Source: a virus. From it: a stretch of DNA of 64,000 nucleotides. The notes beneath the pieces are model-generated. The model saw only the letters and a program-made list of their open reading frames with translations, had not been told where the DNA came from and did not search any database. The stretch lies in IMG/VR virus record IMGVR_UViG_3300036770_001423, positions 1 through 64,000 of that record. One strand, written 5' to 3'. Of this stretch, positions 1 to 64,000 are shown one piece after another; the stretch's first letter is position 1; each line of letters opens with the position of its first letter. The position numbers and the translations under genes were made by a program.

Positions 1-1140
1 TTTGAAACTTATAAGAAACTGACAGATAAAATCTCTACGATTGACATTCACCAAACGATGATTGATGTTTGTATTGACAAAGAGACTCTTGAGTATAGTC
101 GTGTAGCAAGTCGTTTAGAGTTTGCTACCATTCGTAAGAACATGAAATATGTCTTTGGTGTCGATGATCGAGATAGCTTGAAAGATATTCTGCAAGCGTA
201 TGAAGATTTCGGTGTATGGGACAGTGATTACATTCCCCCGTATAATCCAGTCTGGGAAGATTGGTATAACGAGATTAAACAAACACGTTTAGAATACTGG
301 CAGGTAAAGCAGTTCACAGATAAGTATGCTTGTAAGATTAACGATGTAGTGATTGAAACACCTCACTTAGCATACTTCGGCATCTCTGTTGCTTTGTTTG
401 GTGATACACAAAAAGCTTTTGATTTCATGAAAGCTTTAGTGAAAGGTAAGATTAATCTGCCAACACCAGCACTTAACGGTTTACGTAATGGTGATTGGGA
501 CACGATTAGTTGCTGTGTAATTAGTGCTGGGGACTCTACTGAGTCTATTGGTGTAGCTAATCACATCGCTTATCGGATGACAGCGAAGAAAGCAGGTATC
601 GGCATTGAGTACACATTACGCACTAAACACTCTCCAGTGAAAGGTGGTCGTGTAGCCCACTTAGGATTGAGTCCTATTTACAAAGCATTAAATGGTGAAG
701 TGAAGGCGTTGACACAAATCACTCGCGGTGGTAACGCTACAGTGACAGTGCAATGTATCAATCCAGAAGTGATGGATGTGTTCAACTGGAAATCTCAGTT
801 GACTGACTTCGAAACACGTATTGACAAGCTGGATTATTCGTTCGCTTTCAATGACGCATTCTTCAATGCTGTAGTGACTGATACAGATTGGTATATGTTT
901 AGTCTGTCTGATGCGCCAAAACTGTATGATTTGTTCTATACGGCAGATGCGGATACCTACAACAAAGCTGTAGAGAAGTTGCTGAAGGTTGATACGAAGC
1001 ACAAGAAAGTTAAAGCTCGTGAGATGTTAAAAGCTTTCCTTACAATCAGACAAGAGACAGGGCGTTTCTATGCAATCAATGTGAGCAGAGCAAATAAACA
1101 TACTCCGTTCTTAGACACAATTAGACAAAGTAATCTGTGT
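1..1140 (+). CDS. nrdA: Ribonucleotide reductase class Ia alpha subunit, exon 1 (5' truncated by the window edge)
   Basis: Frame is open from base 1; motifs PTP, SCC and terminal SNLC; joins 1439..2356 to give SNLC-MEI. Confidence 0.95.
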
Positions 1141-1438
1141 TAATCTTGGCACAGAGTAAACCCTTTGAAAACGGTGAACATCTCTTTGAGACAATACCGT
1201 GGGAAGATTGGTTGAATGTTCCCTCCGCTTGACGGAGTTCTACTGGATACCAATAACCTGTAACGACTATCGAAACACTGTGAACGTGACAGAATGGAGT
1301 AGAGTAGCTACAAGCGTAGCGAAGCGGAGGGGTAGGTTACGTGAAAGAACCTACATGATATAGTCTGAGCTATATGGCAACATATAGATGCGGGTAAAGC
1401 CGCTGGCAGAGATTAGCGAACTCTGCTGAACACAACTG
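1141..1438 (+). mobile_element. Group I intron in nrdA (298 nt, no ORF)
   Basis: P1 exon TCTGTGT (1134-1140) pairs with GCACAGA (1149-1155) with U.G at the splice site; P7 GACTA 1265-1269 / TAGTC 1361-1365; terminal G1438; removal restores frame and the NLCxE motif. Confidence 0.95.
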
Positions 1439-2356
1439 ATGGAAATACAATTACCAACAAAAGGTTACAAAGGGATGAAAGAGCTTTATTCGTCCAAAGC
1501 TACAGGTGAAACAGCTTTCTGTTCTTTATCTGGAATCAACGTAGCTGCTGTGACGGATGATGAATACGAGCACATAGCCGATTTGACATTGGAAGCTATC
1601 GACATTATGATTGAGAACGCACCAATGATGACAGATTCAATGAAAGCTGATATTATGTCTCGCCGTTCTGTTGGTGTAGGCATGTTGGGATTAGCTGTTG
1701 ACTTATACAACAATAAACTTGACTATGATGGGTCTGTAGAGTCTTTAGAGCGTGTTAGATATTTAGCTGAGCGTCACTACTACTATTTACTGAAAGCCTC
1801 TCAAAAGCTCTCTGAGGCTTCAGGATTCGCTGTGGAAGGTATTGATGTGAACTGGCTACCTATTGACACAGCAATGAAGAAAGACTGTAAGTTCGATTGG
1901 GAAGCATTGCGAGGTAAACCACGGAAACATTCGGTACTTGTGGCTCACATGCCTACCGAGAGCAGCAGTCTTTTAAGTGGTGTACCTAACTCCGTGTACA
2001 GTCCTAGAGAGAAGATTGTGTATAAGAAGTGTCGTAAAGGTGTGGTTCAGTTTATCTGCAAAGAGTTTGTTGAAGGTAAACATTTAACTGCGTGGGATAT
2101 TGACAATAATGTGATGTCGAAGTATTATTCTGAAATACAAGATTTCACTGACCAAGCCACAAGCTGTGATGTGTTCCGCGCCCCTGAGAACTATCCTGAT
2201 GGTAAGGTGCCTATGTCTGTTCTGATGAAGGAGTTTGTTACTCACTTCAAGTTAGGTAACAAGACTTGGTATTACGTCAACACTAAACCTAAACGAGCTA
2301 CTACGTTACACAACACGGTAGAAGCTGAAGATGGTTGCGAATCTTGTAAGTTGTAA
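1439..2356 (+). CDS. nrdA: Ribonucleotide reductase alpha subunit, exon 2
   Basis: MEI..AFCSL, MPTESSS, WYY tyrosine pair, C-terminal CESC redox cysteines. Confidence 0.95.
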   Translation: MEIQLPTKGYKGMKELYSSKATGETAFCSLSGINVAAVTDDEYEHIADLTLEAIDIMIENAPMMTDSMKADIMSRRSVGVGMLGLAVDLYNNKLDYDGSVESLERVRYLAERHYYYLLKASQKLSEASGFAVEGIDVNWLPIDTAMKKDCKFDWEALRGKPRKHSVLVAHMPTESSSLLSGVPNSVYSPREKIVYKKCRKGVVQFICKEFVEGKHLTAWDIDNNVMSKYYSEIQDFTDQATSCDVFRAPENYPDGKVPMSVLMKEFVTHFKLGNKTWYYVNTKPKRATTLHNTVEAEDGCESCKL

Positions 2357-2360
2357 TTTT

Positions 2361-2384
2361 AAGGGAGCATTATGCTCCCTTTTT
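2361..2384 (+). terminator. Hairpin/terminator between nrdA and nrdB
   Basis: AAGGGAGCA-TTA-TGCTCCCTT followed by T run. Confidence 0.6.
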
Positions 2385-2400
2385 CATTTCTGGAGGAAAT

Positions 2401-3477
2401 ATGTTAGAAGTATTCAACGTAAATAATAAAGGTTATGTCACAGGTAAATACCCGTTGTTCTTAGGCGAGAAGTTAGGCTTGTATGATTCAGTGAACGTAG
2501 CTTATCCCGACATCGAAGAACTATATCAGCAGCAGTTTGGTCAGCGCTGGAGTGAGTTTGAATACGATCTCACTCAAGATAAAATGGATATGCTCACTCT
2601 ACCTAAAGAAACCACTGACTTAATGGTTGAGACAATCATGTGGCAATATACGGCAGATAGTATTGCAGCTAAGTCTTTGGCTGAATTGCTGTTACCTTAT
2701 GTCACAAATAGTGAGCTTGAAGCTATGGTGACTATCCAAAGTTTCTTTGAGATTATTCACAGTAGAACATACGCTCACATCGTTAAGCAGACAATCCCTA
2801 ACGCTAAGGATTTGTTGGAGAAGACCTACAGCAATGTAGAAGTGATTAAGCGCTCTAAAGTGATTGGAGAAGCTTTTGGTGCCTTGTATCGCTTAAAAGA
2901 GGACAGTCCGCGTAAAGAGAAGATTCGTGCATTGCTTAGAGTGATGTTTGCTTTGATGGCTTTTGAGGGTGTAAGCTTCATGTCATCGTTTGCTGTGACA
3001 TTCGCTATTGCGGAGACAGGGGTGTTTCAGGGTATTGCTGGTTTGGTTGGATTGATATGTTTTGACGAACTACTCCATGCTAAGATGGATTATACTGTGC
3101 TGAAGAATTTGTTGAAAGACCCTGAATGGTATGCAGAGTTCTTAGCTATTAAACCTGAGATTAGCGCAATCATCAACGCTGTAGTTGAGCAGGAACATAA
3201 ATGGACAGAACACCTATTCAACGAAGGTCGTAGAGTGGTTGGTTTAAGTCCTGTATTACTTCGTGAGTTTGTAATGTATATGGCAACTCCGTTGTATAAG
3301 AGCTTTGATCTCGTAGCGGAACATCCGTTTATTGAGAAGAACCCATTACCATACATGAACAAGTATTTAAAGTCTGGTGTGATTCAAGTGGCTGCTCAAG
3401 AAGTACAGTTAAGTGATTACAATGTGGGTAACATTGTTGACGATACAGATAACCTAGATTTGAGTTTTGATGTCTGA
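2401..3477 (+). CDS. nrdB: Ribonucleotide reductase class Ia beta subunit
   Basis: Di-iron motifs EIIHSRTY, FEGVSF, DELLH; follows nrdA; SD GGAGG. Confidence 0.95.
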   Translation: MLEVFNVNNKGYVTGKYPLFLGEKLGLYDSVNVAYPDIEELYQQQFGQRWSEFEYDLTQDKMDMLTLPKETTDLMVETIMWQYTADSIAAKSLAELLLPYVTNSELEAMVTIQSFFEIIHSRTYAHIVKQTIPNAKDLLEKTYSNVEVIKRSKVIGEAFGALYRLKEDSPRKEKIRALLRVMFALMAFEGVSFMSSFAVTFAIAETGVFQGIAGLVGLICFDELLHAKMDYTVLKNLLKDPEWYAEFLAIKPEISAIINAVVEQEHKWTEHLFNEGRRVVGLSPVLLREFVMYMATPLYKSFDLVAEHPFIEKNPLPYMNKYLKSGVIQVAAQEVQLSDYNVGNIVDDTDNLDLSFDV

Positions 3478-3495
3478 TAGAATTATCAGAACCTA

Positions 3496-3518
3496 GCCCC
3501 GCTCATGCGGGGCTTTTT
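3496..3518 (+). terminator. Intrinsic terminator
   Basis: GCCCCGC-TCAT-GCGGGGC then T run. Confidence 0.85.
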
Positions 3519-3596
3519 ATTGCCTAAAATAAATGTTGACATTAGATGCGCTTGTGTGTGTATTCTTATCTCAACAAACAAATGAAGGAGAAAATT

Positions 3597-3947
3597 ATGA
3601 CTGATTTTACCATGTTAGATGTTATTAAACAGATTTTAGTTGAAGGTGGTGATGTATCTGTAGTTTTAGTGGAAGACGAATTATATTTTAATATGAATTC
3701 TGGAACTAAAGCTCATTTATACGTGTCCATTAATATTGTTGACAATACGATAAGATATACCACACGATACGATAATGGACACATGTACAACATACACTCG
3801 ATTGCTGACGCAATCGAAGAAATAACTTATGTGATTCGTTTCGAGTGTATGTGCGGTAGAGATTTTGTGAGTGATTACTGGATAAAGAAATTTATTGAAT
3901 ACGGTTATGCTGAAGAAGTCAAACGTACAGAGATTGTTTTCAAATAG
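3597..3947 (+). CDS. Hypothetical protein
   Basis: ORF; start chosen after SD AAGGAG. Confidence 0.75.
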   Translation: MTDFTMLDVIKQILVEGGDVSVVLVEDELYFNMNSGTKAHLYVSINIVDNTIRYTTRYDNGHMYNIHSIADAIEEITYVIRFECMCGRDFVSDYWIKKFIEYGYAEEVKRTEIVFK

Positions 3948-3956
3948 GAGAATACC

Positions 3957-4172
3957 ATGACTAAACAACAAATCTTAGCACAAGCTTGGGACTTATACCA
4001 CGAACATAGCCAGCTTATTACATTAGGTGCTTGTATTCGCACTGTATGCAGTCAGATGGCTACAAAAGAACATAAATGTTTAAGCACTCTTGACGGTAAT
4101 CCAGCTTTGTGTTATTTTAATGAACATTACGACGATAAGTTTGAGCAGCAATATTTATTGGAGGGAATTTAA
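3957..4172 (+). CDS. Hypothetical protein
   Basis: ORF with SD AGGAG. Confidence 0.7.
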   Translation: MTKQQILAQAWDLYHEHSQLITLGACIRTVCSQMATKEHKCLSTLDGNPALCYFNEHYDDKFEQQYLLEGI

Positions 4173-4173
4173 T

Positions 4174-4362
4174 ATGTTCATCCCTATTGTAATCTTGGCT
4201 CTAATGCTATACACTGTTCCATCTGAAGCAGCACAGAAAGATGTTACTGTGAAAGGTAAACCAGTTAAGACAGTTGTGATGAAGGATAGAGCTGGAAGGA
4301 AGAAAGTATGTCAGATTGTTATTGACAAGAAGACTAAACAGAAAGTGACGGTTTGTAAATAA
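4174..4362 (+). CDS. Small protein with N-terminal signal peptide
   Basis: MFIPIVILALMLYTVPSEA hydrophobic leader, basic C-terminus with two Cys; SD GGAGG. Confidence 0.65.
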   Translation: MFIPIVILALMLYTVPSEAAQKDVTVKGKPVKTVVMKDRAGRKKVCQIVIDKKTKQKVTVCK

Positions 4363-4379
4363 ATTAGAGGAGAGAATAA

Positions 4380-4829
4380 ATGAGAAAAGAGACATTATTT
4401 GAAACAAAGTTCTTTACTGAAAATACTGACCCAAGTGTTATTGGTTTCATTCGGAGTAAAGGCTGGAAAATTACTTCTGAGTATAATGACCAACCAGAGT
4501 ACAGTGACCCTTATATTGTTTATACTCCGAGCATGGATCATTTTTGGACATCCGATTACCCTAAAACAGAAATTGTTGATTGTTTAGGTATTGCTGATGA
4601 ACTAACCATTACTGAGTTTAAACAACGTATTGGTTTTGTTCCTAAAAAGGAAGTTTCTGTACGTAATAAGCTTGATGAACTAATCAAAACTGATGGTAAA
4701 GCAGTGATTGATTATTTAAAAGAGCTTCTTGTACGAGAAGACAATATTCTTAAAGAATTAAGATTTGCTGAAGCCAAGAAAGAACGTCTTGAGAAACATA
4801 TTGAAGTTCTGAAATCTAAGTTACAATAA
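4380..4829 (+). CDS. Hypothetical protein with C-terminal coiled coil
   Basis: ORF with SD GAGGAG. Confidence 0.75.
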   Translation: MRKETLFETKFFTENTDPSVIGFIRSKGWKITSEYNDQPEYSDPYIVYTPSMDHFWTSDYPKTEIVDCLGIADELTITEFKQRIGFVPKKEVSVRNKLDELIKTDGKAVIDYLKELLVREDNILKELRFAEAKKERLEKHIEVLKSKLQ

Positions 4830-4836
4830 CACAAAT

Positions 4837-4868
4837 GAAAAAGCCCGCTTATAGCGGGCTTTGTTTTA
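4837..4868. terminator. Bidirectional terminator between convergent blocks
   Basis: AAAAAGCCCGC-TTATA-GCGGGCTTTGTTTT. Confidence 0.85.
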
Positions 4869-5096
4869 ACGATAAATTGTGCGTAAGAACCCATGTCTGT
4901 AATACTGAACTTGGTCAATGTCTTTCGACATCAAGTATTCAGTAAGTTCTCTCCAGCACTTAATTGTGAATGTACCAGAGAGACCTTGAATGAATGCTGT
5001 TCTTCCGAAATATGAGATTGTTACTGCTGAGACAAAGAAATGCTCGTCACGGCGTTCCTGTGTTCTATAAATCTCTACGATAGATTCTGCTGACAT
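4866..5096 (-). CDS. Hypothetical protein
   Basis: ORF; start after SD CAGGAG. Confidence 0.65.
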   Translation of the reverse strand: MSAESIVEIYRTQERRDEHFFVSAVTISYFGRTAFIQGLSGTFTIKCWRELTEYLMSKDIDQVQYYRHGFLRTIYR

Positions 5097-5113
5097 AACA
5101 ATCTCCTGTTGGG

Positions 5114-5425
5114 TTAGCAACCGTCTTCAGATAGTCTGAAAGCTATTTCTTCATCCAGAGTTCTACCACCTTCGGTGGTGTATTGAATCCTTAGCTTACT
5201 AACATTGCCAGAAATACCACCACTTACCCACAACACAATAGTACGTTTAGCAGGGTACTCATTACCTTGTGTATCTGTTGTGGGTTGGTCTGGAACAATA
5301 CAACTGTCCACTATGATACTGGCGGAAGGGTCGAGGAAATACTGTACACTCGTGATGTCTTCTTCAACATCACGAACAAACAGATAGTCCAATCTTTCGT
5401 GAATATCCTTGTTGATGTACAGCAT
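5114..5425 (-). CDS. Putative virion fibre/appendage adaptor protein
   Basis: KDxxExLDY..WVSGG..TTxGGRT pattern seen in small Ig-like virion proteins; position in late block. Confidence 0.55.
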   Translation of the reverse strand: MLYINKDIHERLDYLFVRDVEEDITSVQYFLDPSASIIVDSCIVPDQPTTDTQGNEYPAKRTIVLWVSGGISGNVSKLRIQYTTEGGRTLDEEIAFRLSEDGC

Positions 5426-5436
5426 GACACCACCTA

Positions 5437-5880
5437 TTATAGATCAAACAAACCGTCTGGAGTATTAACACGAAATACCGAGTTAGTAGAACTAGCTGAT
5501 AAGCCAGCACCTACGTTAAGGTCAACATAACCGATTAGTTGATCTGTTCCAGTCAATGAACCGCCTGCACGTTTAACTAAATACATATATTTAGCAGTAA
5601 GTGTTACCGGGTCACCGAAGCTGATATTATCGCAATCCCATAAGATTTTGTCAGCAGTACGAACAGAAGTTTTATTGGTCACAACAGCCGGAGCGTAGTC
5701 AGCATCAGCAATTACGTTAGCAGAAATATCAGCATAGGTTGAATGCGTCAGGGCGGGTGTGTGAGCTGCCGCTACCAATACACCAACAATTGTATCAGAA
5801 GCCCAGTTGATTTGGTTAGCATTATCAGTCGTTAATGCTTCTTTGCCTGTGTTTAAAAGAGTAAATGCGCCTACAGCCAT
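5437..5880 (-). CDS. Putative virion structural protein
   Basis: beta-rich small-residue composition, LIGYVDL near C-terminus; co-transcribed with the 779 aa protein. Confidence 0.55.
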   Translation of the reverse strand: MAVGAFTLLNTGKEALTTDNANQINWASDTIVGVLVAAAHTPALTHSTYADISANVIADADYAPAVVTNKTSVRTADKILWDCDNISFGDPVTLTAKYMYLVKRAGGSLTGTDQLIGYVDLNVGAGLSASSTNSVFRVNTPDGLFDL

Positions 5881-5892
5881 TTCTTGTTTCCT

Positions 5893-8232
5893 TTATTTAA
5901 TGAAAAATGTTTTAACTTTATTACCGTCTATGAAGTAGACGCGAGATATATCGACAGGGTAAAACACGGATTGTGCCATGCCCAACGTTTTATAACCAAA
6001 CGTATAAGTGGTCAAACCCATATTTAATGAGCTACCTGTGCTTATAGATAAGGTTTTACCGGAAGTGATAATATTTCGTTTTATTAATGTACCATCAAAC
6101 GGTGTTGCTGTCCCAGAGTCTAAAGTCAACAACTTACTTACCACATTGACAGAGTATTTGATTACGTCAGCGTCAAAACCTACTGCCGTACCAGTAGATA
6201 AGGTTAACTGTTTACCAGATAAATTGACAGATAGTTTTGAAGCACCAATATCAAACCCTCCAGAGAAACTAGAAGATTTACCTGCAACAGAAATTGATCC
6301 TCTGTTTAAACCAGAATCAAAAGATACTGAAGTTCCTGAGTCAAGTGTCAGCGTCTTACCTGATGACATTACGCCAGTTTTAACTATCGGACTATCCCAA
6401 CCAACACTAAGGTTTAAAGTTTTCTGAGACACACTTAGGTTTGATTTAGTCAGTGGACTGTCAAATGGAGAGCTGTAGAAGCTCGACACCATGCCGTTGT
6501 AAACAGCTGTCGCAGCCAATTGAGCTTCTGTGTCAGTTTCATAGTGTATCTTCTGATACAGTGGCCAAATCTGTGGAACTACATCAGACGCATTTGCATT
6601 AGATGCCGCTATATCATTAATCCACTGACGCACGTTTGCGTAATCTGTCAGGTTTAATCCCGATATAGCCACCAACATGCTATTCTTGCCGGTTAGCGTT
6701 TTTAGCTGGTCAATAACGGCGTTATAGCGTGTTTTAAAATCTGTTTCGCTTGTCGCTGCACCAGCGTCGCTTTCACCAATCCAGCTACAAACACCTTCCA
6801 GTCCGTCAGATGCTGCCGCAGTGATGTAGTTCAGCATTCGAGTATTAAGTGTTTGCCCGCTTTGCCACTGTGAAAGCGTGGTGCTACCTGCCGCAACACC
6901 GATAAACGCCACAGGGCATCCCAGATACGCTGTAAGGCTGTTTGCCAGCAGCGGGAATAAAGAGCCGCTTGCGGTGTCTGTATCGAATGGATCTGCGCCC
7001 TGCTGCCACAGGTTGTTTGTCACTGTGTATTTGTGGAAAAATCCAGCAGTGCCGGTGTACGCCTGCGGATTATTGGCGCGGCCCGAAAAGTTGGATTGCC
7101 CCCAAAATAAGAATTTAGCACCGATAGCGATATTGTCCGCGCTGTCTGTCACTGATGTAGCGTTGGAATAACGCACTTCTAGGGTGCCGTTACCAGATGG
7201 CAGCCCGGTTAGTGTGCCGCTAAATGTTCCGCCAGAGGGAGATGCGGTTATCGTGGTCCACGCGCCGCCGTTCCATCTTGCTTCGATGCCAGTCGGGACT
7301 GTGCCACCTGAGTACGTGCCGGTAATTGCAATGCTGCCGGTGTTAGTACCTGCGTTACGCTGGAACATCTGCCAGTCGTAGGGCGATGTAATAGCAATAA
7401 TGTCAGCAACAGAAAGATTTAAACCACGATCAGCGCCGCCAGCTGCGGAGTTATCCAGCACACCCCCAGCGGCTGCCGTGTAGACTTGGCCGGCGTAGTT
7501 GGTAAACGCTGCTGTCGTTACACCAGTTAAAGCATTTGCACCTGTGGCGGATGTATCACCAGACGATAAGTAACTAACCGTCGAAGTGGTTGAAGCACCA
7601 AAGAAGTTTATTAAACCATTACCATAACAGACCACGTTATCAATAACCGCGCCGGAGATGTCTTTGCGCATGCCGCCACGGCTGGCCGTGTTTGTGGTGT
7701 TGTTTCCGACTACAACGCACTTGCGAACAGTGATACCAGCAAAGCCGTTGTTAATGCCCCATGTTGTTGCGCCTGTTACCACACAGTTTTCGACTAAAGT
7801 AGTTGCCGTGGCTCTGCCGTGGCTAATACCTGTCGTGCCACCACGGACCAAGCAGCGCATTACTGTGGTGTTTGTGTCCTCGAATGCACCTACCCTTAAA
7901 CAGACGCTGGCAGCGGTTGTGACTAACTCCAAATCTTCAAGCGTCATAGGCGCAACAGGACGCCAATACAGTGCGCTTGTGGTTGTGCTGGCTATTTTGG
8001 CGTGTGGCGCTGTCGGGTTGGTTAAATCAAGTTTAACAGCTGTTGCGGCTCGAACCTTTACAGAGCCATCAAAGGTTCCGGTCACTTCGCCCCAAGCGTA
8101 ATCTGCTGCATCTATAAGCTCAGCAATATACACATCACCAGCACCGGCAAAGGTATTACGAGCAGACCACCAAGCGGCAAGCGTTGTAAAATCCGCACCG
8201 GATGCGCCTATCGTCTTGACTACATCAGCCAT
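5893..8232 (-). CDS. Multidomain virion protein: beta-helix, Ig-like linker, SGNH/sialate O-acetylesterase-like domain, C-terminal repeats
   Basis: GQSN block I, WIGESDA block III and IHY; right-handed beta-helix-like repeats at N-terminus; FD..K.L.L..G repeats at C-terminus. Confidence 0.75.
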   Translation of the reverse strand: MADVVKTIGASGADFTTLAAWWSARNTFAGAGDVYIAELIDAADYAWGEVTGTFDGSVKVRAATAVKLDLTNPTAPHAKIASTTTSALYWRPVAPMTLEDLELVTTAASVCLRVGAFEDTNTTVMRCLVRGGTTGISHGRATATTLVENCVVTGATTWGINNGFAGITVRKCVVVGNNTTNTASRGGMRKDISGAVIDNVVCYGNGLINFFGASTTSTVSYLSSGDTSATGANALTGVTTAAFTNYAGQVYTAAAGGVLDNSAAGGADRGLNLSVADIIAITSPYDWQMFQRNAGTNTGSIAITGTYSGGTVPTGIEARWNGGAWTTITASPSGGTFSGTLTGLPSGNGTLEVRYSNATSVTDSADNIAIGAKFLFWGQSNFSGRANNPQAYTGTAGFFHKYTVTNNLWQQGADPFDTDTASGSLFPLLANSLTAYLGCPVAFIGVAAGSTTLSQWQSGQTLNTRMLNYITAAASDGLEGVCSWIGESDAGAATSETDFKTRYNAVIDQLKTLTGKNSMLVAISGLNLTDYANVRQWINDIAASNANASDVVPQIWPLYQKIHYETDTEAQLAATAVYNGMVSSFYSSPFDSPLTKSNLSVSQKTLNLSVGWDSPIVKTGVMSSGKTLTLDSGTSVSFDSGLNRGSISVAGKSSSFSGGFDIGASKLSVNLSGKQLTLSTGTAVGFDADVIKYSVNVVSKLLTLDSGTATPFDGTLIKRNIITSGKTLSISTGSSLNMGLTTYTFGYKTLGMAQSVFYPVDISRVYFIDGNKVKTFFIK

Positions 8233-8447
8233 TATTTATCCTCAATAGAATCTGTTGTTATCATCCTTAACCAAGCTCCAATCGTAGCAATAACAACAAA
8301 TACAATTCCATAATGCTCTCCAAGAACATCATAAAATAAATGTAAGTTGTATTCCAAGATACCAATGAACGCCAAGAGCATGTTGAATAAAATCGTCTTA
8401 CTCTTTTTAAGCTTAGTAAGGAAGCTTTTAGTAAATATTTTTCCCAT
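8232..8447 (-). CDS. Putative holin (two TM segments)
   Basis: 71 aa, two hydrophobic stretches, downstream of endolysin. Confidence 0.55.
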   Translation of the reverse strand: MGKIFTKSFLTKLKKSKTILFNMLLAFIGILEYNLHLFYDVLGEHYGIVFVVIATIGAWLRMITTDSIEDK

Positions 8448-8474
8448 AGGAAGGTTCCTATTTCAAATAGCGAG

Positions 8475-8575
8475 TATAACGCTCTAGGAAGCGCTACAAT
8501 GAATTATCTTGTAGAGGGAATATGAATGTATAGGTAGGTTATTAATATGACTTAGAATGCGTTATAGAGCGTTTA
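8475..8575. repeat. Dispersed ~95 bp intergenic element with phased TA steps (copy A)
   Basis: TA at 8475/8485/8495/8505 and 8543/8553/8563/8574; terminal inverted repeat AACGCTCTA/TAGAGCGTT; shares a 13-mer with 45852-45864. Confidence 0.7.
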
Positions 8576-9043
8576 CGGAATCTCTCCGTTAGTGAGATAA
8601 TAGCGAATCACATCACCGCGTTCCATTTGTTCAGCATGACGCTTAGCACGATTAGGAGTTTGCTTAGCCCATTTACTATTGAGCATTTCTTTAGCCGCCA
8701 AGCTAAAGTCACCATTGCTTAGAGCCATCCACATCTTTTGAAATTGAGATACACCGGTAAGGCCAAGTTGATATGCTAATGATACAAGGATTGCTTGTCT
8801 AGCCTGATTGCATTTGTTCCATGCTTGAGGGAATCTGCTCATTAGAGCGTATGATAATTCTCGTACTTTTTCTCTAACAAATACAATCTCTTTTTCTTTT
8901 GTAGTAATTTCGTTTGTTAAAGGATCACCTTTCCTACCAACTGTTCTACCGTAACCGATGGTAGGAACACCTTCAGTACACATATAAACACGTTGACGAA
9001 AACCTTCTTCTATAGTGATTACGTTCTCTGCTGTCTTCGACAT
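8573..9043 (-). CDS. Endolysin, T4-lysozyme-like (GH24)
   Basis: EEGFRQRVYMCTEGVPTIGYG catalytic region; SKWAKQTPNRAKR C-terminal motif. Confidence 0.9.
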   Translation of the reverse strand: MSKTAENVITIEEGFRQRVYMCTEGVPTIGYGRTVGRKGDPLTNEITTKEKEIVFVREKVRELSYALMSRFPQAWNKCNQARQAILVSLAYQLGLTGVSQFQKMWMALSNGDFSLAAKEMLNSKWAKQTPNRAKRHAEQMERGDVIRYYLTNGEIP

Positions 9044-9411
9044 GGTAATTTCCACTCACTCTTATATGTGAGAGCAAGCAGGTATAGCTGCATCATCACG
9101 ATTTGTATTGTATAAACATAAGGCGTAAGGACCGTTTGGTATGGAGAGGAAGCTTCAAAAGCCACCATACAAACATATAACAAGCAAATAATTGCGGCCC
9201 AGTTGAAATCTTTACGCTTGAAAGTAAGACACACCAGAGCAAGAATTAAATCCCTGATGATATGTCTTACATACACGTAGTCACTACCTGCTAACCAGAA
9301 CAAGTAATCGGAGAAAAACGCACATGCTGACACGAATATAACAATTTTAACCTCATCATCTTTAGTGAGTAAGATTATCAGTATCATCATAATTAGTGTC
9401 AGCAATGTCAT
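9019..9411 (-). CDS. Multi-pass membrane protein in lysis cluster
   Basis: About four hydrophobic segments; SD AGGAG. Confidence 0.7.
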   Translation of the reverse strand: MTLLTLIMMILIILLTKDDEVKIVIFVSACAFFSDYLFWLAGSDYVYVRHIIRDLILALVCLTFKRKDFNWAAIICLLYVCMVAFEASSPYQTVLTPYVYTIQIVMMQLYLLALTYKSEWKLPCRRQQRT

Positions 9412-9498
9412 TTAGTTCTCCTGATCTTCTGGTGGCGGAGGCGGCTTCTTAGGAAGTTCTTCTTCACTTGGCATAAAACAATATTTATCTTTAAGCAT
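9412..9498 (-). CDS. Small polyproline peptide MLKDKYCFMPSEEELPKKPPPPPEDQEN
   Basis: Below ORF-track cutoff; SD AAGGAAG; its TAA abuts the next ATG; alternative start at 9474. Confidence 0.5.
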   Translation of the reverse strand: MLKDKYCFMPSEEELPKKPPPPPEDQEN

Positions 9499-9527
9499 AC
9501 ACACTTCCTTTTTCGTTGTCAATAGAA

Positions 9528-9827
9528 TTATTTAGATTGAGTTCTTTCTTTCTGTAGAGCTGTCTGTACCGCCATCTCTTTTTGAATCTCTAAGACGGCG
9601 GCGAGAACGTGTTTTAAGTCTACTTTCAACTCCTTCTGTTCAGCTCTAATTGGTTCAATAATTTCTTGTACCATTTTCTTAGCTTCCTCAGAAGTGATAA
9701 ACTCTTTGTGGGCTGTCTCTAAATCTTTAATCTTACTATCTTGTTTGTTCCAAATATAGCCGACTAAAGCAACAGCTCCAGCCCACCCCCACTGTCCAAA
9801 CTTCACCATAAATACTTCAAAACTCAC
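9528..9827 (-). CDS. Single-TM coiled-coil protein, holin/antiholin candidate
   Basis: N-terminal TM helix then coiled coil; in lysis cluster. Confidence 0.55.
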   Translation of the reverse strand: MSFEVFMVKFGQWGWAGAVALVGYIWNKQDSKIKDLETAHKEFITSEEAKKMVQEIIEPIRAEQKELKVDLKHVLAAVLEIQKEMAVQTALQKERTQSK

Positions 9828-10266
9828 CCTTAGCTCCTTTAATTACTGTTTTACCGAGATATAACCAAATCCCTTCAGGGGTGGCCTTGTAACATTTATC
9901 TAATCTGATACCCAAACATTCGGCAATGTATTCAGCACATTGATAACGCTTATCAACTGAGAGATTGAGTCGGAAAGCTAAGCCGAATACCCCGAAGTAG
10001 TCGTAACCACAACCAAGTAATGATTTAGCTGTTGTGTATACTCTGTCAGCATCAACAACAGTTACTTCGATAATTTCCCAATCACCTCTGTAACGTTTCT
10101 TGAATTCAGCAATAGGAGTTTTTACAACCCCTTTAAATGCTGCTGATTCATACACATAATCGCCAGCAACTAATCCAATGTGACTCCAGCGGCTATCAGT
10201 AACTGCTTTGATTGCGTAACTAAACGGGTTTTTTCCTTTACCGACAATCAATCTAACAGTTTGCAT
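9817..10266 (-). CDS. Permuted papain-like NlpC/P60 (YiiX/YebB-type) amidase
   Basis: SHIGL near N-terminus, YDY, and C-terminal YQCAEY catalytic Cys. Confidence 0.8.
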   Translation of the reverse strand: MQTVRLIVGKGKNPFSYAIKAVTDSRWSHIGLVAGDYVYESAAFKGVVKTPIAEFKKRYRGDWEIIEVTVVDADRVYTTAKSLLGCGYDYFGVFGLAFRLNLSVDKRYQCAEYIAECLGIRLDKCYKATPEGIWLYLGKTVIKGAKGEF

Positions 10267-10270
10267 ATTA

Positions 10271-10666
10271 TTAACTCACTGTGAACGTACAAGTTGTTGG
10301 ATTGAACGTAATACCATATTTAACAATCCAAGAAAGCTGAGCCACAATTTCTTCGGGAAATACGGGGATAGTATTGCCTCCAAAACCTGTGTGAGCTTTT
10401 AACGCAGGAGTGGCATCCGTTAAGAATTTACGTACAAAAGCTTTAGAGTCTGCTTTCGCTACAATATCAGCGTCCATTACAGAATGAATCGTTTTCCATT
10501 TAGATGATTCGCCAGTATTGAATGACCCAGCGCCTTTGGCGTTTTCTGAAACCATAACAAATCTAACATACCCGTCCGCGACGTTGTTGTCTACACCAAC
10601 AGCACATTTAAAACCATTACAGTCAAAGATGTGGTCAATACCTTGTTGTGGGAGATTACCGATCAT
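10271..10666 (-). CDS. Hypothetical protein
   Basis: ORF tightly packed in tail-fibre operon. Confidence 0.7.
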   Translation of the reverse strand: MIGNLPQQGIDHIFDCNGFKCAVGVDNNVADGYVRFVMVSENAKGAGSFNTGESSKWKTIHSVMDADIVAKADSKAFVRKFLTDATPALKAHTGFGGNTIPVFPEEIVAQLSWIVKYGITFNPTTCTFTVS

Positions 10667-10669
10667 AAT

Positions 10670-10990
10670 TTATCCTCTGAATACTTCGTGTTCTTGAATT
10701 GGTGCTGTTAATATTTGATTCTTACGTTCATCAGTGAGTAGGTTGAATACTACCAATTTCTGTAAATCTTCCGCTAAGTCTGGACGAGACAGGTCAATAT
10801 ATGTTGCAGCACTCACTTTTTGTAAGTATCTGCGTAATAGAGCTGCTTCACGAGTGTTCCCTGTAGAAGCTAAGTCAATATCAACAGCTTCATCGTCAGT
10901 AAAGCGATTGAGAAAAGCTAATTGGGTGATTTTGGTATATTGTTGTAGGCTAACTAAAGTAGCCCCTTCCGGTATTTTAAATGAGTGCAT
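10670..10990 (-). CDS. Tail-fibre-associated hypothetical protein (possible chaperone)
   Basis: ITQLAFLNRFT..IDLSRPD pattern; follows fibre genes. Confidence 0.6.
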   Translation of the reverse strand: MHSFKIPEGATLVSLQQYTKITQLAFLNRFTDDEAVDIDLASTGNTREAALLRRYLQKVSAATYIDLSRPDLAEDLQKLVVFNLLTDERKNQILTAPIQEHEVFRG

Positions 10991-10992
10991 GT

Positions 10993-11418
10993 TTAGTTAT
11001 CCAATGCTACGGCATTCATTATTAAAGTCCCTGTCCCGCCCGCCAAAGCTTTTCTCACATACAGAGTCATGCTTTGGTTACAAACCACAGGTGAACCGAT
11101 AGTAGTGAGACCGGCAGTACCAGCACAGGATATTACGGTAAAACTTTGAGGATTAAAAGCAGTGTATGTCCTGTTGATCACACTCTTACCGTCAATTGTA
11201 AGTTGTACAATTAAATCCCCCGGCGTAGTACCTAGTCCAGACAAGTTGATATAGGATATTGCGTATTTACCTGAAAGAGATATTACATTTACTCCAGTGA
11301 CTATATCCAATCCAGTAACTGTTACGCCACCTAACGAGCCGCTGTCATTAAACGGCTGCGCGGCGGCGGGAGAAATCAATCCACCATTACCGGAAGCTTT
11401 CTTTAAACTAATAGGCAT
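10993..11418 (-). CDS. Putative distal tail fibre protein
   Basis: Gly/Thr/Ser-rich beta composition; context. Confidence 0.55.
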   Translation of the reverse strand: MPISLKKASGNGGLISPAAAQPFNDSGSLGGVTVTGLDIVTGVNVISLSGKYAISYINLSGLGTTPGDLIVQLTIDGKSVINRTYTAFNPQSFTVISCAGTAGLTTIGSPVVCNQSMTLYVRKALAGGTGTLIMNAVALDN

Positions 11419-11724
11419 TTATACCTCCCATTCTACCCCATTAAATACAAAAATAATTTCAGCTTCAATATCAAAGAAAACACTAGAGTCCGTCCCCAGA
11501 CTTGTTTTAATTGACACAGTACTGCCAAAACGTTGAACTGTAGGAACAACACCTAATTTCTTTGTGAATGTTACCTTATCACCAACAGACAATGTTGCTG
11601 TGTCTGGTAACGTAATTGTTGAAGCTGTTGTGATATGATATGTCCAACCAGCAACAGTATTTGAGTTAGCGGATAATACTTTATATTTATCTCTAACTAA
11701 TGAAGCCTTACCTTGACCAGCCAT
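11419..11724 (-). CDS. Tail fibre connector-like protein
   Basis: TITLP..VGDKV..FVFNGVEW repeat, similar to the C-terminus of the upstream fibre. Confidence 0.6.
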   Translation of the reverse strand: MAGQGKASLVRDKYKVLSANSNTVAGWTYHITTASTITLPDTATLSVGDKVTFTKKLGVVPTVQRFGSTVSIKTSLGTDSSVFFDIEAEIIFVFNGVEWEV

Positions 11725-12536
11725 TAGAAATTACACTCCCATACAGCCCCTGTCCATGTAAATACAAAACGGGAATTTGTGTCTAATACAAAAGAATCAT
11801 AATCCGCCACATCAACGGCATTATTACCCACTCTAATTTGTTCCGTAGAAATGTTATTACACTGAACTGTTACTACATTACCGGATGCTTTGTATACTTC
11901 TACTTTACTACCGGCAGCTAAGCCAGAAGTGGAAGGTAATGTCTGAGTAGTGTTACTGGTAACAATATTATTCTCACCAACAATCAATGCGCCAGAAGTA
12001 GATAATACTTTAGCAAGACTAAACATCTGCTGAACAGTTCTGCCACCAGTTGTATCAATAGATGACGCTGGGTGAGCGTTAGGCTCAGTACGGAAGGTTA
12101 ACCCTCTGTGGTCAAATGCAGGAGCATCAGAATTGATTACAGTTGTCATTGTAGTGTTATCAAGTTTCACCCTGATAGTACCTACATATGTAAAACCATA
12201 TTCTGTTGTTGGTGTTTGAATTACTTGGTTATTGATTGTACCATAAGCAATCAAAGCACCAGTATTATCATAGATACCCACTTCACGTAATGTTACACCA
12301 CCAAACGTTCTTGGGATATATCCACTTACTGCAATCACTGTGGGGTCTGCGGTATCTTTAATTGGATTAGAGCAATTAACTCTAATCACTTCATTCACCA
12401 GAGATGTTCTGGTAGGGTCAACGGTAGGTAGAGAACCACTACCGTCACCAAATGCCATACTTAAAAGAGTAACAGGTGCCATCGGAGTGGCTACTAATAG
12501 TTTACTTCTTCCAGTATTTGTTAAAATTGTAGCCAT
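11724..12536 (-). CDS. Tail fibre protein with N-terminal tail-collar domain
   Basis: ILTNTG..MAFGDGSG..LVNEV..TLREVGIY baseplate-attachment domain. Confidence 0.85.
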   Translation of the reverse strand: MATILTNTGRSKLLVATPMAPVTLLSMAFGDGSGSLPTVDPTRTSLVNEVIRVNCSNPIKDTADPTVIAVSGYIPRTFGGVTLREVGIYDNTGALIAYGTINNQVIQTPTTEYGFTYVGTIRVKLDNTTMTTVINSDAPAFDHRGLTFRTEPNAHPASSIDTTGGRTVQQMFSLAKVLSTSGALIVGENNIVTSNTTQTLPSTSGLAAGSKVEVYKASGNVVTVQCNNISTEQIRVGNNAVDVADYDSFVLDTNSRFVFTWTGAVWECNF

Positions 12537-12557
12537 ATACCTATTCCAGTGATAATC

Positions 12558-14426
12558 TTATGTACCTGTTAATGTTCGCTGCTCTGCCCAGTCAGTACTT
12601 GCAACGTGATTTACGCCGTCTGTCAGTCTTACCCAACCAGTTACCACATACTGACTACCCGAAGTACCCGCAATGGCTGGCGTTGAATTGTTTACTCTGT
12701 CGCCTGCATGATAACGACCAGTAGATGGCTTGGCCGTTCCCATCTCATTCCGCCAAAAAGATGACGTTGCATTTCCTTTAAAATACGGCGTGGTGATATT
12801 GCTGAATGTGTTGTCGCGTCCGATATTGTTTCCGCCACCTGAAGCAGTGTATTCGTATATGCCGTTTTGCGCGTAACTAGACGACGACTGTTTGAACTTA
12901 TTGTTCTTAAACTCATTACCTGATGACGCACCACTTATACCAACAACTAAATATGACGCACCTAACTTACCACAATCGATAAACTCGTTTTGTTCAACCT
13001 TACAATCTATACAATCAATTAGTCGTATTGCCTGCTGCTCTAAAGATTGAAATTTATTATCTGTAACCGACATACCTATACAATTGTTCAAGCGCAAAGC
13101 AATCGTACCTGTCGCATCGCCAAAACCAACTTTATTTATCCAGTTACCAGAAATAATAAACCCTTCTGAACTATTCAGATCAGCTAGTACCCCCGTGTTG
13201 TACAGCGGCCAAGGTGTCACATGATTGGCTCTGATTGAACATTGATAAACGTTTCGCGATCCTGTACTAAACGATTGTGAAAATACTCCCGCTGTCATTC
13301 CGCAAAACTCATTACCTACAATTTCTACGTGGCGAACCTCCTGAGAACCAGATGAAGCATAATCCCCTGAGAGTCTTATTGCGTAAATAAGTCCAGTAGC
13401 TTCTTCTCTGGTGAATACGTTGTTCAATATTGCTGTGTTCCCAGAAAAATACCCGCAATCAACAGCAGCTACCCCTCCGTCTGTGGGGAAAAAATCATTG
13501 TGTTGAATAAGACTGTCCCCGCCGCGCTCAATAAAAATTCCACACGGGCCTTTAAAAACATTGTATAGATATTGAGCTACGCCATAGCCAAAATTATGTA
13601 TCCCCACACCGGTGTACCGCCAGAACCTACAACGTTCGACGTGCATGTGCATTGAGTAATTCAGATAAAGACAATCCTGTGCGAAACCTCCGCCATCAAA
13701 TGAAACACCTTCCACTTTTGAATAGAATGGTGCTATATCACTGTCTGAGCTATCGAAAACGTATGTGACCATTGCCGCCATTGCCGCACCAGCTTTTATA
13801 GTCGCCATCCCATTTGAAACGATGCTAACAGGGTTCGATTTTGCGAAATGTATATCGCTACCAGTCAGTGTGGTAGGTAAATCTGATGCACACTTAACAG
13901 TAACAGGGGTATTGATCAGATAAGTTGCACCGTCGGATAACAGCAGGTTACCACCAGTCAGTGATACCGCGTTCGCTGATGCCTGCACCGCTGGCTGGTC
14001 ATTTGCGATCCCGTCGCCAATCGCCCCCGCCATCTCCGGTGTTATGATCGTACCATCAAGCAGAACGAAAACGCCGGAGCCGGTTCCTGTCCAACCAAGC
14101 AACGCGGACAAGCCAGCTTGCGAGCCGCTCCACGCCACAATAGATTCAGGCGAGATGTGTGTAACGCCATTGTGCAACGCTTTAGACAAGTCGGTTCGGT
14201 AAATTAGTTGCCTGCCGCCTTTAGGCCGTGATGCCAGCGCGGCCCATCCGTCATAGTGAGAGGTCACATTATAAACAGTATCCGTTTGAGCATTTGCTGC
14301 CGTAGGCAGTGCTTTCAAATGCGATACGTGTGTATCAATTAAATTGTTAACTGAGGCCGCTAATTGCGGCCCAGAAGTATTTAATGGATCACCCACCACA
14401 CCAGCGTATAATTTTGTAATACTCAT
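12558..14426 (-). CDS. Tailspike 1, beta-helix depolymerase
   Basis: PEMAGAIGDGIANDQPAVQ pectin-lyase-like entry motif followed by parallel beta-helix repeats. Confidence 0.85.
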   Translation of the reverse strand: MSITKLYAGVVGDPLNTSGPQLAASVNNLIDTHVSHLKALPTAANAQTDTVYNVTSHYDGWAALASRPKGGRQLIYRTDLSKALHNGVTHISPESIVAWSGSQAGLSALLGWTGTGSGVFVLLDGTIITPEMAGAIGDGIANDQPAVQASANAVSLTGGNLLLSDGATYLINTPVTVKCASDLPTTLTGSDIHFAKSNPVSIVSNGMATIKAGAAMAAMVTYVFDSSDSDIAPFYSKVEGVSFDGGGFAQDCLYLNYSMHMHVERCRFWRYTGVGIHNFGYGVAQYLYNVFKGPCGIFIERGGDSLIQHNDFFPTDGGVAAVDCGYFSGNTAILNNVFTREEATGLIYAIRLSGDYASSGSQEVRHVEIVGNEFCGMTAGVFSQSFSTGSRNVYQCSIRANHVTPWPLYNTGVLADLNSSEGFIISGNWINKVGFGDATGTIALRLNNCIGMSVTDNKFQSLEQQAIRLIDCIDCKVEQNEFIDCGKLGASYLVVGISGASSGNEFKNNKFKQSSSSYAQNGIYEYTASGGGNNIGRDNTFSNITTPYFKGNATSSFWRNEMGTAKPSTGRYHAGDRVNNSTPAIAGTSGSQYVVTGWVRLTDGVNHVASTDWAEQRTLTGT

Positions 14427-14438
14427 TTCTTTCCTCTG

Positions 14439-15056
14439 TTATGGTTGGTACAATACTGTTTCTTCTGACAACTGCCCTGTCGAAACTAAATACCCACCAA
14501 CTATTAAATCTGTATAAACAGGGTTGCTCTCAAACATCACTTGCTGTGTGTATGCTGCACCTGTGTAAGATTGTGCGGTATCAATTTCCATTGTATTACC
14601 AAACACTAAATCTACAGCAGCAGGTACTGTTTTACGGATAGTTGTTGCCTTGGAAACATACTCTGCCCCAAGAATCTCTAACACAACAGCAGCAGGGTAT
14701 TGCTCAGAGTATTTAATTGTTGTTGCACCAGTGATTTGTTTAGCAGCAGCAATAACTTCTTCTGGTGTACCCGATGAATTGTTTATAAATACTTTAGTAA
14801 GAATAGCACTTCTATATTCTTCATCAGTTCTACTTTGACGAGCTTCCTGAACTTCCTTCCCAATAATATCTAAAGCGTAGCCATACGCTGTATCAATACC
14901 GAGAGATTCAAGCAGAGTGAAGTATTCATTCTCCACTTCCTGAATCTGTGTGTGGAATATCTCAACTACTTTCTGAATGTTAGGGCTATTTCTAAATTGA
15001 TAGAGGAGCAAAGCTTTCGCTTGCTCCACATGATTTGTTATCTTAACTGGGTACAC
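14439..15056 (-). CDS. Baseplate wedge protein (DUF2612-like)
   Basis: IDTAYGYALDIIG..TDEEYR motif; follows baseplate J. Confidence 0.8.
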   Translation of the reverse strand: MYPVKITNHVEQAKALLLYQFRNSPNIQKVVEIFHTQIQEVENEYFTLLESLGIDTAYGYALDIIGKEVQEARQSRTDEEYRSAILTKVFINNSSGTPEEVIAAAKQITGATTIKYSEQYPAAVVLEILGAEYVSKATTIRKTVPAAVDLVFGNTMEIDTAQSYTGAAYTQQVMFESNPVYTDLIVGGYLVSTGQLSEETVLYQP

Positions 15057-15061
15057 AGTGC

Positions 15062-16477
15062 TTACCCCGCAACAACAGTGATTCTACTAATGTCAAATAC
15101 GGCCTCATCCTTTCTACCAATAGTGGTAATTCCGCTAGACAATACAGGGGTATCGGTAGGGGCTAATGTCTTGCCAGCAGTGACAGCGAGATTGCTGATA
15201 CCACTCACTTTAGAGTAGATGGCACCCATGATACGCTGAGGAATTACATCTTCATTCAAACCTAATGAATCACCGTAAGCTTTCACAGCGTTAGCAATTT
15301 GTACAGCGCCATCTGACGGGAATAATTCTTCGCTGTATAATTGATATTCCACACGAACATGAATATACTGATCAACAGGGCGAGAATAGAAGATTGTTTG
15401 TGTTTGGTTCTGCGAGTCAACAATGTTTGTGGAGGTATTACCAAAAGGTTCGATACCCGCAGGTTTGGTATTCCACACTGTAGTAGCTACCGCTAAATCA
15501 CTACCACCTTTAACAGTACATTCAATACTCTTAGCTGGTAAGCCATTTGAGTTTGTTGTGTTCGTCCAGTTTTCTTCTACTACTGCACTGACTACACCTT
15601 CAGTAGAGGACAGTGCTGCAAAGATAGCATTTACTGTAGCCTTACCTTGACCACCAACAGAGCCGTAGAAACGACTACGAAGTTCAGCATCGGTTTCTTC
15701 GGCCCTACCTGTAACCCACTTCTGGCTATTTGTCACGGTGATAGAAGGTGCTGTGTTGACCAGATAATTCAGAGTGTTGGCTTCATAATCTTCGGTATTA
15801 GCAATTAACGCTTCAGAAGCAACAGAGTTTGTTACATTGAAGATAGCCAAGTTCGTTGACACTGACACAGAAAAATCTGATTGACTTGTTAATTGTAGTC
15901 GGTTAGAATTATTACTAACGACAATGTTGGTCAGTGAAGATAATGCTGTTTGGAACAAAGAAATGATTTCAGCTGCTGTTGCTGTAGCGTCGGAGATGAC
16001 AGAGTAAACTACGCCATTGACGGATAAAGAATATGTGAAGTTATTAGCCACTGTGATGTTGATGTTCACAGCTTTAAGTGCAGCACTGTTCAATGTCAGT
16101 TGAGTTAATGTCTGAACAACATTACCGGCTAAATCTTTTACTTGTGTACCTGAGTTAATGTTAGCACCTAACGTGCCAGTGAACTCTAATGTACCATAAG
16201 CTTTCACAGCTTGTAAGCGAGTCATTCTTGCTCTGCGAACAATACGCTCTAATGCAACACCTGTAGCTGTATCAGGATCACCAGCACTCCATTGTGCTGC
16301 GGCTAACTCATAAAGCTCTGATACTTTCAAGCACCAGATTCTATTTAAAATACCAATGAGTGAGTCATCACTCATGTCAAAATTAGGATTACCTGTTGCT
16401 GTAATGAAATCACTTTGCACTTCTGCTATGATGTCTTGATAACGCTTCAGGTCATACCCAGTTGTTGTAATTGACAA
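15062..16477 (-). CDS. Baseplate J-like protein
   Basis: DPDTATGVAL, GRAEETDAELRSR, VKGGSD..KPAGI motifs. Confidence 0.9.
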   Translation of the reverse strand: MSITTTGYDLKRYQDIIAEVQSDFITATGNPNFDMSDDSLIGILNRIWCLKVSELYELAAAQWSAGDPDTATGVALERIVRRARMTRLQAVKAYGTLEFTGTLGANINSGTQVKDLAGNVVQTLTQLTLNSAALKAVNINITVANNFTYSLSVNGVVYSVISDATATAAEIISLFQTALSSLTNIVVSNNSNRLQLTSQSDFSVSVSTNLAIFNVTNSVASEALIANTEDYEANTLNYLVNTAPSITVTNSQKWVTGRAEETDAELRSRFYGSVGGQGKATVNAIFAALSSTEGVVSAVVEENWTNTTNSNGLPAKSIECTVKGGSDLAVATTVWNTKPAGIEPFGNTSTNIVDSQNQTQTIFYSRPVDQYIHVRVEYQLYSEELFPSDGAVQIANAVKAYGDSLGLNEDVIPQRIMGAIYSKVSGISNLAVTAGKTLAPTDTPVLSSGITTIGRKDEAVFDISRITVVAG

Positions 16478-16487
16478 TTTCTTATCC

Positions 16488-16847
16488 TCACAGTAATTCT
16501 ATTGGCTGGATATTGAATTGGAATGTAACACCCTCGTCTGTGGTTGCTACAAAAGAAGCTGTATATACACCAGTGCTATCCAGAATAGATTCATAAGCAT
16601 CAAGTGTCAGGACACCAACAGTGTCTGTGATTTCATCAATGAATATTGTATCAACTACTTCTTTCTGTGTCTTACCCAGAACAGTTCCGAAGTAATCAAT
16701 ACCAAGTGTTGTATCTTTGAAGTATTCACCACGATAACGCAATAGACGGATCTTAATCTTCTGAGCAATGCTTTGTGCATTATCAGTTGTTAATACAAAG
16801 TCATTCCAGTCTATATCGTGTGCTGATGTTAATTTAATGTCTGCCAT
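16488..16847 (-). CDS. Baseplate wedge / sheath initiator protein
   Basis: IAQKIKIRL..GEYFKDTTLGIDY motif; context. Confidence 0.75.
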   Translation of the reverse strand: MADIKLTSAHDIDWNDFVLTTDNAQSIAQKIKIRLLRYRGEYFKDTTLGIDYFGTVLGKTQKEVVDTIFIDEITDTVGVLTLDAYESILDSTGVYTASFVATTDEGVTFQFNIQPIELL

Positions 16848-16856
16848 TATAGACCC

Positions 16857-17048
16857 TTAGATGATGGGCCATTGCCCTGCTGAGCTACCAGAACCTACTA
16901 CAGTCTTGGCATTATCTTTGATGTGATTAACAATAGCTGCGGCTAAAGCGTCAATGACGGAATCATTTGTGATTTCCCCATTATCAATATCAATAGCATT
17001 TACCGCGGATTTGATTGCAGCAGCAAGAGATGAAGCACTCATTGCCAT
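16857..17048 (-). CDS. Small baseplate-associated protein
   Basis: 63 aa downstream of spike gene, SD AGGAG. Confidence 0.65.
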   Translation of the reverse strand: MAMSASSLAAAIKSAVNAIDIDNGEITNDSVIDALAAAIVNHIKDNAKTVVGSGSSAGQWPII

Positions 17049-17063
17049 TCTAATTCTCCTAAT

Positions 17064-17092
17064 ATATTAAAGCCATTGGCTTATTTTGTCAA
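17064..17092 (-). promoter_or_regulatory. sigma70-like promoter inside the tail module
   Basis: TTGACA-17 nt-TAATAT on the minus strand. Confidence 0.65.
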
Positions 17093-17095
17093 CAG

Positions 17096-17740
17096 CTATT
17101 TTTTAAATGTGTCAAGCTTGGCTTTGAGTTGCATTATCTGCGCCTTACTATTCAGCGGCGTAGGGCCGTATATTGTTGATACAGTCGTATTTGCTATCGT
17201 ATTAACAATATCACTCAACAAAGCAATCAGTTCTTCTTGGTCATTATACACTGAATATTTGGACTTCGTATGTATCTCTACATTACCGTCTTCTTTAAGG
17301 ACTAATTTATTATCCTTGAATTTCAGAACAACATCTTTCGGGTCTGGCTGTAAATGACTATTCTTTGTATACAATCCGACAATAGCAACAGCGTCACTCA
17401 TATCGTGCATACGTTGGGTTGGTTCTGTAACAGAGCTACCACCACCCTCCAACCATTCTTCAATGTTACGCATTGAGAATTCAAGCCAAACTGTATCACC
17501 AACTTGAATTGGAAATGATAACAACCCTCCTCCAGCAGAAGGGTTAATCACAGGAACATTGAATATCTCAGGACACTCACTCACTTGTCCATCAGAATGC
17601 TGCATATCAATTGTAGGACGAACAGAAATAATATTCTTACTTTCGTATTCAGAATTATCAGTTACAATAGCTGGAAGTCCAGTGAAGATTTGTGACTGCA
17701 ATGATTCCAAATGACTTTTCATAAAAGCTTTTAAGCTCAT
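17096..17740 (-). CDS. Baseplate central spike (Gp138-like)
   Basis: NVPV.FP..GD..L.FS.R.I..W..RMHDMSDAVAIVG motif. Confidence 0.85.
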   Translation of the reverse strand: MSLKAFMKSHLESLQSQIFTGLPAIVTDNSEYESKNIISVRPTIDMQHSDGQVSECPEIFNVPVINPSAGGGLLSFPIQVGDTVWLEFSMRNIEEWLEGGGSSVTEPTQRMHDMSDAVAIVGLYTKNSHLQPDPKDVVLKFKDNKLVLKEDGNVEIHTKSKYSVYNDQEELIALLSDIVNTIANTTVSTIYGPTPLNSKAQIMQLKAKLDTFKK

Positions 17741-18798
17741 GCTATCTCCAACACTATTTCACTATCCCAACCACCGCCATCTAAATAAGACAATCGTGTA
17801 TCAACTGAAATTACTTTATACAAACCTTTGTATTGACCTTGAGTGATTCTGATAAGTTGACCTATCTTAATACGATGGTCTAAGAATGTCACCAACTTGA
17901 ATCGTGCAGGCGTTTCAACTGAAGGAACCTCTTGCTTTGATTCTTGTTCTGGTTCCATTGACTTCATCAGGTCAGCATTAATGTCATACTGCACAGTGAA
18001 TTTATTGAATGTACGAGGATGAATGTACAACTCGTTTAATGTGATGTACCAAGAATAATTAAATTGCTCACATACTTTATCTAACAACTGAGAAGACAAT
18101 CCTTGGAAACTATAACCACCCTTAGCCACAGTTTCTGCTGGAGATGGTAACGAATCTAAGTTCTTAGCTTTTGTTTCCAGAAAGCCAGTGGCAATCCCTT
18201 GCTCTTTCATTGCGCCAGCAATATCCGTAAGGATTTGAGAATACTTTGTATTTGGAGGCCAAGCAAAAGATACTCTCGAAGTCTTTAATTGAACGTTACT
18301 ATCTACACACTGTATCTCAGTGACAATATCCGTACCTTGCTTTCTACTGAAAGCTCTTTGAGATGTTCCAGTGAACACGATACCAACATCATCACCATAC
18401 CCAGCTTCAAGGATTACGTAAGCATTCTTTCTTTCAAGTTTAGCTCTTGTTTCTTTTGAAGCGTTAAACACTCTGATAACTGATGTAGCTACATCACCTT
18501 CTTTAGCTGCGCTGTTAATCTCAGCAGTCATGTGTAAGTTGGTGATCATTACGCTATCACCACCGGAGGTGGTTTTGGTCTGATTGGTAGTACCTGCTAA
18601 AACGCTCTCAGATTGATTTTGAGAGGTTTTAACTGATGGGATAGATGTTTGTATACCCTGCAAGGAAGAATCGACTGGAGGAACGCTCCAAGCGCTATAA
18701 TAGCCTTGTTTAATATTCGCTGGTGCAGACCCACCCGTATACGTAACTTTCTGTTCAATTACACTTAATCGGTAACTGCGGTCAAACACCAGTGACAT
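17737..18798 (-). CDS. Baseplate hub protein
   Basis: IRVFN..LEAGY..GTDIVTEI motifs; context. Confidence 0.8.
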   Translation of the reverse strand: MSLVFDRSYRLSVIEQKVTYTGGSAPANIKQGYYSAWSVPPVDSSLQGIQTSIPSVKTSQNQSESVLAGTTNQTKTTSGGDSVMITNLHMTAEINSAAKEGDVATSVIRVFNASKETRAKLERKNAYVILEAGYGDDVGIVFTGTSQRAFSRKQGTDIVTEIQCVDSNVQLKTSRVSFAWPPNTKYSQILTDIAGAMKEQGIATGFLETKAKNLDSLPSPAETVAKGGYSFQGLSSQLLDKVCEQFNYSWYITLNELYIHPRTFNKFTVQYDINADLMKSMEPEQESKQEVPSVETPARFKLVTFLDHRIKIGQLIRITQGQYKGLYKVISVDTRLSYLDGGGWDSEIVLEIA

Positions 18799-19133
18799 TA
18801 GAACACTCCTGCTTCTTCTGCGTTAGTGAGATAAACAAACTCATACTTCAAACCCTGTCCAAAGTTATTACGTCCAAGGTCTTCAACACTGTCTGTGTTA
18901 TTCACAATATAGATATTACCACCCAAAGGGTTGTTAGGTAATTGTTTTGTAGCACATACACCGAAACAAAGCTTCACTCCATCCATTAACACATTCTTAT
19001 TAACATCCAGTAAACTGAAATACCAAGAAGCTTCTCTTGTATTCCACTTCATTACGGAATAGAATATCTGATTGTTTAAGCTGATACGAGTTTCCGAATA
19101 AGCATCTGTTGGAACAAATATAGATAAAGCCAT
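18798..19133 (-). CDS. Baseplate plug / virion protein
   Basis: WN.R..SWY.SL motif; context. Confidence 0.65.
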   Translation of the reverse strand: MALSIFVPTDAYSETRISLNNQIFYSVMKWNTREASWYFSLLDVNKNVLMDGVKLCFGVCATKQLPNNPLGGNIYIVNNTDSVEDLGRNNFGQGLKYEFVYLTNAEEAGVF

Positions 19134-19750
19134 TATTTCGCCCCCGTGATAGCATCGAAGTCAGGTTCTTCGATGGCGTTACCTGTCAGATAATTATACC
19201 CTGCCCTTCCCGCTGTATATTCAATGCCGGATTTACTACCGTTATCTTTCTTGCCCGATAAACCATCTTTTGTTGAAGCTGATGCGTTATCTGTACTGTC
19301 AGTTGTCTCTCCAGCTACTTGAACTAAAGAAGCTTTAGCTTTATCAACAATCTTGATTTGTTCAATTGACATACTAATACGCCAACTACCAAGACCTTCA
19401 ACAACACCTTTCTGTCCACTGAAGTCTGTGAACAAACAATTCTTATATGGAGACAAACGGTTGTCTAAGAACACAGTAAATAGTTCACGAGATTTACGTA
19501 GTGTATCCAATCCTTGGATATAATCCTTGATACCTTTCTGTGGAGAGTTCTTAGTAAGATTGACGACTTCAGTTATTACGCCAGATAATGTAAACGTAGA
19601 ATTTTCAACAACAGAGTGGTCTGTAACAGAAGCCCCCGACTCAACGGGGAACTTCGTATTAGTGTTTCTGTGTTGAAACCCTACATCAGTAGTGGCGGTT
19701 AGTTCAAAGACATCGCCAGCTTTTGTCTTGATGTAGAATACAGCCATCAT
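19133..19750 (-). CDS. Tail tube initiator (Dit-like)
   Basis: TKFPVESGASVTDH motif directly after tape measure. Confidence 0.8.
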   Translation of the reverse strand: MMAVFYIKTKAGDVFELTATTDVGFQHRNTNTKFPVESGASVTDHSVVENSTFTLSGVITEVVNLTKNSPQKGIKDYIQGLDTLRKSRELFTVFLDNRLSPYKNCLFTDFSGQKGVVEGLGSWRISMSIEQIKIVDKAKASLVQVAGETTDSTDNASASTKDGLSGKKDNGSKSGIEYTAGRAGYNYLTGNAIEEPDFDAITGAK

Positions 19751-20793
19751 CTAACTCCTACTGATTGTAAAGCGCCGTAGTTGTCCATAACTTTCTTGCT
19801 TTCCTCACCAATGCGACGAATCTGTTCATCATTGACATCACCTTGAATGATGATTGTTTGATTAAACATCATATCGTATGCAGACTTAGCTAGGTTGACA
19901 GGGGCTTGTAGCATCTTCTGGTAACTATCTAAAAAGTTAGCCGTTGCTGGCATAGCTTTCTTAGCAGCAGCAACACGTTCTTCCCCACTCATGGCGGCAC
20001 CAAATAAGTAAGAACCAATACCACCTGACTCCCTCTGCGCTGCCATTATCTGCTCACTGCTGAACTTAGACAAGAACTTCTTATCCGCTTCATTTCCGAA
20101 GCCAGCTCGAACACGAGCCTGTGCTGCTGCAATATCTCTACTTTGTTGTGAAGCTTTATCACTTTCCCCTACGCCAATTAAATTGGAATCAAAGATTGCT
20201 CTAACTTCATCAATAGCTGCCAACATACCTGTAATCATGGCAAACGGTGTTTTAAGCGCCATCATCAAAGCTCTACCGAAACCAGCAGCCAACGGTATCA
20301 GTGTCCTAAAGCTTGCAGCGATACCAACAGCAGCAATTGACATCGCTGCCATAGGGTTATCAGCACCCCATTTCATTACTTTCCACAGCGTTTCTAAAGA
20401 ACGAATAAAGAAAGTAATTGCAGGCGTCACTATGTTACTAATAACGTAACCTATTGCTCGGAAAACTTTATCATAAATACGACCAATGCGTTCTAAAGCT
20501 ATCCCATTATTACCTAAAGTGTCTGTCAAGTTTTTGAATAACTGTGCAAGACCTTTATTGTACCCACTGTTGAATACTTTGTCCTGAGCAAGCTGTAACT
20601 CGTTAGTGAATTGACCTTGCGCTACACGAACACTGTTTAATTTTGCCTCTAACGCACCACCGGCACTAGACATTAACTTCATTTGCTTAGCAACTTTAGG
20701 TAACGTGTCTACCGCCATTAAGTTACCAGCTTCCATTAACTTGAACATTTCAAGTTCTGTCATACCTAAAGCTTTAGCAAATATTTGTACACC
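19747..20793 (-). CDS. Tape measure protein, exon 2
   Basis: Begins GVQIFAKALGMTELEMFKLME after intron terminal G20794; spliced protein about 803 aa. Confidence 0.9.
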   Translation of the reverse strand, partial: GVQIFAKALGMTELEMFKLMEAGNLMAVDTLPKVAKQMKLMSSAGGALEAKLNSVRVAQGQFTNELQLAQDKVFNSGYNKGLAQLFKNLTDTLGNNGIALERIGRIYDKVFRAIGYVISNIVTPAITFFIRSLETLWKVMKWGADNPMAAMSIAAVGIAASFRTLIPLAAGFGRALMMALKTPFAMITGMLAAIDEVRAIFDSNLIGVGESDKASQQSRDIAAAQARVRAGFGNEADKKFLSKFSSEQIMAAQRESGGIGSYLFGAAMSGEERVAAAKKAMPATANFLDSYQKMLQAPVNLAKSAYDMMFNQTIIIQGDVNDEQIRRIGEESKKVMDNYGALQSVGVR

Positions 20794-20924
20794 CGTTTTG
20801 TTCAGGAGCGGTCGTTACTCACTCCCCGCTTTATTCAAGCTGCTGCATGTTTCCATGCAGACCAGACTATATCATCATCTCTATAAGATGCTTATCATTT
20901 CGAGTTCACTTGAACCCTACTCCC

Positions 20925-21629
20925 TTATGGGATAGTCGTTGAGCACAATACCAATTCGTTATATAATTCTTTATGTGTTTTACCTGAGGTGATATTTGCT
21001 ACATGGTGCCTGTTTATCTTACCACCAAATTCAGCAATTATTTCCTTAGTTGTTTTTCCAGAGATAAACATTAAAAGTACTTTTCTGACATCATCTTCAG
21101 TCAAATATTTTCTTGGTAAGTTAAACTCATAATCATTAGATATGTGAGACCAAGACTGTTTACTCTTAATTGAATATACTGTTGATTTATTTAAACCGGT
21201 AATTTTGCAAATTTCCATAATCTTCTTACCTTCACACAGAAGACTACATACTTGCCTTACCGTCTCATCACTAATGGTTGCCCTATATCCCAACCTACCA
21301 ATCAACATATTACCAAACTCAATACCGTGTTGGTAATTCCCTTTAGGGGATACCCACTCAAGATTCTCAATAGAATTGTTACGTCTATTTGAATCTTTAT
21401 GGTTAACTTGAGTAAGTGTTGTTGGATCTGTATTTTGGATAAACACAATAGCTAACGCTCTGTGTACATAACAACCTTTAGTTTTCTTTTCAACAGGGCA
21501 CCATACCTTGATTCTCAAATACCCGTCTCTGTCTGTGTATGGTGTTAATTTATTCAATGTGTAGCTGGAATAACAATTCCCGTCAACGTCTATAGACAAG
21601 AATTCATAATCTTTTACTTTATATAACAT
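20925..21629 (-). CDS. Intron-encoded HNH homing endonuclease
   Basis: VHRALA..VNHKDSNRRNNSIENLEW HNH motif and two C-terminal HTH-like repeats; SD GGAGG; 3' end overlaps intron P7. Confidence 0.9.
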   Translation of the reverse strand: MLYKVKDYEFLSIDVDGNCYSSYTLNKLTPYTDRDGYLRIKVWCPVEKKTKGCYVHRALAIVFIQNTDPTTLTQVNHKDSNRRNNSIENLEWVSPKGNYQHGIEFGNMLIGRLGYRATISDETVRQVCSLLCEGKKIMEICKITGLNKSTVYSIKSKQSWSHISNDYEFNLPRKYLTEDDVRKVLLMFISGKTTKEIIAEFGGKINRHHVANITSGKTHKELYNELVLCSTTIP

Positions 21630-21726
21630 GTTGCCTCCATTTAGGAGGATTGGCATCTTCGCTGCGGATTGTCCAATCCTGACAAATTTTTACTATACTT
21701 GCAATAGTTAATTGCAACCCCACACT

Positions 21727-21755
21727 ATATTACTATGTATGGTTAGTATTGTCAA
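21727..21755 (-). promoter_or_regulatory. sigma70-like promoter inside the intron, upstream of the HNH gene
   Basis: TTGACA-17 nt-TAATAT. Confidence 0.55.
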
Positions 21756-21823
21756 GCTCTAAGGAGTTTCCCGCATTAGATAAGTTTTCTGTATACATTG
21801 CTGTATACAGGGGCTTTCTATAA

Positions 21824-23188
21824 ACCCGGCATTGATTCTGCGAATTGCAAACGCAACTCCTCACTGGAGATGCGGGTTTTACTCATCATCTGCTGAATAG
21901 CATTGAATGCTAACTTCATTTTCTCTTGTGATAAGCCTAACACTGTACCAAGCTCAGACATATTAGTGAATAGTTCTTCAATCTGAGTATTGGTTAATTT
22001 ATCTTTAGCGGCAAATTTAAACTTGATGTATTGATCCGCAATATCTTTTACACTCAAACCTAAACGTCTTGACAAATCAATCAAGAACTGCATTTGCTGC
22101 TTAGCGTCTGACGTATTACCTGTTGCGGCAAGCATAGCAGAGTTTAAAGCTTCAAATGATTGACCTGTTTGGTTGATGGCACTTGTACCAGCAAACAAAG
22201 CATACAGACTCGCGTACTCTCGTACCATGTTGCGTGTAGAGTCCTGTAAACTGCTCATTGCAGCAGCAGCACCCATACTATGTCTACGCTGTTTCTCAAG
22301 CTCATGGTTCATCCTAGACAGTTCTTTTGTCACTGTTCTAAGCTGATCTATGTTACCTGAAGCAATAGCTGCATCAATCTTAGCACCGCCAAGGGGACGA
22401 TAACGTTCTACATCTCTTGCTGCACGAACAAACGCATCAGCACCTTTCTGTGTAGTTTGTTTCTGAGCGCCTTGAAGTAATGAAGCTTGTTGCTGAGATG
22501 TGTAGTTCTGAAAACCACCACCCTTCTTAATGGCATTGAATGTATTGTTTGTAGCAGTACCTGTTGGACCAGTCATCAGTGTGGCTACACGAACATTAGA
22601 TTCTTTCAAATCTCTGTTCAGTTTAATTACACTAGCACGAATCGCTTTAATCTTTTCTAATGAACCCCCACGAGCCGCTTGTCTTGCTGACAATAAAGCC
22701 TGCAATGCTTGTTGTCTTCCTTCAGGACCACTAGACTTTAAATCACGGAAAGCTTGTAAATTAGTAAGAGTACCCAACGACCTACGTTTACGTAAGCGCT
22801 CATTGGCAATGCCGAGAGCAGACTGGTCGGACTGCATCTTACGATAGTAATTACCCATAGCTTTGAGCTGAGGGTTTACTTCAGGATTGATTAATGCACG
22901 AACAGCTTGTTGACGTTTAGCGGATTCAATAAAACTTTTATCAGCAATCTTTTTACTTTCTTTAGCTGACTTTCTTTCAATATCTTCTTTCTTCTTAGCT
23001 GTTGTTTCAGCAACCTTCACAGCGTTATCGGATATTTGCTTCTCAGCTTTTAATCCATTCTTAACACGTTTAGCGTCTACTCCAACAGCTAACTTTTCTA
23101 ACGATTTGTGTAAATCTTGAATTTGAGATTTAATCTTTGATGTATCAAACCCCAAGCTGACAAGAAAATCTTCAATTGGGCTGGACAT
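21824..23188 (-). CDS. Tape measure protein, exon 1
   Basis: IEDFLVSLGFD N-terminus, helical Ala/Lys-rich body, tape-measure domain QMMSKTRISSEELRLQFAESMPG. Confidence 0.9.
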
Positions 23189-23457
23189 TATTTCTCCCGC
23201 AGTTTAGCATCCTTTCGATATGCTTCTTCTTTTGTATATTTGATTGTCAGATATTCTCGTAGTTTCAAGCATTCAATATAAGTGTATGTGTGCATTAAAT
23301 CCCATGCACTCACTTTGAATTCAGTCATTTCAGATATTTGATAAAAGAACCAATCTTCATCATCAAGAAGGGTTCCTTTCTTTATCGCAGCCAATACTTG
23401 ATTTAAGTAGGGCTGGTCATGCTCTGAAACTTCTCTTGAAAACGAGAAATTAAACCC
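23188..23457 (-). CDS. Tail assembly chaperone -1 frameshift extension (gpT-like)
   Basis: The -1 frame is open from the slippery site GGGAAAG to the stop overlapping the tape measure start. Confidence 0.8.
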   Translation of the reverse strand, partial: GFNFSFSREVSEHDQPYLNQVLAAIKKGTLLDDEDWFFYQISEMTEFKVSAWDLMHTYTYIECLKLREYLTIKYTKEEAYRKDAKLREK

Positions 23458-23846
23458 TTTCCCTTGAAAAGACTCCCGAAGTTCTGTTCAATAGCAAAGG
23501 CTACTAATTCAATCAAGATTTCATATTGACCAACAATGATGTCAGCCAACTTAACTTGTACACCATCTTTTAACAAATGAGCCAATAGACGATTGAAGAT
23601 CATATCTTCTAAATTAATCTGGTCAATTTGTTGTAACAACAACAACGCCATTTCACGGAACGTTTTAGGGGCACCATGAAATACGTCATCGTGTCGTGAA
23701 GCATCGAATGATTCACCTACTAACGGTAACAAAACTTTAGACAATTCTACTGAGGTTCTAAAACCACTTAAACCATCTAACACTTTAATATGATAAGTGC
23801 TTCCGTCAATCTCAATACTACGTAAATTACTTGCTGGCATTTGCAT
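23403..23846 (-). CDS. Tail assembly chaperone (gpG-like)
   Basis: Between tube and tape measure genes; contains G GGA AAG in the correct phase. Confidence 0.85.
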   Translation of the reverse strand: MQMPASNLRSIEIDGSTYHIKVLDGLSGFRTSVELSKVLLPLVGESFDASRHDDVFHGAPKTFREMALLLLQQIDQINLEDMIFNRLLAHLLKDGVQVKLADIIVGQYEILIELVAFAIEQNFGSLFKGKGLISRFQEKFQSMTSPT

Positions 23847-23867
23847 TTGAAAGTTCTCCTTTGTTCA

Positions 23868-24434
23868 TTACGAGAATATTGATGTAATCTGTTTTCCAAC
23901 AGACTTCACAGCTTCACCTACTTTACGGAATAGGATTTGCTCATTCGTTAATAATGAATCATCTAGTTTAATATTCTGGTTAGGTTGCATATCTATACAA
24001 TAGATAGACCATGTTGTAGCACCAGCCATGTTCGTATAGGATTGGTCTGGGTGCTTTTGAATAAATGATGAGGTTGATTTCCAACTCACCATTAAGTTAT
24101 AATCTGTAAACACTAATTGAGGAAGTTCAATAGGTTTTGTAGGGTCTTGCATATTACGCTGAATGTCTAACAACCATTTGTTGTTCTGACTCATTTGAAG
24201 CAGAGTGAATGTCACAACAGCATCTTTGTTTGTTTGTCTCTGTAACGCGGTGTTACCATCAATACCTTTAACCACACCAATGTTATCAGCAGAGTAAGAG
24301 ATGTTCACCATTTGGTCTGGAGCAAATTCAGTTATCGGCTGATTACCTAAAACTAAAGAAACTAATTGAGGGTTGTAGGTAGTTACAGATCTGTCTTTGA
24401 ATAGTGACCATCCACTACCGCCAAAATTAAACAT
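23868..24434 (-). CDS. Tail tube paralogue
   Basis: TYNPQ..F..G..VTFTLLQ.S..N pattern shared with 24483..24977. Confidence 0.75.
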   Translation of the reverse strand: MFNFGGSGWSLFKDRSVTTYNPQLVSLVLGNQPITEFAPDQMVNISYSADNIGVVKGIDGNTALQRQTNKDAVVTFTLLQMSQNNKWLLDIQRNMQDPTKPIELPQLVFTDYNLMVSWKSTSSFIQKHPDQSYTNMAGATTWSIYCIDMQPNQNIKLDDSLLTNEQILFRKVGEAVKSVGKQITSIFS

Positions 24435-24453
24435 CGTTTACCTCTTAAACAAG

Positions 24454-24474
24454 AAAGCCCCGACAAGCGGGGCT
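24454..24474 (-). terminator. Intrinsic terminator after major tail tube gene
   Basis: AGCCCCG-CTTGT-CGGGGCT then TTCTT on the minus strand. Confidence 0.75.
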
Positions 24475-24482
24475 AATTACTG

Positions 24483-24977
24483 TTAGCCTACACCGAGTAA
24501 ATCAGCAGCGGCAGCTACTTGTGAAGCAATGCCCAAGGCTTGAGTGATTTCACTGTTAGAAGATACAGGAATCATGTTAGACACGAAGAATGTCCATGTT
24601 TTAGCGTTCTGACCATCTGACAAAGTTACAGGCGCGGCGGTTTTTAAATGTGCATCGCGACATTCATATAACGCAGAACCTGAAGGATCAACAATTGTCA
24701 TATTCTCACGAACGATGTCATCGTCGCGCTGCTGTGCAGCGTAAATGTTTGATAAGTACAGATTAGTTTCTGCATTCTGCAACAAAGTGATCGTGACCAT
24801 TGCGGTATAGTTAGCAATCTTGGTCAGAGCGACATCGCCTTGCGCACCTACAACTTCATCAGTTAAATCAGAATTAGGTGTGATTGTTACAAACTCACCA
24901 TCTGCAAAACCGTAGAAAGGTACGCCACCCCAAGCAATACGTACAGCCTGCGGGCTGTAAGTTTTAATATAAGCCAT
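24483..24977 (-). CDS. Tail tube protein
   Basis: TYSP..GFADG..VGAQG..TITLLQ..DPSG motif; follows sheath. Confidence 0.85.
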   Translation of the reverse strand: MAYIKTYSPQAVRIAWGGVPFYGFADGEFVTITPNSDLTDEVVGAQGDVALTKIANYTAMVTITLLQNAETNLYLSNIYAAQQRDDDIVRENMTIVDPSGSALYECRDAHLKTAAPVTLSDGQNAKTWTFFVSNMIPVSSNSEITQALGIASQVAAAADLLGVG

Positions 24978-24990
24978 TATTTACTCCAAA

Positions 24991-26337
24991 TTAAGCGTTA
25001 AAAGAAATTGCCAGTGTACCGGTGATGTCAATCAATTCGATTGAACCAGACAACTCAGCTTTGAAGTAACCTTCATCCAACAGACCTAGGCCTTTCTTAG
25101 CAGCGGATACGTCACGCTCATCTGGTAAAGTGATTAAGTAGTTGTCATTGATGAAGCTACGGCGAACAAACAGGTCCAGAGTTTTAGCAATGGTAGAACG
25201 AACGGCGTTGATACCGTTGTTGTTGTATGGCAGCTTGCCGCCTTTCTGAGACAGCAACAGAGCAGTCAGGTTAGCTTTCATTTCATTCTCTAAAGCATCA
25301 CGACCACGGATGTTGTCAATGCGCTCACCACCAGCAACCAGACCACCACGAGTAGCATTCTGACCACCTTCTAAACGAATGAATGTAGCATTACGTGCAG
25401 ACAGGTTATTCTGTTGTGTTTGTGTCAGGACATTACCATCTACGTTTTGTGATGGAGACAAAGCTACTACGTTGTTAGTCCAAATTACTGAACCAGCATC
25501 GAATGGAGCGTTGTGACCCACGTAGTTTAATTCCACGAAGTCTTCATCAGCTTTCTGATGGTACAGGCCGAATGTACGGAAGTAACCAGCATCTGACAGC
25601 TTACCTAAGATGTCACCTGATACAGCAGCACCTTTAACGTAAGTACCGTAGTTAGCAGCACCTTCTACTGCAACAGCATATAACTTAGCACGGGCTTCTA
25701 CATCAGCAGCCATAGCCAATACCCAAGCTTCCGAATGGTCTTCTGAAGTAATGAAATAGCAATCTGAGTCTGCGTCCAGAACACGCTGTAACGCAGCAGA
25801 AGCTGTTGCTGTAGATGTGTAAGAGTCAGTCAGATTTAACAGCGCTGTTACGGCAAATTTGTTAGTGCCAGTAGGGGCGATTGTCACAACACTTGTTGCT
25901 GAAGTAGCAGCAACTAATGCGCCTACAGCAGATGCTTCAACGGCAGCAGCGATAGCAGTAGCAATTGTAGTTGTTGTATCTGAACCAGTAGCAGTAACAG
26001 AAATATTAGCTGATACCGCACCTGATGCGATTGTGAAACTAAATACTTTGCCGTTTGCTACAGAATCAACTGTAAGTTTTAAATCAGCTTCAATCTGACC
26101 AACTTTGAATGACTTACCAACTGGAGTGTTAGCGAAGAACTGTGTTGCTGCTTTGTATACACTGTGAGTGGTAGGGAATACTTGACCAACAGATAAAAGA
26201 TTAGAATAAGCGGTAACTACTTCTTGTGTGAAGCGGTGTTTCGCTAAGAATACCGGAGTACCATAACCCTGACGGCTAACAGTAACACCTTGTAAAGAGA
26301 TGGTGACATTTGCAATGTCGGTAATAGCACCAGCCAT
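24991..26337 (-). CDS. Tail sheath protein (DUF3383-like)
   Basis: GERIDNIRGRD and KLPYNNNGI motifs; size and context. Confidence 0.9.
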   Translation of the reverse strand: MAGAITDIANVTISLQGVTVSRQGYGTPVFLAKHRFTQEVVTAYSNLLSVGQVFPTTHSVYKAATQFFANTPVGKSFKVGQIEADLKLTVDSVANGKVFSFTIASGAVSANISVTATGSDTTTTIATAIAAAVEASAVGALVAATSATSVVTIAPTGTNKFAVTALLNLTDSYTSTATASAALQRVLDADSDCYFITSEDHSEAWVLAMAADVEARAKLYAVAVEGAANYGTYVKGAAVSGDILGKLSDAGYFRTFGLYHQKADEDFVELNYVGHNAPFDAGSVIWTNNVVALSPSQNVDGNVLTQTQQNNLSARNATFIRLEGGQNATRGGLVAGGERIDNIRGRDALENEMKANLTALLLSQKGGKLPYNNNGINAVRSTIAKTLDLFVRRSFINDNYLITLPDERDVSAAKKGLGLLDEGYFKAELSGSIELIDITGTLAISFNA

Positions 26338-26339
26338 TA

Positions 26340-26981
26340 TTAAACCTCGTTAGTGTTTATGTTTATTAAAATAGGATCAGGGTCAATGAAGTGATCATGT
26401 AGTTCCCCGTTGAGAATGATTTGTACGATATTACCTTCAGAATCAATTTCAAGAACATCTCTGAATGTAATGTCAATAACTATTGTGGATAAATCAACCC
26501 ACTCTGTTTGACGCTGTATCATCCCTCGTTTTACTTCATTAGAAATCTTGAACAATCTACCTCCTGTGAGGTCAGATACTTTATTTCTGAAGTAAGATGT
26601 TGTGAGGGCTTTATGAAGACTTAACGCTATACTATGAACATCGTCTGTCTGTCTTCCGACAAAATCTATTACGAACTTGACAATGTAATCAGTCTCGTAT
26701 AATCTGTTACCATTATCTGCGTACTTTTCATTGACTAGCTCAGCACCACCCCAGAACGAAGCGTTAAGGAAATCAACCAGGCAGTAAGGGTAAGGTAAAT
26801 CAACGGCTGGTTGATTTGTAGATGCTCTATCTGTAGAACGTTTCTTTATTACGGCTGGAACTAATTGTCCAACATTAGAAGATGATTTGATTTGAGCTAA
26901 TCGTGGACCAACAACTTGTTTTACTAAGTTGATAATACCGTTTTGTTGTGTGTTGATATTAAGACTGTTGGTATAACTCAT
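26340..26981 (-). CDS. Tail terminator / completion protein
   Basis: PYPY motif; position before sheath. Confidence 0.65.
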   Translation of the reverse strand: MSYTNSLNINTQQNGIINLVKQVVGPRLAQIKSSSNVGQLVPAVIKKRSTDRASTNQPAVDLPYPYCLVDFLNASFWGGAELVNEKYADNGNRLYETDYIVKFVIDFVGRQTDDVHSIALSLHKALTTSYFRNKVSDLTGGRLFKISNEVKRGMIQRQTEWVDLSTIVIDITFRDVLEIDSEGNIVQIILNGELHDHFIDPDPILININTNEV

Positions 26982-27367
26982 AACTTAGTCTTCCTTACCA
27001 ACAAGAATTCTCTGTGGCGAATACGTGGAAGTTGCACTGACCAATTACGCTCTTGAATTACTTTGTATCGCCAACCATCTAACTCCACTTCATCACCGGT
27101 AAAGCCAGTCTTTTCGTTATCTGGCTTTAGTTCTGACTTAGTGAAGAATACTAAGACATCTTCAATCTTAACACCTTCTGGTAATACTTTAGCTACTTCA
27201 CCTTTTTGTACGTTAGGTATTGGTTGCCAGTTACCTGCGACAGTAAATACTTGTTTCTGTGTCACTACAACGTTTCCGTTGTCATCAAGAGCTTGTTCAC
27301 CATAACGTGTAACTTTAACAGAGCTTGTATTAAGTAGTCTCATAGTGTATGCACCGTTCCTCTCCAA
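26978..27367 (-). CDS. Head closure protein
   Basis: WQP..LPEG..D.V..DG..YKV pattern. Confidence 0.7.
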   Translation of the reverse strand: MERNGAYTMRLLNTSSVKVTRYGEQALDDNGNVVVTQKQVFTVAGNWQPIPNVQKGEVAKVLPEGVKIEDVLVFFTKSELKPDNEKTGFTGDEVELDGWRYKVIQERNWSVQLPRIRHREFLLVRKTKL

Positions 27368-27828
27368 CTAACTTTCCAAGCGAAGTTATCAGCTAACTCA
27401 GATGTATCAATCAATGGTGTTTCATTAGTAGTTACCCAGAGGATATCTGGATTACCGAAGATTTCATTAGCGGAATGAACAGCCCACATACCGAACTTGT
27501 CAGCTAAATGGTCATTAGTGAAATTAGGATTATTCACATAATCACACAACCAGCTATTTAATAATTTCTTGAAGCTTCCTGCTTCCATTTGACCTACGAT
27601 TGTGTCTGAGTAGTTATATGATTTCTCAGCACCAAGCACAGGTCGAACATACACACCGACACCATGTTCATGTATACGAATTAATTCAGTGTAATGTAAT
27701 TTGGATGAAGTGTGTATTCCTTGCGACTGGAAATAACCTACTTCAATCTTCTGCCTGTTCAGTTTCTGGAGTTTTGCTACCAGCTTTGCGAGGTTTCCGT
27801 TTCTCTTGAACGTTACTTTGCTCGTCAT
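27340..27828 (-). CDS. Neck / tail completion protein
   Basis: VGYF..IHEHG..RP..PLIDTSEL pattern. Confidence 0.7.
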   Translation of the reverse strand: MTSKVTFKRNGNLAKLVAKLQKLNRQKIEVGYFQSQGIHTSSKLHYTELIRIHEHGVGVYVRPVLGAEKSYNYSDTIVGQMEAGSFKKLLNSWLCDYVNNPNFTNDHLADKFGMWAVHSANEIFGNPDILWVTTNETPLIDTSELADNFAWKVSWRGTVHTL

Positions 27829-27885
27829 CGGTACTCCATTCTTTCACTTCACCAGTAGTGTTATCCACCACTTTAATAATAGCCA

Positions 27886-28311
27886 TTACTTAATCTCCAC
27901 CAGACCTCTGCGGGATTGCATAATGTCTGTCCAATCTTGTTGGTCATATCCTGTGAATACATCTTCATCTTCAATAACACGATTACGCTCACTGAGAGAC
28001 ACGCCACCGATATAAATACCAGCACTGTATCGTGAGGTATTAGCTTTAACGAAATCGTCTAGTAATTGCTTGTAGCGCTCATACAGACGTTTGTATTCGA
28101 TTTCAACTTCACCAACTTTCTCTCTATCGGCTCGTGTACTGAATTCTGATTTAAGTGCTTCCATACAAAGAATAGATGCTTTAACAACATCATTATTGTA
28201 TTTAACCAAAGCTGAAGAAATTGCATTGTCGGTGATATACTCACCGGAAGGGTCGCCTATGTTAACCCTCACTTGAGCTAACTCACAGTTAAAGTCTAAA
28301 TCAATTGCCAT
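27886..28311 (-). CDS. Head-tail adaptor
   Basis: VRVNIGD..ITD motif directly after capsid gene. Confidence 0.7.
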   Translation of the reverse strand: MAIDLDFNCELAQVRVNIGDPSGEYITDNAISSALVKYNNDVVKASILCMEALKSEFSTRADREKVGEVEIEYKRLYERYKQLLDDFVKANTSRYSAGIYIGGVSLSERNRVIEDEDVFTGYDQQDWTDIMQSRRGLVEIK

Positions 28312-28362
28312 CTAATATTGTTCCTGTGAGAAAGAAGGGAGGGACAAGCCCTCCCGCCCAAA

Positions 28363-29439
28363 TTAAGACTTGGTAGCCTTGATGATTGTCAATGGAGACA
28401 ACAGGTAATCACCAAAGTTACTTTCGTACATGATGTGAGTACCGTTGAATTCATTGTCTGAACGCCATGCGTATTCTGGCAGAGCTACTGTATTTACATA
28501 CTGCATAGTTTCTGCTGGAGCGTAACGACGAGCGAACATACCATCAACGTTAGCTGGCATGATGTATGCTACATCTGGATCGATCAGAGAAGTACCACCA
28601 ATCTTAGCATCGTATTGGATATAAACGATGTCATCAGCACCAACGTACATGCGGTACTGTTGTTGGAAGTTAGCCAGACGTTTCAGCAGAGGGTCTTGAC
28701 CCCACATATCTGTACGGTCTACACGAGCTTGTTCTTCTTTAGGGTGATGCACACGGTCTTTGAAGAAGTTACGACCACACAGAGCAACATAACCAGAAAC
28801 GGTTTGACCATCTAACAGGTTTTCGTTGATTAATGCACGAGCATCTTCACCAACTTCTGCTGGGTACTTAGTAGCATCTGACAGAACGAAGTTAACTGTT
28901 GGACGAGAAGCAGCAGAAGTACCTGCGTATTCAGTATAGAAGTCATACACAGGAGCTGAACCGTTAGGAACGTATGAAGTACCGGTGGTGATCAGGTGGG
29001 CTAAAGCCTTCTCTTGTAACAGAGCGAATGAGCGGCGAATGTCACGAATGTCATTAGCTACCAGACGGTCCATTGAGTCCAGAGTGTCTTTGGTGCCCGG
29101 CACACGGCTACGCAGAGCGTCTTGTGGACGAATGTGCGTTTGAATACCGAATGAAGGGATTTTGAACAGGTGAGTTTTGGAGGTCTCACGAGCGTCATAG
29201 TTGTCACCACGTTCTGAGTATGATTTGTCAGAAGGCAGAGTGACACGCATGATCTTAGAGTCATGTTCCCAAGTATGGGTATTCATGTACTCAACATCTA
29301 AGTTAATCAGCTGAGTCAGCAGGTTAGGGATGTTAGGGCTGTTCTCTAACAGAGTGCTTGAGAAGTCGTGCAGACTGTTCAAGTTACCCAGATCACGAGT
29401 TACAGATTTTTGAATTTGAAAACGACCGAATTGAGCCAT
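28363..29439 (-). CDS. Major capsid protein
   Basis: 358 aa, strong codon bias, APAETMQYVNT motif; follows decoration protein and is followed by a hairpin. Confidence 0.88.
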   Translation of the reverse strand: MAQFGRFQIQKSVTRDLGNLNSLHDFSSTLLENSPNIPNLLTQLINLDVEYMNTHTWEHDSKIMRVTLPSDKSYSERGDNYDARETSKTHLFKIPSFGIQTHIRPQDALRSRVPGTKDTLDSMDRLVANDIRDIRRSFALLQEKALAHLITTGTSYVPNGSAPVYDFYTEYAGTSAASRPTVNFVLSDATKYPAEVGEDARALINENLLDGQTVSGYVALCGRNFFKDRVHHPKEEQARVDRTDMWGQDPLLKRLANFQQQYRMYVGADDIVYIQYDAKIGGTSLIDPDVAYIMPANVDGMFARRYAPAETMQYVNTVALPEYAWRSDNEFNGTHIMYESNFGDYLLSPLTIIKATKS

Positions 29440-29474
29440 TATTTGGAATCCTTATTGAGAAATAATAACGGCTA

Positions 29475-29969
29475 TTAAACGCCGTAGTAAGCAGAGGTAA
29501 CAGCGCCAGCAACGTTCTTAACGGCAACGCCTTGTTTTTCTAATTGTGCAGACACTGAAGCGATTTTAGCTGCGTTTAAACCAGCATCCCAACGCAGACC
29601 AGATTTCTTAACAGAAGCAGGGCCACGGAATAACAGAACTACTTTGTCACCAGCAGTAGTAACAGATACGTCACCACGAACATCACCCAGAGCATCAAAG
29701 CCAACTACAACACCAAATTTAGCGCCGTTAGCTACTGAGCCATCTTGTGCTGGAACGTTGATTGCGTCACCAGTGAAGTCACCAGCAACGATTTGGCGGT
29801 AGGCTGACAGTGAGTTATCCCACATAACCACTTGACCAACACGGTAAGTTTTAGTAGAAGCTTCATCAACAGAAACGTTGTGCTGATAGTTAAAGTTTTC
29901 TACAACAGGGAAGTTGTCCTGCATCAGAACATCTGACAGAACTGGACTAGAAGTTGCAATAACAGTCAT
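29475..29969 (-). CDS. Head decoration protein
   Basis: RGPASV..L..QG motif; strongly biased codons; precedes capsid gene. Confidence 0.75.
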   Translation of the reverse strand: MTVIATSSPVLSDVLMQDNFPVVENFNYQHNVSVDEASTKTYRVGQVVMWDNSLSAYRQIVAGDFTGDAINVPAQDGSVANGAKFGVVVGFDALGDVRGDVSVTTAGDKVVLLFRGPASVKKSGLRWDAGLNAAKIASVSAQLEKQGVAVKNVAGAVTSAYYGV

Positions 29970-29988
29970 TATTGTTTATCCTTTATAA

Positions 29989-30927
29989 TTAGTAAGGTTT
30001 GTTTAATTCTGCTGCGAATGCAGCTTTCTTGATTTGTTCTGGAGACACTTCATCACCAGTGGTGGTTTCTTGGAACAGGTCAGATTTTTCTACCAGTTCT
30101 TTTTTAGCTTGCAGAGATTTAATCACTACTTCAGCAGCTTCTGGGCTAGTGGCTTTCATTACAAATAATGATTTAGCAACAGCGGGCAGTTCTTCAGCAG
30201 ATACTAAGTCTTTCAGAGTTTCTTGGAATGCTTCAAATTCAGCAGCTTCTTTTTCTTCTTTAGCTTTCTGTACTTGAGTACGCAGTTCGGCAACTTCCAC
30301 TTCCAGAGCAGATTTCTCAACTTTGAGTTGAGTAGCTTCTGCTACGGCAGCTTCGTGAGCTTGCTCGACTTGTTCTAATTGCTCGTAGCGAGCTTTTTCT
30401 ACTTGGATTTTCAAGGGGTCTTCCTCGTTTTGTTGTTGTAAAGATTTCTCGATTTGAGACTGGATAGTAGTGATAGCAATAAAATCTTCATCACTAATTG
30501 TTTGGTTCGGGTTCTCGCTAAGAGACTTCATAATGGTGAATTGAGCTACACGCTCTGTGATCCACTTCTCATGTTCTTTCTCCCAATCGTATTCACCATC
30601 AGAAGATTCACGTTCAGCTTTAGCTGCTTCAAACTCTGTTTCAAAACCTAACAGCTTTGTAAGGGTTTCTGCATCAGAACTCCACATATCAAAGAACTTA
30701 CGTAAGAATTCTTCCATTGACATTGTTACAGTAATCTGTTCTAATGCTTTCTGTACTTTCACTACGTCAGTTGGTTGGATACCGGAGTTAGTAGATTTTG
30801 TTACTAATACAGAATATCCGCAGGCACTTCCGCCTTGGTCTTTTGATACCAGAGCTACATGAGCACCATTAGTATCAAAGTCGAAATTGAAAAGCTTACG
30901 CTTTGCTTTTTGTTTGCTAATTGTCAT
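29989..30927 (-). CDS. Scaffold protein
   Basis: Acidic coiled coil with repeated xKS/xKA sites; between protease and capsid genes. Confidence 0.7.
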   Translation of the reverse strand: MTISKQKAKRKLFNFDFDTNGAHVALVSKDQGGSACGYSVLVTKSTNSGIQPTDVVKVQKALEQITVTMSMEEFLRKFFDMWSSDAETLTKLLGFETEFEAAKAERESSDGEYDWEKEHEKWITERVAQFTIMKSLSENPNQTISDEDFIAITTIQSQIEKSLQQQNEEDPLKIQVEKARYEQLEQVEQAHEAAVAEATQLKVEKSALEVEVAELRTQVQKAKEEKEAAEFEAFQETLKDLVSAEELPAVAKSLFVMKATSPEAAEVVIKSLQAKKELVEKSDLFQETTTGDEVSPEQIKKAAFAAELNKPY

Positions 30928-31448
30928 TTAATATCCTGCCCGTAAGCTTCACAATAAACGCTCAAGCCTGTGAACGTACCATCCTTCACTTTAGGCCAAA
31001 TTACATCTTCAGATAATTCATCTGGCTCAGGGAAGTACCACTCTTGTAGCCAAGTGTTCTTGCGAATAGTCACTTGTTCACCTTCTGGATTCTCGATAAC
31101 AAATTCAACAGGAGAAGTGTAAGATTGCTCAATCACAGCTAAGTCAGAATCAAGCATTACACTGTGCATCAGATTAGCTTTCATGCAGTGAACGTTAAAT
31201 GAGCGACAAGCTTCGATAACGTCTTGGTCTGAGTAAGTATCACCGTGTAGGTCTTCAGTCTCTGTAGCGTCTTGTGGGGCCAATACAACCATCAACGCTC
31301 GACGTTCTTCTACATCTACAGACTTACGTACTTGAACACCCTCTGGTGTGGTGACATCACTCTCAATAACTTGCTTATGGTTTTCACTATCACCGATAGC
31401 CATGTCCAACAAGTCAAGGAACATCTTCTTTAATTTTTCTTTGTTCAT
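30924..31448 (-). CDS. Prohead protease (XkdF-like)
   Basis: DLHGD..ANLMH..W..VKDGTFTGLS motif. Confidence 0.8.
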   Translation of the reverse strand: MNKEKLKKMFLDLLDMAIGDSENHKQVIESDVTTPEGVQVRKSVDVEERRALMVVLAPQDATETEDLHGDTYSDQDVIEACRSFNVHCMKANLMHSVMLDSDLAVIEQSYTSPVEFVIENPEGEQVTIRKNTWLQEWYFPEPDELSEDVIWPKVKDGTFTGLSVYCEAYGQDIK

Positions 31449-32354
31449 CTATGTGCTGTTCTCATTTTGCTGGGACTTGACCCACTCAGTGGCTTGCCTA
31501 AAAGCTTCTTCTTCACCAAGCCTATACACATTGAATGTTTTGCGTTTTTTATTTCCGCACATCATTTTGTACGCAACGTAGTGACCTTTTTTATTTAAAT
31601 GGACATTCATTGCCTCTGTTTTTGTGTACCTTGCTGGTTTTGTTTTATCATACTTCCCAAATCGTACAAGGTAATGGTATATAAAATCTTGAAGTTCGGA
31701 GTCTTGTGTTGGGTCATACCCTTCAGAAAAGCGTCTGAATAGTGCCTTATAATTAGTTGACCTGTTCAAATTCAGTGCATTACTTATACGATAATGTTTA
31801 TACCCTTTCTTATAAAGATGGTATATATCGTTGGCGAGGGACAACACATCCTTATTAGAGTAGGGAGAGTTGATTAGGCTGAAAGATTTCATCACCTCCG
31901 ACCTAGCAACCCTCTCTGTTTCTGGAACATCCCTATTCTTCAGCTTTTCAACCATATGTGATGTGTCTACAGGTATTCCTCTTCTCATTGCAGATACTAC
32001 TGATTTTTGCTTGTCGGTTTGTGGCCTACCTAGCCTACCATTCAGTCCACCACCGACACAAATATTCCATCCAATTAGAGGAGCTGGTCTTAGTTTATTC
32101 TCTAACCATCTGGCGTAATCAAGATCACATTCACACAGGACAACTAACTCAATGTCGTCCCCATATTTAACCATTGCTCTATGAACTATGCCAATAGAAC
32201 TGGCTTTTTGCTTTTCGCCATTTTTCAGTTTCTTAGCAACTCGAAGATGCGTTGAGTACCTTCGCTTTACACTACCAGATGTTATACCAACATAACCTTC
32301 TGTATTTATATCAGTATGGTCTTTGTGTTTTATCCAGTATACAAAAGAACTCAT
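31449..32354 (-). CDS. Free-standing GIY-YIG homing endonuclease
   Basis: FVYWI..GYVGIT..R..H..E..GWN catalytic domain; NUMOD3-like and AP2-like C-terminal segments. Confidence 0.85.
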   Translation of the reverse strand: MSSFVYWIKHKDHTDINTEGYVGITSGSVKRRYSTHLRVAKKLKNGEKQKASSIGIVHRAMVKYGDDIELVVLCECDLDYARWLENKLRPAPLIGWNICVGGGLNGRLGRPQTDKQKSVVSAMRRGIPVDTSHMVEKLKNRDVPETERVARSEVMKSFSLINSPYSNKDVLSLANDIYHLYKKGYKHYRISNALNLNRSTNYKALFRRFSEGYDPTQDSELQDFIYHYLVRFGKYDKTKPARYTKTEAMNVHLNKKGHYVAYKMMCGNKKRKTFNVYRLGEEEAFRQATEWVKSQQNENST

Positions 32355-33871
32355 CCTTTGTTTTCCATATTCAAACTGCTGTTATTCTTACCAGCAGCAC
32401 CAGTGCCGTTACCCATACCTTCGACCATGCCGTCACCACTGCGAGTAGTCATGTCACTAAGCTTCTCAATGATTTCATCTTCATCAAGCTTCTCAATCTC
32501 TGTAGTGTCATAACCACACTTACGCCACAGTTGAACAAGCATTGCTTTGTCTCGTGGGAATAAGCCTGTAGCGCCTAAGCGTTGACCAGCTTTAGAAGCT
32601 TCTTCAGCATCAGCTTCATCCAGCTCACCAAACGTCATCACTGGCATATCATCTTCTTCAAGCTTAAGCTCATTAATGTCTGCAAGAGACTTAACAAACT
32701 CACGCTCAAATACTGTTTTGATATACATCAGCATACGTTCCATGTAGAAAGCATGGACACTGCGACTACTATCTGATAGACTATGTGAACCTGTATCGCC
32801 TTGACCAACCAGAAGGAAGGAAGCGCCTAATACGTTAAGAATGTCTTTCTTACGAGCTTCAATTAGTTCAGAGGTTTTATAGGCTTTACTACCACCGTCA
32901 ACACCTTTCAGTTCAACATCATAAACGTATTTACCGTTACCTGTTTCACCGTGTGTATCAGAGCCTAAGAGGATATATGTTTGATCGCCAGCATGAATAG
33001 CAGCAGCATTCTTTTGTAATGCTTTTAATGTGGCAGCTTCAAGACTATTTTCATCTTCAGCAGCTTTATTGATATGATCATTCGGAACACGTAATACAAG
33101 GACACCACCCAAGTCCTTGCTCACCCCAACAACCTCATAGCTTGTAATCATTTCAAGCTCTTTCCAAGATTTGAAGCAGTCGTATAGATCTGATTTACCT
33201 TGGGGGTTGTTGCCTGTACTATTCCAACTGAACAACATAAACTTTTCTCTACGAACAAATTTATCTGTTAAGTTTTGTACAGTGAAAGGGTTAATATTGC
33301 TTTGTCCAATGACTGTAGCTGGCATCCATTGATATAAACCAACTAAGTCTCGCTTCAATACAGCATCATCAAACACCCACTCACGAACACTCTTTTGAGC
33401 GCGAGGAGCAAGCTTTGCATATTTGTATTTATATTTACCAGACCATTTAATACTATCATTCTTTGCGAAGACTTTCTCAAGCCAAGCAAATCCGTATTTA
33501 CGGAATGTGATAATATTTGTGATGGCATCATACCAACTGTTACCGACAAAGTTCTTAATGTTCCAGTTTAAGAAGGCAGCAAAGTCTTTTGACTCTTGAC
33601 TTCCCGATACACCTGCGATAAACTTTGTAGCAAGTAGGGACTTGGTGAGGAATACTTCTCCAGCAGTTAATCCTTGACTAACAGCAGAAGTAGAAGCCAT
33701 CTTATCATATGTGGTGAGGCTATGAGGAAACTGCAATTCTTTCTTAGCAGATTCTTCGATGTAGCCACCGATGGCTTTTAGATATGGATTGCCGATCTCT
33801 CCTAAGCGAAGACGACTGTCTGAGCTAGAGGGATTAGATTCAGCTTTCTCAATTTGAATTGTTTCTGACAT
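32351..33871 (-). CDS. Portal protein
   Basis: 506 aa after terL; YGFAWLEKV, NPQGKS, GSHSLS motifs. Confidence 0.88.
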   Translation of the reverse strand: MSETIQIEKAESNPSSSDSRLRLGEIGNPYLKAIGGYIEESAKKELQFPHSLTTYDKMASTSAVSQGLTAGEVFLTKSLLATKFIAGVSGSQESKDFAAFLNWNIKNFVGNSWYDAITNIITFRKYGFAWLEKVFAKNDSIKWSGKYKYKYAKLAPRAQKSVREWVFDDAVLKRDLVGLYQWMPATVIGQSNINPFTVQNLTDKFVRREKFMLFSWNSTGNNPQGKSDLYDCFKSWKELEMITSYEVVGVSKDLGGVLVLRVPNDHINKAAEDENSLEAATLKALQKNAAAIHAGDQTYILLGSDTHGETGNGKYVYDVELKGVDGGSKAYKTSELIEARKKDILNVLGASFLLVGQGDTGSHSLSDSSRSVHAFYMERMLMYIKTVFEREFVKSLADINELKLEEDDMPVMTFGELDEADAEEASKAGQRLGATGLFPRDKAMLVQLWRKCGYDTTEIEKLDEDEIIEKLSDMTTRSGDGMVEGMGNGTGAAGKNNSSLNMENKG

Positions 33872-33883
33872 TATCCCCTCAGA

Positions 33884-34987
33884 TTATGAATTAAGGTCAT
33901 ATTGCGCTTTGATTGTGGGATCGTTGAGAGCGGTTAGTTTTGGGACTGTGTAGGTTTTGATTGTATTCAATGCGTTTAGGGCTGAGGCTGCGCAGTCGGC
34001 TACGTCATCCTTGTACCGCTTTGTGCTACGCTCCCCTGAAAACTGTTCTAGACTTTGTAGATAAAATTCCAGTGTCGCAGCATCAAATGTGCTTGCTACA
34101 ATCTTGACTAGACCATTCTCACAAGCAGAAGCAAAAGGAGCAAACTTTGTCATCTTAGATTTGTTACTCGGCATAGGATCTGCTTTAACAACATAACCTT
34201 TACCTATTAATTTCTTAGAAGACTCAATGAACTCATACTTACCTGCCGCAGAAGGATCTTTTGGAAAGATTATTGTAACATCAGTGCCGTCATGTGCTGC
34301 TTGTAGCTCTATGAGGTTATCTCGCTCACCTACAGTCTTTCTAACTACTCCGAGAACTTTACTGTCTGGATCTTTAAAACTTGGGTGAAAGTCGCCAAAG
34401 ATATAGTAATAACCCTCTTTATCTTTAGCCATACCTATCTGTGCTGTGTAGTCTGGACTTGGTTCTTTGTCTGAAGGCGCAGTTCCTGCTTTATCATAAG
34501 CCCTAACGCATTTTGCACCAAGAGGAATCTTGTCAGCAATAGCACACCACTTTCTATCGAAGTACAAGCTATTAGAAGGGCGTACTTTCCAGTTACCATC
34601 CAACAATCTCGCTCTGTCGATAGGGTTCAAACCTTCCAACCATGCTAAATAATCAGGGTTCTGTTCTAGCATCTTAGGGTTGTCCCTAATTGTGCTACCG
34701 ATAAAACTGAAACTGATTGGTTTTACGTTATCACCATATGTAGCTTTTAATTCTTCTGGCGTATCTGCCCAGAAGTATTGACCGCCTTGTAAAATGAACC
34801 AGCGTATTACACCAGCCCTTTCTTCGATAGGGAAACCTTCGTCATCTAACCACCAAGAAATCATCTCTGCTATCTTGTGGTCGGGATCAGGGTTGCAACT
34901 GATCACCATTCGTGAAGGGTATTTGGACTCGGAACGCATCCGAGACATCAGATATTCTATTTGTGACCAATCGAATTGCGTACCTTC
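33884..34987 (-). CDS. terL: Terminase large subunit, exon 3
   Basis: Starts EGTQF; SCNP coupling motif, RAYDKA and DDVAD nuclease residues. Confidence 0.92.
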   Translation of the reverse strand, partial: EGTQFDWSQIEYLMSRMRSESKYPSRMVISCNPDPDHKIAEMISWWLDDEGFPIEERAGVIRWFILQGGQYFWADTPEELKATYGDNVKPISFSFIGSTIRDNPKMLEQNPDYLAWLEGLNPIDRARLLDGNWKVRPSNSLYFDRKWCAIADKIPLGAKCVRAYDKAGTAPSDKEPSPDYTAQIGMAKDKEGYYYIFGDFHPSFKDPDSKVLGVVRKTVGERDNLIELQAAHDGTDVTIIFPKDPSAAGKYEFIESSKKLIGKGYVVKADPMPSNKSKMTKFAPFASACENGLVKIVASTFDAATLEFYLQSLEQFSGERSTKRYKDDVADCAASALNALNTIKTYTVPKLTALNDPTIKAQYDLNS

Positions 34988-35237
34988 CGAAGTGTTCAAT
35001 AAGGTTCGTTAATCCTTACCAGCAGCACTACCTGCTTCTGCATGTCGCCATGCAGACCTGACTATATCATCACCCCATTAGGGTGTCTCCCGTTTCCACT
35101 CACTTGAGTGTACGCCTTTCGGCTAGTCGATGAACGTTCTCCGTTAGGAGCTTCGCTGCTGATTGTCTCTGTGAGAGTTCCCAGCAATTAGAGAGATTAT
35201 TCGACACATATTACTACGTGAAGCGACTATTTTACAA
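34988..35237 (-). mobile_element. Group I intron 2 of terL (250 nt, no ORF)
   Basis: P1 CGAU/GUCG; P7 GACUA (35124-35128) / UAGUC (35060-35064); terminal G34988; splicing restores Walker B IAFD-E. Confidence 0.93.
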
Positions 35238-35537
35238 ATCGAACGCAATGAATGTATACTGTAAGCCTTGGTGATTGTACTTGTCTTTTTCTGTCTCCAT
35301 GTGAGACCATTTCATTTTAAAACCAGTAGGAAACTTAGCTTCTAATGAATGCTCTGACATACGAGGACGGAGTTCTGTGGGTAGCTGCATATACATATTA
35401 CGTGCAGTATCAAATACGCCACCAAGACCTTTGATTTGAACTGTTGTTCTGCGGAATACAATTGCGTTTGCTTTTGGGTCATCTACATAAAGCAAAGGGA
35501 GCATTTGTAATAGGAAACTTTTGCCGGAACCGGCTGC
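35238..35537 (-). CDS. terL: Terminase large subunit, exon 2
   Basis: AAGSGKS..FRRT..QGLQYTFIAFD, exactly 100 codons. Confidence 0.92.
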
Positions 35538-35779
35538 CAAATATTATGTAGTCGCTACACTACTCTGCCTTTTCAAGCAGGATCGGGTCATATCTTCATC
35601 CCAGAGGGAGTCTACCGTTTCGGATAATCAATCGCTTATTACCCTACGCCCTGACAAGGGCTGACCTCCACACACGCCATTACGCTTGGCTCGGTATTAG
35701 CATAGAGCGTAGCCCCTTAGCTTTCACCGAATTAGATAGATTCTTAGATACACATTACTGTGTTCTGTGGCGCAAGTTC
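35538..35779 (-). mobile_element. Group I intron 1 of terL (242 nt, no ORF, variant P7)
   Basis: P1 GUGGU/GCCAC; P4 CGGU/ACCG; P7 GGUCA (35662-35666) / UGACC (35586-35590) after AAGAUA; terminal G35538; splicing restores GG-AAGSGKS. Confidence 0.9.
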
Positions 35780-35890
35780 ACCACCCATGATTAAAATTTG
35801 AGCCTTACAATCAACAATCATTTGTTGTTTTTTAGATGTAGGCCCAAAAGGTAATCTTATCTCGCGGGGTTGTTTTTGTTTAGTTGTCAT
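35780..35890 (-). CDS. terL: Terminase large subunit, exon 1 (37 codons)
   Basis: SD GAGGAG; MTTKQKQPREIRLPFGPTSKKQQMIVDCKAQILIMGG; not in the ORF track. Confidence 0.9.
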
Positions 35891-35945
35891 AAAACTCCTC
35901 TTAGTTATAAATACTCAGGGGAATACTTATAAATAAGAGCCAGAC

Positions 35946-37097
35946 CTAATCTGGCGTAATATACTTTAACAATATGTCTAATACAAGACTGAAGTCTTTA
36001 CGGTGGAATGTCTCTGTATAACCAGAACCCATTTCTTGTTTTGTAATTATACCTCTTTCGATACCAGAAGATATAATCTCACTCTCAAGTTTGCGTATAA
36101 CGTACCCATCAGGGTTCTCAAGATAGTATATTACAGATAAGGGGTATTTACATTTCTGTTGTATCTGCTTTAATCTTTTATCTAAATTATTCGTTATACC
36201 AAATTTCAGCACATCGTCAGTAACTTTCAATAAATAAAAAGTACCTCCCATAGTGCTTCTATAACCAACCCTTTGATTCGAGCATCTAGGGCAACCAGCG
36301 GCATAAAGATGACTGTTAGGTGCTTGAGAAAACACACCGTGATCTCTGCATATGATGTCTATCTTAGTATGTTGATTTTTGTAATCAACTAATGAATAGT
36401 CATATTTATCACCATGCACTTTCTTAGCTAATGATATGTATTCTTCTGTTGTGAACTTAAACATCTCTGCTTTAGCTAGTGAAGCACACTTAGTACAACC
36501 AATTGTAGTTAAATGGTGATCAGCCCTTTGAGTGACTACGCCGTGTAACTTACATTCGTATGTAATATACTTACTCTTACCAACATACTCAGTAATAGAG
36601 TAGTCATATTTATCCCCATGAACTTGTTTTGCTTTTTCTACATATTGTTCTTTACTAAATACTCTACTTTTAGAGTTATTGACAGTAGCACAAGATTTGC
36701 AACCAACTTTGCCTGCTGTATGTCCTGACAGTTCTTGTCTAAATACTCCGTGGTCAGGGCAAATAATATCTACAATATCTTTAACTTTGACATTATCGGG
36801 TATAAGACTATAATCATATTTACCGTTATGGGCGCATGTTGCTTTATCAATAAAGTACTGCCTAGGTTTTCTGGTAGCTTCTGCGATCCTTTCTTTGGCG
36901 CAGAGCTTACACCCATGTCTAGCGGATGTGTGACTGTTTGGGGTCACTTCAAATACAAAGTCGTGCTTAATACAACGAACTTTAACTTTATTACAGGCTT
37001 TAGTGTAAACAGACAAAGAATAATCATACTTATCTCCGTGAACACTTCTAGCTTTAATGATAAACGTTTCTAAATCTTCTATTTCGTGCTTTGCCAA
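35946..37097 (-). CDS. Free-standing endonuclease: four zinc-binding repeats plus C-terminal GIY-YIG-like domain
   Basis: Four HG/HNxKYDYS..C..H..H....GC..C repeats; FYLL..KFGIT..R..E..GYTE nuclease domain. Confidence 0.8.
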   Translation of the reverse strand: MAKHEIEDLETFIIKARSVHGDKYDYSLSVYTKACNKVKVRCIKHDFVFEVTPNSHTSARHGCKLCAKERIAEATRKPRQYFIDKATCAHNGKYDYSLIPDNVKVKDIVDIICPDHGVFRQELSGHTAGKVGCKSCATVNNSKSRVFSKEQYVEKAKQVHGDKYDYSITEYVGKSKYITYECKLHGVVTQRADHHLTTIGCTKCASLAKAEMFKFTTEEYISLAKKVHGDKYDYSLVDYKNQHTKIDIICRDHGVFSQAPNSHLYAAGCPRCSNQRVGYRSTMGGTFYLLKVTDDVLKFGITNNLDKRLKQIQQKCKYPLSVIYYLENPDGYVIRKLESEIISSGIERGIITKQEMGSGYTETFHRKDFSLVLDILLKYITPD

Positions 37098-37108
37098 TTC
37101 ATTAAACC

Positions 37109-37250
37109 TTAATAATTATCACCCTACTCTTAGCCGTTGGCGTAAGAAAGAGGTGTGTTTCTTAGACTAATGTAAGATGATAATTATTAAAATCTTACAC
37201 CTCATACGCAATTATTTTTCACTATTTCTAGTCAGACCACGCCAATGACC
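37109..37250 (-). ncRNA. Candidate structured (pseudoknotted) RNA in the leader of the endonuclease gene
   Basis: Six complementary segment pairs within 142 nt (see findings); strand inferred from context. Confidence 0.55.
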
Positions 37251-37402
37251 TGTATAAAATAAATGTGTCATCACTGCTACATACGTTCAGGAGAGGACAC
37301 ATTCTTACTTTCGCTAACGGGGTTAATATCCAACCAGCTTCACGCTGTTCCGCGCTCTCTAACATCAGCAAACCACATCCCATGTGAGGATGCTGAATTC
37401 TT

Positions 37403-37510
37403 TTAATCTAACCAACCTTCGTCAGCAGAGATGTAATAAATACCTTCATCAACTGAAGGGTCTAACCCCCAGTCCTGCTCGACATTCAATCCCCAATCTT
37501 GTTCTTTCAT
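37403..37510 (-). CDS. Small acidic peptide (35 aa) with internal repeats
   Basis: SD AGGAGGGG; MKEQDWGLNVEQDWGLDPSVDEGIYYISADEGWLD. Confidence 0.6.
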   Translation of the reverse strand: MKEQDWGLNVEQDWGLDPSVDEGIYYISADEGWLD

Positions 37511-37522
37511 AACCCCTCCTTA

Positions 37523-37966
37523 CTATTTCTTAGCTTTAGCCGCAGCCTTCTTCACAGCAGGAGCTGTTTTAACAGCAGCTTCTTGAACAGGAGCTTCTAC
37601 AACAACTTCCGTATCCTGTTCTGCTTCAATTGTAGCTGCTTCTGCTGCGTCTGTCAACTGCTTTTCTACAACAGACATCATAAATACATACTTTCTATCG
37701 AAGATAAATGTTACACGAAGCAATGTGCTAACAATACTACGAATATCATCTTCTGTCAAATCTTTAGCATTGGCTACAACGTAGTCAATCACCTCATGTA
37801 ACTGAGCAAATCGAATAGTATTACCACCAACACTATAATCGGTGCTAACATTGGTAAACATTTTTCCATTAATTTCTTTCCAGAAATCAGCATATGTTCC
37901 ATTCTTTACTGCTTCATAAATTGCTGGCAAGAAGCTACTCACGCCATGATAAGTTAAATTCTTCAT
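37523..37966 (-). CDS. Hypothetical protein with acidic then Ala/Lys-rich tail
   Basis: Start MKNLTYHG after SD ACAGGA; the upstream extension in the ORF track crosses a hairpin and T run. Confidence 0.75.
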   Translation of the reverse strand: MKNLTYHGVSSFLPAIYEAVKNGTYADFWKEINGKMFTNVSTDYSVGGNTIRFAQLHEVIDYVVANAKDLTEDDIRSIVSTLLRVTFIFDRKYVFMMSVVEKQLTDAAEAATIEAEQDTEVVVEAPVQEAAVKTAPAVKKAAAKAKK

Positions 37967-37996
37967 TGTGTTTCCTGTGTAAATTACATTCTCTTT

Positions 37997-38067
37997 AAAA
38001 AAAAAAAATAAAAGCCCCGTTACGACGAGGAGAGGTGTGCAGAGGAGGATGCACCATCGTAGCGGGG
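37997..38067 (-). terminator. Long hairpin with T tract downstream of terS
   Basis: CCCCGCTACGA..TCGTAACGGGG then CTTTTA and T12 on the minus strand. Confidence 0.6.
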
Positions 38068-38172
38068 ACAGGAGGGAACACATCACTGTGTTTTATTTTA
38101 ATCGCTACCTTATGGTGATAGCTGGAGGAGAGAACGTAATAAAAATTGATTACTTATTGGAATGTAATTGAA

Positions 38173-38535
38173 TTAGCCAACAGAGCCAAATTTAACAACT
38201 ACACCTTCGTATGTTTCTTCTTGTGTGTCAGCCATGTCTTCGACATCTGACTGTTTAGCTCGTTGAAGCTCCACTTTCTCATTGTGGATAAGAAGCTCAA
38301 ACCATTTACCGCTGAGGTAAACGTGAATCTTAATAGCTGCTCCAACATCACCACGTTCTTCTAACGTAGCTGCAAGCTCTTGTAATTTCTTTAGAGAGGC
38401 AGGACCAGCTAATGACAGCATAGACTCTAACTTTGCTTTAGAGTGTTTACCTTTAGCCCCCGGCCTGCGTCCTGATGGGTTCCCAGACTTGCCCTTGGAA
38501 AAGCGGCCTTTGTCGTCACGAATTTCGTCTGTCAT
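38173..38535 (-). CDS. Putative terminase small subunit
   Basis: RDDKGRFSKGKSGNPSGR motif (DUF5681-type); upstream of terL. Confidence 0.7.
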   Translation of the reverse strand: MTDEIRDDKGRFSKGKSGNPSGRRPGAKGKHSKAKLESMLSLAGPASLKKLQELAATLEERGDVGAAIKIHVYLSGKWFELLIHNEKVELQRAKQSDVEDMADTQEETYEGVVVKFGSVG

Positions 38536-38558
38536 ATTATATTCCTCTTACATCCACT

Positions 38559-38587
38559 AATGTATCATTGACTTCTTGATTTGTCAA
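38559..38587 (-). promoter_or_regulatory. sigma70-like promoter for the packaging genes
   Basis: TTGACA-17 nt-TACATT. Confidence 0.6.
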
Positions 38588-38599
38588 GAGATATTTAAT

Positions 38600-38851
38600 T
38601 TAATTATCAAAATATGAATAATAGAAGTCAGAATGACTCTCGGAATGTAATGATGGACTTGCTCCTTCAGAGCAATTTTCTAATGTAAACGTAGGAGAGT
38701 ATTGCTTTTCTTTTGATGCGTTGATACAGCTATTACAAAGCCCTACAAGCTCATCTGAATTAGGGTATGTACGTTTCTGTTCGCCTGTATCTAATAAACG
38801 ATTACAAGCCATACAGCGGCTTATAAAGCCTGTGATTGATCTGTTTGTCAT
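38600..38851 (-). CDS. Small CxxC..CxxC zinc-finger protein
   Basis: RCMACN..LCNSC. Confidence 0.7.
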   Translation of the reverse strand: MTNRSITGFISRCMACNRLLDTGEQKRTYPNSDELVGLCNSCINASKEKQYSPTFTLENCSEGASPSLHSESHSDFYYSYFDN

Positions 38852-38863
38852 ATTGTTATTCTT

Positions 38864-39073
38864 CTAGCATGTGATTGTTGGAGGTAGTTTTTGCAAATCT
38901 GTTTTAAGGCTATCTCTGATTTGAATATATAGGTCTTGTTTTGGTGTAGTTTCTTTCTTAAACACTAAATTCAAATGGTCTTTAATGATTTCTACTTGTG
39001 TCATATTCAGCTCAGACGGATCACCAATTTCTAATAACCCTTGTAACCAATAACAGAAATTCTCTGGAGTCAT
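38864..39073 (-). CDS. Hypothetical protein
   Basis: MTPENFCYWLQG..IIKDHL.LVF motif typical of small phage proteins. Confidence 0.75.
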   Translation of the reverse strand: MTPENFCYWLQGLLEIGDPSELNMTQVEIIKDHLNLVFKKETTPKQDLYIQIRDSLKTDLQKLPPTITC

Positions 39074-39082
39074 AATGTTTCC

Positions 39083-39310
39083 CTAATCGAATTTAACATT
39101 CCAATAACTACCACACTGATTACGATAATGTAAATTAAGCACTTCTCGTAATTGTTCATAATTAAGAGAACAAACACGAGCAATCATTTCGTTATGTTCA
39201 ATTCCCCAATTATGCTCATTGTAGCGTTGATAACTGGGATGCGTCAACAACATTCTAATCTTATTTGCAAGCTTACGAATCTGTGTCTTGCTTAACTTTT
39301 TCAAATTCAT
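39083..39310 (-). CDS. Hypothetical protein
   Basis: ORF with SD and upstream TTGACA promoter. Confidence 0.65.
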   Translation of the reverse strand: MNLKKLSKTQIRKLANKIRMLLTHPSYQRYNEHNWGIEHNEMIARVCSLNYEQLREVLNLHYRNQCGSYWNVKFD

Positions 39311-39389
39311 GTGTATTCCTTATTTGCTATATGAAACTAATATAACATGAATACTCTAGTTGTCAATAGGTAATTTGAAATTATTTTAA

Positions 39390-39662
39390 TTATTCTACAA
39401 ACACTCGCCAATTACCACCAATATCACGAAGCTCGTAAGAATACCGGTAGTTGTTACACACAATAGCAAACCCATCTTCTGACCTCAGAGGTCTTGCTGA
39501 GCTAACACTATCACAACGATAACCAAATGCTTTCACTACATCAGCTACTGCGCTGATTAATTCTGAATTCATCTGTTCACTAATGATTGCATCACTCTCA
39601 ATTGGTGTTCCTGCATAAGCCAGTGATGATGCGAATAATGTTGCTAATACTAATTTCTTCAT
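39390..39662 (-). CDS. Secreted/periplasmic hypothetical protein
   Basis: Signal peptide MKKLVLATLFASSLAYA; two Cys. Confidence 0.75.
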   Translation of the reverse strand: MKKLVLATLFASSLAYAGTPIESDAIISEQMNSELISAVADVVKAFGYRCDSVSSARPLRSEDGFAIVCNNYRYSYELRDIGGNWRVFVE

Positions 39663-39673
39663 GTTTATATCTC

Positions 39674-39964
39674 CTATAACTTCAAGTACTTTTTCATTAA
39701 AAGTTTTAATTTACCTAAGTCATCCGATACTAGATCGGACTCAGTGATGCAGTCAAAGTAATCATCTATGTGTGTTTCTACCATAACCAAGAAAGCTCTG
39801 GTGTTGTTTCTATGAATTATTTCAGTAACAGGAATGACCTGATATGGGCCAACATAACGTCCAGAAATTAGTTTACATACATTGATTGGGATATTAACTT
39901 CAAAAGAGGTAATATCCCAATTGTCAGGGCCAAACGGCATAGCTAACGTCTTACTCTTATACAT
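39674..39964 (-). CDS. Hypothetical protein
   Basis: ORF with SD AGGAGG. Confidence 0.7.
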   Translation of the reverse strand: MYKSKTLAMPFGPDNWDITSFEVNIPINVCKLISGRYVGPYQVIPVTEIIHRNNTRAFLVMVETHIDDYFDCITESDLVSDDLGKLKLLMKKYLKL

Positions 39965-40109
39965 TTAAACCTCCTACAAGCAATTCTAAGCCACTTTAGA
40001 CATCATTGTGTCTCAATGTATTCCCTAACATCTAAAATGGCTCTCCGTGTGTCCTATGAGCTAATACTAAGCTATGTTTGTGTTGTTGTCAAGAATTATT
40101 TTTAAATAA

Positions 40110-41429
40110 TTATCCTTTAGCAACTTTGCTAGACACTTTACAATTGTTTCCACCAATAACAGAGTCATAAGCGTAGAACATAATTTTACGTAGCATGTCC
40201 TCGTTCTTACGCTGAACAATGAAACCGTCATGTAGAGGAATCAGTATTTCATCTTCCAATAAAACTCGCTCTATCACAATATCACACATCTGGGATTCGA
40301 TGTTCATTAACTCTAATCCTGTGTTTGGTCCTGTGGTATTCATCAAATAACCGTTGTGTTCAATTAATTTATCAATAATTGTATGCACAACTCTACCTTC
40401 TGGCCACTTACCTTCAGCCTTAGCTTTCTTGACTTCTGACTTCAGAGGTTCTTCAGTTAACGCACTGCTTAGAGCTGCCATAGCAGATGTAGGATTGTCT
40501 GTGTTAATTATCATCAATAACCCTTTCTTACTAATTGCCCTGAGTAATGATTTGTCCATACCTTCAAACTCAATACCATAAGGGTCATAGTTGTCTGGGA
40601 ATGTTACACCAGCTAAATCTGCCAAGATAGATGGATGCAAATGTTTATAATCAAGTTCAACACAAGGTTCTTTGTTTATGGTTATCTCTAAACGTGTAGC
40701 AGCGCTCTGAGCTTGCTGTGAATTAGTACCCACCAAATAGTTCCTCCCGCCATACTGGTAACTTGAGTTATTATAGATCTTCTTAACACTGAAATCAAGC
40801 TTATTGTCATGCAAACAGATCTCATTTTCTATCATAGATAGATTTAGTTTAGTAAGAATCCTAATAATGTCTTTTTGCTTTTCTGTAAGCTTCTTAGAAA
40901 TAAGATTGCCATCCTCGTCTCTAATATCCATAACACTCAGTGGTAGAGTGTCAGATTTCTCAGCTAAAGGCGTAAACAGGTCTATAAGAGCAGGGGACAA
41001 CTTCACTGCTGATGTAAATTTGTTACCAACCTTTACCTGCCTAATCTTACCTTTAGACTTTTTAAAAGATTCTAGGTCAAACTCCCAAAACACTCCGCCA
41101 TAAGACATAAAGCAATCTTTCTTAAAGACTAAGAAATCGCATAACAACATAGTGTATTTGTGACTTACCTTTCTGTTTACCTTAGTGCCGTTGTAGATCA
41201 GCGGTAAACTATATACCACCTTCTTTCTTGGGATATAAACCATATCCTTTCCTTTAGATACAACGAACACTGTGTTCTTAACGAAACAACATACTGCCTT
41301 GTAGCTTAGGTCTTTAGTCTGGTTTGTTATTACTACTTCTTTACTCTCTAGCCACTCTATGAATTCTTCATGCAATGAGTTACTAATACTATTTAAATAT
41401 TTAGGTATAACATAGTCCAATAGATACAA
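40110..41429 (-). CDS. Polymerase-fold protein related to family A DNA polymerases / T7-like RNA polymerases (TV-Pol-like)
   Basis: GGRNY; motif A ELDYKHLHPSIL; motif B RAISKKGLL; motif C PLHDG; TTG start after SD AGGAGG. Confidence 0.65.
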   Translation of the reverse strand: MYLLDYVIPKYLNSISNSLHEEFIEWLESKEVVITNQTKDLSYKAVCCFVKNTVFVVSKGKDMVYIPRKKVVYSLPLIYNGTKVNRKVSHKYTMLLCDFLVFKKDCFMSYGGVFWEFDLESFKKSKGKIRQVKVGNKFTSAVKLSPALIDLFTPLAEKSDTLPLSVMDIRDEDGNLISKKLTEKQKDIIRILTKLNLSMIENEICLHDNKLDFSVKKIYNNSSYQYGGRNYLVGTNSQQAQSAATRLEITINKEPCVELDYKHLHPSILADLAGVTFPDNYDPYGIEFEGMDKSLLRAISKKGLLMIINTDNPTSAMAALSSALTEEPLKSEVKKAKAEGKWPEGRVVHTIIDKLIEHNGYLMNTTGPNTGLELMNIESQMCDIVIERVLLEDEILIPLHDGFIVQRKNEDMLRKIMFYAYDSVIGGNNCKVSSKVAKG

Positions 41430-41544
41430 TTAAAGCCTCCTAAAGTTTACCTAGGACGGTAAGGGAACCAAGTTGCTAGTAAAATAACAAAGAAACCCTT
41501 ATGTACCAAGGGCTACAGCCTAGTTTTATAGATAGTTTTCTACA

Positions 41545-41763
41545 TCAGACCTTGTGTAAAAACATCTCATATTCTAAGTCAAATACAGCAGCAATCTCAA
41601 GTAATTTATCGAGAGATACGTTCTCACCTTTAAGCCAGAAACTAACCATCTGCCTTGATACCCCGAGTTTCTTAGCCAGATCGGATTGTGATGTTCCAGA
41701 GAATTTTAATTCATCGTTAATATCATCAATCAATTTTAATTTAAGTTCTTGTAAATTCTTCAT
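41545..41763 (-). CDS. XRE-family helix-turn-helix regulator
   Basis: SQSDLAKKLGVSRQMVSFWLKG; SD AAGGAG. Confidence 0.85.
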   Translation of the reverse strand: MKNLQELKLKLIDDINDELKFSGTSQSDLAKKLGVSRQMVSFWLKGENVSLDKLLEIAAVFDLEYEMFLHKV

Positions 41764-41926
41764 ACTAACTCCTTTACTCCTATAGTATAACACGTATTAG
41801 AATATTGTCAATAAATATTATTGTCAACTAATTACTTGACAAGACCAAACGCAAATATTTAAAATTGCGTTTACCTCAACAGCTACCCACATTACCACAC
41901 CAAATATCCAATGTCAACTTATTTCG

Positions 41927-41955
41927 ATTGACAAAACACACTTATTGTGTTACTC
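41927..41955 (+). promoter_or_regulatory. sigma70-like promoter for the tailspike 2 cassette
   Basis: TTGACA-17 nt-TACTCT. Confidence 0.6.
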
Positions 41956-41996
41956 TTTTGGATGTTAAATGTCTTAACAATTAAGAGAATATCACA

Positions 41997-42170
41997 ATGA
42001 GAGATATTGTGCAAGTAAATGCGACAATTTACAGCCCGTCTGCTGGGATAATTAGTGTTGGAAGTAAGATAGAGCCAATAAACCCTGTAGAAACAGACGG
42101 GTTTTTAGATGAATATAGCTATATGTTTGATGAAAGTATTTTATCAGACGATGTTGAATTATGGAGTTAA
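41997..42170 (+). CDS. Small acidic protein (57 aa) upstream of tailspike 2
   Basis: MRDIVQVNATIYSPSAG..DDVELWS; ends 3 nt before the tailspike ATG. Confidence 0.6.
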   Translation: MRDIVQVNATIYSPSAGIISVGSKIEPINPVETDGFLDEYSYMFDESILSDDVELWS

Positions 42171-42173
42171 TGG

Positions 42174-44225
42174 ATGTCAATTAATAAATTAGTTGCTGAT
42201 TACAAAGGTAGTCCTAGTAACAGTAAAGGTAGTAATATCAGGGATGCTGTGAACCAGCTGATTGACGCGCATGTATCGCACCTGAAGTCGCTTCCTGTCG
42301 CTGCTAAGGCGCAGACGGATACGGTTTATAACGTGATTGGGTTCTATGCTGGCAGCACCAAAGGTGGTAGCCGGTTTATTTACGACCAAAACATGTCAAA
42401 AGCCATGCACAATGGCGGCACTGTAATAGCGCCTGAAGCACTGGCAGCGTGGAGTGGAACACATGCTGACTTGACCACGCTTCTGGTGTGGTATGGTACA
42501 GGTTCTGGCTGTTATGTCTCAATAGAACAAAATATAAATGCCGCCATGTTTGGTGCGGTCTGTGACGGGACGTTAGACGATGTGCAATCAATTGAAGCTG
42601 CCTTTAACTTTGCTAACACACTTATAAATGGAAGTGTGACACTTGGTGCATATCACAGAATAAGCCGTTCTATTAAATTCAGAAAGTATGTAACTGTAAT
42701 CGGAAATGGCAGCTGGATTCTGAATTACGGGACAGAAGATGCTTGTATTCCGCATCCTGACGACGGAATAGTTCTGGCAAGAGTAAGCGGATTCAATATC
42801 ACTTATCAGAACTACGGATCTCCTTTGAACCCAAATAGCCCACCATACACAGTTGATAAAACAAAAAAGCTGGGTAATCAAATAGTATGGTCTCATATGT
42901 CAACTTTCATAGCTGACGGTCTAAAACATTCATCGTCAGGAAGGTACTTCCAAGACTTCGAGCGGATCAATGTTTACTGGCATCGATACGGATTTCATAT
43001 GCTTGGCTGGACAATTCAAGGCAGAAACTGCCGTGCTCTATACAACGCGAGAGGTTTCTTTGGGTCTAACGCTGCCATTAATTCCGTCAGATACCCTGTT
43101 CACGCACTACAGCTTAATGATTGTCACGCGATAGCGAACACCGAAAACGGGGTAGATATTCGGTTCGCCGACGGCGTCAATCTGAAGGGCTGTCACAGCG
43201 AAAAAAACTATTCCCGCAATATCAGAGCTGAAGGTGTCCGTGGGTTAACACTAGATCAGTTTTATCAAGAGTATTCGGACGGCAGTATCTTACTGTTTAA
43301 CAGTCAGGGTGTTGATATTAATGGATACAGCTCTGGGAACAGACAAGTTTACAAAGGTTATGCTAAATCAGCTCAGGCATACTACGAAGAAACGATTGTT
43401 AGCGGCACCTCGGTAAATGTAACGGCATATAACTCCAGTACCAAAATCGGTATTGATAACTTCGACAGTGTACCCACAGCTGAAATTGCTGTAATCAGAA
43501 ATGATGGATATTTACCACCAGCTAACTGGTCAAGGTCAAGCTCAACTATCACGGTACCGTCTGCGGTCGCCGGTGATGTTATATCGGTTATTGCATATGC
43601 CTACAGAAACCCTGCGGTTGACCTTGCTGCGATCCAAGACAAATACGAGCTTGGTGCGAACTATCCGCTTGAGGTTCAGCACGCCCAAAACGTCCAGTTT
43701 GGCGGCTTTGTCACCAGCTATCGCACAGGTCCTGCGCTGACCAACGATTTTGATTTAGCGAACCTCGCCGCCAGTAAAGATATCTATTACAACGCATTTC
43801 TGAAAGACACTACAGTATATAATGTCCCAAGCATGTATTTTCCGTGGGGTACAGGTTTTGCTCTAAAGCAGAATTTCAACAGAGGCTTGGTGATAAAGAA
43901 CGATACAGACCCAAATGTTGAAGTCAGCTTTACAGGAACGCAGCACTATCCACAAAGTGGTCAAGTAGGTACGATATCTCTGCCCAACGCAAATGCTACA
44001 CTTTTCATGGTGATTTCTGCAAATGGCTGTGCAATGTTCACATTTGACGGTAACGGGTCAATTTATCCTGCCGCTGTTTCAGGACAAAACTACACAATAC
44101 AGCAAACGAATGCGGCTACAGCTAACAAGTTAAACTTGTATAGTGCCGGGGCCAACCTGTTAGGATTTGATAACAGGCTCGGGTATGCTACTCAGTTCAC
44201 ACTTTTACGACTATCTGATAATTAA
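42174..44225 (+). CDS. Tailspike 2, beta-helix depolymerase
   Basis: N-terminus homologous to tailspike 1; AMFGAVCDGTLDD entry motif; beta-helix repeats. Confidence 0.85.
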   Translation: MSINKLVADYKGSPSNSKGSNIRDAVNQLIDAHVSHLKSLPVAAKAQTDTVYNVIGFYAGSTKGGSRFIYDQNMSKAMHNGGTVIAPEALAAWSGTHADLTTLLVWYGTGSGCYVSIEQNINAAMFGAVCDGTLDDVQSIEAAFNFANTLINGSVTLGAYHRISRSIKFRKYVTVIGNGSWILNYGTEDACIPHPDDGIVLARVSGFNITYQNYGSPLNPNSPPYTVDKTKKLGNQIVWSHMSTFIADGLKHSSSGRYFQDFERINVYWHRYGFHMLGWTIQGRNCRALYNARGFFGSNAAINSVRYPVHALQLNDCHAIANTENGVDIRFADGVNLKGCHSEKNYSRNIRAEGVRGLTLDQFYQEYSDGSILLFNSQGVDINGYSSGNRQVYKGYAKSAQAYYEETIVSGTSVNVTAYNSSTKIGIDNFDSVPTAEIAVIRNDGYLPPANWSRSSSTITVPSAVAGDVISVIAYAYRNPAVDLAAIQDKYELGANYPLEVQHAQNVQFGGFVTSYRTGPALTNDFDLANLAASKDIYYNAFLKDTTVYNVPSMYFPWGTGFALKQNFNRGLVIKNDTDPNVEVSFTGTQHYPQSGQVGTISLPNANATLFMVISANGCAMFTFDGNGSIYPAAVSGQNYTIQQTNAATANKLNLYSAGANLLGFDNRLGYATQFTLLRLSDN

Positions 44226-44286
44226 AAGTGTTAAGAATATAAGTTAAGCATAAAATTATTAACTTAGATATCAGTTTTCTAAACCA

Positions 44287-44311
44287 AAGCCCGCCTCCGT
44301 GCGGGCTTTTT
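44287..44311 (+). terminator. Intrinsic terminator
   Basis: AAAGCCCGC-CTCCGT-GCGGGCTTTTT. Confidence 0.85.
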
Positions 44312-44366
44312 CATTTCTAAGATTCCTTAATCAGTAACCCCTCTTTCTAAATTCCACAAATACCTA

Positions 44367-44395
44367 TTGACAACCAATCAACAACACTGTAGTCT
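44367..44395 (+). promoter_or_regulatory. sigma70-like promoter
   Basis: TTGACA-17 nt-TAGTCT with extended TG. Confidence 0.65.
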
Positions 44396-44428
44396 GTGCA
44401 GACATTAACACATGTGAGGAGAAAATTA

Positions 44429-44974
44429 ATGCTTGAAACAATAAAAAAGGTTTGGAGGGATCAATTCTTAGCTGAAGGTGAAAGTCAAATCAAGTATCAG
44501 ACAGATGCAGAGCTTACTAAACCAGAGCTTACTGAGAAGGTTATTGGTGAAATGGGTATTAAGCTAGGTCTTGATACATTCACACTCTACACAAGCCACG
44601 ATAACGAAGTTCACCAGAAACAACTAGCTTCTCCTGTAGTGACGTTCTTGAAAGTGATTAAGAAAGGGTTTGATGAAGGTAAGATTAACTTCCCATCAAG
44701 AGACATGGACGATTGTACTGTTCGTGTAAACTTTACCGATAAACTTCTGTTTTGGTTAAAGTTTAGCAACCAAGAGAATGTGCTATCCTTCTTTGAAGGG
44801 TTTAAATTGTCAGGTATTCGTCTTGAATTTCCTTCGAGTATGAATTATCTTACAGACAGTGAACGTTACTGGATCAGTCGTTATGTCGGTTATCGTTTAC
44901 AGCTTGTATCTCAAGCAGAGGAAGAAAAACGTCGAGCAGCGACAGAGTTAGAGCTACAGGAGTTATTGAAATGA
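44429..44974 (+). CDS. Hypothetical protein
   Basis: ORF; start after SD GAGGAG. Confidence 0.75.
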   Translation: MLETIKKVWRDQFLAEGESQIKYQTDAELTKPELTEKVIGEMGIKLGLDTFTLYTSHDNEVHQKQLASPVVTFLKVIKKGFDEGKINFPSRDMDDCTVRVNFTDKLLFWLKFSNQENVLSFFEGFKLSGIRLEFPSSMNYLTDSERYWISRYVGYRLQLVSQAEEEKRRAATELELQELLK

Positions 44975-45201
44975 AAATCTCAGAACCACTAATCCATGAG
45001 CTTTTAGAATTAACAAGACTGTTCGCACATCTTCCATATAACGCAATCTTTATGTTTGTGGCTTATGAGGATAAAAGAACGCTTGACTTCTTCTATGAGA
45101 ACATTTATATTCCTATGACTGAAGGTAATCGGGACTACGGAAGTAACGTAGTTGCGTTGTTGAATGAAATAAAAAGTGAATTGGAGGTGACAATTGGTTA
45201 A
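44971..45201 (+). CDS. Hypothetical protein
   Basis: ATGA overlap with upstream gene. Confidence 0.7.
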   Translation: MKISEPLIHELLELTRLFAHLPYNAIFMFVAYEDKRTLDFFYENIYIPMTEGNRDYGSNVVALLNEIKSELEVTIG

Positions 45202-45835
45202 AATTGATGAAGACATCTTAGCGACAATTGAGAGTATTGCTGAGAATACTATTGGTTATGAAGTGTATTTGGGTGGTGGTGCCCTACGTGACTGGTACAT
45301 GGGTAAATCTGCTAAAGACTTAGACCTGTTCTTTGTTCCAGTGGAGAATGCACCACAGTATTTGTTACACGACACACACCGTAACTTACAGTATAGTTAT
45401 CGAATGGAAACAAATGAGACACAATCCCTGTATCAACGAGGTGTTGAACAACTGATTGGTTTTAAAACTCCGTCTTTAGTGGTTCCTGAGCTTCAGTTTA
45501 TCGTGTATGGTACAACGTTGACAGCAGAAGAACTCACGGAAGACATGGATATTGGTATTTGTCAGATTATGTATCACATTCTGTCTGGTAAATTCTATGT
45601 ATCTGAGAATTTCAAGAAGGATGTTGCGGCTAAAGAGATCCGCTGTTATCATAAATACGACAAATATCGCATGATTGAGCGATTTGATAGGATGCAACGT
45701 AAGTTTAGCGACTTTAAGTGTGTTGGTAAACCTACGGTCGGGTTTAATGACTTCATTGACTCACCAATCGAAGCTATCAGCAGTGTTTATCGTAAGATTA
45801 AACCACGTAAAGTTAGTTGTAGCAGTGGCTACTAA
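45194..45835 (+). CDS. Nucleotidyltransferase (CCA-adding/poly(A) polymerase head-like)
   Basis: YLGGGALRD..KDLDLF signature. Confidence 0.8.
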   Translation: MVKIDEDILATIESIAENTIGYEVYLGGGALRDWYMGKSAKDLDLFFVPVENAPQYLLHDTHRNLQYSYRMETNETQSLYQRGVEQLIGFKTPSLVVPELQFIVYGTTLTAEELTEDMDIGICQIMYHILSGKFYVSENFKKDVAAKEIRCYHKYDKYRMIERFDRMQRKFSDFKCVGKPTVGFNDFIDSPIEAISSVYRKIKPRKVSCSSGY

Positions 45836-45844
45836 CCAAGGTTA

Positions 45845-45950
45845 GCTCTAAAACGCTCTAGGAACGATTATAAGCGATTATTTTATTTATGGCTACGTAT
45901 GTATCACTTTACAAAGATAATTGATTATAGGCGATTATAGAGCTATTATA
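45845..45950. repeat. Dispersed intergenic element with phased TA steps (copy B)
   Basis: TA at 45849/45859/45869/45879; GATTATAG repeated at 10-bp spacing; shares AACGCTCTAGGAA and TTATAGAGC with copy A. Confidence 0.7.
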
Positions 45951-45974
45951 ATTGATTTTAACAGGAGGATTGGA

Positions 45975-46214
45975 ATGAAATACAGAGTGGTAAAAGTTGA
46001 CGATAACAACTTTATCCCCCAATACAAGAGTTGGTGGTCATTCGGTTGGAGAAACTTCTATGTAGATTATGGTTTTGGTAACAGAAACGCTATTTCGTTC
46101 TTTACAGAAGCATATGCAATCGAATATTGCCAGAAGAAAATCAAAATTAAAGAACCTGAGAAAGTTGTATGGGAATCAAGTACATATTATTCTAACGGTT
46201 TTGGGCCAGAATAA
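45975..46214 (+). CDS. Hypothetical protein
   Basis: Start after SD AGGAGG. Confidence 0.7.
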   Translation: MKYRVVKVDDNNFIPQYKSWWSFGWRNFYVDYGFGNRNAISFFTEAYAIEYCQKKIKIKEPEKVVWESSTYYSNGFGPE

Positions 46215-46226
46215 GGAGAACGAATA

Positions 46227-47039
46227 ATGAGTAAATTCGCAAACAGCCCATTTCAATGGGCTGGTAGTAAGAACAAAGTGCTACCAATTTTACTGCCAGT
46301 GTTAGAAAAGTACAGGAAGAAAGTTTTCTGTGAACCATTCGTAGGAGCGGCCAACGTTGCTTTAAATTTCGATGCTGAGAGATATATCCTAAGTGATGCT
46401 AATTTAGACCTTATTTATTCTTTTAGGGAAATAAAGGAAGATTGTTTTAAATATATTCGAGATTGTAATTGGTTATTCTCTGGCGGTTTTGAAGATTACT
46501 ACAAGAACAGGGATTTGTTTAATCAACTTCATCCACGACATCGTAGTGCTTTGTTTCAATATTTAAACAAGCATGGGTTCAACGGTCTGTGCAGATACAA
46601 CAGTAAAGGACAGTTTAATGTACCAATCGGAACAATAGGTAAACCTAAACAAGTCCCCGAAGAACAGATTAAATATTTTAGTGCAAGGTTTACTGGGACA
46701 CCTACATATTTTCAGTTCGGCAGTTATGAACAAGTGTTTGAACAAATGGAGAACGTAGAGGAAGCTCTAATTTACTGCGATCCTCCTTATGTACCATTAA
46801 CAAGTAATTTCAAATATACTGCGGATTCGTTTGATTTTGAACATCAGGTGAGGCTGAAAGAATTAGCTAAAGAGAGTAAACATACTACAATTATCAGTAA
46901 CCACTTTACTGAGTTCACTGAATCTCTATACAAGGACGCTGACGAGACTATCGTGTTCGATGTGCAGAGAACCATTAGTTGTAAAGGAAGTGACCGTAAG
47001 AAAGTTCAGGAAGTGATTGCTGTGTACAAAGGAGAATAA
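46227..47039 (+). CDS. dam: DNA adenine methyltransferase (Dam family)
   Basis: WAGSK, EPFVGA, FNGLCRYN..FNVP, YCDPPY motifs. Confidence 0.92.
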   Translation: MSKFANSPFQWAGSKNKVLPILLPVLEKYRKKVFCEPFVGAANVALNFDAERYILSDANLDLIYSFREIKEDCFKYIRDCNWLFSGGFEDYYKNRDLFNQLHPRHRSALFQYLNKHGFNGLCRYNSKGQFNVPIGTIGKPKQVPEEQIKYFSARFTGTPTYFQFGSYEQVFEQMENVEEALIYCDPPYVPLTSNFKYTADSFDFEHQVRLKELAKESKHTTIISNHFTEFTESLYKDADETIVFDVQRTISCKGSDRKKVQEVIAVYKGE

Positions 47040-47040
47040 C

Positions 47041-47253
47041 ATGCACGACAACCTTTATTCCTACGATAGACGTAATGGGTTTGAACTTGTAGTAGAGCCT
47101 ATGCCTTGCGAAGACAAAGCTTACGTGGGTATGGTGTACTATCAAGGAAAACTGAAATACAAAACACCATTACGTTTCAATCCAGATGATTGTCGAGAGG
47201 AAATCTTGAAGGATTTAGAAGCATATCTGGATAATTTCGGCGCAGTCTATTGA
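47041..47253 (+). CDS. Hypothetical protein
   Basis: SD AAGGAG. Confidence 0.7.
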   Translation: MHDNLYSYDRRNGFELVVEPMPCEDKAYVGMVYYQGKLKYKTPLRFNPDDCREEILKDLEAYLDNFGAVY

Positions 47254-47309
47254 CAAATAAGAAATTAGTGATAATATTGAATTATCATTAATTATTGAGG
47301 AGAGAAATT

Positions 47310-47444
47310 ATGAAAGATTTGCTTATTATCGTTACACTGGCTATTATACAAGGGATGGCAATAAAACTGGGTTGGTATTTTGTTGCTGGAATGGTAGTCG
47401 GTGCTTCTTATTTTCTTGGCGCTGAATTCGGGGAGAAGAAATGA
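47310..47444 (+). CDS. Small membrane protein
   Basis: 44 aa hydrophobic ORF, SD GAGGAG, below ORF-track cutoff. Confidence 0.6.
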   Translation: MKDLLIIVTLAIIQGMAIKLGWYFVAGMVVGASYFLGAEFGEKK

Positions 47445-47785
47445 TGACAACAAACAATTATGAATTATTGGCGGATACGTCACTTGGTATCTTATTACCG
47501 AAGATGGTGCAGCAGATTATGGGTGAAGGTATCCCTGAAGAAATGGCTGTTGAGTTTATGAACTGGTCTATTGCTACTTGTGGTATCCGAGATGCTTACG
47601 TTGCAGGATTTACTAAAGAGTTCAACGAAGAAGAAATTCAAGAGATTGTAAACTACCAGCAGAAGTATTTACAACGTATCCTGTCATTAGATGGTGTCTT
47701 GACTGAGAACTTACTGTCACAAATTGATCCTAAGCAACTGGAAGCCAAATTAACAGAATTATGGGAGAAATACAATGCAATTTAA
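47441..47785 (+). CDS. Hypothetical protein
   Basis: ORF in operon. Confidence 0.7.
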   Translation: MMTTNNYELLADTSLGILLPKMVQQIMGEGIPEEMAVEFMNWSIATCGIRDAYVAGFTKEFNEEEIQEIVNYQQKYLQRILSLDGVLTENLLSQIDPKQLEAKLTELWEKYNAI

Positions 47786-47975
47786 ATTCAGCGTAGATAT
47801 AGTAATCACAGCTATGGAACGTTATCTTGATGATAACCAAGTGAAGCCTAACAGCTTTGATATTGAGCGTGAAGAATTGTTTCGCTCTTATGAAACCTTA
47901 GTGCGATTAGCTAATAAGCCAGAAGCTGTTATTCTGGATGATTATGAAGTGGATTTATTGTATAAGTATTTGTGA
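47775..47975 (+). CDS. Hypothetical protein
   Basis: ORF in operon. Confidence 0.65.
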   Translation: MQFKFSVDIVITAMERYLDDNQVKPNSFDIEREELFRSYETLVRLANKPEAVILDDYEVDLLYKYL

Positions 47976-47981
47976 GGCAGT

Positions 47982-48176
47982 ATGTCAGAATTAGAGCTTT
48001 GTTGTGAAAAGGAATATGATGACATACTTCGCATAAGTTCGGAAGGTAGTGATGAAGTATGTTTTCATATTGATTCCATTTACGCAAACTGTGACTGTGT
48101 ATTTCTCAGTAAAGAGAAATTAATGTTGTTACATAAATGGATTAACGAATATTTAGGAGAAAATCATGTGGCTTAA
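47982..48176 (+). CDS. Hypothetical protein
   Basis: ORF in operon. Confidence 0.65.
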   Translation: MSELELCCEKEYDDILRISSEGSDEVCFHIDSIYANCDCVFLSKEKLMLLHKWINEYLGENHVA

Positions 48177-48336
48177 TCATCTACGTTTTACTGTTGGTGT
48201 GTTTGTTTTAGTGTGCTTATTGACACCTACTGTTGCTATATTTAAGGTTATACTCCAAAATAGGGAACCAGAGAGTCTTTGGGATGCTCTTGTTGGCAGT
48301 GTAAAAGATTTACGAGATGAGATTTATTTCAAATAA
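48166..48336 (+). CDS. Small membrane protein
   Basis: 56 aa with one TM segment, SD AGGAG. Confidence 0.6.
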   Translation: MWLNHLRFTVGVFVLVCLLTPTVAIFKVILQNREPESLWDALVGSVKDLRDEIYFK

Positions 48337-48347
48337 GGAGTAGTTGA

Positions 48348-49112
48348 ATGACTTTAGAGCATGGTGGTGGTCGTAAAGTGCGTGAACGTAAAGTTACACG
48401 AGCTAAGAAAGTGGCTGAAGGGGGTCAACGAGCTATTGACCCAAAACACTTAGAAGAACGCAAAGAGAAGTTTCAATCTGTTAAACCTATGAATGACTTG
48501 CAAGCAGAATATATCAGGTTCTGCTGGGAATCTCCTGTTGTGATAGCTACTGGCTTCGCAGGATCATCGAAAAGTTACATTCCAACTTGTGTAGCTGCTG
48601 AGAAGTGGTATTTGGGTGAAATTGATAAGATTTATTTGATCCGCCCTGCGACATCAAGTTCCAAGTCTCTTGGTTATTTCAGTGGTTCGTTGGTTGAAAA
48701 AGCTAAACACTGGCTTGCACCTATTCTTGATACGCTGTATGAGAAGCTTGGTCGTAATGTAACTGAGTTAGCAATTGAATCGGGGGCTATTGAATTTATT
48801 CCACTTGAAGTTGTGAAAGGGCGTAGCTTAAAGAACTGCTACATCATTTGCGACGAAGCGGAAGACCTTACAGTGAAAGAATTTGTTAAAGTAGTAACCC
48901 GTTTAGGCGAAAATGCGACAATGGTATTCGCTGGTGATATTCTCCAGACAGACTTGAAGGAAGAAAATGGATTGTCTTTAGCCTTGAAGATGAAGGAAGA
49001 AGATGTGAACTTACCTTGGTCATTTGTGGACTTCAATAGACCAAGTGACATTGTTCGTTCTAAAGCAACACGAGAAGCTATTCTTGCTTTCCGGCGTAGA
49101 GGTTTGATGTAA
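48348..49112 (+). CDS. phoH: PhoH-family ATPase
   Basis: GFAGSSKS, KGRSL, ICDEAED, TRLGE, GDILQTD, DIVRS motifs. Confidence 0.92.
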   Translation: MTLEHGGGRKVRERKVTRAKKVAEGGQRAIDPKHLEERKEKFQSVKPMNDLQAEYIRFCWESPVVIATGFAGSSKSYIPTCVAAEKWYLGEIDKIYLIRPATSSSKSLGYFSGSLVEKAKHWLAPILDTLYEKLGRNVTELAIESGAIEFIPLEVVKGRSLKNCYIICDEAEDLTVKEFVKVVTRLGENATMVFAGDILQTDLKEENGLSLALKMKEEDVNLPWSFVDFNRPSDIVRSKATREAILAFRRRGLM

Positions 49113-49134
49113 TATGACAATTAAAGGAGAATAA

Positions 49135-49878
49135 ATGAAAGATTCATTAGACACAATTTATGTAAAACCAACCCCTTCGGAGTATGTTTACCATATTGAT
49201 TCAGAAGTAGGTGAACCACATGAATACCGTGAGTTAATCCAATGTTTAGAGTCGATGCAGGAAGGAGACCACCTTAGTCTATATTTAAACACTTTTGGTG
49301 GCTATCTCCACACCACTGTTGCCTTGTTAGGACATATCCGTTCTACTAAAGGTCATGTTCATACTGTACTTAATGGAGTAGCTTGCAGCGCTGGTAGTAT
49401 TCTATTCTTGTCTGGACATAGTTGTGAAGTGCTACCACATTCAACACTGATGGCACATACAAGTTCTGGTGGTTCAGGTTATGAGAAGTTATCTGATTCG
49501 GCTAAGCGATTAGCACACGATACGAAACATCTGAGTAAGCTATACCATGAAGTATATGAACACTTCATGTCTAAAGAAGAAATTGAACAGATGCTTTCTG
49601 GTGTAGATTTCTGGTTCGATGATGAAGACTTAGATAAACGGCTGACATATCGTGCAGAGAAGATCCAAGCTAAACAACAAGAAATGATGAAGCAGGTAGA
49701 ACAAGACTTCCTAGCCTCAATGGAAGCTGATGAACTGCCAGAAGCAATTCTGAAGAAGCTCACTAAGGGTCAGCTCATTGATTACATCCAAGGGAACATT
49801 ATTATTGATGTGAAAGAAGATGGCGAGACATTTGAGATTATTGAAATTGAAGATGAAGAACCTCCAAAATTACATTGA
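49135..49878 (+). CDS. ClpP-like protease
   Basis: LNTFGG, ACSAG (catalytic Ser), LMAH (His). Confidence 0.85.
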   Translation: MKDSLDTIYVKPTPSEYVYHIDSEVGEPHEYRELIQCLESMQEGDHLSLYLNTFGGYLHTTVALLGHIRSTKGHVHTVLNGVACSAGSILFLSGHSCEVLPHSTLMAHTSSGGSGYEKLSDSAKRLAHDTKHLSKLYHEVYEHFMSKEEIEQMLSGVDFWFDDEDLDKRLTYRAEKIQAKQQEMMKQVEQDFLASMEADELPEAILKKLTKGQLIDYIQGNIIIDVKEDGETFEIIEIEDEEPPKLH

Positions 49879-49951
49879 CAATGAACAATTAGTGTAATAA
49901 TATAGCCACCTAGTAATCCTAGAGTGGCTTTTATTTTATGTGGAGGAATGT

Positions 49952-50227
49952 ATGAAAAATATTGCTGTAATTGTAAACAATAAAAGGGAGTGGGAGTTTT
50001 TCGTTGAAGCATTACAATTTGCTTTATCGAAAGAGGATACACCATACAAAGCTACAGCTAATGACATTGTAGACAAACAGAAAGATGTACGATACTTTAT
50101 GGTGCCTAATCATTTTAGTGGTATTGAACGTATGCGAGGTGTCATTGTGAATGACTACATGACTATGGCTAATTTTGTGGATAATGATATTCACGAGTAT
50201 TTGATGAACTATATGAGAGGAGAATAA
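49952..50227 (+). CDS. Hypothetical protein
   Basis: SD GGAGG; promoter TTGACA-17-TAATAT at 49875. Confidence 0.7.
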   Translation: MKNIAVIVNNKREWEFFVEALQFALSKEDTPYKATANDIVDKQKDVRYFMVPNHFSGIERMRGVIVNDYMTMANFVDNDIHEYLMNYMRGE

Positions 50228-50228
50228 T

Positions 50229-50816
50229 ATGGCTAAAATTATTGTAATGAATTCCTGCCCGAACACAGGGAAGGACACAGCAGCAGACTATATTGCTGAG
50301 AAGTACAATGCTCAACACTTACGATTCAAAGATGGATTATACAAGGTGGCTGCTATGGTGGCGGGGATTACTGAGTTTCAAATGAAGCAATTGGCTACAT
50401 TCCGACCAACTAAAGAAACACCTTCTCATTATTTCTCGGTAGGTGGTGAGCAAGTAAGCCCCCGACAATGGTTAATCCACTGCTCTGAGAATATTGTAAA
50501 ACCATTATTAGGTAAAGACTTCTTCGGTAAGCAATTAGCTCAGTCAATTACATCTGATTTAGTGGTGATCTCAGACAGTGGTTTTGAATCAGAGATTGTT
50601 CCATTACTCCAAGCGGGTCATTATATTTGTGTAATTCGGATTGAGCGAGATGGATATACGTTTGAAGGTGACAGTCGAAACTATTTACCAACATCACCGT
50701 TATATCACACATTCTTGGTGAATAACAACGGAACATTGGACCAGTTCTTGAATAAAGTGGGAAGTATTGTGGATGATATTGTTGGGATTAGTGGAACTTC
50801 AGGGGCTTCAAAATGA
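50229..50816 (+). CDS. Deoxynucleoside monophosphate kinase-like protein
   Basis: NTGKDT P-loop, FKDGL, SPRQWL, VISDSGFESE. Confidence 0.8.
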   Translation: MAKIIVMNSCPNTGKDTAADYIAEKYNAQHLRFKDGLYKVAAMVAGITEFQMKQLATFRPTKETPSHYFSVGGEQVSPRQWLIHCSENIVKPLLGKDFFGKQLAQSITSDLVVISDSGFESEIVPLLQAGHYICVIRIERDGYTFEGDSRNYLPTSPLYHTFLVNNNGTLDQFLNKVGSIVDDIVGISGTSGASK

Positions 50817-51088
50817 CATTACCTTTATTCATAGCAATCTTTGCAGTTAACTTTGTATATATCATGCTAAAAGCTATGCAGCAAAAGAGTGTGGTAGCTG
50901 ATAAAAAGATGTTCATCGTTCCTACGTCTATGGCGATGAGCGCTTGCGAAACGTTCATGGTGGCAACAATAGCGACTATGGTTATTGCTACACAATCATA
51001 CTGGGCTTTTGTTCCTGCTGGTCTGGGCGGAGGTACAGGGTGCTTACTAGGAATGTCTCTGTTTAATAAACTAAACAAGGAATCATAA
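50813..51088 (+). CDS. Membrane protein
   Basis: Three hydrophobic segments. Confidence 0.7.
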   Translation: MTLPLFIAIFAVNFVYIMLKAMQQKSVVADKKMFIVPTSMAMSACETFMVATIATMVIATQSYWAFVPAGLGGGTGCLLGMSLFNKLNKES

Positions 51089-51276
51089 TGAGCTACCATT
51101 ATTCAGACATGGACGACTTACCTCCTATGAGAGTTCCTGATGCTACAGCAGAACGTAATGCACTATATGTCATCCTCTGCGACTTCTTATCTCCTGATGA
51201 AATACAGAAGCGTATAAAAGATGTTTATGCTGGAAAATATAATCAGCGTAATACAAACGAAAAAGCCCGCATTTAG
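51088..51276 (+). CDS. Hypothetical protein
   Basis: TAATG overlap with upstream gene. Confidence 0.6.
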   Translation: MSYHYSDMDDLPPMRVPDATAERNALYVILCDFLSPDEIQKRIKDVYAGKYNQRNTNEKARI

Positions 51277-51290
51277 CGGGCTTTGTTTTA
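51259..51290. terminator. Bidirectional terminator
   Basis: AAAAAGCCCGC-ATTTA-GCGGGCTTTGTTTT between convergent genes. Confidence 0.85.
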
Positions 51291-51304
51291 TGTGCAATTT
51301 GTAG

Positions 51305-51853
51305 CTACATCCCAGATGTTAATCTCACCACCATATAACTCATATCATACACTTGGAAGTTACCTGAATCCGCTTTAAAATATACTTCCAATCCATTAGC
51401 AAATATTTCTGGGCCAATAAATACTGGAACAGCAAGAGATATAAACTGTTCCACTCCGGCAGACTTACTAACACTACCAGATTGTGCCTGCACAGGGTTA
51501 TACGGAAACGTAGGAGATTCTAACCGTATCTCATAAGCAGCATTCTGAGCAGAAGCTTTAGCTTTAAATCTGATCTCCACTAAAAATACGTCATTTAGTG
51601 TTTGTGGTTGAAACTTCTGAGAAGTAAAGTTATAATTGAGAGATAAACTTCTTCCTGCCTGAAAGAATATGTCAGCAGGTTGAAATTGTAATTTGGTTGT
51701 GCTACCCTGATTCACCACTAATGGGGAAACGGATGTGTAGTTATTGAGTTGAAGAAATTGCCAATCTCCTTGAGCGAACAGGTTGTCTAGGCTACGCTTT
51801 ATTTTATTTTTTCCAAGAGAGACAAGCTCATGGAAGTATTCTATCACCCGCAT
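51305..51853 (-). CDS. Beta-rich hypothetical protein, possibly virion-associated
   Basis: Lone minus-strand ORF; start MRVIEY after SD ACAGGA. Confidence 0.7.
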   Translation of the reverse strand: MRVIEYFHELVSLGKNKIKRSLDNLFAQGDWQFLQLNNYTSVSPLVVNQGSTTKLQFQPADIFFQAGRSLSLNYNFTSQKFQPQTLNDVFLVEIRFKAKASAQNAAYEIRLESPTFPYNPVQAQSGSVSKSAGVEQFISLAVPVFIGPEIFANGLEVYFKADSGNFQVYDMSYMVVRLTSGM

Positions 51854-51993
51854 CGTGGTTTCCTGTGTTGTTGTGAGAATGCTCCTTCCTAAAGTATACA
51901 GGAAGATTAATATTTTGTAAATAGATAAATTTATGTTGACAGCAAATAAATGCTCTAGTAGAATTACATCATCCAATCAGATAGGAGATAAGA

Positions 51994-52200
51994 ATGACAA
52001 AAGCAAAGAAAGAGAAAGTGATTGAGACTGTTGTGTTAACATATCAGGAATACACATTCCCTGAAGTATCTTTCCCTAGTAAATTCTGTTTCAGGGATGC
52101 TAATGGAGACTTTATCTTCATCAAGACATCGAAACGAAGTATTGCTGAGCAGTATATTAAAGATAATTATGATGGGCGTTATTCGCTGCGTGAAGTATGA
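51994..52200 (+). CDS. Hypothetical protein
   Basis: SD AGGAG; promoter TTGACA-17-TAGAAT at 51936. Confidence 0.7.
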   Translation: MTKAKKEKVIETVVLTYQEYTFPEVSFPSKFCFRDANGDFIFIKTSKRSIAEQYIKDNYDGRYSLREV

Positions 52201-52294
52201 ATAAGAAATCTGACACACCTTTAGTATTGACATTAGTATTTATGTTTGTTATATTGCCTTGGATTTTAGGATATTTAGCTATGGGAGGTACAAG

Positions 52295-52513
52295 ATGAGT
52301 GGAATTATTTGCAGTCCAGCAGTTTATGAATATAAAGGGATACTATTTGAGTTTCATAGTTACTGCGGCCCTTGGCCTTTAAAAAAGTCTAACCATGACC
52401 CTAAGAAATATGCTGGGCCTAAATTCTGGGATATGTGGGATGAATTTTCAAAGCTATCGAAAGAAGAACAAATGACATACAACATTCACCGAGGAGGGTG
52501 TCAGAGAATATGA
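52295..52513 (+). CDS. Hypothetical protein
   Basis: SD GGAGG; promoter TTGACA-17-TATATT at 52227. Confidence 0.7.
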   Translation: MSGIICSPAVYEYKGILFEFHSYCGPWPLKKSNHDPKKYAGPKFWDMWDEFSKLSKEEQMTYNIHRGGCQRI

Positions 52514-53043
52514 GTAAACTGCTGATTAGTTCCGATCACCACCTCGGGCACAAGAATATCACCAAATACCGAACTGATTTTACTTCTGCGGAAGAACATC
52601 ATAATTTTGTATTTGAAAATTTAGCAACAAATGTCGGTAAACGGGACACTCTATACCTGTTAGGTGATGTAGCTTTTGACAAGTATTGGCTTGAGAAAGT
52701 AAAGAGTATTAAGTGTCAGCACAAGAAGTTAATTCTTGGTAATCACGATTCTGAACATCATTCAATTAAAGAATTAGCTGATGCGTTTGATAGTATAGAA
52801 AGCTTACTGAGTAAACGTAATGTGTGGTTTAGTCATTGTCCAATTCACCCCCAAGAAATGCGTGGTAGGTTATTCAATGTGCATGGACACCTTCACGGTA
52901 AGGTTGTAGAGAAAACAGTGTTCGAGTATGGCAATGCCGCAGGAATGATACAAGACGAAAGATATGTAAACGTTTGCGTGGAACATACAAATTATAAACC
53001 AATCAGTTTTGCAGAAATTATGGAGAGAATAAATGAGACTTAA
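52510..53043 (+). CDS. Calcineurin-like metallophosphoesterase
   Basis: SDHH, LGDV, GNHD, SHCP, HGHLH motifs. Confidence 0.9.
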   Translation: MSKLLISSDHHLGHKNITKYRTDFTSAEEHHNFVFENLATNVGKRDTLYLLGDVAFDKYWLEKVKSIKCQHKKLILGNHDSEHHSIKELADAFDSIESLLSKRNVWFSHCPIHPQEMRGRLFNVHGHLHGKVVEKTVFEYGNAAGMIQDERYVNVCVEHTNYKPISFAEIMERINET

Positions 53044-53647
53044 GAGAAGATTGGTTTGGGGTGTTGGAATAAATGACGTTGACTACGCAGTGAACCAGCT
53101 TAAAACGACAGGTTTCGTATGTCCGTATTATCTTGTTTGGCAAAAGATGTTGGAAAGATGTTACAGTGAGAAGTATCTTAAAGTGAAACCGACCTATGTT
53201 GGTTGTAGTATCCATCCAGAATGGCAAAGATTTTCAAATTTTATCAAGTGGGTTGATTCTCAGCCGAATAGAGATTGGCAGAATTGTCAACCAGACAAGG
53301 ATCTTCTTGTAAGAGATAATAAGTTGTATGGACCTGACACTGTGGTATTTGTTTCTAGGCAACTTAACGGTTTCTTAAATACAAACAAAGGACAAAGAGG
53401 CACCTTACTGATAGGAGTATCATATTATCCAAACACTACTTTAAAATTTAGAGCAGCTTGTAACGACCCTTTTCTTAAGAAACAGATTAAGCTTGGTTTT
53501 TACAAAACAGAGTTAGATGCCCATAAAGCTTGGCAAGCCAAGAAACACGAGTATGCTTGTCAGCTTGCAGAGCTACAAGATGACCCTCGCGTAGCAGACG
53601 CTTTGCGTCAACGTTACGCCCCTGATAAAGATTGGACAAAGGAGTAA
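53033..53647 (+). CDS. Putative HNH-type homing endonuclease with AP2-like domain
   Basis: WQKMLERC..W..FSNF..DKD..Y.PDT..N and LIGV..LGFY..AHKAW patterns. Confidence 0.75.
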   Translation: MRLKRRLVWGVGINDVDYAVNQLKTTGFVCPYYLVWQKMLERCYSEKYLKVKPTYVGCSIHPEWQRFSNFIKWVDSQPNRDWQNCQPDKDLLVRDNKLYGPDTVVFVSRQLNGFLNTNKGQRGTLLIGVSYYPNTTLKFRAACNDPFLKKQIKLGFYKTELDAHKAWQAKKHEYACQLAELQDDPRVADALRQRYAPDKDWTKE

Positions 53648-53659
53648 AGGAGAAAATTT

Positions 53660-54538
53660 ATGATTAAACAACCGATGTTGGCGAACAGCGAAATTCCGAA
53701 CTTATACGAAGATGTAAAATACCCTTGCTACATTCAACCAAAATTGGATGGAATCCGTTGTCTTGCTATTAATGGTGTAGCTTATAGTCGTAAGATGAAA
53801 CCAATCCCAAATCAATACGTGCAGAAAGTGTTTAAGGAACTAAACCTACACGGATTAGACGGTGAGTTGATGGTTTATGGAGATTTTAATTCTGTGCAAT
53901 CTGCAATCATGTCAGAAGATGGTGAACCTGAGTTCTACCTAGCAGTGTATGATTACTGGGACAGCGATCTTTCATGTAAAGACAGAATGAATATTTATAT
54001 AACTAAAGTGCTTGAGATTAATAGACCATTGTTTGTGAAACGTGTTATTACTGACGTCGCACATACACCAGAGGAAGCGGAACGTGCTGTAGCTAAATAT
54101 GTGTCGCAAGGTTACGAAGGTGGTATCTTACGTTCACTGAGTGGTCGATATAAACAAGGACGATCTACGTTCAAGGAAGGCTTCTTGTTAAAGCTGAAAA
54201 GCTTTCACGATTCCGAAGCTGTAGTAATTGGTTTTGAAGAAAAGATGTCCAATGAAAATGCTCTTGAAACAGATGAACGAGGCTACGCCAAACGTTCAAG
54301 TAAGAAAGAAGGTATGGTTCCAGCAAACACACTAGGTTCTTTACAAGTAGATTGGAACGGTGTAGTATTCAACATCGGTAGCGGATTCACTGATATTCAA
54401 CGTAAAGAGATTTGGGACAACAAAGAAAGTTATCTTGGTAAGTTGGCTAACTTCAGTTATCAAGAGCTTACTAAATATGGTGTTCCCCGTTTCCCTGTAT
54501 GGCGCGGATTTCGCAGTGAATTAGATATGAGCAATTAA
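53660..54538 (+). CDS. lig: ATP-dependent DNA ligase
   Basis: KLDGIR, LDGEL, EGGILR, LLKLK, PRFP motifs. Confidence 0.93.
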   Translation: MIKQPMLANSEIPNLYEDVKYPCYIQPKLDGIRCLAINGVAYSRKMKPIPNQYVQKVFKELNLHGLDGELMVYGDFNSVQSAIMSEDGEPEFYLAVYDYWDSDLSCKDRMNIYITKVLEINRPLFVKRVITDVAHTPEEAERAVAKYVSQGYEGGILRSLSGRYKQGRSTFKEGFLLKLKSFHDSEAVVIGFEEKMSNENALETDERGYAKRSSKKEGMVPANTLGSLQVDWNGVVFNIGSGFTDIQRKEIWDNKESYLGKLANFSYQELTKYGVPRFPVWRGFRSELDMSN

Positions 54539-54559
54539 TAAATTATTGAGGAGTAGTAG

Positions 54560-54760
54560 ATGGGTTATTATGATATTGCAGGGTATGACAATTGGAAGTG
54601 TGACGATGTAGTTGGGCAATTAGCTTGGGATGAAATCTATTTGCAAGAATGGGCTGAGAGTTTAATTCGACAGGATAACCCTTGGATGGATGAAGAATCT
54701 ATCACAGCGTTGGCTCAACACAGGTTAGAAACAGGTTACTATGATGACATTGATTTCTAA
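54560..54760 (+). CDS. Hypothetical acidic protein
   Basis: SD GAGGAG. Confidence 0.65.
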   Translation: MGYYDIAGYDNWKCDDVVGQLAWDEIYLQEWAESLIRQDNPWMDEESITALAQHRLETGYYDDIDF

Positions 54761-54959
54761 TATTACAATCATCGTATTTTATTTCAGTTGCGCTGTATTT
54801 GTCAGCGTACTAGACTTTGAATGGAGTGAAGACGCTGATAACCCAAAAGCATACTGGAAGTATTTGTTAGTTAATTTAGTGACATGGTGGATTACTATCT
54901 TGATATTGACAGGAAGATTTGTAAGATTTATTAAACGACAACATAGGAGAAAGAAATGA
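54741..54959 (+). CDS. Small membrane protein
   Basis: Two TM segments, basic tail. Confidence 0.6.
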   Translation: MMTLISNITIIVFYFSCAVFVSVLDFEWSEDADNPKAYWKYLLVNLVTWWITILILTGRFVRFIKRQHRRKK

Positions 54960-55156
54960 GTGAAGAATTAAAAATGCCAGTCAATACTCCTGAGTTTACG
55001 GTAGGTATAATTGGTAATTGCTACGGCGATCTTAGAGTGAAAGTTGTTGATGGACAAGCTTACTGGGATATTGACGGTTTTGGTAGTATTAACTGGGAGA
55101 AAATCCCTGACTATTTATACTTCGCATTAGTTAAATTTGAAGGAGAGAACAAATGA
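54956..55156 (+). CDS. Hypothetical protein
   Basis: ATGA overlap, SD AGGAG. Confidence 0.65.
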   Translation: MSEELKMPVNTPEFTVGIIGNCYGDLRVKVVDGQAYWDIDGFGSINWEKIPDYLYFALVKFEGENK

Positions 55157-55299
55157 ACGTATTTTTAAAGTTAGACCCAGACCAAGTGGAATCAATTGTC
55201 CGTAATGATTTGATTGAGATGTACAAACTGACTGACGACCTTGAAGTGAAGCAAGCTTTATACAAAGTGATTGATTACTACAGTACTCGTGATCAATAG
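55153..55299 (+). CDS. Hypothetical protein (48 aa)
   Basis: ATGA overlap, SD AAGGAG. Confidence 0.55.
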   Translation: MNVFLKLDPDQVESIVRNDLIEMYKLTDDLEVKQALYKVIDYYSTRDQ

Positions 55300-55375
55300 G
55301 ACGAATTTAACGCTTGACAACAATAGCCACGAGGATTAGAATATCTCTCGTGGCTTAATTATTTGGGAGAAACTA

Positions 55376-55900
55376 ATGTTATTATTTTTGAAAACTTACT
55401 GGAAGACTATCGCTATTGTGCTATTACTCGTTCTAACGAACGTAGCGACATATCAGCGAACATCCTTGCATGTGAATACACAATGGGAATTGAAGTGGAG
55501 TGAGGCGAATACTGAGGCTTTACATGCTACAATTGACCAGCAGAAGTCGGAATTACTTAAACAACAACAACTGATTAAGGAGAAAACAAAGAATGAACAA
55601 TATTACAAACAAGAGCAAGCTAAGCTTGACATTGCTTTTACTGAGCTGTCTACTGAACATGAGTTGCTCCTCAAAACCCTTGATTCAATGTCCGAAGGTG
55701 GAGAAGATGCTAGTGCCGGAGTTAACCGTGAACGGGCATCCGAAGCTACCACATCCATTGTGCGAGCCGAGTTGCTCCGATGGAGTGTCCAAGCAAATGA
55801 AATTCTATCGAAAGAAGCTGACTCACTCAGATTGAGCAATACAACTTGTGTTAATGAGTATAATTCAGTAAAGAGTGTAATTAATGGAGAGAAACAATGA
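55376..55900 (+). CDS. Rz: Inner-membrane spanin (Rz-like)
   Basis: N-terminal TM helix, long coiled coil, C-terminal Cys; contains an embedded lipoprotein ORF. Confidence 0.8.
   Translation: MLLFLKTYWKTIAIVLLLVLTNVATYQRTSLHVNTQWELKWSEANTEALHATIDQQKSELLKQQQLIKEKTKNEQYYKQEQAKLDIAFTELSTEHELLLKTLDSMSEGGEDASAGVNRERASEATTSIVRAELLRWSVQANEILSKEADSLRLSNTTCVNEYNSVKSVINGEKQ
55593..55835 (+). CDS. Rz1: Outer-membrane spanin lipoprotein (Rz1-like), embedded in +1 frame
   Basis: Own SD AAGGAG; signal peptide with lipobox-like SC; Pro/Cys-rich mature part. Confidence 0.75.
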   Translation: MNNITNKSKLSLTLLLLSCLLNMSCSSKPLIQCPKVEKMLVPELTVNGHPKLPHPLCEPSCSDGVSKQMKFYRKKLTHSD

Positions 55901-56448
55901 AGATTTACACAGGGATTGGTAGTAGGGAAGTTCCTGAAAATGTACAGAACGCAATGTCGCAGGAAGCTTATTTCTTAGCTAGTCAAGGCTATACGCTGCG
56001 CTCTGGTGGTGCTAAAGGTAGCGATGCAATGTTTCAATGGGGACATGAATCTTATTATCGAGATGAAGATTTATCTATTACTAACGAGGAAATCTATATT
56101 CCTTGGGTGAATTTCAAGATGGATCATTTTCTGGATACACACAATAATATTATCCCTAAGCATCTACTTGGTAAGTGTATGGAGATTGCTTCAGAAGTAC
56201 ATCCTTACTGGGAGCGCTGCTCTGTTGGAGCTAAGAAACTACATGCCCGTAATGTCTGTCAGGTGTTGGGGAATAATCTTGACACTCCTTCGGATTTTGT
56301 GTTATTTTATGCTAAAGAATTGAATGGTGTTGTGCAAGGAGGGACGGCTACTGCTGTGCATTTAGCAAGGTTACACGGTATCCCAACAATCAATATGTTC
56401 TTCGATGATTGGGAAGATAAATTAGAATTTGAAGTGAGGAGAAAATAA
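55897..56448 (+). CDS. SLOG/DprA-like protein
   Basis: YTGIGSR, LRSGGAKGSD, HARN..QVLG, GGTATA motifs. Confidence 0.8.
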   Translation: MKIYTGIGSREVPENVQNAMSQEAYFLASQGYTLRSGGAKGSDAMFQWGHESYYRDEDLSITNEEIYIPWVNFKMDHFLDTHNNIIPKHLLGKCMEIASEVHPYWERCSVGAKKLHARNVCQVLGNNLDTPSDFVLFYAKELNGVVQGGTATAVHLARLHGIPTINMFFDDWEDKLEFEVRRK

Positions 56449-57351
56449 ATGACATTTAAAATTGAAAACTTAAAAGATTTTGAAGCTGTACAAGCGGGTG
56501 ATACACTGATTATTCAAGTACCTCATCGCTGGGGTGGTTACATGGTGGGTAATCGTCAATTGAATGGTACACAAATCACAATCAATAAAGATGAAACCTT
56601 GTACACATACACAGCACCACAACGCACATGGGTTAAAACAATCCTGAAAGATGGTACTGAGCTTTCTGCACAAGAAGTGAATAAGATCCACAATCAGTAT
56701 TACGATGACGATGAAGAAAAGATGGTGTATCCTTCTTTGAAAGAAGAATTCGCACATCGGGAACGTCTGCTAGAGATTAGCGAAGGCGAGAAAGTATATC
56801 TGGAAGAAGAAGCCATTCTCACTCCAGTAGAATACACAATTGTCGGTGAACTGAAAGACACAGGTAATCCTTTTGTAGAAACTGCTGTGTCATACGGCAA
56901 AGGTCGTTTCTCTACAAGTGACAACAGCTTCTTTAAGCTAAATGTATCGAAAGTGATTGGTGATACACTGAAGAAATTTGCCGCTGAAGCTGACTTACCG
57001 TTTACAGCCAGCTCTCACAGCGGTTATAAGTATGCTAAAATTAAAGGTGATTACGTAATCACAAGTGGTAAATGGTACCACATGGCAGAGAAGTGCTTTA
57101 AGTATTTCCCATCATTGCAAGATGCACAGAAATATGAGAATGATATTCGTAGTGAGCTGCATAGTTACCTTGCCGCTAAGTTTAATATGACAGTTATTGG
57201 TAAGTTTGTTGCTGCTGAAATCTTTGCTGATTTACAAGCTATCCTGAAGAAAGTGGAAGGGTTGGATGTTATGCGTAAAGCACAAGACAATAAGCAATAC
57301 ACGAAGAATGCTATTAATGCTTTGATGAAGAAACTAGGAGAAGTGAAATGA
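56449..57351 (+). CDS. Hypothetical protein
   Basis: 300 aa ORF, SD GAGGAG. Confidence 0.8.
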   Translation: MTFKIENLKDFEAVQAGDTLIIQVPHRWGGYMVGNRQLNGTQITINKDETLYTYTAPQRTWVKTILKDGTELSAQEVNKIHNQYYDDDEEKMVYPSLKEEFAHRERLLEISEGEKVYLEEEAILTPVEYTIVGELKDTGNPFVETAVSYGKGRFSTSDNSFFKLNVSKVIGDTLKKFAAEADLPFTASSHSGYKYAKIKGDYVITSGKWYHMAEKCFKYFPSLQDAQKYENDIRSELHSYLAAKFNMTVIGKFVAAEIFADLQAILKKVEGLDVMRKAQDNKQYTKNAINALMKKLGEVK

Positions 57352-59716
57352 CCAAGAAAATAGTTATCAAATATACAACAGCCGAACATGACTGTGAAAC
57401 TTGTGGTGGCACTTGGGAAGAATCTTATCAGTTATTATGCAAGGACGTTGTGATTGGTAATGAAGCACATGCTTACTGTTTTGGTTGCGAAAATACATCA
57501 CTAAAAGATGCGTTAATGCAATTCCTTGAGCATGAAGGTTATAAGATAGAATTCGACGGAGACTACTATGACTAAATTCAAAGTAGGTGATAGAGTGAAA
57601 TGGAAAGATAAGCCTTTCCTTTCTAATGGGTGTGTTCTGAAAGTGGTGACATCACCTTTCGGTGGTCACTATTACATCATCAGAACAGATGAATATGCGC
57701 CAAACGAATATGCCTATAACACAGATGAATTATTGGCTTGGTCTAATGATATTGAGAAGGAGTAGATATGTGGTACGTAAAACATAAACATAGTCCAGAT
57801 GACTATTACGACATCTTTCTTGATGAGGAAGCTGATGAATGGGTGTGCTATGCTTCTCCTGACAAGTATTATGCACCCTACTACGAAACACAAGAAGCTG
57901 CACAGAAAGACATTGACAGATTATGCGAAGTTGGTGTATTCTTAGTGCCAGTATTTGAACAAGAGGGGAATTGATTATGTTTGTAAAAGTTAAAAATATG
58001 GAACACATGAATGATATAGACGCACCTTATGGTTTAGTTCAAGTTAAGAATATTTGCTACATTGGTCAACATTTATCAGATAACACTTATGCTTTATCAT
58101 TAGTCAATGGACGCACATTCTTAACTGACCAAGAAGGTTATGATAAAATCTTAAAGATTATTGATGTGGAGGAATAATTATGGATTTATTTATTTTATAT
58201 GTTCTACCTGCTTTACTTACAATCGTGATATGTGGTATTGATTCCTACCGGAGAGGTGCCGTTACGGTCGGTGAGGTGGTAGGTACTGTAATACTTGCTG
58301 TAATACCGATATTTAATATTCTTTTCGTAATATGGGCTGTTTTGGATGAACTCAGTATGAGGGGATTATTATCTAAAACACTTTGGAAAAAGAAATAGTA
58401 ATAATTTGAGGAGAGAAGTGTGAGTGATCTATCTGAAATACATACTGAAAGTATTAGCTTGCATTCAGCACAGCAACATTTTGAGAGCAATAAACAATTT
58501 GAAGAATTTGCTAAGAAGTGGAATTATGATTTATCCACAGATGAAGAAGGGTTCTACACGAATAGCCTTACACAAAGATTGTGGGATTGTTGGGAAGAAA
58601 GTCGGAGGGCGAGATAAGTGAATCACATTACAGATCACGACATGAAGAATAAACTTATGCAAGACTTAGAGTTACACATCACCGCATGGAGGGAAGCTTC
58701 AGATAAATCTGAAATTAAATCTCTGCGTGGAGCAATTAGCTATTATTCCACTCCAAACGAAGACGATGAGTATGAGAATAAGTTCCAAACAATGTTAGCT
58801 ATTCATGGGATTGTATTATGAACAGAAAACAATTCCAGTTATGGTTGGATCAATGGCCTGAAGACACAGAGATTCATGTAGGTATTCAACAATCAGCACC
58901 ACCGTATTGTCCTTATGGTGAAGTAGTATATGAGAAGTTCAAAGGAGAACGTTGTGATGATTATGATTATACAGATTTTAATGGGAATACGTGGTTAAGG
59001 GAAGATAGTCCTTATTACAATAAACGAATACTAGAACTTGGAGGGAAAGATTAGATGTTATTAGACACATTATTTAAAGAAGTAGAACAGCTACAGAAGA
59101 TTATCACAATGAATATCGTAGTGTATAGTGATGTTGTGTGGTGCTACACAGACAATGAATTATCCGTCAACACAGACGGTGATGAAGAAGCGTTGTTTCA
59201 GGGTGAAGGTAGTACATACTCTTATGATGTAAGATGTGTTGATGCGTCGGATGACGGCTATGTAATCTTCTATGACGCTAACAATAATTGTGGTACGAGA
59301 GATACAATTATTGTTAAAGCTAGTGAGCGGAGAGATTAGAGTGAAAGATATTATAACCAACATCTTGTCATTTGTATATGGAGTGATAGTAACGCTTGTA
59401 CTGGTTATTTGGCCAGTGGATATCAGACACGCAGCGATTATTAAGATGTACAACGAAGGAAAGATTGTCTGCACAACATTAGCTGATGAGTTTATTTGTA
59501 GGGAGGTGGAGAATGACAGTAAGTGAATTGATTGAATTATTAAAAACATATCCACCACATATGTTAGTGGCTGCTGAGATGTACAGTGAACAATATCTTG
59601 TTACACCTGAAGATATTAGTCTAAAGAGGTTATGTCTCCCTAGACCAGATGGTTGGGTACAGAACTATCGACAAGATAAAGAATCAACAGAGTATGTTTT
59701 GTTCAGGGGAAATTAA
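57348..59716 (+). other. Run of about 11 short, tightly coupled hypothetical ORFs (57348-57575, 57568-57765, 57768-57974, 57971-58177, 58180-58398, 58420-58617, 58618-58821, 58818-59054, 59055-59339, 59341-59526, 59513-59716)
   Basis: Same strand, overlapping or abutting start/stop codons, most with SD; typical phage accessory genes. Confidence 0.7.
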
Positions 59717-59790
59717 TGAAACCAACACAAGAACAAACAGGCACATTTGAAGCAGCTATGAAGAAGCCCCGTTAAGTGGCTTTGTTGTAA

Positions 59791-60390
59791 TCACGTAAGG
59801 TCTTTACATGCTTGTAAGAAATCTTCCACAGTAAAATCTTTATTAAACCACTCTAGCTTATATTTACTGTCTTTGAATTTTTCATGTAGAAGCTTTTCTA
59901 AATCTAAGTATCTACCATCCGTACATTCGAAAGTAGCTAACAATTCCACCTCAAAAGGATTACTGGTTCTTATGCTGGATAATCTGCTTTGTATGTTCTT
60001 AGAGTAACCTATCTTATAATAATCCCCGCAACCCAATAAATACACAACCCCGTTTCCTTTCCCAGAATATTTATCGTTAAAGAAATCAGACCCTCTTTGA
60101 TTAGGTTTTCTAGTTTTTCTAAAAGCTCCAATGAAAGTAAACCAGACAAACGGCCATTTCAGTTCATATGAACAAGATTGTTCTTTCACATAAGAAACGT
60201 CATCACACAGTTTAGAGACTAACTTTCTGTCTTTATTGTTCCACGAATCCTTCGGTATTTCGAGAATTTCTTTTAATTTGTCAATATGAATTGCTTTGGT
60301 GCGTTCTCTACCCCAACCAACACGGTACTTTTCTGGGATTTCTCTCAACTCACTTAGGAACCACTGTATTGTTTCATCATCAAAATTCAC
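59791..60390 (-). CDS. T5orf172/GIY-YIG-like nuclease domain protein
   Basis: VYLL..YYKIGYS..RL..LEK.LH..F...EWF. Confidence 0.8.
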   Translation of the reverse strand: MNFDDETIQWFLSELREIPEKYRVGWGRERTKAIHIDKLKEILEIPKDSWNNKDRKLVSKLCDDVSYVKEQSCSYELKWPFVWFTFIGAFRKTRKPNQRGSDFFNDKYSGKGNGVVYLLGCGDYYKIGYSKNIQSRLSSIRTSNPFEVELLATFECTDGRYLDLEKLLHEKFKDSKYKLEWFNKDFTVEDFLQACKDLT

Positions 60391-61608
60391 TTAAACCTCC
60401 AACCACTTAATTAATAGATTTCTCATTCGCTCAGACAGAATCAACACCTTCATAGGTTTACCTTGTCTGATTGCACCACGCCAAATAAACTGAATCATCT
60501 CAGACAGAGCAAACATATCTTCATCTGGTTCAATATTATTAGCTCTTAGGTAATTCACTTCGATAGGGTTCTTAAAAATATTCACAGCATACATACACAA
60601 AGAATAATTACGGTAGTTGTTTGTTGCACGAATATTCATAGGAAGGAAAGCGGGCATGTCATCACTAACACCCTTCGTATATCCAGCCCCCTGCATACGC
60701 TTCTGGTGGTCTTTGTATGTAGTCCAGAATACCTCGCCAGCCTTAGCCTTATTGGACACAACACAAGAGCGTAGCATAGCTTTATATTTATCTATTTCTT
60801 CTTTCTTAGCTTTCTCAAACCAGCCTTTACTGAGAGTAGTATCTCTTTGCTTCTTAGCATTAGTTGCTCTGTTCTCAATGATGGTTAGATTAGCTCTAAT
60901 AGACTTCTTCAGTTCTCCCTCAGACAACAAACCAAGGTTGTTGTTATCTACAACAGTGTATGGTATGTTATTCAGCTCTAACCAACATCTCATATCACTA
61001 CCATGAAACAAGTAAGTGAGAATCCACACTTCCTTTAATTCAGACAACAGGCGAGGAGGATACTCAAACATAAGGAATGTATCAGCATAGCAGTAAACAA
61101 CACCAAGACTGCACAAACTGCGAACAAAAGAATATCTACCATCGTGCTCTGGATATTCAGCTTCATTCCAACTAAGCTGATTACGTTTATCTGGATTAAT
61201 CAAAACCATACCAGATTTAAGCAAATCTCTTGTATCAGAAGGAACCAAACTTCTATCTAATAAACCAACACAACTAAGAGCTTCATCAATCACCAGTGTA
61301 TATTGTTTATCTACCAACATATCAACTATCTGCACAGTAAGGTTTTGGAATAGTGCATGAGTAGAAGCAATATTCTTACCCTCGAATATCAACATCTTTA
61401 AATCACCTATCTTACCTCTACCTTTGTTCTCTGGTGTATAGAAATCTAATTCTGGTAATTCCTTTGGTACACGTTCATCAATCTCAGAGAGGAACGGAGT
61501 GATGTATAAGAACCTAGCTTCTGGGTTCTCTTTAGCTTTCTGTCTAATCAACTCAAACATCTTAGTGGACTTACCTGTACCACACATACTATCAATAACA
61601 TTAATCAA
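60391..61608 (-). CDS. Helicase-like / origin-binding protein
   Basis: Walker A CGTGKS, YITP, STH, Walker B IDE, QFIWRGAIR motif VI-like; TTG start after SD AAGGAG. Confidence 0.75.
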   Translation of the reverse strand: MINVIDSMCGTGKSTKMFELIRQKAKENPEARFLYITPFLSEIDERVPKELPELDFYTPENKGRGKIGDLKMLIFEGKNIASTHALFQNLTVQIVDMLVDKQYTLVIDEALSCVGLLDRSLVPSDTRDLLKSGMVLINPDKRNQLSWNEAEYPEHDGRYSFVRSLCSLGVVYCYADTFLMFEYPPRLLSELKEVWILTYLFHGSDMRCWLELNNIPYTVVDNNNLGLLSEGELKKSIRANLTIIENRATNAKKQRDTTLSKGWFEKAKKEEIDKYKAMLRSCVVSNKAKAGEVFWTTYKDHQKRMQGAGYTKGVSDDMPAFLPMNIRATNNYRNYSLCMYAVNIFKNPIEVNYLRANNIEPDEDMFALSEMIQFIWRGAIRQGKPMKVLILSERMRNLLIKWLEV

Positions 61609-61707
61609 AATATACTCCTTAAGGGGACAAAATACCATAGGGAAATCTAATGAATTTAATCACCCTATACCCTAATAGTATACCATGTTTCTTATTAATT
61701 GCAAGTG

Positions 61708-62149
61708 AAATATCATTTATTTGCAATAGAAATAGAATTATTTGAAGTGAGCTTGCAATAAGGTTTTTGAAACCCTTGTGTGGTAAGGCTTAGAGGGGTA
61801 TAGGTCTTAGAATATAAAAAGGTACTATCATACTGCCGATTGCCAAACTATAGTTTATACCAAATATCAGTGTTTGCTGTAGAAGTGTAACATCTTCCTG
61901 TATCCTTCCTGTTTCTACCTTGTGTATGAAATATCCTTGTAAAAATATCCTAATTACTTCATTTAATTAGAATTTATTTGTAAAAATATCTATACAAAAT
62001 ATCACTACCTCTCCTGTTAATTTTAGATTGAAAATATCATATCCAAAATATACATCCTATAAGGGTATTTCAGAATTAGAAATTATGTATTTGGTTGTTT
62101 AACACGACCACTACTCCCTCCATCATTCTTTCCAATATTCTGAAATATC
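61708..62149. repeat. Eight co-oriented AAATATC copies (candidate iterons)
   Basis: At 61708, 61862, 61929, 61943, 61984, 61997, 62032, 62143. Confidence 0.6.
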
Positions 62150-62391
62150 AAAGCATTATCAATAAATAACCCATAGCATAGATTATGTAAAATTGACTGT
62201 AATACGAATAATTATCATTTAGATTATTATTATTCATTGTGTTCTATTGATTAGTATACTTAATTGACTAATAGATAGTAATTGGTAAGACCAATTGAGA
62301 TAATACTTAGTGTAATAAGCTTTGCTTCGTGTTAGACAAAACATTCGTTTGTCAACACTCCGCGCCAATAATTACAGTAGTAATAATTCAG

Positions 62392-62489
62392 GTGATAACA
62401 CTTAGTGTAATAACATTTATTGTAATAACATTTATTGTAATAACATTTATTGTTATCACTATTAGTGTACTAATACTTGTTACACTAAG
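62392..62489. repeat. 15-bp tandem repeat (TGTAATAACATTTAT x3) framed by inverted repeats
   Basis: Units at 62406, 62421, 62436; GTGATAACA/TGTTATCAC flanks. Confidence 0.85.
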
Positions 62490-63046
62490 CCTCATGACAG
62501 CATAGCTGTCATTCATCTAATACGAATAACTCTTATTTGTATTTATACGCTCATAAGCCTAGCTTATTCGCTTTGCATATTGGCCTATATATTGCATAAA
62601 ATAGAGTGAATACATATGCAGTTATGCACTATTTATTCTGCATAAAATAGCTAAAAGTGAATACTCTGCTGAGGCATATCAAGGTAGCACTACAACACAA
62701 AGCCCCGTATAATCGATTCTAGAGCGTTTAAATGCTATAAAGATTATTGACATTAGAATGTAAAGAAAGTTGACAGGATAAAGAGAAGGTAAATAAAAAG
62801 CCCCTTGTCGGGGCTTCTCTTTTAGCTGGTTAGCTTATGCCGTTGATCTCGTTTAACTCCGCTTGCCATCTGGCTAAATCTTCAAAATAAAGCCAAGCTT
62901 TTTTTTGGCTTGGCTTTGATAATTATTTTCTATGCTGTAAAACAGCCTGCAAAGCTCTGTATTACGTTTTATTAATTCTGGTTGTCTGTATAGCCTAGAA
63001 ACAACAAAAGCCCGTATAGGGCTTTTAATCTTGTTATATTTGATGT

Positions 63047-63703
63047 TTATGCTGTAAAGTAGTCTTTGTTACTTGGATATACAAAACATACTTCTTTACC
63101 TTTGAAAATGCATTCAAATTTATAAGTTTTTTCATTTAAAGACCATTCATCCGACGCAATACCATCTTTTTGACACTCATACTCACATGCGTGTAAGTCA
63201 TAAGCTAAGGCTCTTGCATACTTGCTTGCGCTAAATTTCCAGCTTGTGCCGTGTTTTAACCCTAAACTTTCAGCTTGTTCTAGTGCCATCATTTTACGGG
63301 TATTTGACGTACCAGATAAAACGCTAGTCAGTTGGTCCCTCTGTGCTGATGTCAGGCATTCAAAATAAGCATAACAAACGGTAATACCGTCGTTACCTTG
63401 CCAAGATTTACCAAAGGATACAGCAGACCAGACAGCTTTGATTGCTTCGATTAATTCAACACTGATTTTAACTTTAGCTGTTGCCATCTGACCAGCTTTG
63501 TTGAATTCGTCGCTCATATACTCACCAGCTGCGTATACAGAATCATTGTATACATAGCCATTACAAGGTGCGTGTAACCGGCCCTGAGTATCAATTGTAG
63601 GCTGCTTACCTTGGTTTGCTGATGCTATAGCAATGATTAATTTCTCATTGCGTTTTACATTGTCAGAATTAAAACCAGATAACAGAGAAACTAAGCTAGC
63701 CAT
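63047..63703 (-). CDS. Hypothetical protein
   Basis: ORF with SD AGGT, upstream TTGACA-16-TAGAAT and downstream hairpin at 63007-63026. Confidence 0.75.
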   Translation of the reverse strand: MASLVSLLSGFNSDNVKRNEKLIIAIASANQGKQPTIDTQGRLHAPCNGYVYNDSVYAAGEYMSDEFNKAGQMATAKVKISVELIEAIKAVWSAVSFGKSWQGNDGITVCYAYFECLTSAQRDQLTSVLSGTSNTRKMMALEQAESLGLKHGTSWKFSASKYARALAYDLHACEYECQKDGIASDEWSLNEKTYKFECIFKGKEVCFVYPSNKDYFTA

Positions 63704-64000
63704 AACACACCTACCTATCAGACTAGGCAAGCACCATTGCTTGCCCTACCCCTTGTATTCTAGTTCATTGGTTCAGCTTGTCAACAAAATAAATTAATTA
63801 TTTCTATGTTACCGTCATAACTTTTCTGGCTTCTTTTAAGCTTGCCAGGATGCCTTCTGCTTCGCTATCTCTGCAATAGCTCACCATATACCCCATATTG
63901 ACATAGTAGTCTGTAATCAATTCTGAAAGGCTTTCATACACATAATACTGATTAGCAAATTCACCGTCTACACAATTGATCGCTGTATACCCTTGATCTG

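Follow-up and report, generated by a model that had tools for sequence, protein, structure and literature searches.

Group I introns in phage tape measure protein (TMP) genes have been described before. The TMP gene of Vibrio phage ICP1 carries three introns, one of them with an HNH-3 endonuclease, and both RT-PCR and RNA-seq have shown that they are spliced (Barth, Dunham and Seed 2023, PMC10448857). The same authors describe the TMP gene as "frequently interrupted". In prophages of the Bacillus cereus group, the group I introns IVS1-3 occur in the TMP gene (Tourasse and Kolstø 2008, PMC2504315). These reports show that group I introns and their homing endonuclease genes (HEGs) occur in TMP genes, and even do so frequently; the remark in the initial annotation of the locus studied here that the TMP gene is a less usual intron host does not stand against them.

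The locus lies in a window of 64,000 nucleotides (positions 1 to 64,000 of IMG/VR virus record IMGVR_UViG_3300036770_001423). The genome is complete (94.3 kb) and belongs to an uncultivated marine myophage related to Myoalterovirus. The TMP gene is placed between tail chaperones and baseplate genes, and the gene order sheath, tube, chaperone, TMP and hub is as annotated in phages K408 and PT11-V22. Judged from the sequence, this gene is very probably split by a self-splicing group I intron that carries an HNH homing endonuclease gene.

Exon 1 (21824..23188; all window features given here are on the minus strand) has 455 codons and ends in ...ESMPG, and exon 2 (19747..20793; 348 codons plus stop) starts with GVQIFAKALG. 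The open reading frame of exon 1 (21818..23188) continues from ...ESMPG through a single intron codon (L) to TAG, the second intron codon being the stop of the unspliced message. Joining of 21824 to 20793 gives a TMP of 803 aa that reads ...FAESMPG/GVQIFAKALGMT (slashes mark junctions; exon 2 starts GVQIF), and the predicted sequence of the ligated exons is ...ATGCCGGGT/GGTGTACAA.... This product aligned ungapped over the junction with the uninterrupted TMP of Alteromonas phage PT11-V22 (45% identity, 2e-96) and with the intron-less TMP of Vibrio phage K408. In tblastn against PT11-V22 the exon 1 match extended to 11765 and residue 2 of exon 2 matched from 11769, with one codon between them; exon 2 also matched TMPs of further marine myophages by tblastn.

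Exon 1 matched Pfam TMP_3 (PF20155) with 60.4 bits (cut-off 41). It covered profile positions 3-121 of 192, and the match was cut at the end of the reading frame. The intron site is the most conserved TMP segment, inside the TMP_3 domain. Exon 1 also matched PHROG TMP families: phrog_2335 was covered contiguously by exon 1 (188-609) and exon 2 (610-883), while the phrog_4036 match stopped at 376 in exon 1 and was picked up at 378 in exon 2. The initial annotation had predicted a protein of 803 aa after removal of the insert, a junction in the conserved tape measure domain and a stop two codons into the intron, and all of this was borne out.

The insert (20794..21823) is 1030 nt long. In a close IMG/VR relative of about 88% nucleotide identity (L013) precisely these 1030 nt are absent, query position 1365 directly abutting 2396 in the alignment, and the TMP gene of a further relative (L011) is likewise intron-less. 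Because L013 lacks exactly these 1030 nt, the insert at 21823-20794 is far beyond chance, and the same allele fixes the 3' boundary at the G at 20794. An intein was rejected, since the insert has in-frame stops and an RNA core. That two separate genes flank a free-standing HEG was excluded by the exact collinearity and the intron-less allele.

The insert contains all parts of a group I core, with the omega-G at 20794. When the whole window was searched with Rfam at the gathering threshold, the terL intron was the only match and the TMP site gave none. A permissive scan of a 1.4-kb region gave two half-matches to RF00028, at 21565-21833 (22.6 bits) and 20843-21088 (40.6 bits), with the HNH reading frame between them. 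Both are below the gathering threshold of 50 bits because the model is interrupted by the 0.7-kb reading frame in P6. When the locus was compared by megablast with 50,697 phage records, the sole match was a 40-nt identity to the terL regions of Pseudomonas phage KIL1-3, which was rejected as a relative of the locus, the identity being that of a shared intron core.

The 5' domain of the ribozyme (21657..21827) comprises P1, P2 (21810-21789), the 5' strand of P3 (21784-21779), P4 (UGCGGG/UCCGCA, 21775-21770 with 21668-21663), an extended P5 arm and the start of P6. In P1 the exon sequence GGGU (21827-21824) plus UU pairs with the guide AAGCCC (21816-21811), and the final base of exon 1 (21824) is the U of the U.G pair at the splice site. 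The 3' domain (20794..20945) comprises P6', P7 (GACUA/UAGUC, 20937-20933 with 20869-20865), P7.1 (UCCC-AUAA-GGGA), P7.2 (GGGUUC-AAGU-GAACUC), the 3' strand of P3 (20896-20891), P8, P9 (20859-20844, GAAA loop), P9.1, P9.2 (20825-20805) and the tail ...AAAACG. All core helices were found in the canonical order P3-P4-P6 / P7-P8-P9 with P3 and P7 crossing, and J8/7-P7-P9 agreed strongly with the Rfam consensus. A P10 pairing with the 3' exon was not evident. The hairpins P7.1 and P7.2 between P7 and P3' point to an IA2-like intron.

Pseudoalteromonas phages J2-1 (MF370964) and H101 (KR534323) have an intron at the identical point (CCGGGU/U...AACG/G); these introns are 1046 and 1047 nt long, have the guide GCCCC as in the window intron, and are unreported. 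The record of the H101 HNH gene bears the note 'Phage intron', and the spliced TMP is not annotated. In a further close relative (L012) a related intron with a different HNH gene lies 20 nt upstream, where its guide GCUG matches the exon sequence CAGU; this position was read as the site of ICP1 intron 3.

The window intron was aligned with those of J2-1, H101 and L012, separately for the 5' domain (A1) and the 3' domain (A2). With three or four sequences compared, and the 5' half of the L012 intron aligning poorly, 84% of cells were paired in A1 and 18 pairs had changed on both sides; in A2 these values were 91% and 9. In neither alignment was any of 500 shuffles as good, and slid controls gave 33-52% for A1 and 30-45% for A2. 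P7, P7.2, P8 and P9.2 were 100% paired with compensatory changes, of which P7.2 had one pair, while the register of P9.1 was not conserved (in A2, 50% of its cells were paired). J2-1 and H101 also form P1, which differs there by a single compensatory change (UU/AA to UA/UA). On inspection of both alignments by eye, P3 was seen to be paired in each of the four sequences (CUUAUC/GAUAAG, UCUAUC/GGUAGA, CCUAUC/GGUAGG and CCUUUU/GGAAGG). The extent of the insert given in the initial annotation was exact, and P1, P4, P7 and the terminal G, which it had also named, were located.

The HNH homing endonuclease gene (20925..21656) lies in the P6 loop, and its stop codon falls in the P7.1 loop. Its longest reading frame has 243 aa; the true start is likely the ATG at 21629 after a GGAGG Shine-Dalgarno sequence, giving 234 aa. 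A hairpin covers this Shine-Dalgarno sequence, as in I-TevI, where it is sequestered by a hairpin. The proposal that the insert encodes an HNH endonuclease was supported by matches to Pfam HNH_3 (30.4 bits, cut-off 24.8) and phrog_59 (2e-39), and the reading frame also matched I-HmuI (PDB 1U3E, E=8e-8). At about residues 127-166, a C-terminal DNA-binding module, HTH_7 scored 25.8 bits (cut-off 23.8) and HTH_23 scored 24.4, marginally under its cut-off of 24.6. The motif VNHxD..NN...NLE...N..H is conserved with four other TMP-intron HEGs, the H, N and N/H columns being invariant in all five. By these features the gene is intact and of the I-HmuI type, with a presumed endonuclease activity and target.

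The intron might nevertheless splice while its endonuclease is no longer active for homing, as a resident, vertically inherited element. The HEG is 27-37% identical to related TMP-intron HEGs, compared with about 73-85% for the ribozyme parts, and introns in the same segment of phage PH357 and of L067 have no reading frame at all, which shows that turnover or loss of HEGs is common in TMP introns. However, the reading frame in the window intron is of full length, keeps every invariant residue of the HNH motif and has its own GGAGG Shine-Dalgarno sequence. Furthermore, relatives at about 88% nucleotide identity differ in the presence and site of the intron, which indicates recent mobility. Loss of homing activity is consequently considered unlikely.

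It is much less probable still that the insert stays in the RNA and that the two TMP halves are translated apart and assemble non-covalently. An in-frame ATG is present 10 codons into exon 2 (ORF 19747..20763), and annotation pipelines call two genes in relatives; the initial annotation had expected automated annotation to do so, and split coding sequences are indeed found in the GenBank records of J2-1, H101, PH357 and ICP1. However, the ATG in exon 2 has no convincing Shine-Dalgarno sequence, the two halves divide the conserved TMP_3 domain between them, a ribozyme core kept by compensatory changes would be senseless without splicing, and splicing has been demonstrated for the homologous gene of ICP1 (PMC10448857). 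Least credible of all is a 3' splice site at the G at 20843, right after P9, instead of 20794: although the Rfam alignment stops at this position (...CAUGCAG) and the terL intron of the window has just such an end, joining there would make the fourth codon a stop (CAG CUU GAA UAA), the intron-less L013 lacks the entire stretch to 20794, and the additional 49 nt fold as the P9.1 and P9.2 hairpins, of which P9.2 is kept through compensatory changes in J2-1, H101 and L012.

Spliced at 20794, the window intron is one of several allele states among near-isogenic relatives, namely no intron (L013 and L011), an intron at PG/G (the window) and an intron 20 nt upstream (L012). Rfam matches in the TMP gene, including further upstream introns, number three in J2-1 and five in H101. 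A single ribozyme lineage may hop among neighbouring sites of a hotspot of about 15 codons in the TMP_3 motif, changing its guide and swapping HNH genes; we put this forward tentatively, with somewhat less than even confidence. If correct, the acquisition of new sites by group I introns could be studied in this phage group as a natural system, with reverse splicing or shifted HEG specificity as candidate routes. The P4'/P6 motif AATCCGCAGCGAAGA was found on 87 stretches of DNA in a scan of viral contigs, nearly all of them apparently outside TMP genes, and the only TMP loci among the matches were L067 plus J2-1 and H101 themselves. The motif is therefore generic to the intron class.

For the group I intron the following course is proposed as the most likely one. 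The late structural transcript would fold so that the guide GCCC and the GGGU at the exon end form a helix with the U.G pair at the splice site. Exogenous guanosine would first attack after 21824; the exon end released in this way would then attack after the terminal G at 20794 and thereby join the exons into one frame of 803 aa. This course would be guanosine-dependent self-splicing; the homologous ICP1 introns splice in vivo (PMC10448857). In mixed infections, TMP alleles that lack the intron, with those of L013 and L011 as candidate targets, would be nicked or cut close to the insertion point by the HNH product and would then receive the intron during repair (homing). The hairpin over the Shine-Dalgarno sequence probably limits translation of the HNH gene from the unspliced precursor.

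The TMP of this genome should be annotated as one spliced product of 803 aa and not as two genes with a free-standing HNH gene, and the same correction is due for the deposited records of J2-1, H101, HM1 and PH357. According to published work, group I introns and their endonucleases insert preferentially in the conserved core of myophage TMP genes, and the locus extends this picture by another lineage. With its three allelic states, the set of close relatives allows gain, loss and retargeting of the intron to be compared on a small scale. Since related phages, ICP1 among them, were already known to have this arrangement, it is fairly ordinary, and it opens no new question, splicing of homologous TMP introns having been demonstrated earlier in ICP1 (PMC10448857).

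The known systems resemble the locus to different degrees. The J2-1 and H101 introns share the insertion point, guide, length, architecture and an HNH gene in P6, and their ribozyme 5' domains are 73-78% identical to that of the window intron. Their HEGs, however, are just 33-37% identical, and their TMP genes have extra introns upstream. The TMP of ICP1 is homologous (31-33% identity) and has its introns in the same conserved segment. Its HEG is also of the HNH-3 type (28% identity to the window HEG), nt 68-169 of the window intron share 74% identity with the 5' domain of its HNH-bearing TMP intron, a similar 3' tail hairpin and a UGAAC motif are present, and terL is split in both genomes. 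Where the window phage has a single intron, the ICP1 gene is divided by three introns, with two mini-exons; its sites, none of them at PG/G, were read 7-15 codons upstream, which corresponds to about residues 441-449 of the window TMP, and ICP1 is a Mohonavirus of 126 kb, whereas the present genome of 94 kb is near Myoalterovirus. A tblastn search for mini-exons at low stringency gave mostly noise, and its strong matches alone were taken into account. In B. cereus-group prophages group I introns also break the TMP gene at several alternative positions, but these are siphovirus-type phages of Firmicutes with TMPs of more than 1200 aa. The T4 td intron (I-TevI) and the SPO1 DNA polymerase intron (I-HmuI) likewise have P7.1/P7.2 between P7 and P3' and, as phage IA2 introns, an HEG reading frame of HNH or GIY-YIG type looped out of P6, and the window HEG is homologous to I-HmuI of SPO1 (PDB 1U3E). 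Unlike these two, the window intron has a structural gene as its host, and not one of nucleotide metabolism or replication.

The tape measure protein (TMP) gene lies on the minus strand in two halves. The first ORF (21818..23188, 456 aa) matched Pfam TMP_3 (PF20155) with 60.4 bits; the match spans no more than profile positions 3-121 of 192 and is truncated where the ORF ends. PHROG tape measure profiles broke off in the first ORF and resumed at precisely the same profile point in a third ORF, exon 2, whose open frame spans 20793 to 19747: phrog_2335 covered positions 188-609 in the first ORF and 610-883 in the third, phrog_4036 reached 376 and continued from 378, and phrog_18891 reached 384 and continued from 387. 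A middle ORF (20925..21656, minus strand, 243 aa) encodes an HNH endonuclease. The gene order (sheath, tube, chaperones, TMP, baseplate hub, spike) was the same as in the annotated loci of Vibrio phage K408 and Alteromonas phage vB_AmeM_PT11-V22. The IMG/VR virus record that contains the window, of 94,296 bp with direct terminal repeats, is estimated to be complete.

Joining 21824 to 20793 gave the 803-aa protein proposed in the initial annotation, ...SSEELRLQFAESMPG↓GVQIFAKALGMT, with the ESMPG↓ junction (↓, splice site). It aligned with the uninterrupted TMP of PT11-V22 (45% identity, 2e-96; ...LAESLPGAIQIFAR...) and with that of K408 (...LGEVLPQGIQLMAD...) without a gap at the junction. In a tblastn search of PT11-V22, exon 1 matched up to base 11765 and exon 2 from its residue 2 at base 11769, leaving exactly one codon. 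The strongest evidence for the junction came from three IMG/VR contigs encoding TMPs that share 94-96% protein identity with that of the window. In one of them, L013 (about 88% nucleotide identity), the last base of exon 1 is followed directly by the first of exon 2 (query positions 1365 and 2396 are adjacent in blastn), and the gene is also uninterrupted in L011. This places the insert at exactly 21823..20794 (1030 nt), as had been proposed. The predicted stop two codons into the unspliced intron was also found, the first ORF ending ...FAESMPG-L-stop.

The same contigs revealed a length polymorphism in exon 1. About 36 nt of the window (approximately 22934-22970) were replaced by about 203 nt in L011 (1251-1455) and L013 (260-464), so that these intron-less alleles are about 170 nt longer in the N-terminal part, with boundaries approximated from blastn. 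This would predict slightly different tail lengths.

At the Rfam gathering threshold RF00028 did not match the insert. A permissive Rfam scan of the region gave two half-matches on either side of the HNH ORF, one at 21565-21833 (22.6 bits) spanning P1 to P6, and one at 20843-21088 (40.6 bits) spanning J6/7, P7, P3', P8 and P9 with the near-consensus GAUGAUAUAGUC...UGCAUGGAAACAUGCAG. The helices were assigned by hand, and P1, P4, P7 and the terminal G named in the initial annotation were all located. In P1, exon GGGU and intron UU pair with the guide AAGCCC, with a U.G at the splice site. P2 (CUGUAUAC/GUAUACAG), P3 (CUUAUC/GAUAAG) and P4 (UGCGGG/UCCGCA) are followed by a short P5 helix with a long branched extension and by P6, which holds the HNH ORF. 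P7 (GACUA/UAGUC) is accompanied by the hairpins P7.1 and P7.2, an IA2-type feature; P8, P9 with a GAAA loop, and P9.1 and P9.2 are present, and the tail ...UGAACAAAACG ends in omega-G.

In the Pseudoalteromonas phages J2-1 and H101, introns of 1046 and 1047 nt interrupt the gene at the identical position (CCGGGU↓U ... AACG↓G), and they share the guide GCCCC with the window intron. Covariation figures from four sequences, supportive rather than statistical proof, were 84% paired cells, 18 pairs changed on both sides and 0/500 shuffles as good for the 5' domain (slid controls 33-52% paired), and 91% paired cells with 9 doubly changed pairs for the 3' domain (slid controls 30-45%). For the 3' domain, 0/500 shuffles were as good in paired cells and covariation score and 2/500 in doubly changed pairs. 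Here P7, P7.2, P8 and P9.2 were 100% paired, while the register of P9.1 was not conserved; most unpaired cells of the 5' domain belong to the third close contig, L012, in its 5' half, which is poorly aligned. Read from both alignments, the long-range P3 was paired in all four sequences (CUUAUC/GAUAAG, UCUAUC/GGUAGA, CCUAUC/GGUAGG, CCUUUU/GGAAGG). Together with the exact intron-less allele, covariation makes a very strong case for a group I intron. The initial reading, a group I intron with an HNH endonuclease inside the TMP gene, was thus correct, and judged from sequence the insert is very probably a functional intron yielding the 803-aa TMP.

The endonuclease ORF matched HNH_3 (30.4 bits, cut-off 24.8) and phrog_59 (2e-39), carries an HTH DNA-binding module, and is homologous to I-HmuI (PDB 1U3E, E=8e-8), the HNH nicking enzyme from the DNA polymerase intron of SPO1. 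The motif VNHxD..NN...NLE...N..H is kept and is invariant among five TMP-intron endonucleases. Translation likely starts at the ATG at 21629, five bases after GGAGG, rather than at the first ATG at 21656, in agreement with the N-termini of the J2-1 and H101 enzymes. A hairpin that includes the Shine-Dalgarno sequence was predicted in all three sequences (CCUCC/GGAGG in the window, AUCUCC/GGAGAU in the relatives); its z-scores are modest (-1.5 to -2.4). As with the intron ORFs of T4, this suggests that translation of the endonuclease may be restrained. At its 3' end the ORF extends through P6', J6/7 and P7 into P7.1, where the loop contains its stop codon.

In L012, whose TMP is 96% identical to that of the window, the intron is 1042 nt long and lies 20 nt upstream, where it follows the first base of codon 449 (CAGU↓U...). 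Over its last ~150 nt this intron shares 84.5% identity with that of the window, its guide is GCUG instead of GCCC and fits the different exon end, and its HNH gene differs (27% identity). An ORF-less intron occupies this site in L067, a more distant TMP, and by our reading of the ICP1 sequence the third TMP intron of that Vibrio phage uses it as well. In HM1 a further intron lies one codon upstream of the site used in the window, and PH357 has one near codon 440. The conserved TMP segment is an intron insertion hotspot. The most interesting part of the result is the set of near-isogenic alleles (no intron, an intron at the window's site, and one at the upstream site whose guide is retargeted and whose endonuclease gene is swapped), for which site-hopping within the hotspot is a tentative explanation, somewhat short of an even chance. 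Rfam group I matches also crowd the TMP genes of H101 (KR534323, L005 498-2997; five within ~1.8 kb), J2-1 (L002 1226-2997; three) and HM1 (L004 1895-2994; three). In these deposited records the exons either appear as separate hypothetical CDSs or lack annotation. The number in H101 may exceed the three of ICP1.

The window genome has at least one further solid group I intron, an ORF-less one in the large terminase gene terL (35038-35257, minus strand; RF00028, 83.1 bits, E 1e-19). It is flanked by ORFs 35232..35540 and 33884..34999, parting the Walker-A-bearing N-terminal exon from the C-terminal exon, and over 39 nt its 3' core shares about 90% identity with that of the TMP intron. A sub-threshold RF00028 match at 1131-1387 (plus strand, 43.9 bits, E 2.5e-11 for the window's genome) hints that the 94-kb genome holds a third or fourth such intron. 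Forty nucleotides of the TMP intron P7-P9 core (20840-20879) were 100% identical to positions 20522-20561 of Pseudomonas phage KIL1 (KU130126) and to KIL2, KIL3 and KIL3b. In KIL1-3, phages of Pseudomonas syringae, they are annotated within the terminase large subunit CDS, which points to a putative unannotated intron of the same family in these terL genes. Directly upstream of the split terL, a 383-aa ORF (35946-37097, minus strand) has four repeats of a Cys-pair/HGDKYDYS module. If it were a T5orf172/GIY-YIG-like free-standing nuclease, the layout would be that of ICP1 terL, where a T5orf172 homing endonuclease gene adjoins the N-terminal exon (PMC10448857).

The initial annotation had regarded a tail-length ruler as an unusual intron host; this premise fails because such introns are already published. 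TMP has been called a "frequently interrupted gene" (Barth, Dunham and Seed 2023, PMC10448857), three positions in TMP genes of B. cereus-group prophages are interrupted by group I introns (Tourasse and Kolstø 2008, PMC2504315), and spliced introns are described for capsid and tail genes of Cluster J mycobacteriophages (PMC3706429). The TMP transcript of ICP1 has four exons and three introns by RNA-seq and RT-PCR, the middle intron usually encoding an HNH-3 homing endonuclease, with endonuclease content differing in one isolate (PMC10448857). All three ICP1 introns were detected by Rfam. The ICP1 TMP is homologous to that of the window, and the 5' domain of the window intron shares 74% identity with its counterpart in the HNH-bearing intron of ICP1. 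The window intron thus adds to an already documented class of TMP group I introns.

Follow-up and report, generated by a model that had tools for sequence, protein, structure and literature searches.

Two ORF-less group I introns in the Walker A and Walker B motifs of a phage terminase large-subunit gene, a further example of the arrangement published for ICP1 and rV5

Group I introns in the terminase large-subunit gene (terL) have been described in several phages. At the terL locus of Vibrio phage ICP1, a T5orf172 endonuclease (ORF130), exon 1 (ORF129), an ORF-less Walker A intron and terL (ORF128) stand side by side (Barth et al. 2023, NAR Genom Bioinform, PMC10448857). Splicing of this gene was demonstrated in vivo by RNA-seq, RT-PCR, and Sanger sequencing, and the authors name the arrangement collaborative homing (PMC10448857). 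In Escherichia phage rV5, two introns divide terL (ORF64ABC) into three exons (Kropinski et al. 2013, PMC3606486), and a terL intron of Lactobacillus phage LL-H is cited there from Mikkonen and Alatossava (1995). In Bastillevirinae and other Herelleviridae, one to three group I introns split terL, and some of these have been shown to splice, either in vitro or in vivo; some phage introns fail to self-splice in vitro and need cellular factors (PMC11878797). Trans or collaborative homing is known for T4 mobE with the nrdB intron (PMC2790892) and, as cited in PMC10448857, for F-CphI with the psbA intron of cyanophage S-PM2 and for T3/T7-like phages.

Here we analyzed the terL locus of an uncultured phage in a stretch of 64,000 nucleotides (positions 1 to 64,000 of IMG/VR record IMGVR_UViG_3300036770_001423), hereafter the window. 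The phage is distantly related to Barbavirus and to the rV5/ICP1-type packaging module. The locus, read in the direction of transcription, contains the following features.

35946..37097, minus strand: free-standing homing-endonuclease-type gene, 383 aa (Pfam, PHROG).
35895..35902, minus strand: Shine-Dalgarno sequence of terL exon 1, AAGAGGAG (read directly).
35780..35890, minus strand: terL exon 1, 37 codons, 111 nt, ending in ILIMGG; once joined, it matches PVP-SE1 TerL over residues 5-27.
35538..35779, minus strand: ORF-less group I intron of 242 nt (intron 1); its P7 is non-canonical, and its P7.1/P7.2 hairpins make it subgroup IA-like; RF00028 38.5 bits.
35238..35537, minus strand: terL exon 2, 100 codons, 300 nt, from AAGSGKS (remaining Walker A) to FIAFD (Walker B aspartate); Terminase_6N positions 6-103.
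34988..35237, minus strand: ORF-less group I intron of 250 nt (intron 2), of a type common in phages; RF00028 83.1 bits.
33884..34987, minus strand: terL exon 3, 367 codons and stop; Terminase_6N positions 104-214 and Terminase_6C.

The initial annotation had proposed that exons 35890-35780, 35537-35238, and 34987-33884 on the minus strand join in phase 0 to encode a TerL of 504 aa, and these coordinates proved exact to the nucleotide. The joined coding sequence of 1515 nt is in frame and has a single stop, at its end. GAGGAG (35900-35895) precedes the ATG of exon 1, which closes with ATG GGT GGT, the final glycine being the first G of Walker A. Exon 2 runs from GCA GCC GGT TCC GGC AAA AGT to TTC GAT, and exon 3 opens with GAA GGT ACG, ends in TAA, and encodes the catalytic glutamate (EGTQF), the remainder of the ATPase domain, and the RNaseH-like nuclease domain. 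The predicted ligated junctions are ...ATGGGTGGT joined to GCAGCCGG... for the first and ...GCGTTCGAT joined to GAAGGTACG... for the second; across them, the protein reads ILIMGG/AAGSGKS and FIAFD/EGTQF. The joined product is recognized by Pfam as a TerL (Terminase_6N, E 3e-11; Terminase_6C, E 2e-7), with Walker A at G37-AAGS-GKS44 and Walker B with the catalytic glutamate at F133-IAFDE138. The Terminase_6N profile passes from position 103 in exon 2 to position 104 in exon 3 and is thus unbroken exactly at the second junction. Alignment with the intronless TerL of Salmonella phage PVP-SE1, a colinearity check named in the initial annotation, is gapless at both junctions with 57% identity. The exons are also strongly conserved: dN is 0 in exons 1 and 2 compared to L007 and L009, two genotypes from other samples, exon 1 being 100% identical in amino acids in both despite synonymous changes, and dN/dS in exon 3 is ~0.04 compared to relatives.

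Unspliced RNA would run into a stop 11 codons past the 5′ splice site of intron 1 and 1 codon past that of intron 2. Because the complete, terminally repeated 94-kb genome has one terL and the unspliced RNA so soon meets stops, TerL production would presumably need both splicing events. Exon 1 had been described as absent from the ORF list; indeed no listed ORF has its limits, but the exon is contained in a 48-aa ORF that extends 11 codons into intron 1 (TAA at 35746-35744). Gene callers skip the 37-codon exon and thereby truncate TerL, an annotation error that also affects 112 GenBank Barbavirus records and affected ICP1 until 2023.

The two insertions, located inside Walker A (between G37 and A38) and Walker B (between D137 and E138), had been taken for ORF-less group I introns, and our tests support this assignment; the U.G pair in P1, the P7 helix, and the terminal G claimed for them are present in both. 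In intron 1, the 5′ exon ends in U, GUGGU pairs with the internal guide GCCAC (35771-35767) over 5 bp in P1, P3 joins 35740-35735 to 35616-35611, P7 consists of GGUCA (35666-35662) and UGACC (35590-35586), and the terminal G is 35538. On RF00028, the intron reaches 38.5 bits (1-kb search, E 4e-8) and falls short of the gathering score of 50, because its P7 is altered in a compensatory manner. Intron 2 follows a 5′ exon likewise ending in U and has a P1 of only 4 bp (CGAU with the guide GUCG, 35227-35224), a canonical P7 (GACUA, 35128-35124, with UAGUC, 35064-35060), and its terminal G at 34988. Its score of 83.1 bits (E 1e-19, whole window) lies above the gathering score of 50, and blastn matched it to introns of many phages, including phiKZ-like, Staphylococcus, and Acinetobacter phages. 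An endonuclease gene cannot fit either intron (242 and 250 nt).

For intron 1, group I membership is further borne out by covariation. In an alignment of 10 sequences, 95.6% of the cells were paired compared to 79% in shuffles, none of 500 shuffles reached as high a value, and pairing fell to 26-39% when the partners were slid. Both sides were changed in 22 of 42 pairs; P7 was paired throughout (100%), with 3 of 5 pairs compensatory, and P7.1 and P7.2 covary as well. This count omits helices P1, P2, P5a, and P8, since their MAFFT alignment is faulty for the L021 group. When applied to the MAFFT alignment, RNAalifold failed to recover P7, which forms a pseudoknot with P3, as well as P7.1 and P8 owing to local misalignment, and segment folds and explicit pair counting were used instead. 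In the segment folds, all peripheral hairpins were retained in 7 intron 1 sequences, and in each of the 7 the segment separating P7 (5′ strand) from P3 (3′ strand) folded into two hairpins, their sequences differing, which is an IA-type feature. An intein was rejected in view of stops in all frames and the ribozyme core; translational bypass and a pseudogene were considered and likewise rejected.

Homologues of intron 1 occupy the identical GG/A site in 10 other genotypes (L007/L008, L009, L039, Barba21A, L035, ICP1, L021, L042, L023, and L027), with TerL identities down to ~32%. The Barba21A intron is 75.7% identical to intron 1 and is present in 112 GenBank Rheinheimera phage records. Two of the same-site homologues exceed the RF00028 gathering score (69.1 and 51.2 bits), and an Rfam scan of the Barba21A locus gave no match at E <= 0.01; since the variant P7 lowers the scores, a missing Rfam match is not evidence of absence in this family. 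An exact 18-mer search with the intron core additionally gave matches that were set aside: two (L019, L024) lie by chance in a coding gene, and the rest belong to introns of other genes (L018, L028, L020). The ligated sequence of junction 1 had no match in IMG/VR. The Walker A introns form a single family that keeps to one phosphodiester bond even where TerL identity falls to 32%. A literature search found no paper that links "Walker A" to terL group I introns, nor any about introns of Rheinheimera phages.

The picture at Walker B is different. Related phages carry introns at six positions within 33 nt, each with a matching guide of 4-6 bp (offsets in nt from the window site: L007, -20; L023, -12; L021, -5; window and L009, 0; rV5, +6; L039, +13). 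This set of six positions around Walker B is new here and makes the stretch a hotspot for related introns. The guide GCUG is common to the Walker B introns of L007 and L039, which follow two different CAGU sites 33 nt apart that agree at 10 of 12 upstream bases. An uninterrupted coding string for FIAFDEGTQF was found in IMG/VR only in the L007/L008 contigs, whose intron lies 20 nt upstream. We found no second terL intron in the Barba phages, L035, ICP1, L027, and L042, and no terL intron at all in PVP-SE1 and L010. L007, ~90% identical overall, has a different Walker B intron in place of intron 2, and both the content and the position of introns vary among relatives at ~90% nucleotide identity. 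A blastn match of intron 2 in the terL of Avunavirus proved to be a different, downstream intron carrying an HNH gene. Together, the Walker A family and the Walker B hotspot provide a natural series on how ORF-less introns choose and change sites.

The stop of the endonuclease gene lies 55 nt before the start of terL. Its product has N-terminal repeated zinc-finger/DUF723-like modules and a C-terminal T5orf172/MUG113 domain, which is GIY-YIG-related (Pfam: MUG113, E 7.7e-6; DUF723, weak), and it matches PHROG 681 ("endonuclease", E 3e-72) and PHROG 559 (E 2.5e-39). The gene is single copy in the genome, and L035 encodes a 33% identical homologue at the same position. ORF-less introns and a free-standing endonuclease gene thus adjoin each other at terL, which is the structure of a collaborative (trans) homing pair. 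In small numbers of genomes, the T5orf172 gene accompanies intron 1 in the window group, L035, and ICP1 and is missing upstream of it in the Barba phages, L039, and L021; in L027, an HNH gene takes its place. In similarly small numbers, no T5orf172 gene was found beside the intronless terL of PVP-SE1, L010, L012, and L014. The link between the gene and the introns is positional, and the endonuclease may have a role in intron spread.

Comparison with relatives revealed a tract of 97-100% identity that begins in the 3′ part of the endonuclease gene and takes in all of intron 2, and the identity falls to ~80-85% at the 3′ splice site of intron 2. Synonymous divergence changes at the same place, with dS values of 0.11-0.17 in exon 2 vs 1.0-1.2 in the first 300 nt of exon 3. 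This ~7- to 10-fold jump at the intron 2/exon 3 boundary is new here and shows a recombination boundary, not its cause. Toward its 5′ end, the endonuclease gene itself diverges among relatives. In published work, nuclease-associated elements are seen as marking the limits of phage genetic exchange, and a jump exactly at an intron boundary is a further case of this.

The variable intron content, the neighboring homing-endonuclease gene, and the recombination boundary at the intron point to selfish mobile elements. Taken as a whole, and including the proposed spread, we consider it very probable that terL of this phage carries two selfish introns of the self-splicing type. The late transcript would lose both by guanosine-initiated two-step transesterification, with the U.G pair of P1 setting the 5′ splice site and the terminal G the 3′ site, and the 504-aa TerL would be the product of this double splicing. 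Neither intron encodes an endonuclease, and both most likely spread and are maintained via recombination at the DNA level. The upstream T5orf172 endonuclease may initiate it by trans or "collaborative" homing, in which case co-conversion would span the region from the endonuclease gene to intron 2.

The part assigned to the endonuclease has a serious competitor, which we regard as quite possible, if somewhat short of even: the T5orf172 gene might be unrelated to the introns, being either an independent "intronless homing" element that targets the terL neighborhood or a packaging accessory nuclease, with the introns persisting by vertical descent and ordinary recombination or moving by reverse splicing. 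A terminase gene is found in 35% of surveyed T5orf172 neighborhoods whether introns are present or absent, HNH nucleases adjoining terminase genes can be packaging factors, and the Barba phages, L039, and L021 have intron 1 without the T5orf172 gene. Use of the same GCUG guide at the two CAGU sites is, moreover, what guide-directed reverse splicing predicts; yet with 10 of 12 upstream bases shared, a protein could recognize both sites. Also at odds with an unrelated gene are its sole copy in the genome, the high-identity tract that joins its 3′ part to both introns, and the order of T5orf172 gene, exon 1, and Walker A intron, which recurs in three distinct lineages (window group, L035, and ICP1) with endonucleases only 26-33% identical.

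Extending the selfish-intron explanation, one could read the 5′ region of terL as a mobile cassette of ~1.9 kb, in which one trans-acting T5orf172 endonuclease drives co-conversion of the two ORF-less introns, combined with a guide-changing Walker B intron lineage and possible skipping of exon 2. One such lineage would relocate among at least six positions in 33 nt by changing its guide of 4-6 nt, and the GCUG guide in L007 and L039 would reflect guide-directed reverse splicing or relaxed endonuclease specificity. Since the phase is 0 for both introns, a transcript that skips exon 2 would still encode an in-frame TerL, one without the ATPase core. All these elements together seem unlikely to hold.

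The initial annotation had suggested a post-transcriptional gate on late development, for which we found no support. The idea is not new, as a GTP-sensing "molecular on-switch" was proposed for Bastillevirinae introns (PMC11878797). Applied here, the introns would be kept since splicing efficiency, via the GTP/guanosine level or coupling to translation, times TerL production and packaging. That both interrupt indispensable motifs of the only terL, leaving no TerL without splicing, and that intron 1 is kept at one site across TerLs of 32-100% identity would suit such a gate, as does the published Bastillevirinae proposal. However, the variation of intron content and position among relatives points the other way: PVP-SE1 and L010 do without introns, the Barba phages, ICP1, and L027 with intron 1 only, and the Walker B intron, found at six positions, is swapped for a different one in the ~90% identical L007. 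Homing elements are expected to sit in conserved motifs, and no sequence feature separates a regulated from a constitutive intron. We therefore judge a gate very improbable.

That the inserts stay unspliced, with terL decaying, expressed as separate polypeptides, or misassembled in the contig, is hardly credible: the score of intron 1 below the Rfam gathering score would fit, but the three-exon layout recurs in independent assemblies from other samples (L007, L008, L009, L039), the exons are under strong purifying selection, the intron helices covary, separate polypeptides would break the P-loop itself (GG/AAGSGKS), the homologous ICP1 intron does splice, and the genome is complete with terminal repeats and a single terL.

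The introns of the window leave the mechanistic knowledge on group I introns or terminases unchanged. ICP1 shares the gene order and strand logic as well as a homologous, alignable intron at the identical site (YGG/AGGGKS in ICP1, MGG/AAGSGKS in the window) with a P7 of GAUCA/UGAUC instead of GGUCA/UGACC. ORF130 is homologous to the window endonuclease (26% identity, E 2e-17) and has the same architecture and position, and both genomes carry a tape-measure intron with an HNH gene. In contrast, ICP1 has a single terL intron, whereas the window phage has an additional one at Walker B; the TerLs are only ~37% identical, and splicing is experimental in ICP1 and inferred in the window phage. The TerL of rV5 belongs to the same family (~45-56% identity in pieces), and its first intron, ORF-less and scoring 84.9 bits on RF00028, lies in the Walker B region at FDEG/TQF, 6 nt from the window site. 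Unlike the window phage, rV5 lacks the Walker A intron and the upstream T5orf172 gene, and its second intron, which contains an HNH gene, is located much farther downstream (~residue 238).

The introns of Bastillevirinae, other Herelleviridae, and LL-H come from phages of Gram-positive hosts with a TerL lineage unrelated to that of the window and are compared here at the level of the gene; many of them carry their own endonuclease genes, whereas the window introns are ORF-less. The pairs of T4 mobE, S-PM2 F-CphI, and T3/T7-like phages resemble the window in that a free-standing endonuclease gene adjoins an intron, ORF-less or defunct, of an essential gene. For those pairs, either cutting of the intronless allele or inheritance that depends on the endonuclease was demonstrated, whereas the pairing in the window is inferred from position, and they involve endonuclease families other than T5orf172. 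Overall, the two-intron terL is real, but it is a further example of the arrangement published for ICP1 and rV5.

terL, the terminase large subunit gene, lies in three segments between an endonuclease-type gene and a portal gene in the source record (94,296 bp with direct terminal repeats, rated complete; its first 64 kb make up the window):

37097-35946, minus: endonuclease-type gene (383 aa), upstream of the three terL segments
35890-35780, minus: terL exon 1
35779-35538, minus: intron 1, 242 nt, RF00028
35537-35238, minus: terL exon 2
35237-34988, minus: intron 2, 250 nt, RF00028
34987-33884, minus: terL exon 3
33871-32351, minus: Mu-type portal gene, downstream of the three terL segments

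Joined, these segments give an in-frame 1515-nt coding sequence for 504 aa with a single terminal stop, which bears out the exon coordinates of the initial annotation. The comparison with an intronless homologue that it had proposed, here TerL of Salmonella phage PVP-SE1 (BLASTP, 57% identity over 488 residues), was colinear and gapless at both junctions (slash): AQILIMGG/AAGSGKSFLLQ versus AQILIIGGAAGSGKSYLLQ at the first and QYTFIAFD/EGTQFDWSQIEYL versus QYTFVGFDEGTQFEWSQIEYL at the second. The Pfam profile Terminase_6N continues from position 103, its last in exon 2, to position 104 in exon 3. No second terL was found elsewhere in the genome. Between the window and its relatives, exons 1-2 show no nonsynonymous divergence (dN 0) and exon 3 has a dN/dS of ~0.04; terL is therefore functional. 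Both introns are in phase 0 (35780/35779 and 34988/34987), and joining exon 1 to exon 3 would keep the frame, the product reading GG/EGTQF (404 aa, without the ATPase core). Comparable exon skipping was observed in vitro for SIOphi TerL (PMC11878797).

The U.G P1 pair, P7 helix and terminal G noted initially are seen in both introns. Intron 2 scores 83.1 bits on RF00028, the Rfam group I intron model (gathering score 50); its P7 is canonical (GACUA with UAGUC), its guide GUCG and the exon end CGAU form a helix with U.G as the terminal pair, and its last base is G. Intron 1, at 38.5 bits, stays below that threshold (E 4e-8, 1 kb searched). In its P7 (GGUCA with UGACC) the three inner pairs are altered on both strands relative to the consensus, and the outer G-C and A-U are retained. 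Its guide GCCAC pairs with GUGGU, including the U.G, its last base is likewise G, and by reading of the sequence a P10 is possible, as the four bases 5' of the guide complement the first four of exon 2. On unspliced RNA, a ribosome would read 11 codons of intron 1, or 1 codon of intron 2, before meeting a stop.

We counted covariation for the intron 1 family in a 10-sequence alignment over 42 pairs (P3, P4, P5, P6a, P7, P7.1, P7.2, P9 and P9.1). Standard pairs occupied 95.6% of cells compared to 79% in column shuffles, none of 500 reaching 95.6%; with partners slid, the value fell to 26-39%, and 22 of the 42 pairs had changed on both sides. P7 was paired in all ten sequences (GGUCA/UGACC, GAUCA/UGAUC, GGCCA/UGGUC and GACUA/UAGUC). 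The hairpins P7.1 and P7.2 (between P7 and P3'), P8, P9 and P9.1 fold in 7/7 tested members despite differing sequence, which makes this a subgroup IA family, broadly defined.

Homologues of intron 1 occupy the identical Walker A bond (..GGT GGT/GCN..) in 10 other genotypes; L-numbers denote compared phage genomes or metagenome contigs.

Genomes with the intron 1 site occupied
L007/L008 and L009, three close relatives: ~88-91% nucleotide identity
L039, a three-exon relative: TerL 75-84% identical
Rheinheimera phage Barba21A: TerL 57% identical
L035, a TARA contig
Vibrio phage ICP1: TerL 37% identical
Uncultured phages L021, L042, L023, L027: TerL only 32-38% identical

P7 is canonical in the homologues of L023 and L042, which exceed the gathering score (69.1 and 51.2 bits). 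The Barba-type intron is present in 112 GenBank Rheinheimera phage records. In Barba21A (L001, MK719733.1; locus 2938-3343) it had no Rfam match at E <= 0.01, and it is unannotated in Barbavirus GenBank records: TerL is given as 454 aa with a start 3' of the intron, exon 1 as gp096 ('hypothetical protein'), and gp097 lies inside the intron. In metagenome contigs L034, L037 and L040, an intron 1-family P4-P6 core directly follows sequence resembling a tRNA 5' half, which suggests related introns in tRNA genes. A different intron of 1.46 kb interrupts terL of L011 (IMGVR_UViG_3300037628_000218, 2259-3724; TerL 44% identical to the window's) at GGAAGS/GKT, a site 12 nt 3' of the Walker A bond used in the window, and holds a LAGLIDADG_2 (236 aa) and a GIY-YIG/I-TevI-like (180 aa) endonuclease ORF.

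Near Walker B, six positions within a 33-nt stretch are occupied by group I introns in the window or related phages.

Walker B intron sites, in nt from the window's D/E bond
-20, CAGT/AT: L007/L008
-12, CGT/ATA: L023
-5, GGAT/TC: L021
0, GAT/GAA: window, L009
+6, GGT/ACA: rV5
+13, CAGT/TC: L039

In all six, the guide fits its own exon with a U.G and the last base is G (checked by script for the five uncultured alleles and by eye for rV5); each scores 59-97 bits on RF00028, and joining at each site restores ..FDE... The five uncultured introns share 50-75% pairwise identity, and the nearest to the window's intron 2 is that of L039, though the sites differ. L007 and L039 have the guide GCUG in common, with 10/12 upstream bases the same at both target sites. 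A second terL intron is absent in Barba, L035, ICP1, L027 and L042.

Window and L009 are 97-100% identical from ~36250, within the endonuclease gene, as far as the end of intron 2, a stretch that includes exon 1, intron 1 and exon 2. With the first bases of exon 3, identity drops to ~80-85%. In the comparison with L007, it falls at that phage's own intron site. Synonymous divergence rises from 0.11-0.17 in exon 2 to 1.0-1.2 over the initial 300 nt of exon 3, and this jump locates a recombination boundary at the Walker B intron site.

Further introns were noticed. The window's nrdA (ribonucleotide reductase large subunit, plus strand) is split into ORFs 58-1143 and 1439-2356, matching PHROG 84 positions 120-488 and 489-795; the insert at 1131-1438 (plus) is a candidate ORF-less group I intron (43.9 bits, under the gathering score). 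The tape-measure gene (19747-23188, minus) is split by a ~1.05-kb insert at about 21817-20764 with an HNH endonuclease ORF (21656-20925, PHROG 59) and two ribozyme halves detected by Rfam, 21833-21565 (22.6 bits) and 21088-20843 (40.6 bits). ICP1 has a tape-measure intron of the same kind. L007/L008 carry an extra group I intron in the portal gene (L007, IMGVR_UViG_3300034072_000174, 5868-6088; 82.9 bits), ~69% similar to the window's intron 2 and absent from the window and L009.

That both introns are spliced in the window's virus is an inference, drawn from their structure, the colinearity and selection seen in terL, and the homologous ICP1 intron. The best-supported reading is that they are selfish elements, both of which would have to be removed to yield the genome's only TerL. 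The initial annotation identified the elements correctly, but its reason for their presence was speculative; the developmental gate found no support in our analysis. The neighbouring endonuclease may serve the introns' spread at the DNA level. In favour of this link, the gene order recurs in three lineages (window group, L035 and ICP1) with very divergent endonucleases, the gene is single-copy in the genome, and the high-identity tract connects it with the introns. Against it, Barba, L039 and L021 have intron 1 without the gene, L027 has an HNH gene at that position, and T5orf172 genes are common near terminase genes generally. The L027 gene (1819-2571, HNH/NUMOD4) lies directly upstream of the intron-bearing terL; L035 (oriented) has a T5orf172 homologue in that place and a second copy further downstream (3340-4041 and 7549-8388). 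The locus is of modest interest for its intron family fixed at one Walker A site, the hotspot of six sites around Walker B and the recombination boundary.

The same arrangement is found in ICP1, where an endonuclease gene is likewise followed by a short exon (ORF129, 33 codons, ending ..FYGG), an ORF-less intron of ~250 nt and terL (ORF128, starting AGGGKS). ORF130, the ICP1 endonuclease, shares 26% identity with that of the window (E 2e-17), and both have zinc-finger repeats and a C-terminal T5orf172 domain. Splicing of the ICP1 intron was demonstrated by RNA-seq, RT-PCR and Sanger sequencing, and its short exon had been overlooked by annotation; for the adjacent T5orf172 gene, collaborative homing or else endonuclease-gene turnover was discussed (Barth et al., PMC10448857). 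Among cultured phages, the nearest TerL clade has rV5 as its type phage; terL of rV5 is published as three segments (PMC3606486). Its intron 1 (84.9 bits) lies at FDEG/TQF, 6 nt downstream of the window's intron 2 site, and its intron 2 far downstream, with an HNH gene. For Bastillevirinae, terL genes interrupted by two or three introns have been published, as has a hypothesis of a GTP 'on-switch' (PMC11878797).

Follow-up and report, generated by a model that had tools for sequence, protein, structure and literature searches.

A candidate Shine-Dalgarno-masking mRNA leader with a predicted competing fold upstream of a phage homing endonuclease gene

Introduction

Homing endonucleases must be expressed at levels high enough to allow them to spread, and low enough that they neither harm the phage nor disturb the essential genes adjoining them. 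To our knowledge, almost nothing is known outside the T4 family about how this balance is set. The question is raised by an endonuclease gene that lies beside the terminase gene of an uncultured virus, preceded by a leader rich in complementary segments. The window analysed here (64,000 nt) covers the first 64 kb of a complete genome of 94,296 bp that has direct terminal repeats, and whose terminase and portal proteins are nearest to those of rV5-like phages, Felix-O1-like phages and Alteromonas phage PT11-V22 (50-55% amino-acid identity). The original prediction, made from the sequence of the window, described the leader as a multi-pseudoknot RNA that might be a cis-regulatory switch silencing the nuclease, a new ribozyme, or an RNA partner of the encoded protein. 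Here, we ask which folds this leader could adopt, and what those folds would mean for expression of the endonuclease.

Results

The leader belongs to an endonuclease cassette

The features that frame the leader are as follows:

35946-37097, minus strand: free-standing homing endonuclease gene (TTG start at 37097-37095; 383 aa)
35939..35955, minus strand: terminator-like hairpin overlapping the stop codon of the endonuclease gene, 50 nt ahead of the terminase start at 35890
35564-35789: group I intron in the terminase gene (38.5 bits, under the Rfam gathering score)
35038-35257: group I intron in the terminase gene (Rfam match, 83 bits)

The zinc-repeat nuclease gene that the original prediction placed next to the terminase is real. 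Its product has four zinc-finger repeat units, which give weak matches to DUF723 and DUF4379, and a C-terminal, GIY-YIG-like MUG113/T5orf172 domain (PF13455; 26.8 bits against a cut-off of 22.3); the N-terminus is kept in homologues. Relatives of the protein, frequently present as numerous copies in one genome, are found in 822 phage records and are annotated as 'endonuclease' or 'T5orf172'. The homologues P0003-P0012 are 55-62% identical to it. Directly 3′ of the endonuclease gene, with 55 nt between stop and start, is the gene for the terminase large subunit, which is split by two group I introns, both lacking an ORF. When the exons at 35890-35780, 35537-35238 and 34987-33884 are joined, the reading frame stays open over 504 aa, and both the Walker A and the Walker B motif are intact.

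Distant relatives that lack the endonuclease have an unsplit terminase gene (498 aa in L006 and 526 aa in L005), and in L006 the upstream gene abuts it. These arrangements indicate that 37523-35890 is inserted DNA, and that the leader is part of the endonuclease cassette. We conclude that, as judged by sequence comparison, this is the mRNA leader of an endonuclease cassette inserted between the upstream gene and the intron-split terminase gene. A hidden intron was rejected: the leader does not represent the 5′ half of an endonuclease-carrying group I intron, given the 55-nt gap to the terminase gene, the lack of an upstream exon, and the placement by Rfam of both terminase introns elsewhere, at the positions listed above.

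The leader complementarities cannot all form together

Six complementary pairs, given here in plus-strand coordinates, were the basis of the original prediction:

37137-37143 / 37239-37245: outer stem A/A′, TTGGCGT with ACGCCAA
37165-37169 / 37229-37233: inner stem B/B′, GACTA with TAGTC
37143-37149 / 37158-37164: stem of hairpin E, TAAGAAA with TTTCTTA
37150-37156 / 37197-37203: C/C′ pairing, GAGGTGT with ACACCTC
37171-37178 / 37192-37199: stem of hairpin D, TGTAAGAT with ATCTTACA
37109-37121 / 37178-37190: 13-mer pairing F

All six are exact. Across its 153 nt, the leader contains six perfect Watson-Crick helices of at least 7 bp (13, 8, 7, 7, 7 and 7 bp), compared with 0.73 ± 0.84 such helices in dinucleotide shuffles; none of 1000 shuffles reached six helices or a 13-mer. 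The complementarity of the leader is far above chance.

Several of the six helices compete for the same bases: 37197-37199 are common to C and D, 37178 to D′ and F, and 37143 to E′ and A′. Pairing of the loops with their partners would leave no nucleotides as linkers, and the GAGGUGU strand is a single nucleotide away from the base of the 24-bp helix described below, whereas its partner, in the apical loop, is ~35 bp away. With shared bases and absent linkers, the six helices cannot coexist and instead represent alternative folds. The static multi-pseudoknot was therefore not borne out: the stems separate into two mutually exclusive structures.

A 24-bp helix is predicted to bury the Shine-Dalgarno sequence

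The minimum-energy fold of the leader includes three elements:

37172..37195, minus strand: 5′ arm of the 24-bp helix, which alone folds into the D hairpin (37199-37192 / 37178-37171, 13-nt loop)
37130..37170, minus strand: apical domain, comprising stem UUAGUC/GGCUAA, hairpin E (37164-37158 / 37149-37143) and the loop that holds C′, present in both the minimum-energy fold and the RNAalifold consensus
37104..37127, minus strand: 3′ arm of the 24-bp helix, which holds the Shine-Dalgarno (S-D) sequence UAAGG at 37111-37107

The 13-bp complement had been described as overlapping the S-D of the TTG-start gene. The pairing does cover the S-D, but it is really the core of a longer element, extending in the minimum-energy fold to 24 uninterrupted pairs that include five G.U pairs (37195-37172 with 37127-37104, minus strand). 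At spans of up to 170, no other helix in the 94,296-bp genome is as long on either strand, the runners-up being 20 and 18 bp. The helix encloses the apical domain of 44 nt. Because of the G.U pairs, the helix is valid only on the mRNA strand. The sense-strand leader has a predicted fold of -44 kcal/mol (z = -3.83), and the antisense fold is 13 kcal/mol weaker (-30.7 kcal/mol, z = -2.49). The 13-mers have a palindromic core, ATAATTAT, present as an inverted pair, and a loop of the leader has a self-complementary core, AUAAUUAU.

The S-D is located 9 nt ahead of the TTG start and has a predicted pairing probability of at least 0.99 at equilibrium. Thus, as in the T-even-type leaders that sequester a ribosome-binding site (RBS), the S-D is inside a stable predicted structure, and the gene downstream encodes a homing endonuclease. 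At equilibrium, the 3′ arm of the helix would bury the S-D, ribosomes would be kept off, and the nuclease would be made at a very low level. In this model, S-D-masking translational repression is probably the main function of the leader.

Close relatives share the leader and retain local hairpins

Three viral contigs (L013, L014 and L015) carry the same endonuclease (92-93% amino-acid identity) at the same site with the same leader; we refer to these leaders and that of the window as E1 copies. The sampled leader family comes from four genomes and comprises four E1 copies and the single E2 copy described in the following section. A terminator hairpin is found upstream of the leader in the close relatives. 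Within the last 105 nt of the leader there are just 2-4 differences among relatives. The endonuclease coding sequence has a mosaic pattern, with conservation across its first 125 nt equal to that of the leader. Given this equal local conservation of adjoining mosaic coding sequence, conservation of the leader by itself shows no constraint. A formal covariation test on the three distinct E1 copies alone was non-significant.

The 5′ part of the leader is much more divergent. The elements that vary informatively among the E1 copies are:

37233..37252, minus strand: hp1, a small 5′ hairpin (GGUCAU-UGGC-GUGGUC) found in the minimum-energy fold of every copy, which includes the UUGGCGU strand
37221..37232, minus strand: hp2, an ACUA-GAAA-UAGU tetraloop hairpin that takes the place of the GACUA/UAGUC stem
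37197..37203, minus strand: C, GAGGUGU, which flanks the long helix on its 5′ side and is complementary to C′ (ACACCUC, 37150-37156)
37137..37143, minus strand: A′, ACGCCAA, which pairs with UUGGCGU at 37239-37245 as the long-range closing stem of the early fold only, and competes with hp1

Two local hairpins, hp1 and hp2, are kept with different sequences. Three stem columns of hp1 vary yet stay paired (UG / GU / CG; GU / GC; CG / UG). In place of hp2, L013 and L015 have AACGA-GAAA-UCGUU, in which a U-A pair has become G-C; in L014, this position is occupied by an unrelated hairpin of 8 bp. The inner stem GACUA/UAGUC, one of the six pairings in the original prediction, did not withstand this comparison: although exact in the window, it is broken in relatives (only 80% paired), and the local hp2 is kept instead. 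The outer stem has an A-to-G change in L014 that preserves pairing as U.G. For C/C′, L013-L015 carry both G37200 to A and C37153 to U, a compensated change from G-C to A-U that keeps the GAGGUGU/ACACCUC pairing.

A second copy of the leader precedes an unrelated endonuclease gene

A covariance model of the 116-nt core gave one further match, in a related phage (L004:1119-1214, 32 bits). This copy, E2, directly precedes the gene for an unrelated HNH_3+AP2 endonuclease, a gene that the window's genome lacks. E1 and E2 share the sequences at the ends of the arms, UGUAAGAUUU...UCUUACA and GUAGGGUG...GUUUAA. The central dozen bases differ on both arms, yet E2 forms a perfect 25-bp helix when folded alone. 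In an ungapped comparison of 21 positions from the conserved apical end, seven pairs have changed on both sides, three on one side, and none is broken. The G.U pairs of the E2 helix are again strand-specific, and its 3′ arm again reaches the S-D region. Of the apical domain, E1 and E2 have only the motif AAACACACC in common, and the inner hairpins are non-homologous. E2 also has an upstream ORF of 12 codons that begins at the displaced native start codon and ends with a UAA located at the base of the 5′ arm; coupling to such an ORF was set aside as a mechanism, the E1 copies having no consistent counterpart.

We consider the compensated E2 changes to be the main evidence that the integrity of the helix on the mRNA has been selected, evidence drawn from a single paralogue. 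The same changes argue against a protein-binding DNA repeat. We nonetheless weighed a DNA-level element, namely an operator through which the four-repeat DNA-binding nuclease would repress its own gene, a cruciform, or a site for recombination of the cassette. The palindromic core of the inverted 13-mers would suit such an element, and I-TevI represses its own expression through an operator (PMC2988022). In the E2 copy, however, the sequence of the repeat has been replaced while pairing is kept, which would not be expected of a protein-binding site, and the gene that follows belongs to a different nuclease family; moreover, the five G.U pairs and the far weaker antisense fold restrict the helix to sense RNA, and the leader is unlike the intron-insertion sites of the terminase gene. 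We therefore regard a DNA-level role as very unlikely. An operator that mimics the homing site was rejected separately, as the leader matches the spliced terminase exon junctions no better than shuffled sequences do.

A helix whose integrity, rather than sequence, is conserved could also serve as an RNase III processing site or a determinant of mRNA stability. Just over two helical turns is the minimal size of an RNase III substrate, and the helix is 24-25 bp in both copies. Cleavage of the duplex by the host enzyme would split the upstream message from the endonuclease and terminase messages and would destroy the endonuclease RBS or, less likely, free it. Besides helix length there is no pointer to RNase III, and the presence of the S-D within the 3′ arm in both copies, together with the conserved competing hairpin, is a better fit to translational control. 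We consider RNase III processing to be quite unlikely as the principal role, although it could coexist with S-D masking.

A competing fold is predicted to form first during transcription

We folded progressively longer nascent transcripts of E1 from the window, L013 and L014, and of E2. The predicted order of events was the same throughout. Initially, the D hairpin (8-10 bp, 13-nt loop) forms within the 5′ arm; a long-range stem then closes around this hairpin (the outer stem in E1; GUGGUGU/ACACCAC in E2); and, once the 3′ arm has been made, the long helix displaces the early fold. The long helix is favoured by a predicted 14-17 kcal/mol in E1 and 4 kcal/mol in E2. By prediction only, therefore, the leader has the properties of an MS2-type switch, in which a metastable hairpin first holds the upstream strand and the final pairing sequesters the S-D.

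Two aspects of the sequence bear on whether the early fold is selected. First, the ends of the 5′ arm are self-complementary in Watson-Crick terms, and the G.U pairs of the long helix are at exactly those ends. As a result of this placement, no matching hairpin is available to the 3′ arm with the S-D, which would stay free in the early fold. Second, three versions of the C/C′ pairing exist, each perfectly complementary: GAGGUGU/ACACCUC, GAGAUGU/ACAUCUC and, in E2, GUGGUGU/ACACCAC, together with GUGUGU/ACACAC at the corresponding position. The self-complementary arm ends and the C/C′ pairing kept in three versions suggest that the early fold is not simply accidental. An invariant D stem is uninformative about selection, and the C/C′ compensation represents few events. 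A direct-path estimate puts the refolding barrier at 16-24 kcal/mol, an estimate that ignores pseudoknotted loop invasion. With the large energy gap, and the 13-nt loop as an ideal toehold for fast strand invasion, the early fold might not last long enough to have an effect.

Relief of the kind described for T4 would not need the early fold. In that case, the helix would form only on read-through RNA, a phage-specific promoter in or just after the 5′ arm would give rise to translated transcripts devoid of that arm, and the competing fold would be incidental. This is the established design for I-TevI, I-TevII, I-TevIII, segB and mobE (PMC2988022), and read-through transcripts are to be expected for a cassette inside an operon. 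Both copies have a -10-like hexamer in the middle of the 5′ arm (AATAAT in E1; CATAAT or TAATAT in E2), but no conserved -35 element accompanies it in the window, the relatives or E2, and such hexamers would occur by chance in AT-rich loops. A sigma-70 scan found no minus-strand promoters between 37100 and 37500, although the late consensus of this phage may differ; the sole good promoter of E2 (TTGACA-17-TACATT) is upstream of the entire leader; and the compensated C/C′ pairing would be left unexplained. We judge this route of relief to be unlikely. A promoter inside the structure, if there is one, would change the logic of the mechanism.

The leader is rare and matches no known RNA family

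Searches with covariance models R1 and R2 revealed no further copies of the leader in the rest of the window's genome or in the contigs of the three relatives, and none upstream of the genes at 160 loci of distant T5orf172 homologues or 15 loci of HNH-AP2 homologues. The conservation upstream of homologous nuclease genes that the original prediction had called for was accordingly not found at those 160 loci. Scans for exact patterns in viral contigs and prokaryotic genome contigs, the hits of which were also searched with the models, likewise returned no further real copies. Two weak matches were rejected: L205:3495-3622 is an unrelated 28-bp hairpin that follows tRNA genes, and L005:5263-5332 is within a coding region. 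A metagenome scan with the endonuclease protein returned no matches, and one with an alignment returned only homologues of at most 46% identity. With no copies upstream of the homologues of either nuclease, the leader is seen to follow the phage lineage rather than one of the two nuclease families.

We also compared S-D burial across the distant endonuclease homologues, for which the median unpaired probability was 0.37, against 0.41 for neighbouring genes (p = 0.35); by this crude test, burial of the S-D is not a general trait of the family. A first burial metric was uninformative, in that E1 itself scored as average.

The leader had been said to resemble neither tRNA, group I core nor hammerhead, and the Rfam check agrees. 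At gathering score it matches no family in Rfam 15, including the group I intron, ribozymes, riboswitches and int-alpA (RF02996); 196-nt and 211-nt searches of the leader gave only miRNA- or snoRNA-like noise of at most 23.5 bits. The copies do not share the conserved unpaired core and multi-helix architecture that would mark a riboswitch or ribozyme.

These results bear on the proposal that the leader functions as an RNA in its own right, whether as a new self-cleaving ribozyme, as a riboswitch or as a cofactor of the nuclease. Its dense complementarity, the GNRA and UUCG tetraloop hairpins in its 5′ part, and its position directly ahead of a nuclease gene would all be in keeping with such an RNA. 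Against this, even the 196-nt search gave no ribozyme or riboswitch match, neither the apical domain nor the junction nucleotides are conserved between E1 and E2, no copy precedes the genes for the 160 protein homologues or the 15 HNH-enzyme homologues, and one leader serves two unrelated proteins. We consider an independent function extremely improbable. Hence, of the three roles in the original prediction, cis-regulatory silencing of the nuclease fits the buried S-D, the helix restricted to the mRNA strand, and the compensated paralogous leader before another endonuclease. A ribozyme and an RNA partner of the zinc-repeat protein are both unsupported, with an apical domain that differs between the two copies, no match to a ribozyme or other Rfam model, and the leader missing at the 160 distant-homologue loci.

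Discussion

Our analysis points to a leader that would keep endonuclease synthesis low by masking the S-D, and that might delay this masking on newly made RNA. In the latter scheme, the competing fold would form first during transcription, as the D hairpin buttressed by GAGGUGU/ACACCUC and the outer stem, leaving the ribosome site free. Nascent transcripts would then be open to translation for a brief window that closes once the inhibitory helix has formed, as in the kinetic trap of the MS2 maturation gene. Delayed folding of this kind is the most likely purpose of the competing fold that we can offer, although it is more speculative than S-D masking and, in our estimate, somewhat less likely than not. 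With regard to how repression is relieved, delayed folding is the route we prefer, by analogy; the alternatives are a T4-style internal promoter, RNase III cleavage of the duplex, and simple constitutive throttling. Broader still is the idea of a portable two-state riboregulator that would give a timed burst of translation followed by irreversible shut-off, that has been swapped between unrelated cassettes, and that belongs to a broad, uncatalogued class of endonuclease leaders in uncultured phages. We regard this extension as somewhat doubtful.

The case would be a solution, unrelated in sequence, to the problem of endonuclease expression in another myovirus lineage, with one leader design placed before two unrelated nuclease families. 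There are also signs that folding kinetics take part in the control, for which the RNA phage MS2 is the best-documented case to date. If confirmed, the leader would offer a compact model of delayed-folding control in a DNA phage, and a search image for endonuclease cassettes in metagenomes. The finding does not open a new class of biology, and it rests on computation and very few sequences.

Three known systems are instructive for comparison. Structures that sequester the RBS regulate I-TevI, I-TevII, I-TevIII and segB of T-even phages and mobE of Aeromonas phage Aeh1 (PMC2988022). As in those systems, a stable leader RNA here is predicted to bury the S-D of a homing endonuclease gene, and the gene is within a polycistronic unit of essential genes; the terminator hairpin upstream of the leader in close relatives recalls the layered control of the T-even genes. 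The leader described here has no sequence relationship to the T-even leaders and comes from a phage of another lineage. Moreover, it uses a long-range 24-bp helix around a 44-nt domain and not a local hairpin, has no recognisable internal late promoter, and has a conserved competing fold.

In the maturation (A-protein) gene of MS2, a metastable hairpin delays the inhibitory long-distance pairing of the S-D, such that nascent RNA is briefly translated (PMC4615214). The Levivirus 5′ UTR and our leader are alike in that an upstream strand finally pairs over a long range with the S-D, and is first held by a metastable hairpin; the proteins are alike in being required in small amounts only. MS2 differs in being an RNA phage whose RNA is made by a replicase, and in using a 7-nt pairing within a cloverleaf rather than 24 bp. 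Furthermore, the kinetics of folding were measured for MS2, whereas they are only predicted here.

Functional metastable structures are also reported for the toxin-encoding mRNAs of type I systems (for example PMC6733600). There, as in our model, the mRNA for a potentially harmful protein passes through folds that exclude one another and include the S-D, and is controlled by them. The transient folds of toxin mRNAs reportedly block translation during transcription, and an antisense RNA is involved; no antisense partner is evident here. We conclude that an RBS-masking leader for an endonuclease gene is known, and that the new elements are an unrelated sequence in another lineage, a long-range duplex with a competing fold, and the use of one leader by two nuclease families.

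Transcription signals upstream of the leader

In three close relatives, the leader is preceded by an intrinsic terminator (GCAGCCCC-GUUA-GGGGCUG, then UUUGUU; positions 7965-8000 in the relative L016), which lies ~20-30 nt upstream of hp1, the first hairpin of the leader, and ~180 nt before the endonuclease start, and is itself preceded by a 22-codon ORF. Both the terminator and the 22-codon ORF are absent from the window, where the equivalent position is ~37265; the window instead has, at 37404-37509, an additional 35-codon ORF with a strong Shine-Dalgarno (S-D) sequence. The upstream DNA also includes the following features:

37310-37403, minus strand: non-coding block of ~95 nt, common to the close relatives L013 and L015, but not L014
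37629-37657 and 37731-37759, minus strand: within the 187-aa upstream gene, two candidate promoters of the sigma-70 type, each close to consensus

The non-coding block starts with a hairpin, CAGCAUCCUCACAUGGGAUGUGGUUUGCUG, and has no match in Rfam. The candidate promoters, TTGACA-17-TACAAT (11/12) and TTGACA-17-TATTGT, are both directed toward the endonuclease and terminase genes. Relatives also carry both, though in coding sequence.

A second leader copy and other structured elements

The relative L004 has a cassette (1024-1912) consisting of an HNH_3+AP2 endonuclease gene and a second copy of the leader, inserted directly 3′ of the native S-D sequence and ATG of a DUF5681 gene. The cassette would now be under the control of the native DUF5681 promoter, a predicted TTGACA-17-TACATT element. 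The displaced DUF5681 start codon begins a 12-codon ORF, whose UAA stop codon is at the base of the 5′ arm of the helix, and the DUF5681 gene has a new GTG start that is overlapped by the 3′ end of the endonuclease gene.

Separately, L004 has a hairpin with a 28-bp stem (190-300), unrelated in sequence to the leader, directly 3′ of two tRNA genes; the 191-nt stretch that includes it has a folding energy of -67 kcal/mol (z = -4.3). The window has no tRNA genes. Beyond the window, on the plus strand at genome positions 85906-85955, a 20-bp helix with a 10-nt loop is the second-longest uninterrupted helix genome-wide.

Group I introns in the adjacent terminase gene

The terminase large subunit gene (33884-35890, minus strand) is interrupted by two group I introns that lack ORFs:

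35038-35257, in the minus-strand gene: group I intron, 83 bits
35564-35789, in the minus-strand gene: group I intron, 38.5 bits, under the Rfam gathering score

When exons 35890-35780, 35537-35238 and 34987-33884 are joined, the reading frame stays open and encodes a 504-aa terminase protein, with the exon junctions located at the Walker A (GGAAGSGKS) and Walker B (IAFDEGTQF) motifs. In another relative, L002, an extra group I intron (7868-8088; 83 bits) is found ~770 nt 3′ of the terminase gene and presumably splits the gene for the portal protein; the window has an uninterrupted portal gene (32351-33871).

Sequence comparison revealed no resemblance between the leader and the terminase intron insertion sites. 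Across 35538-37097, the terminase gene with its ORF-less introns is adjoined on its upstream side by the free-standing endonuclease gene. In gene order, this matches the layout proposed for collaborative homing, in which a free-standing endonuclease gene lies beside a gene with ORF-less introns.
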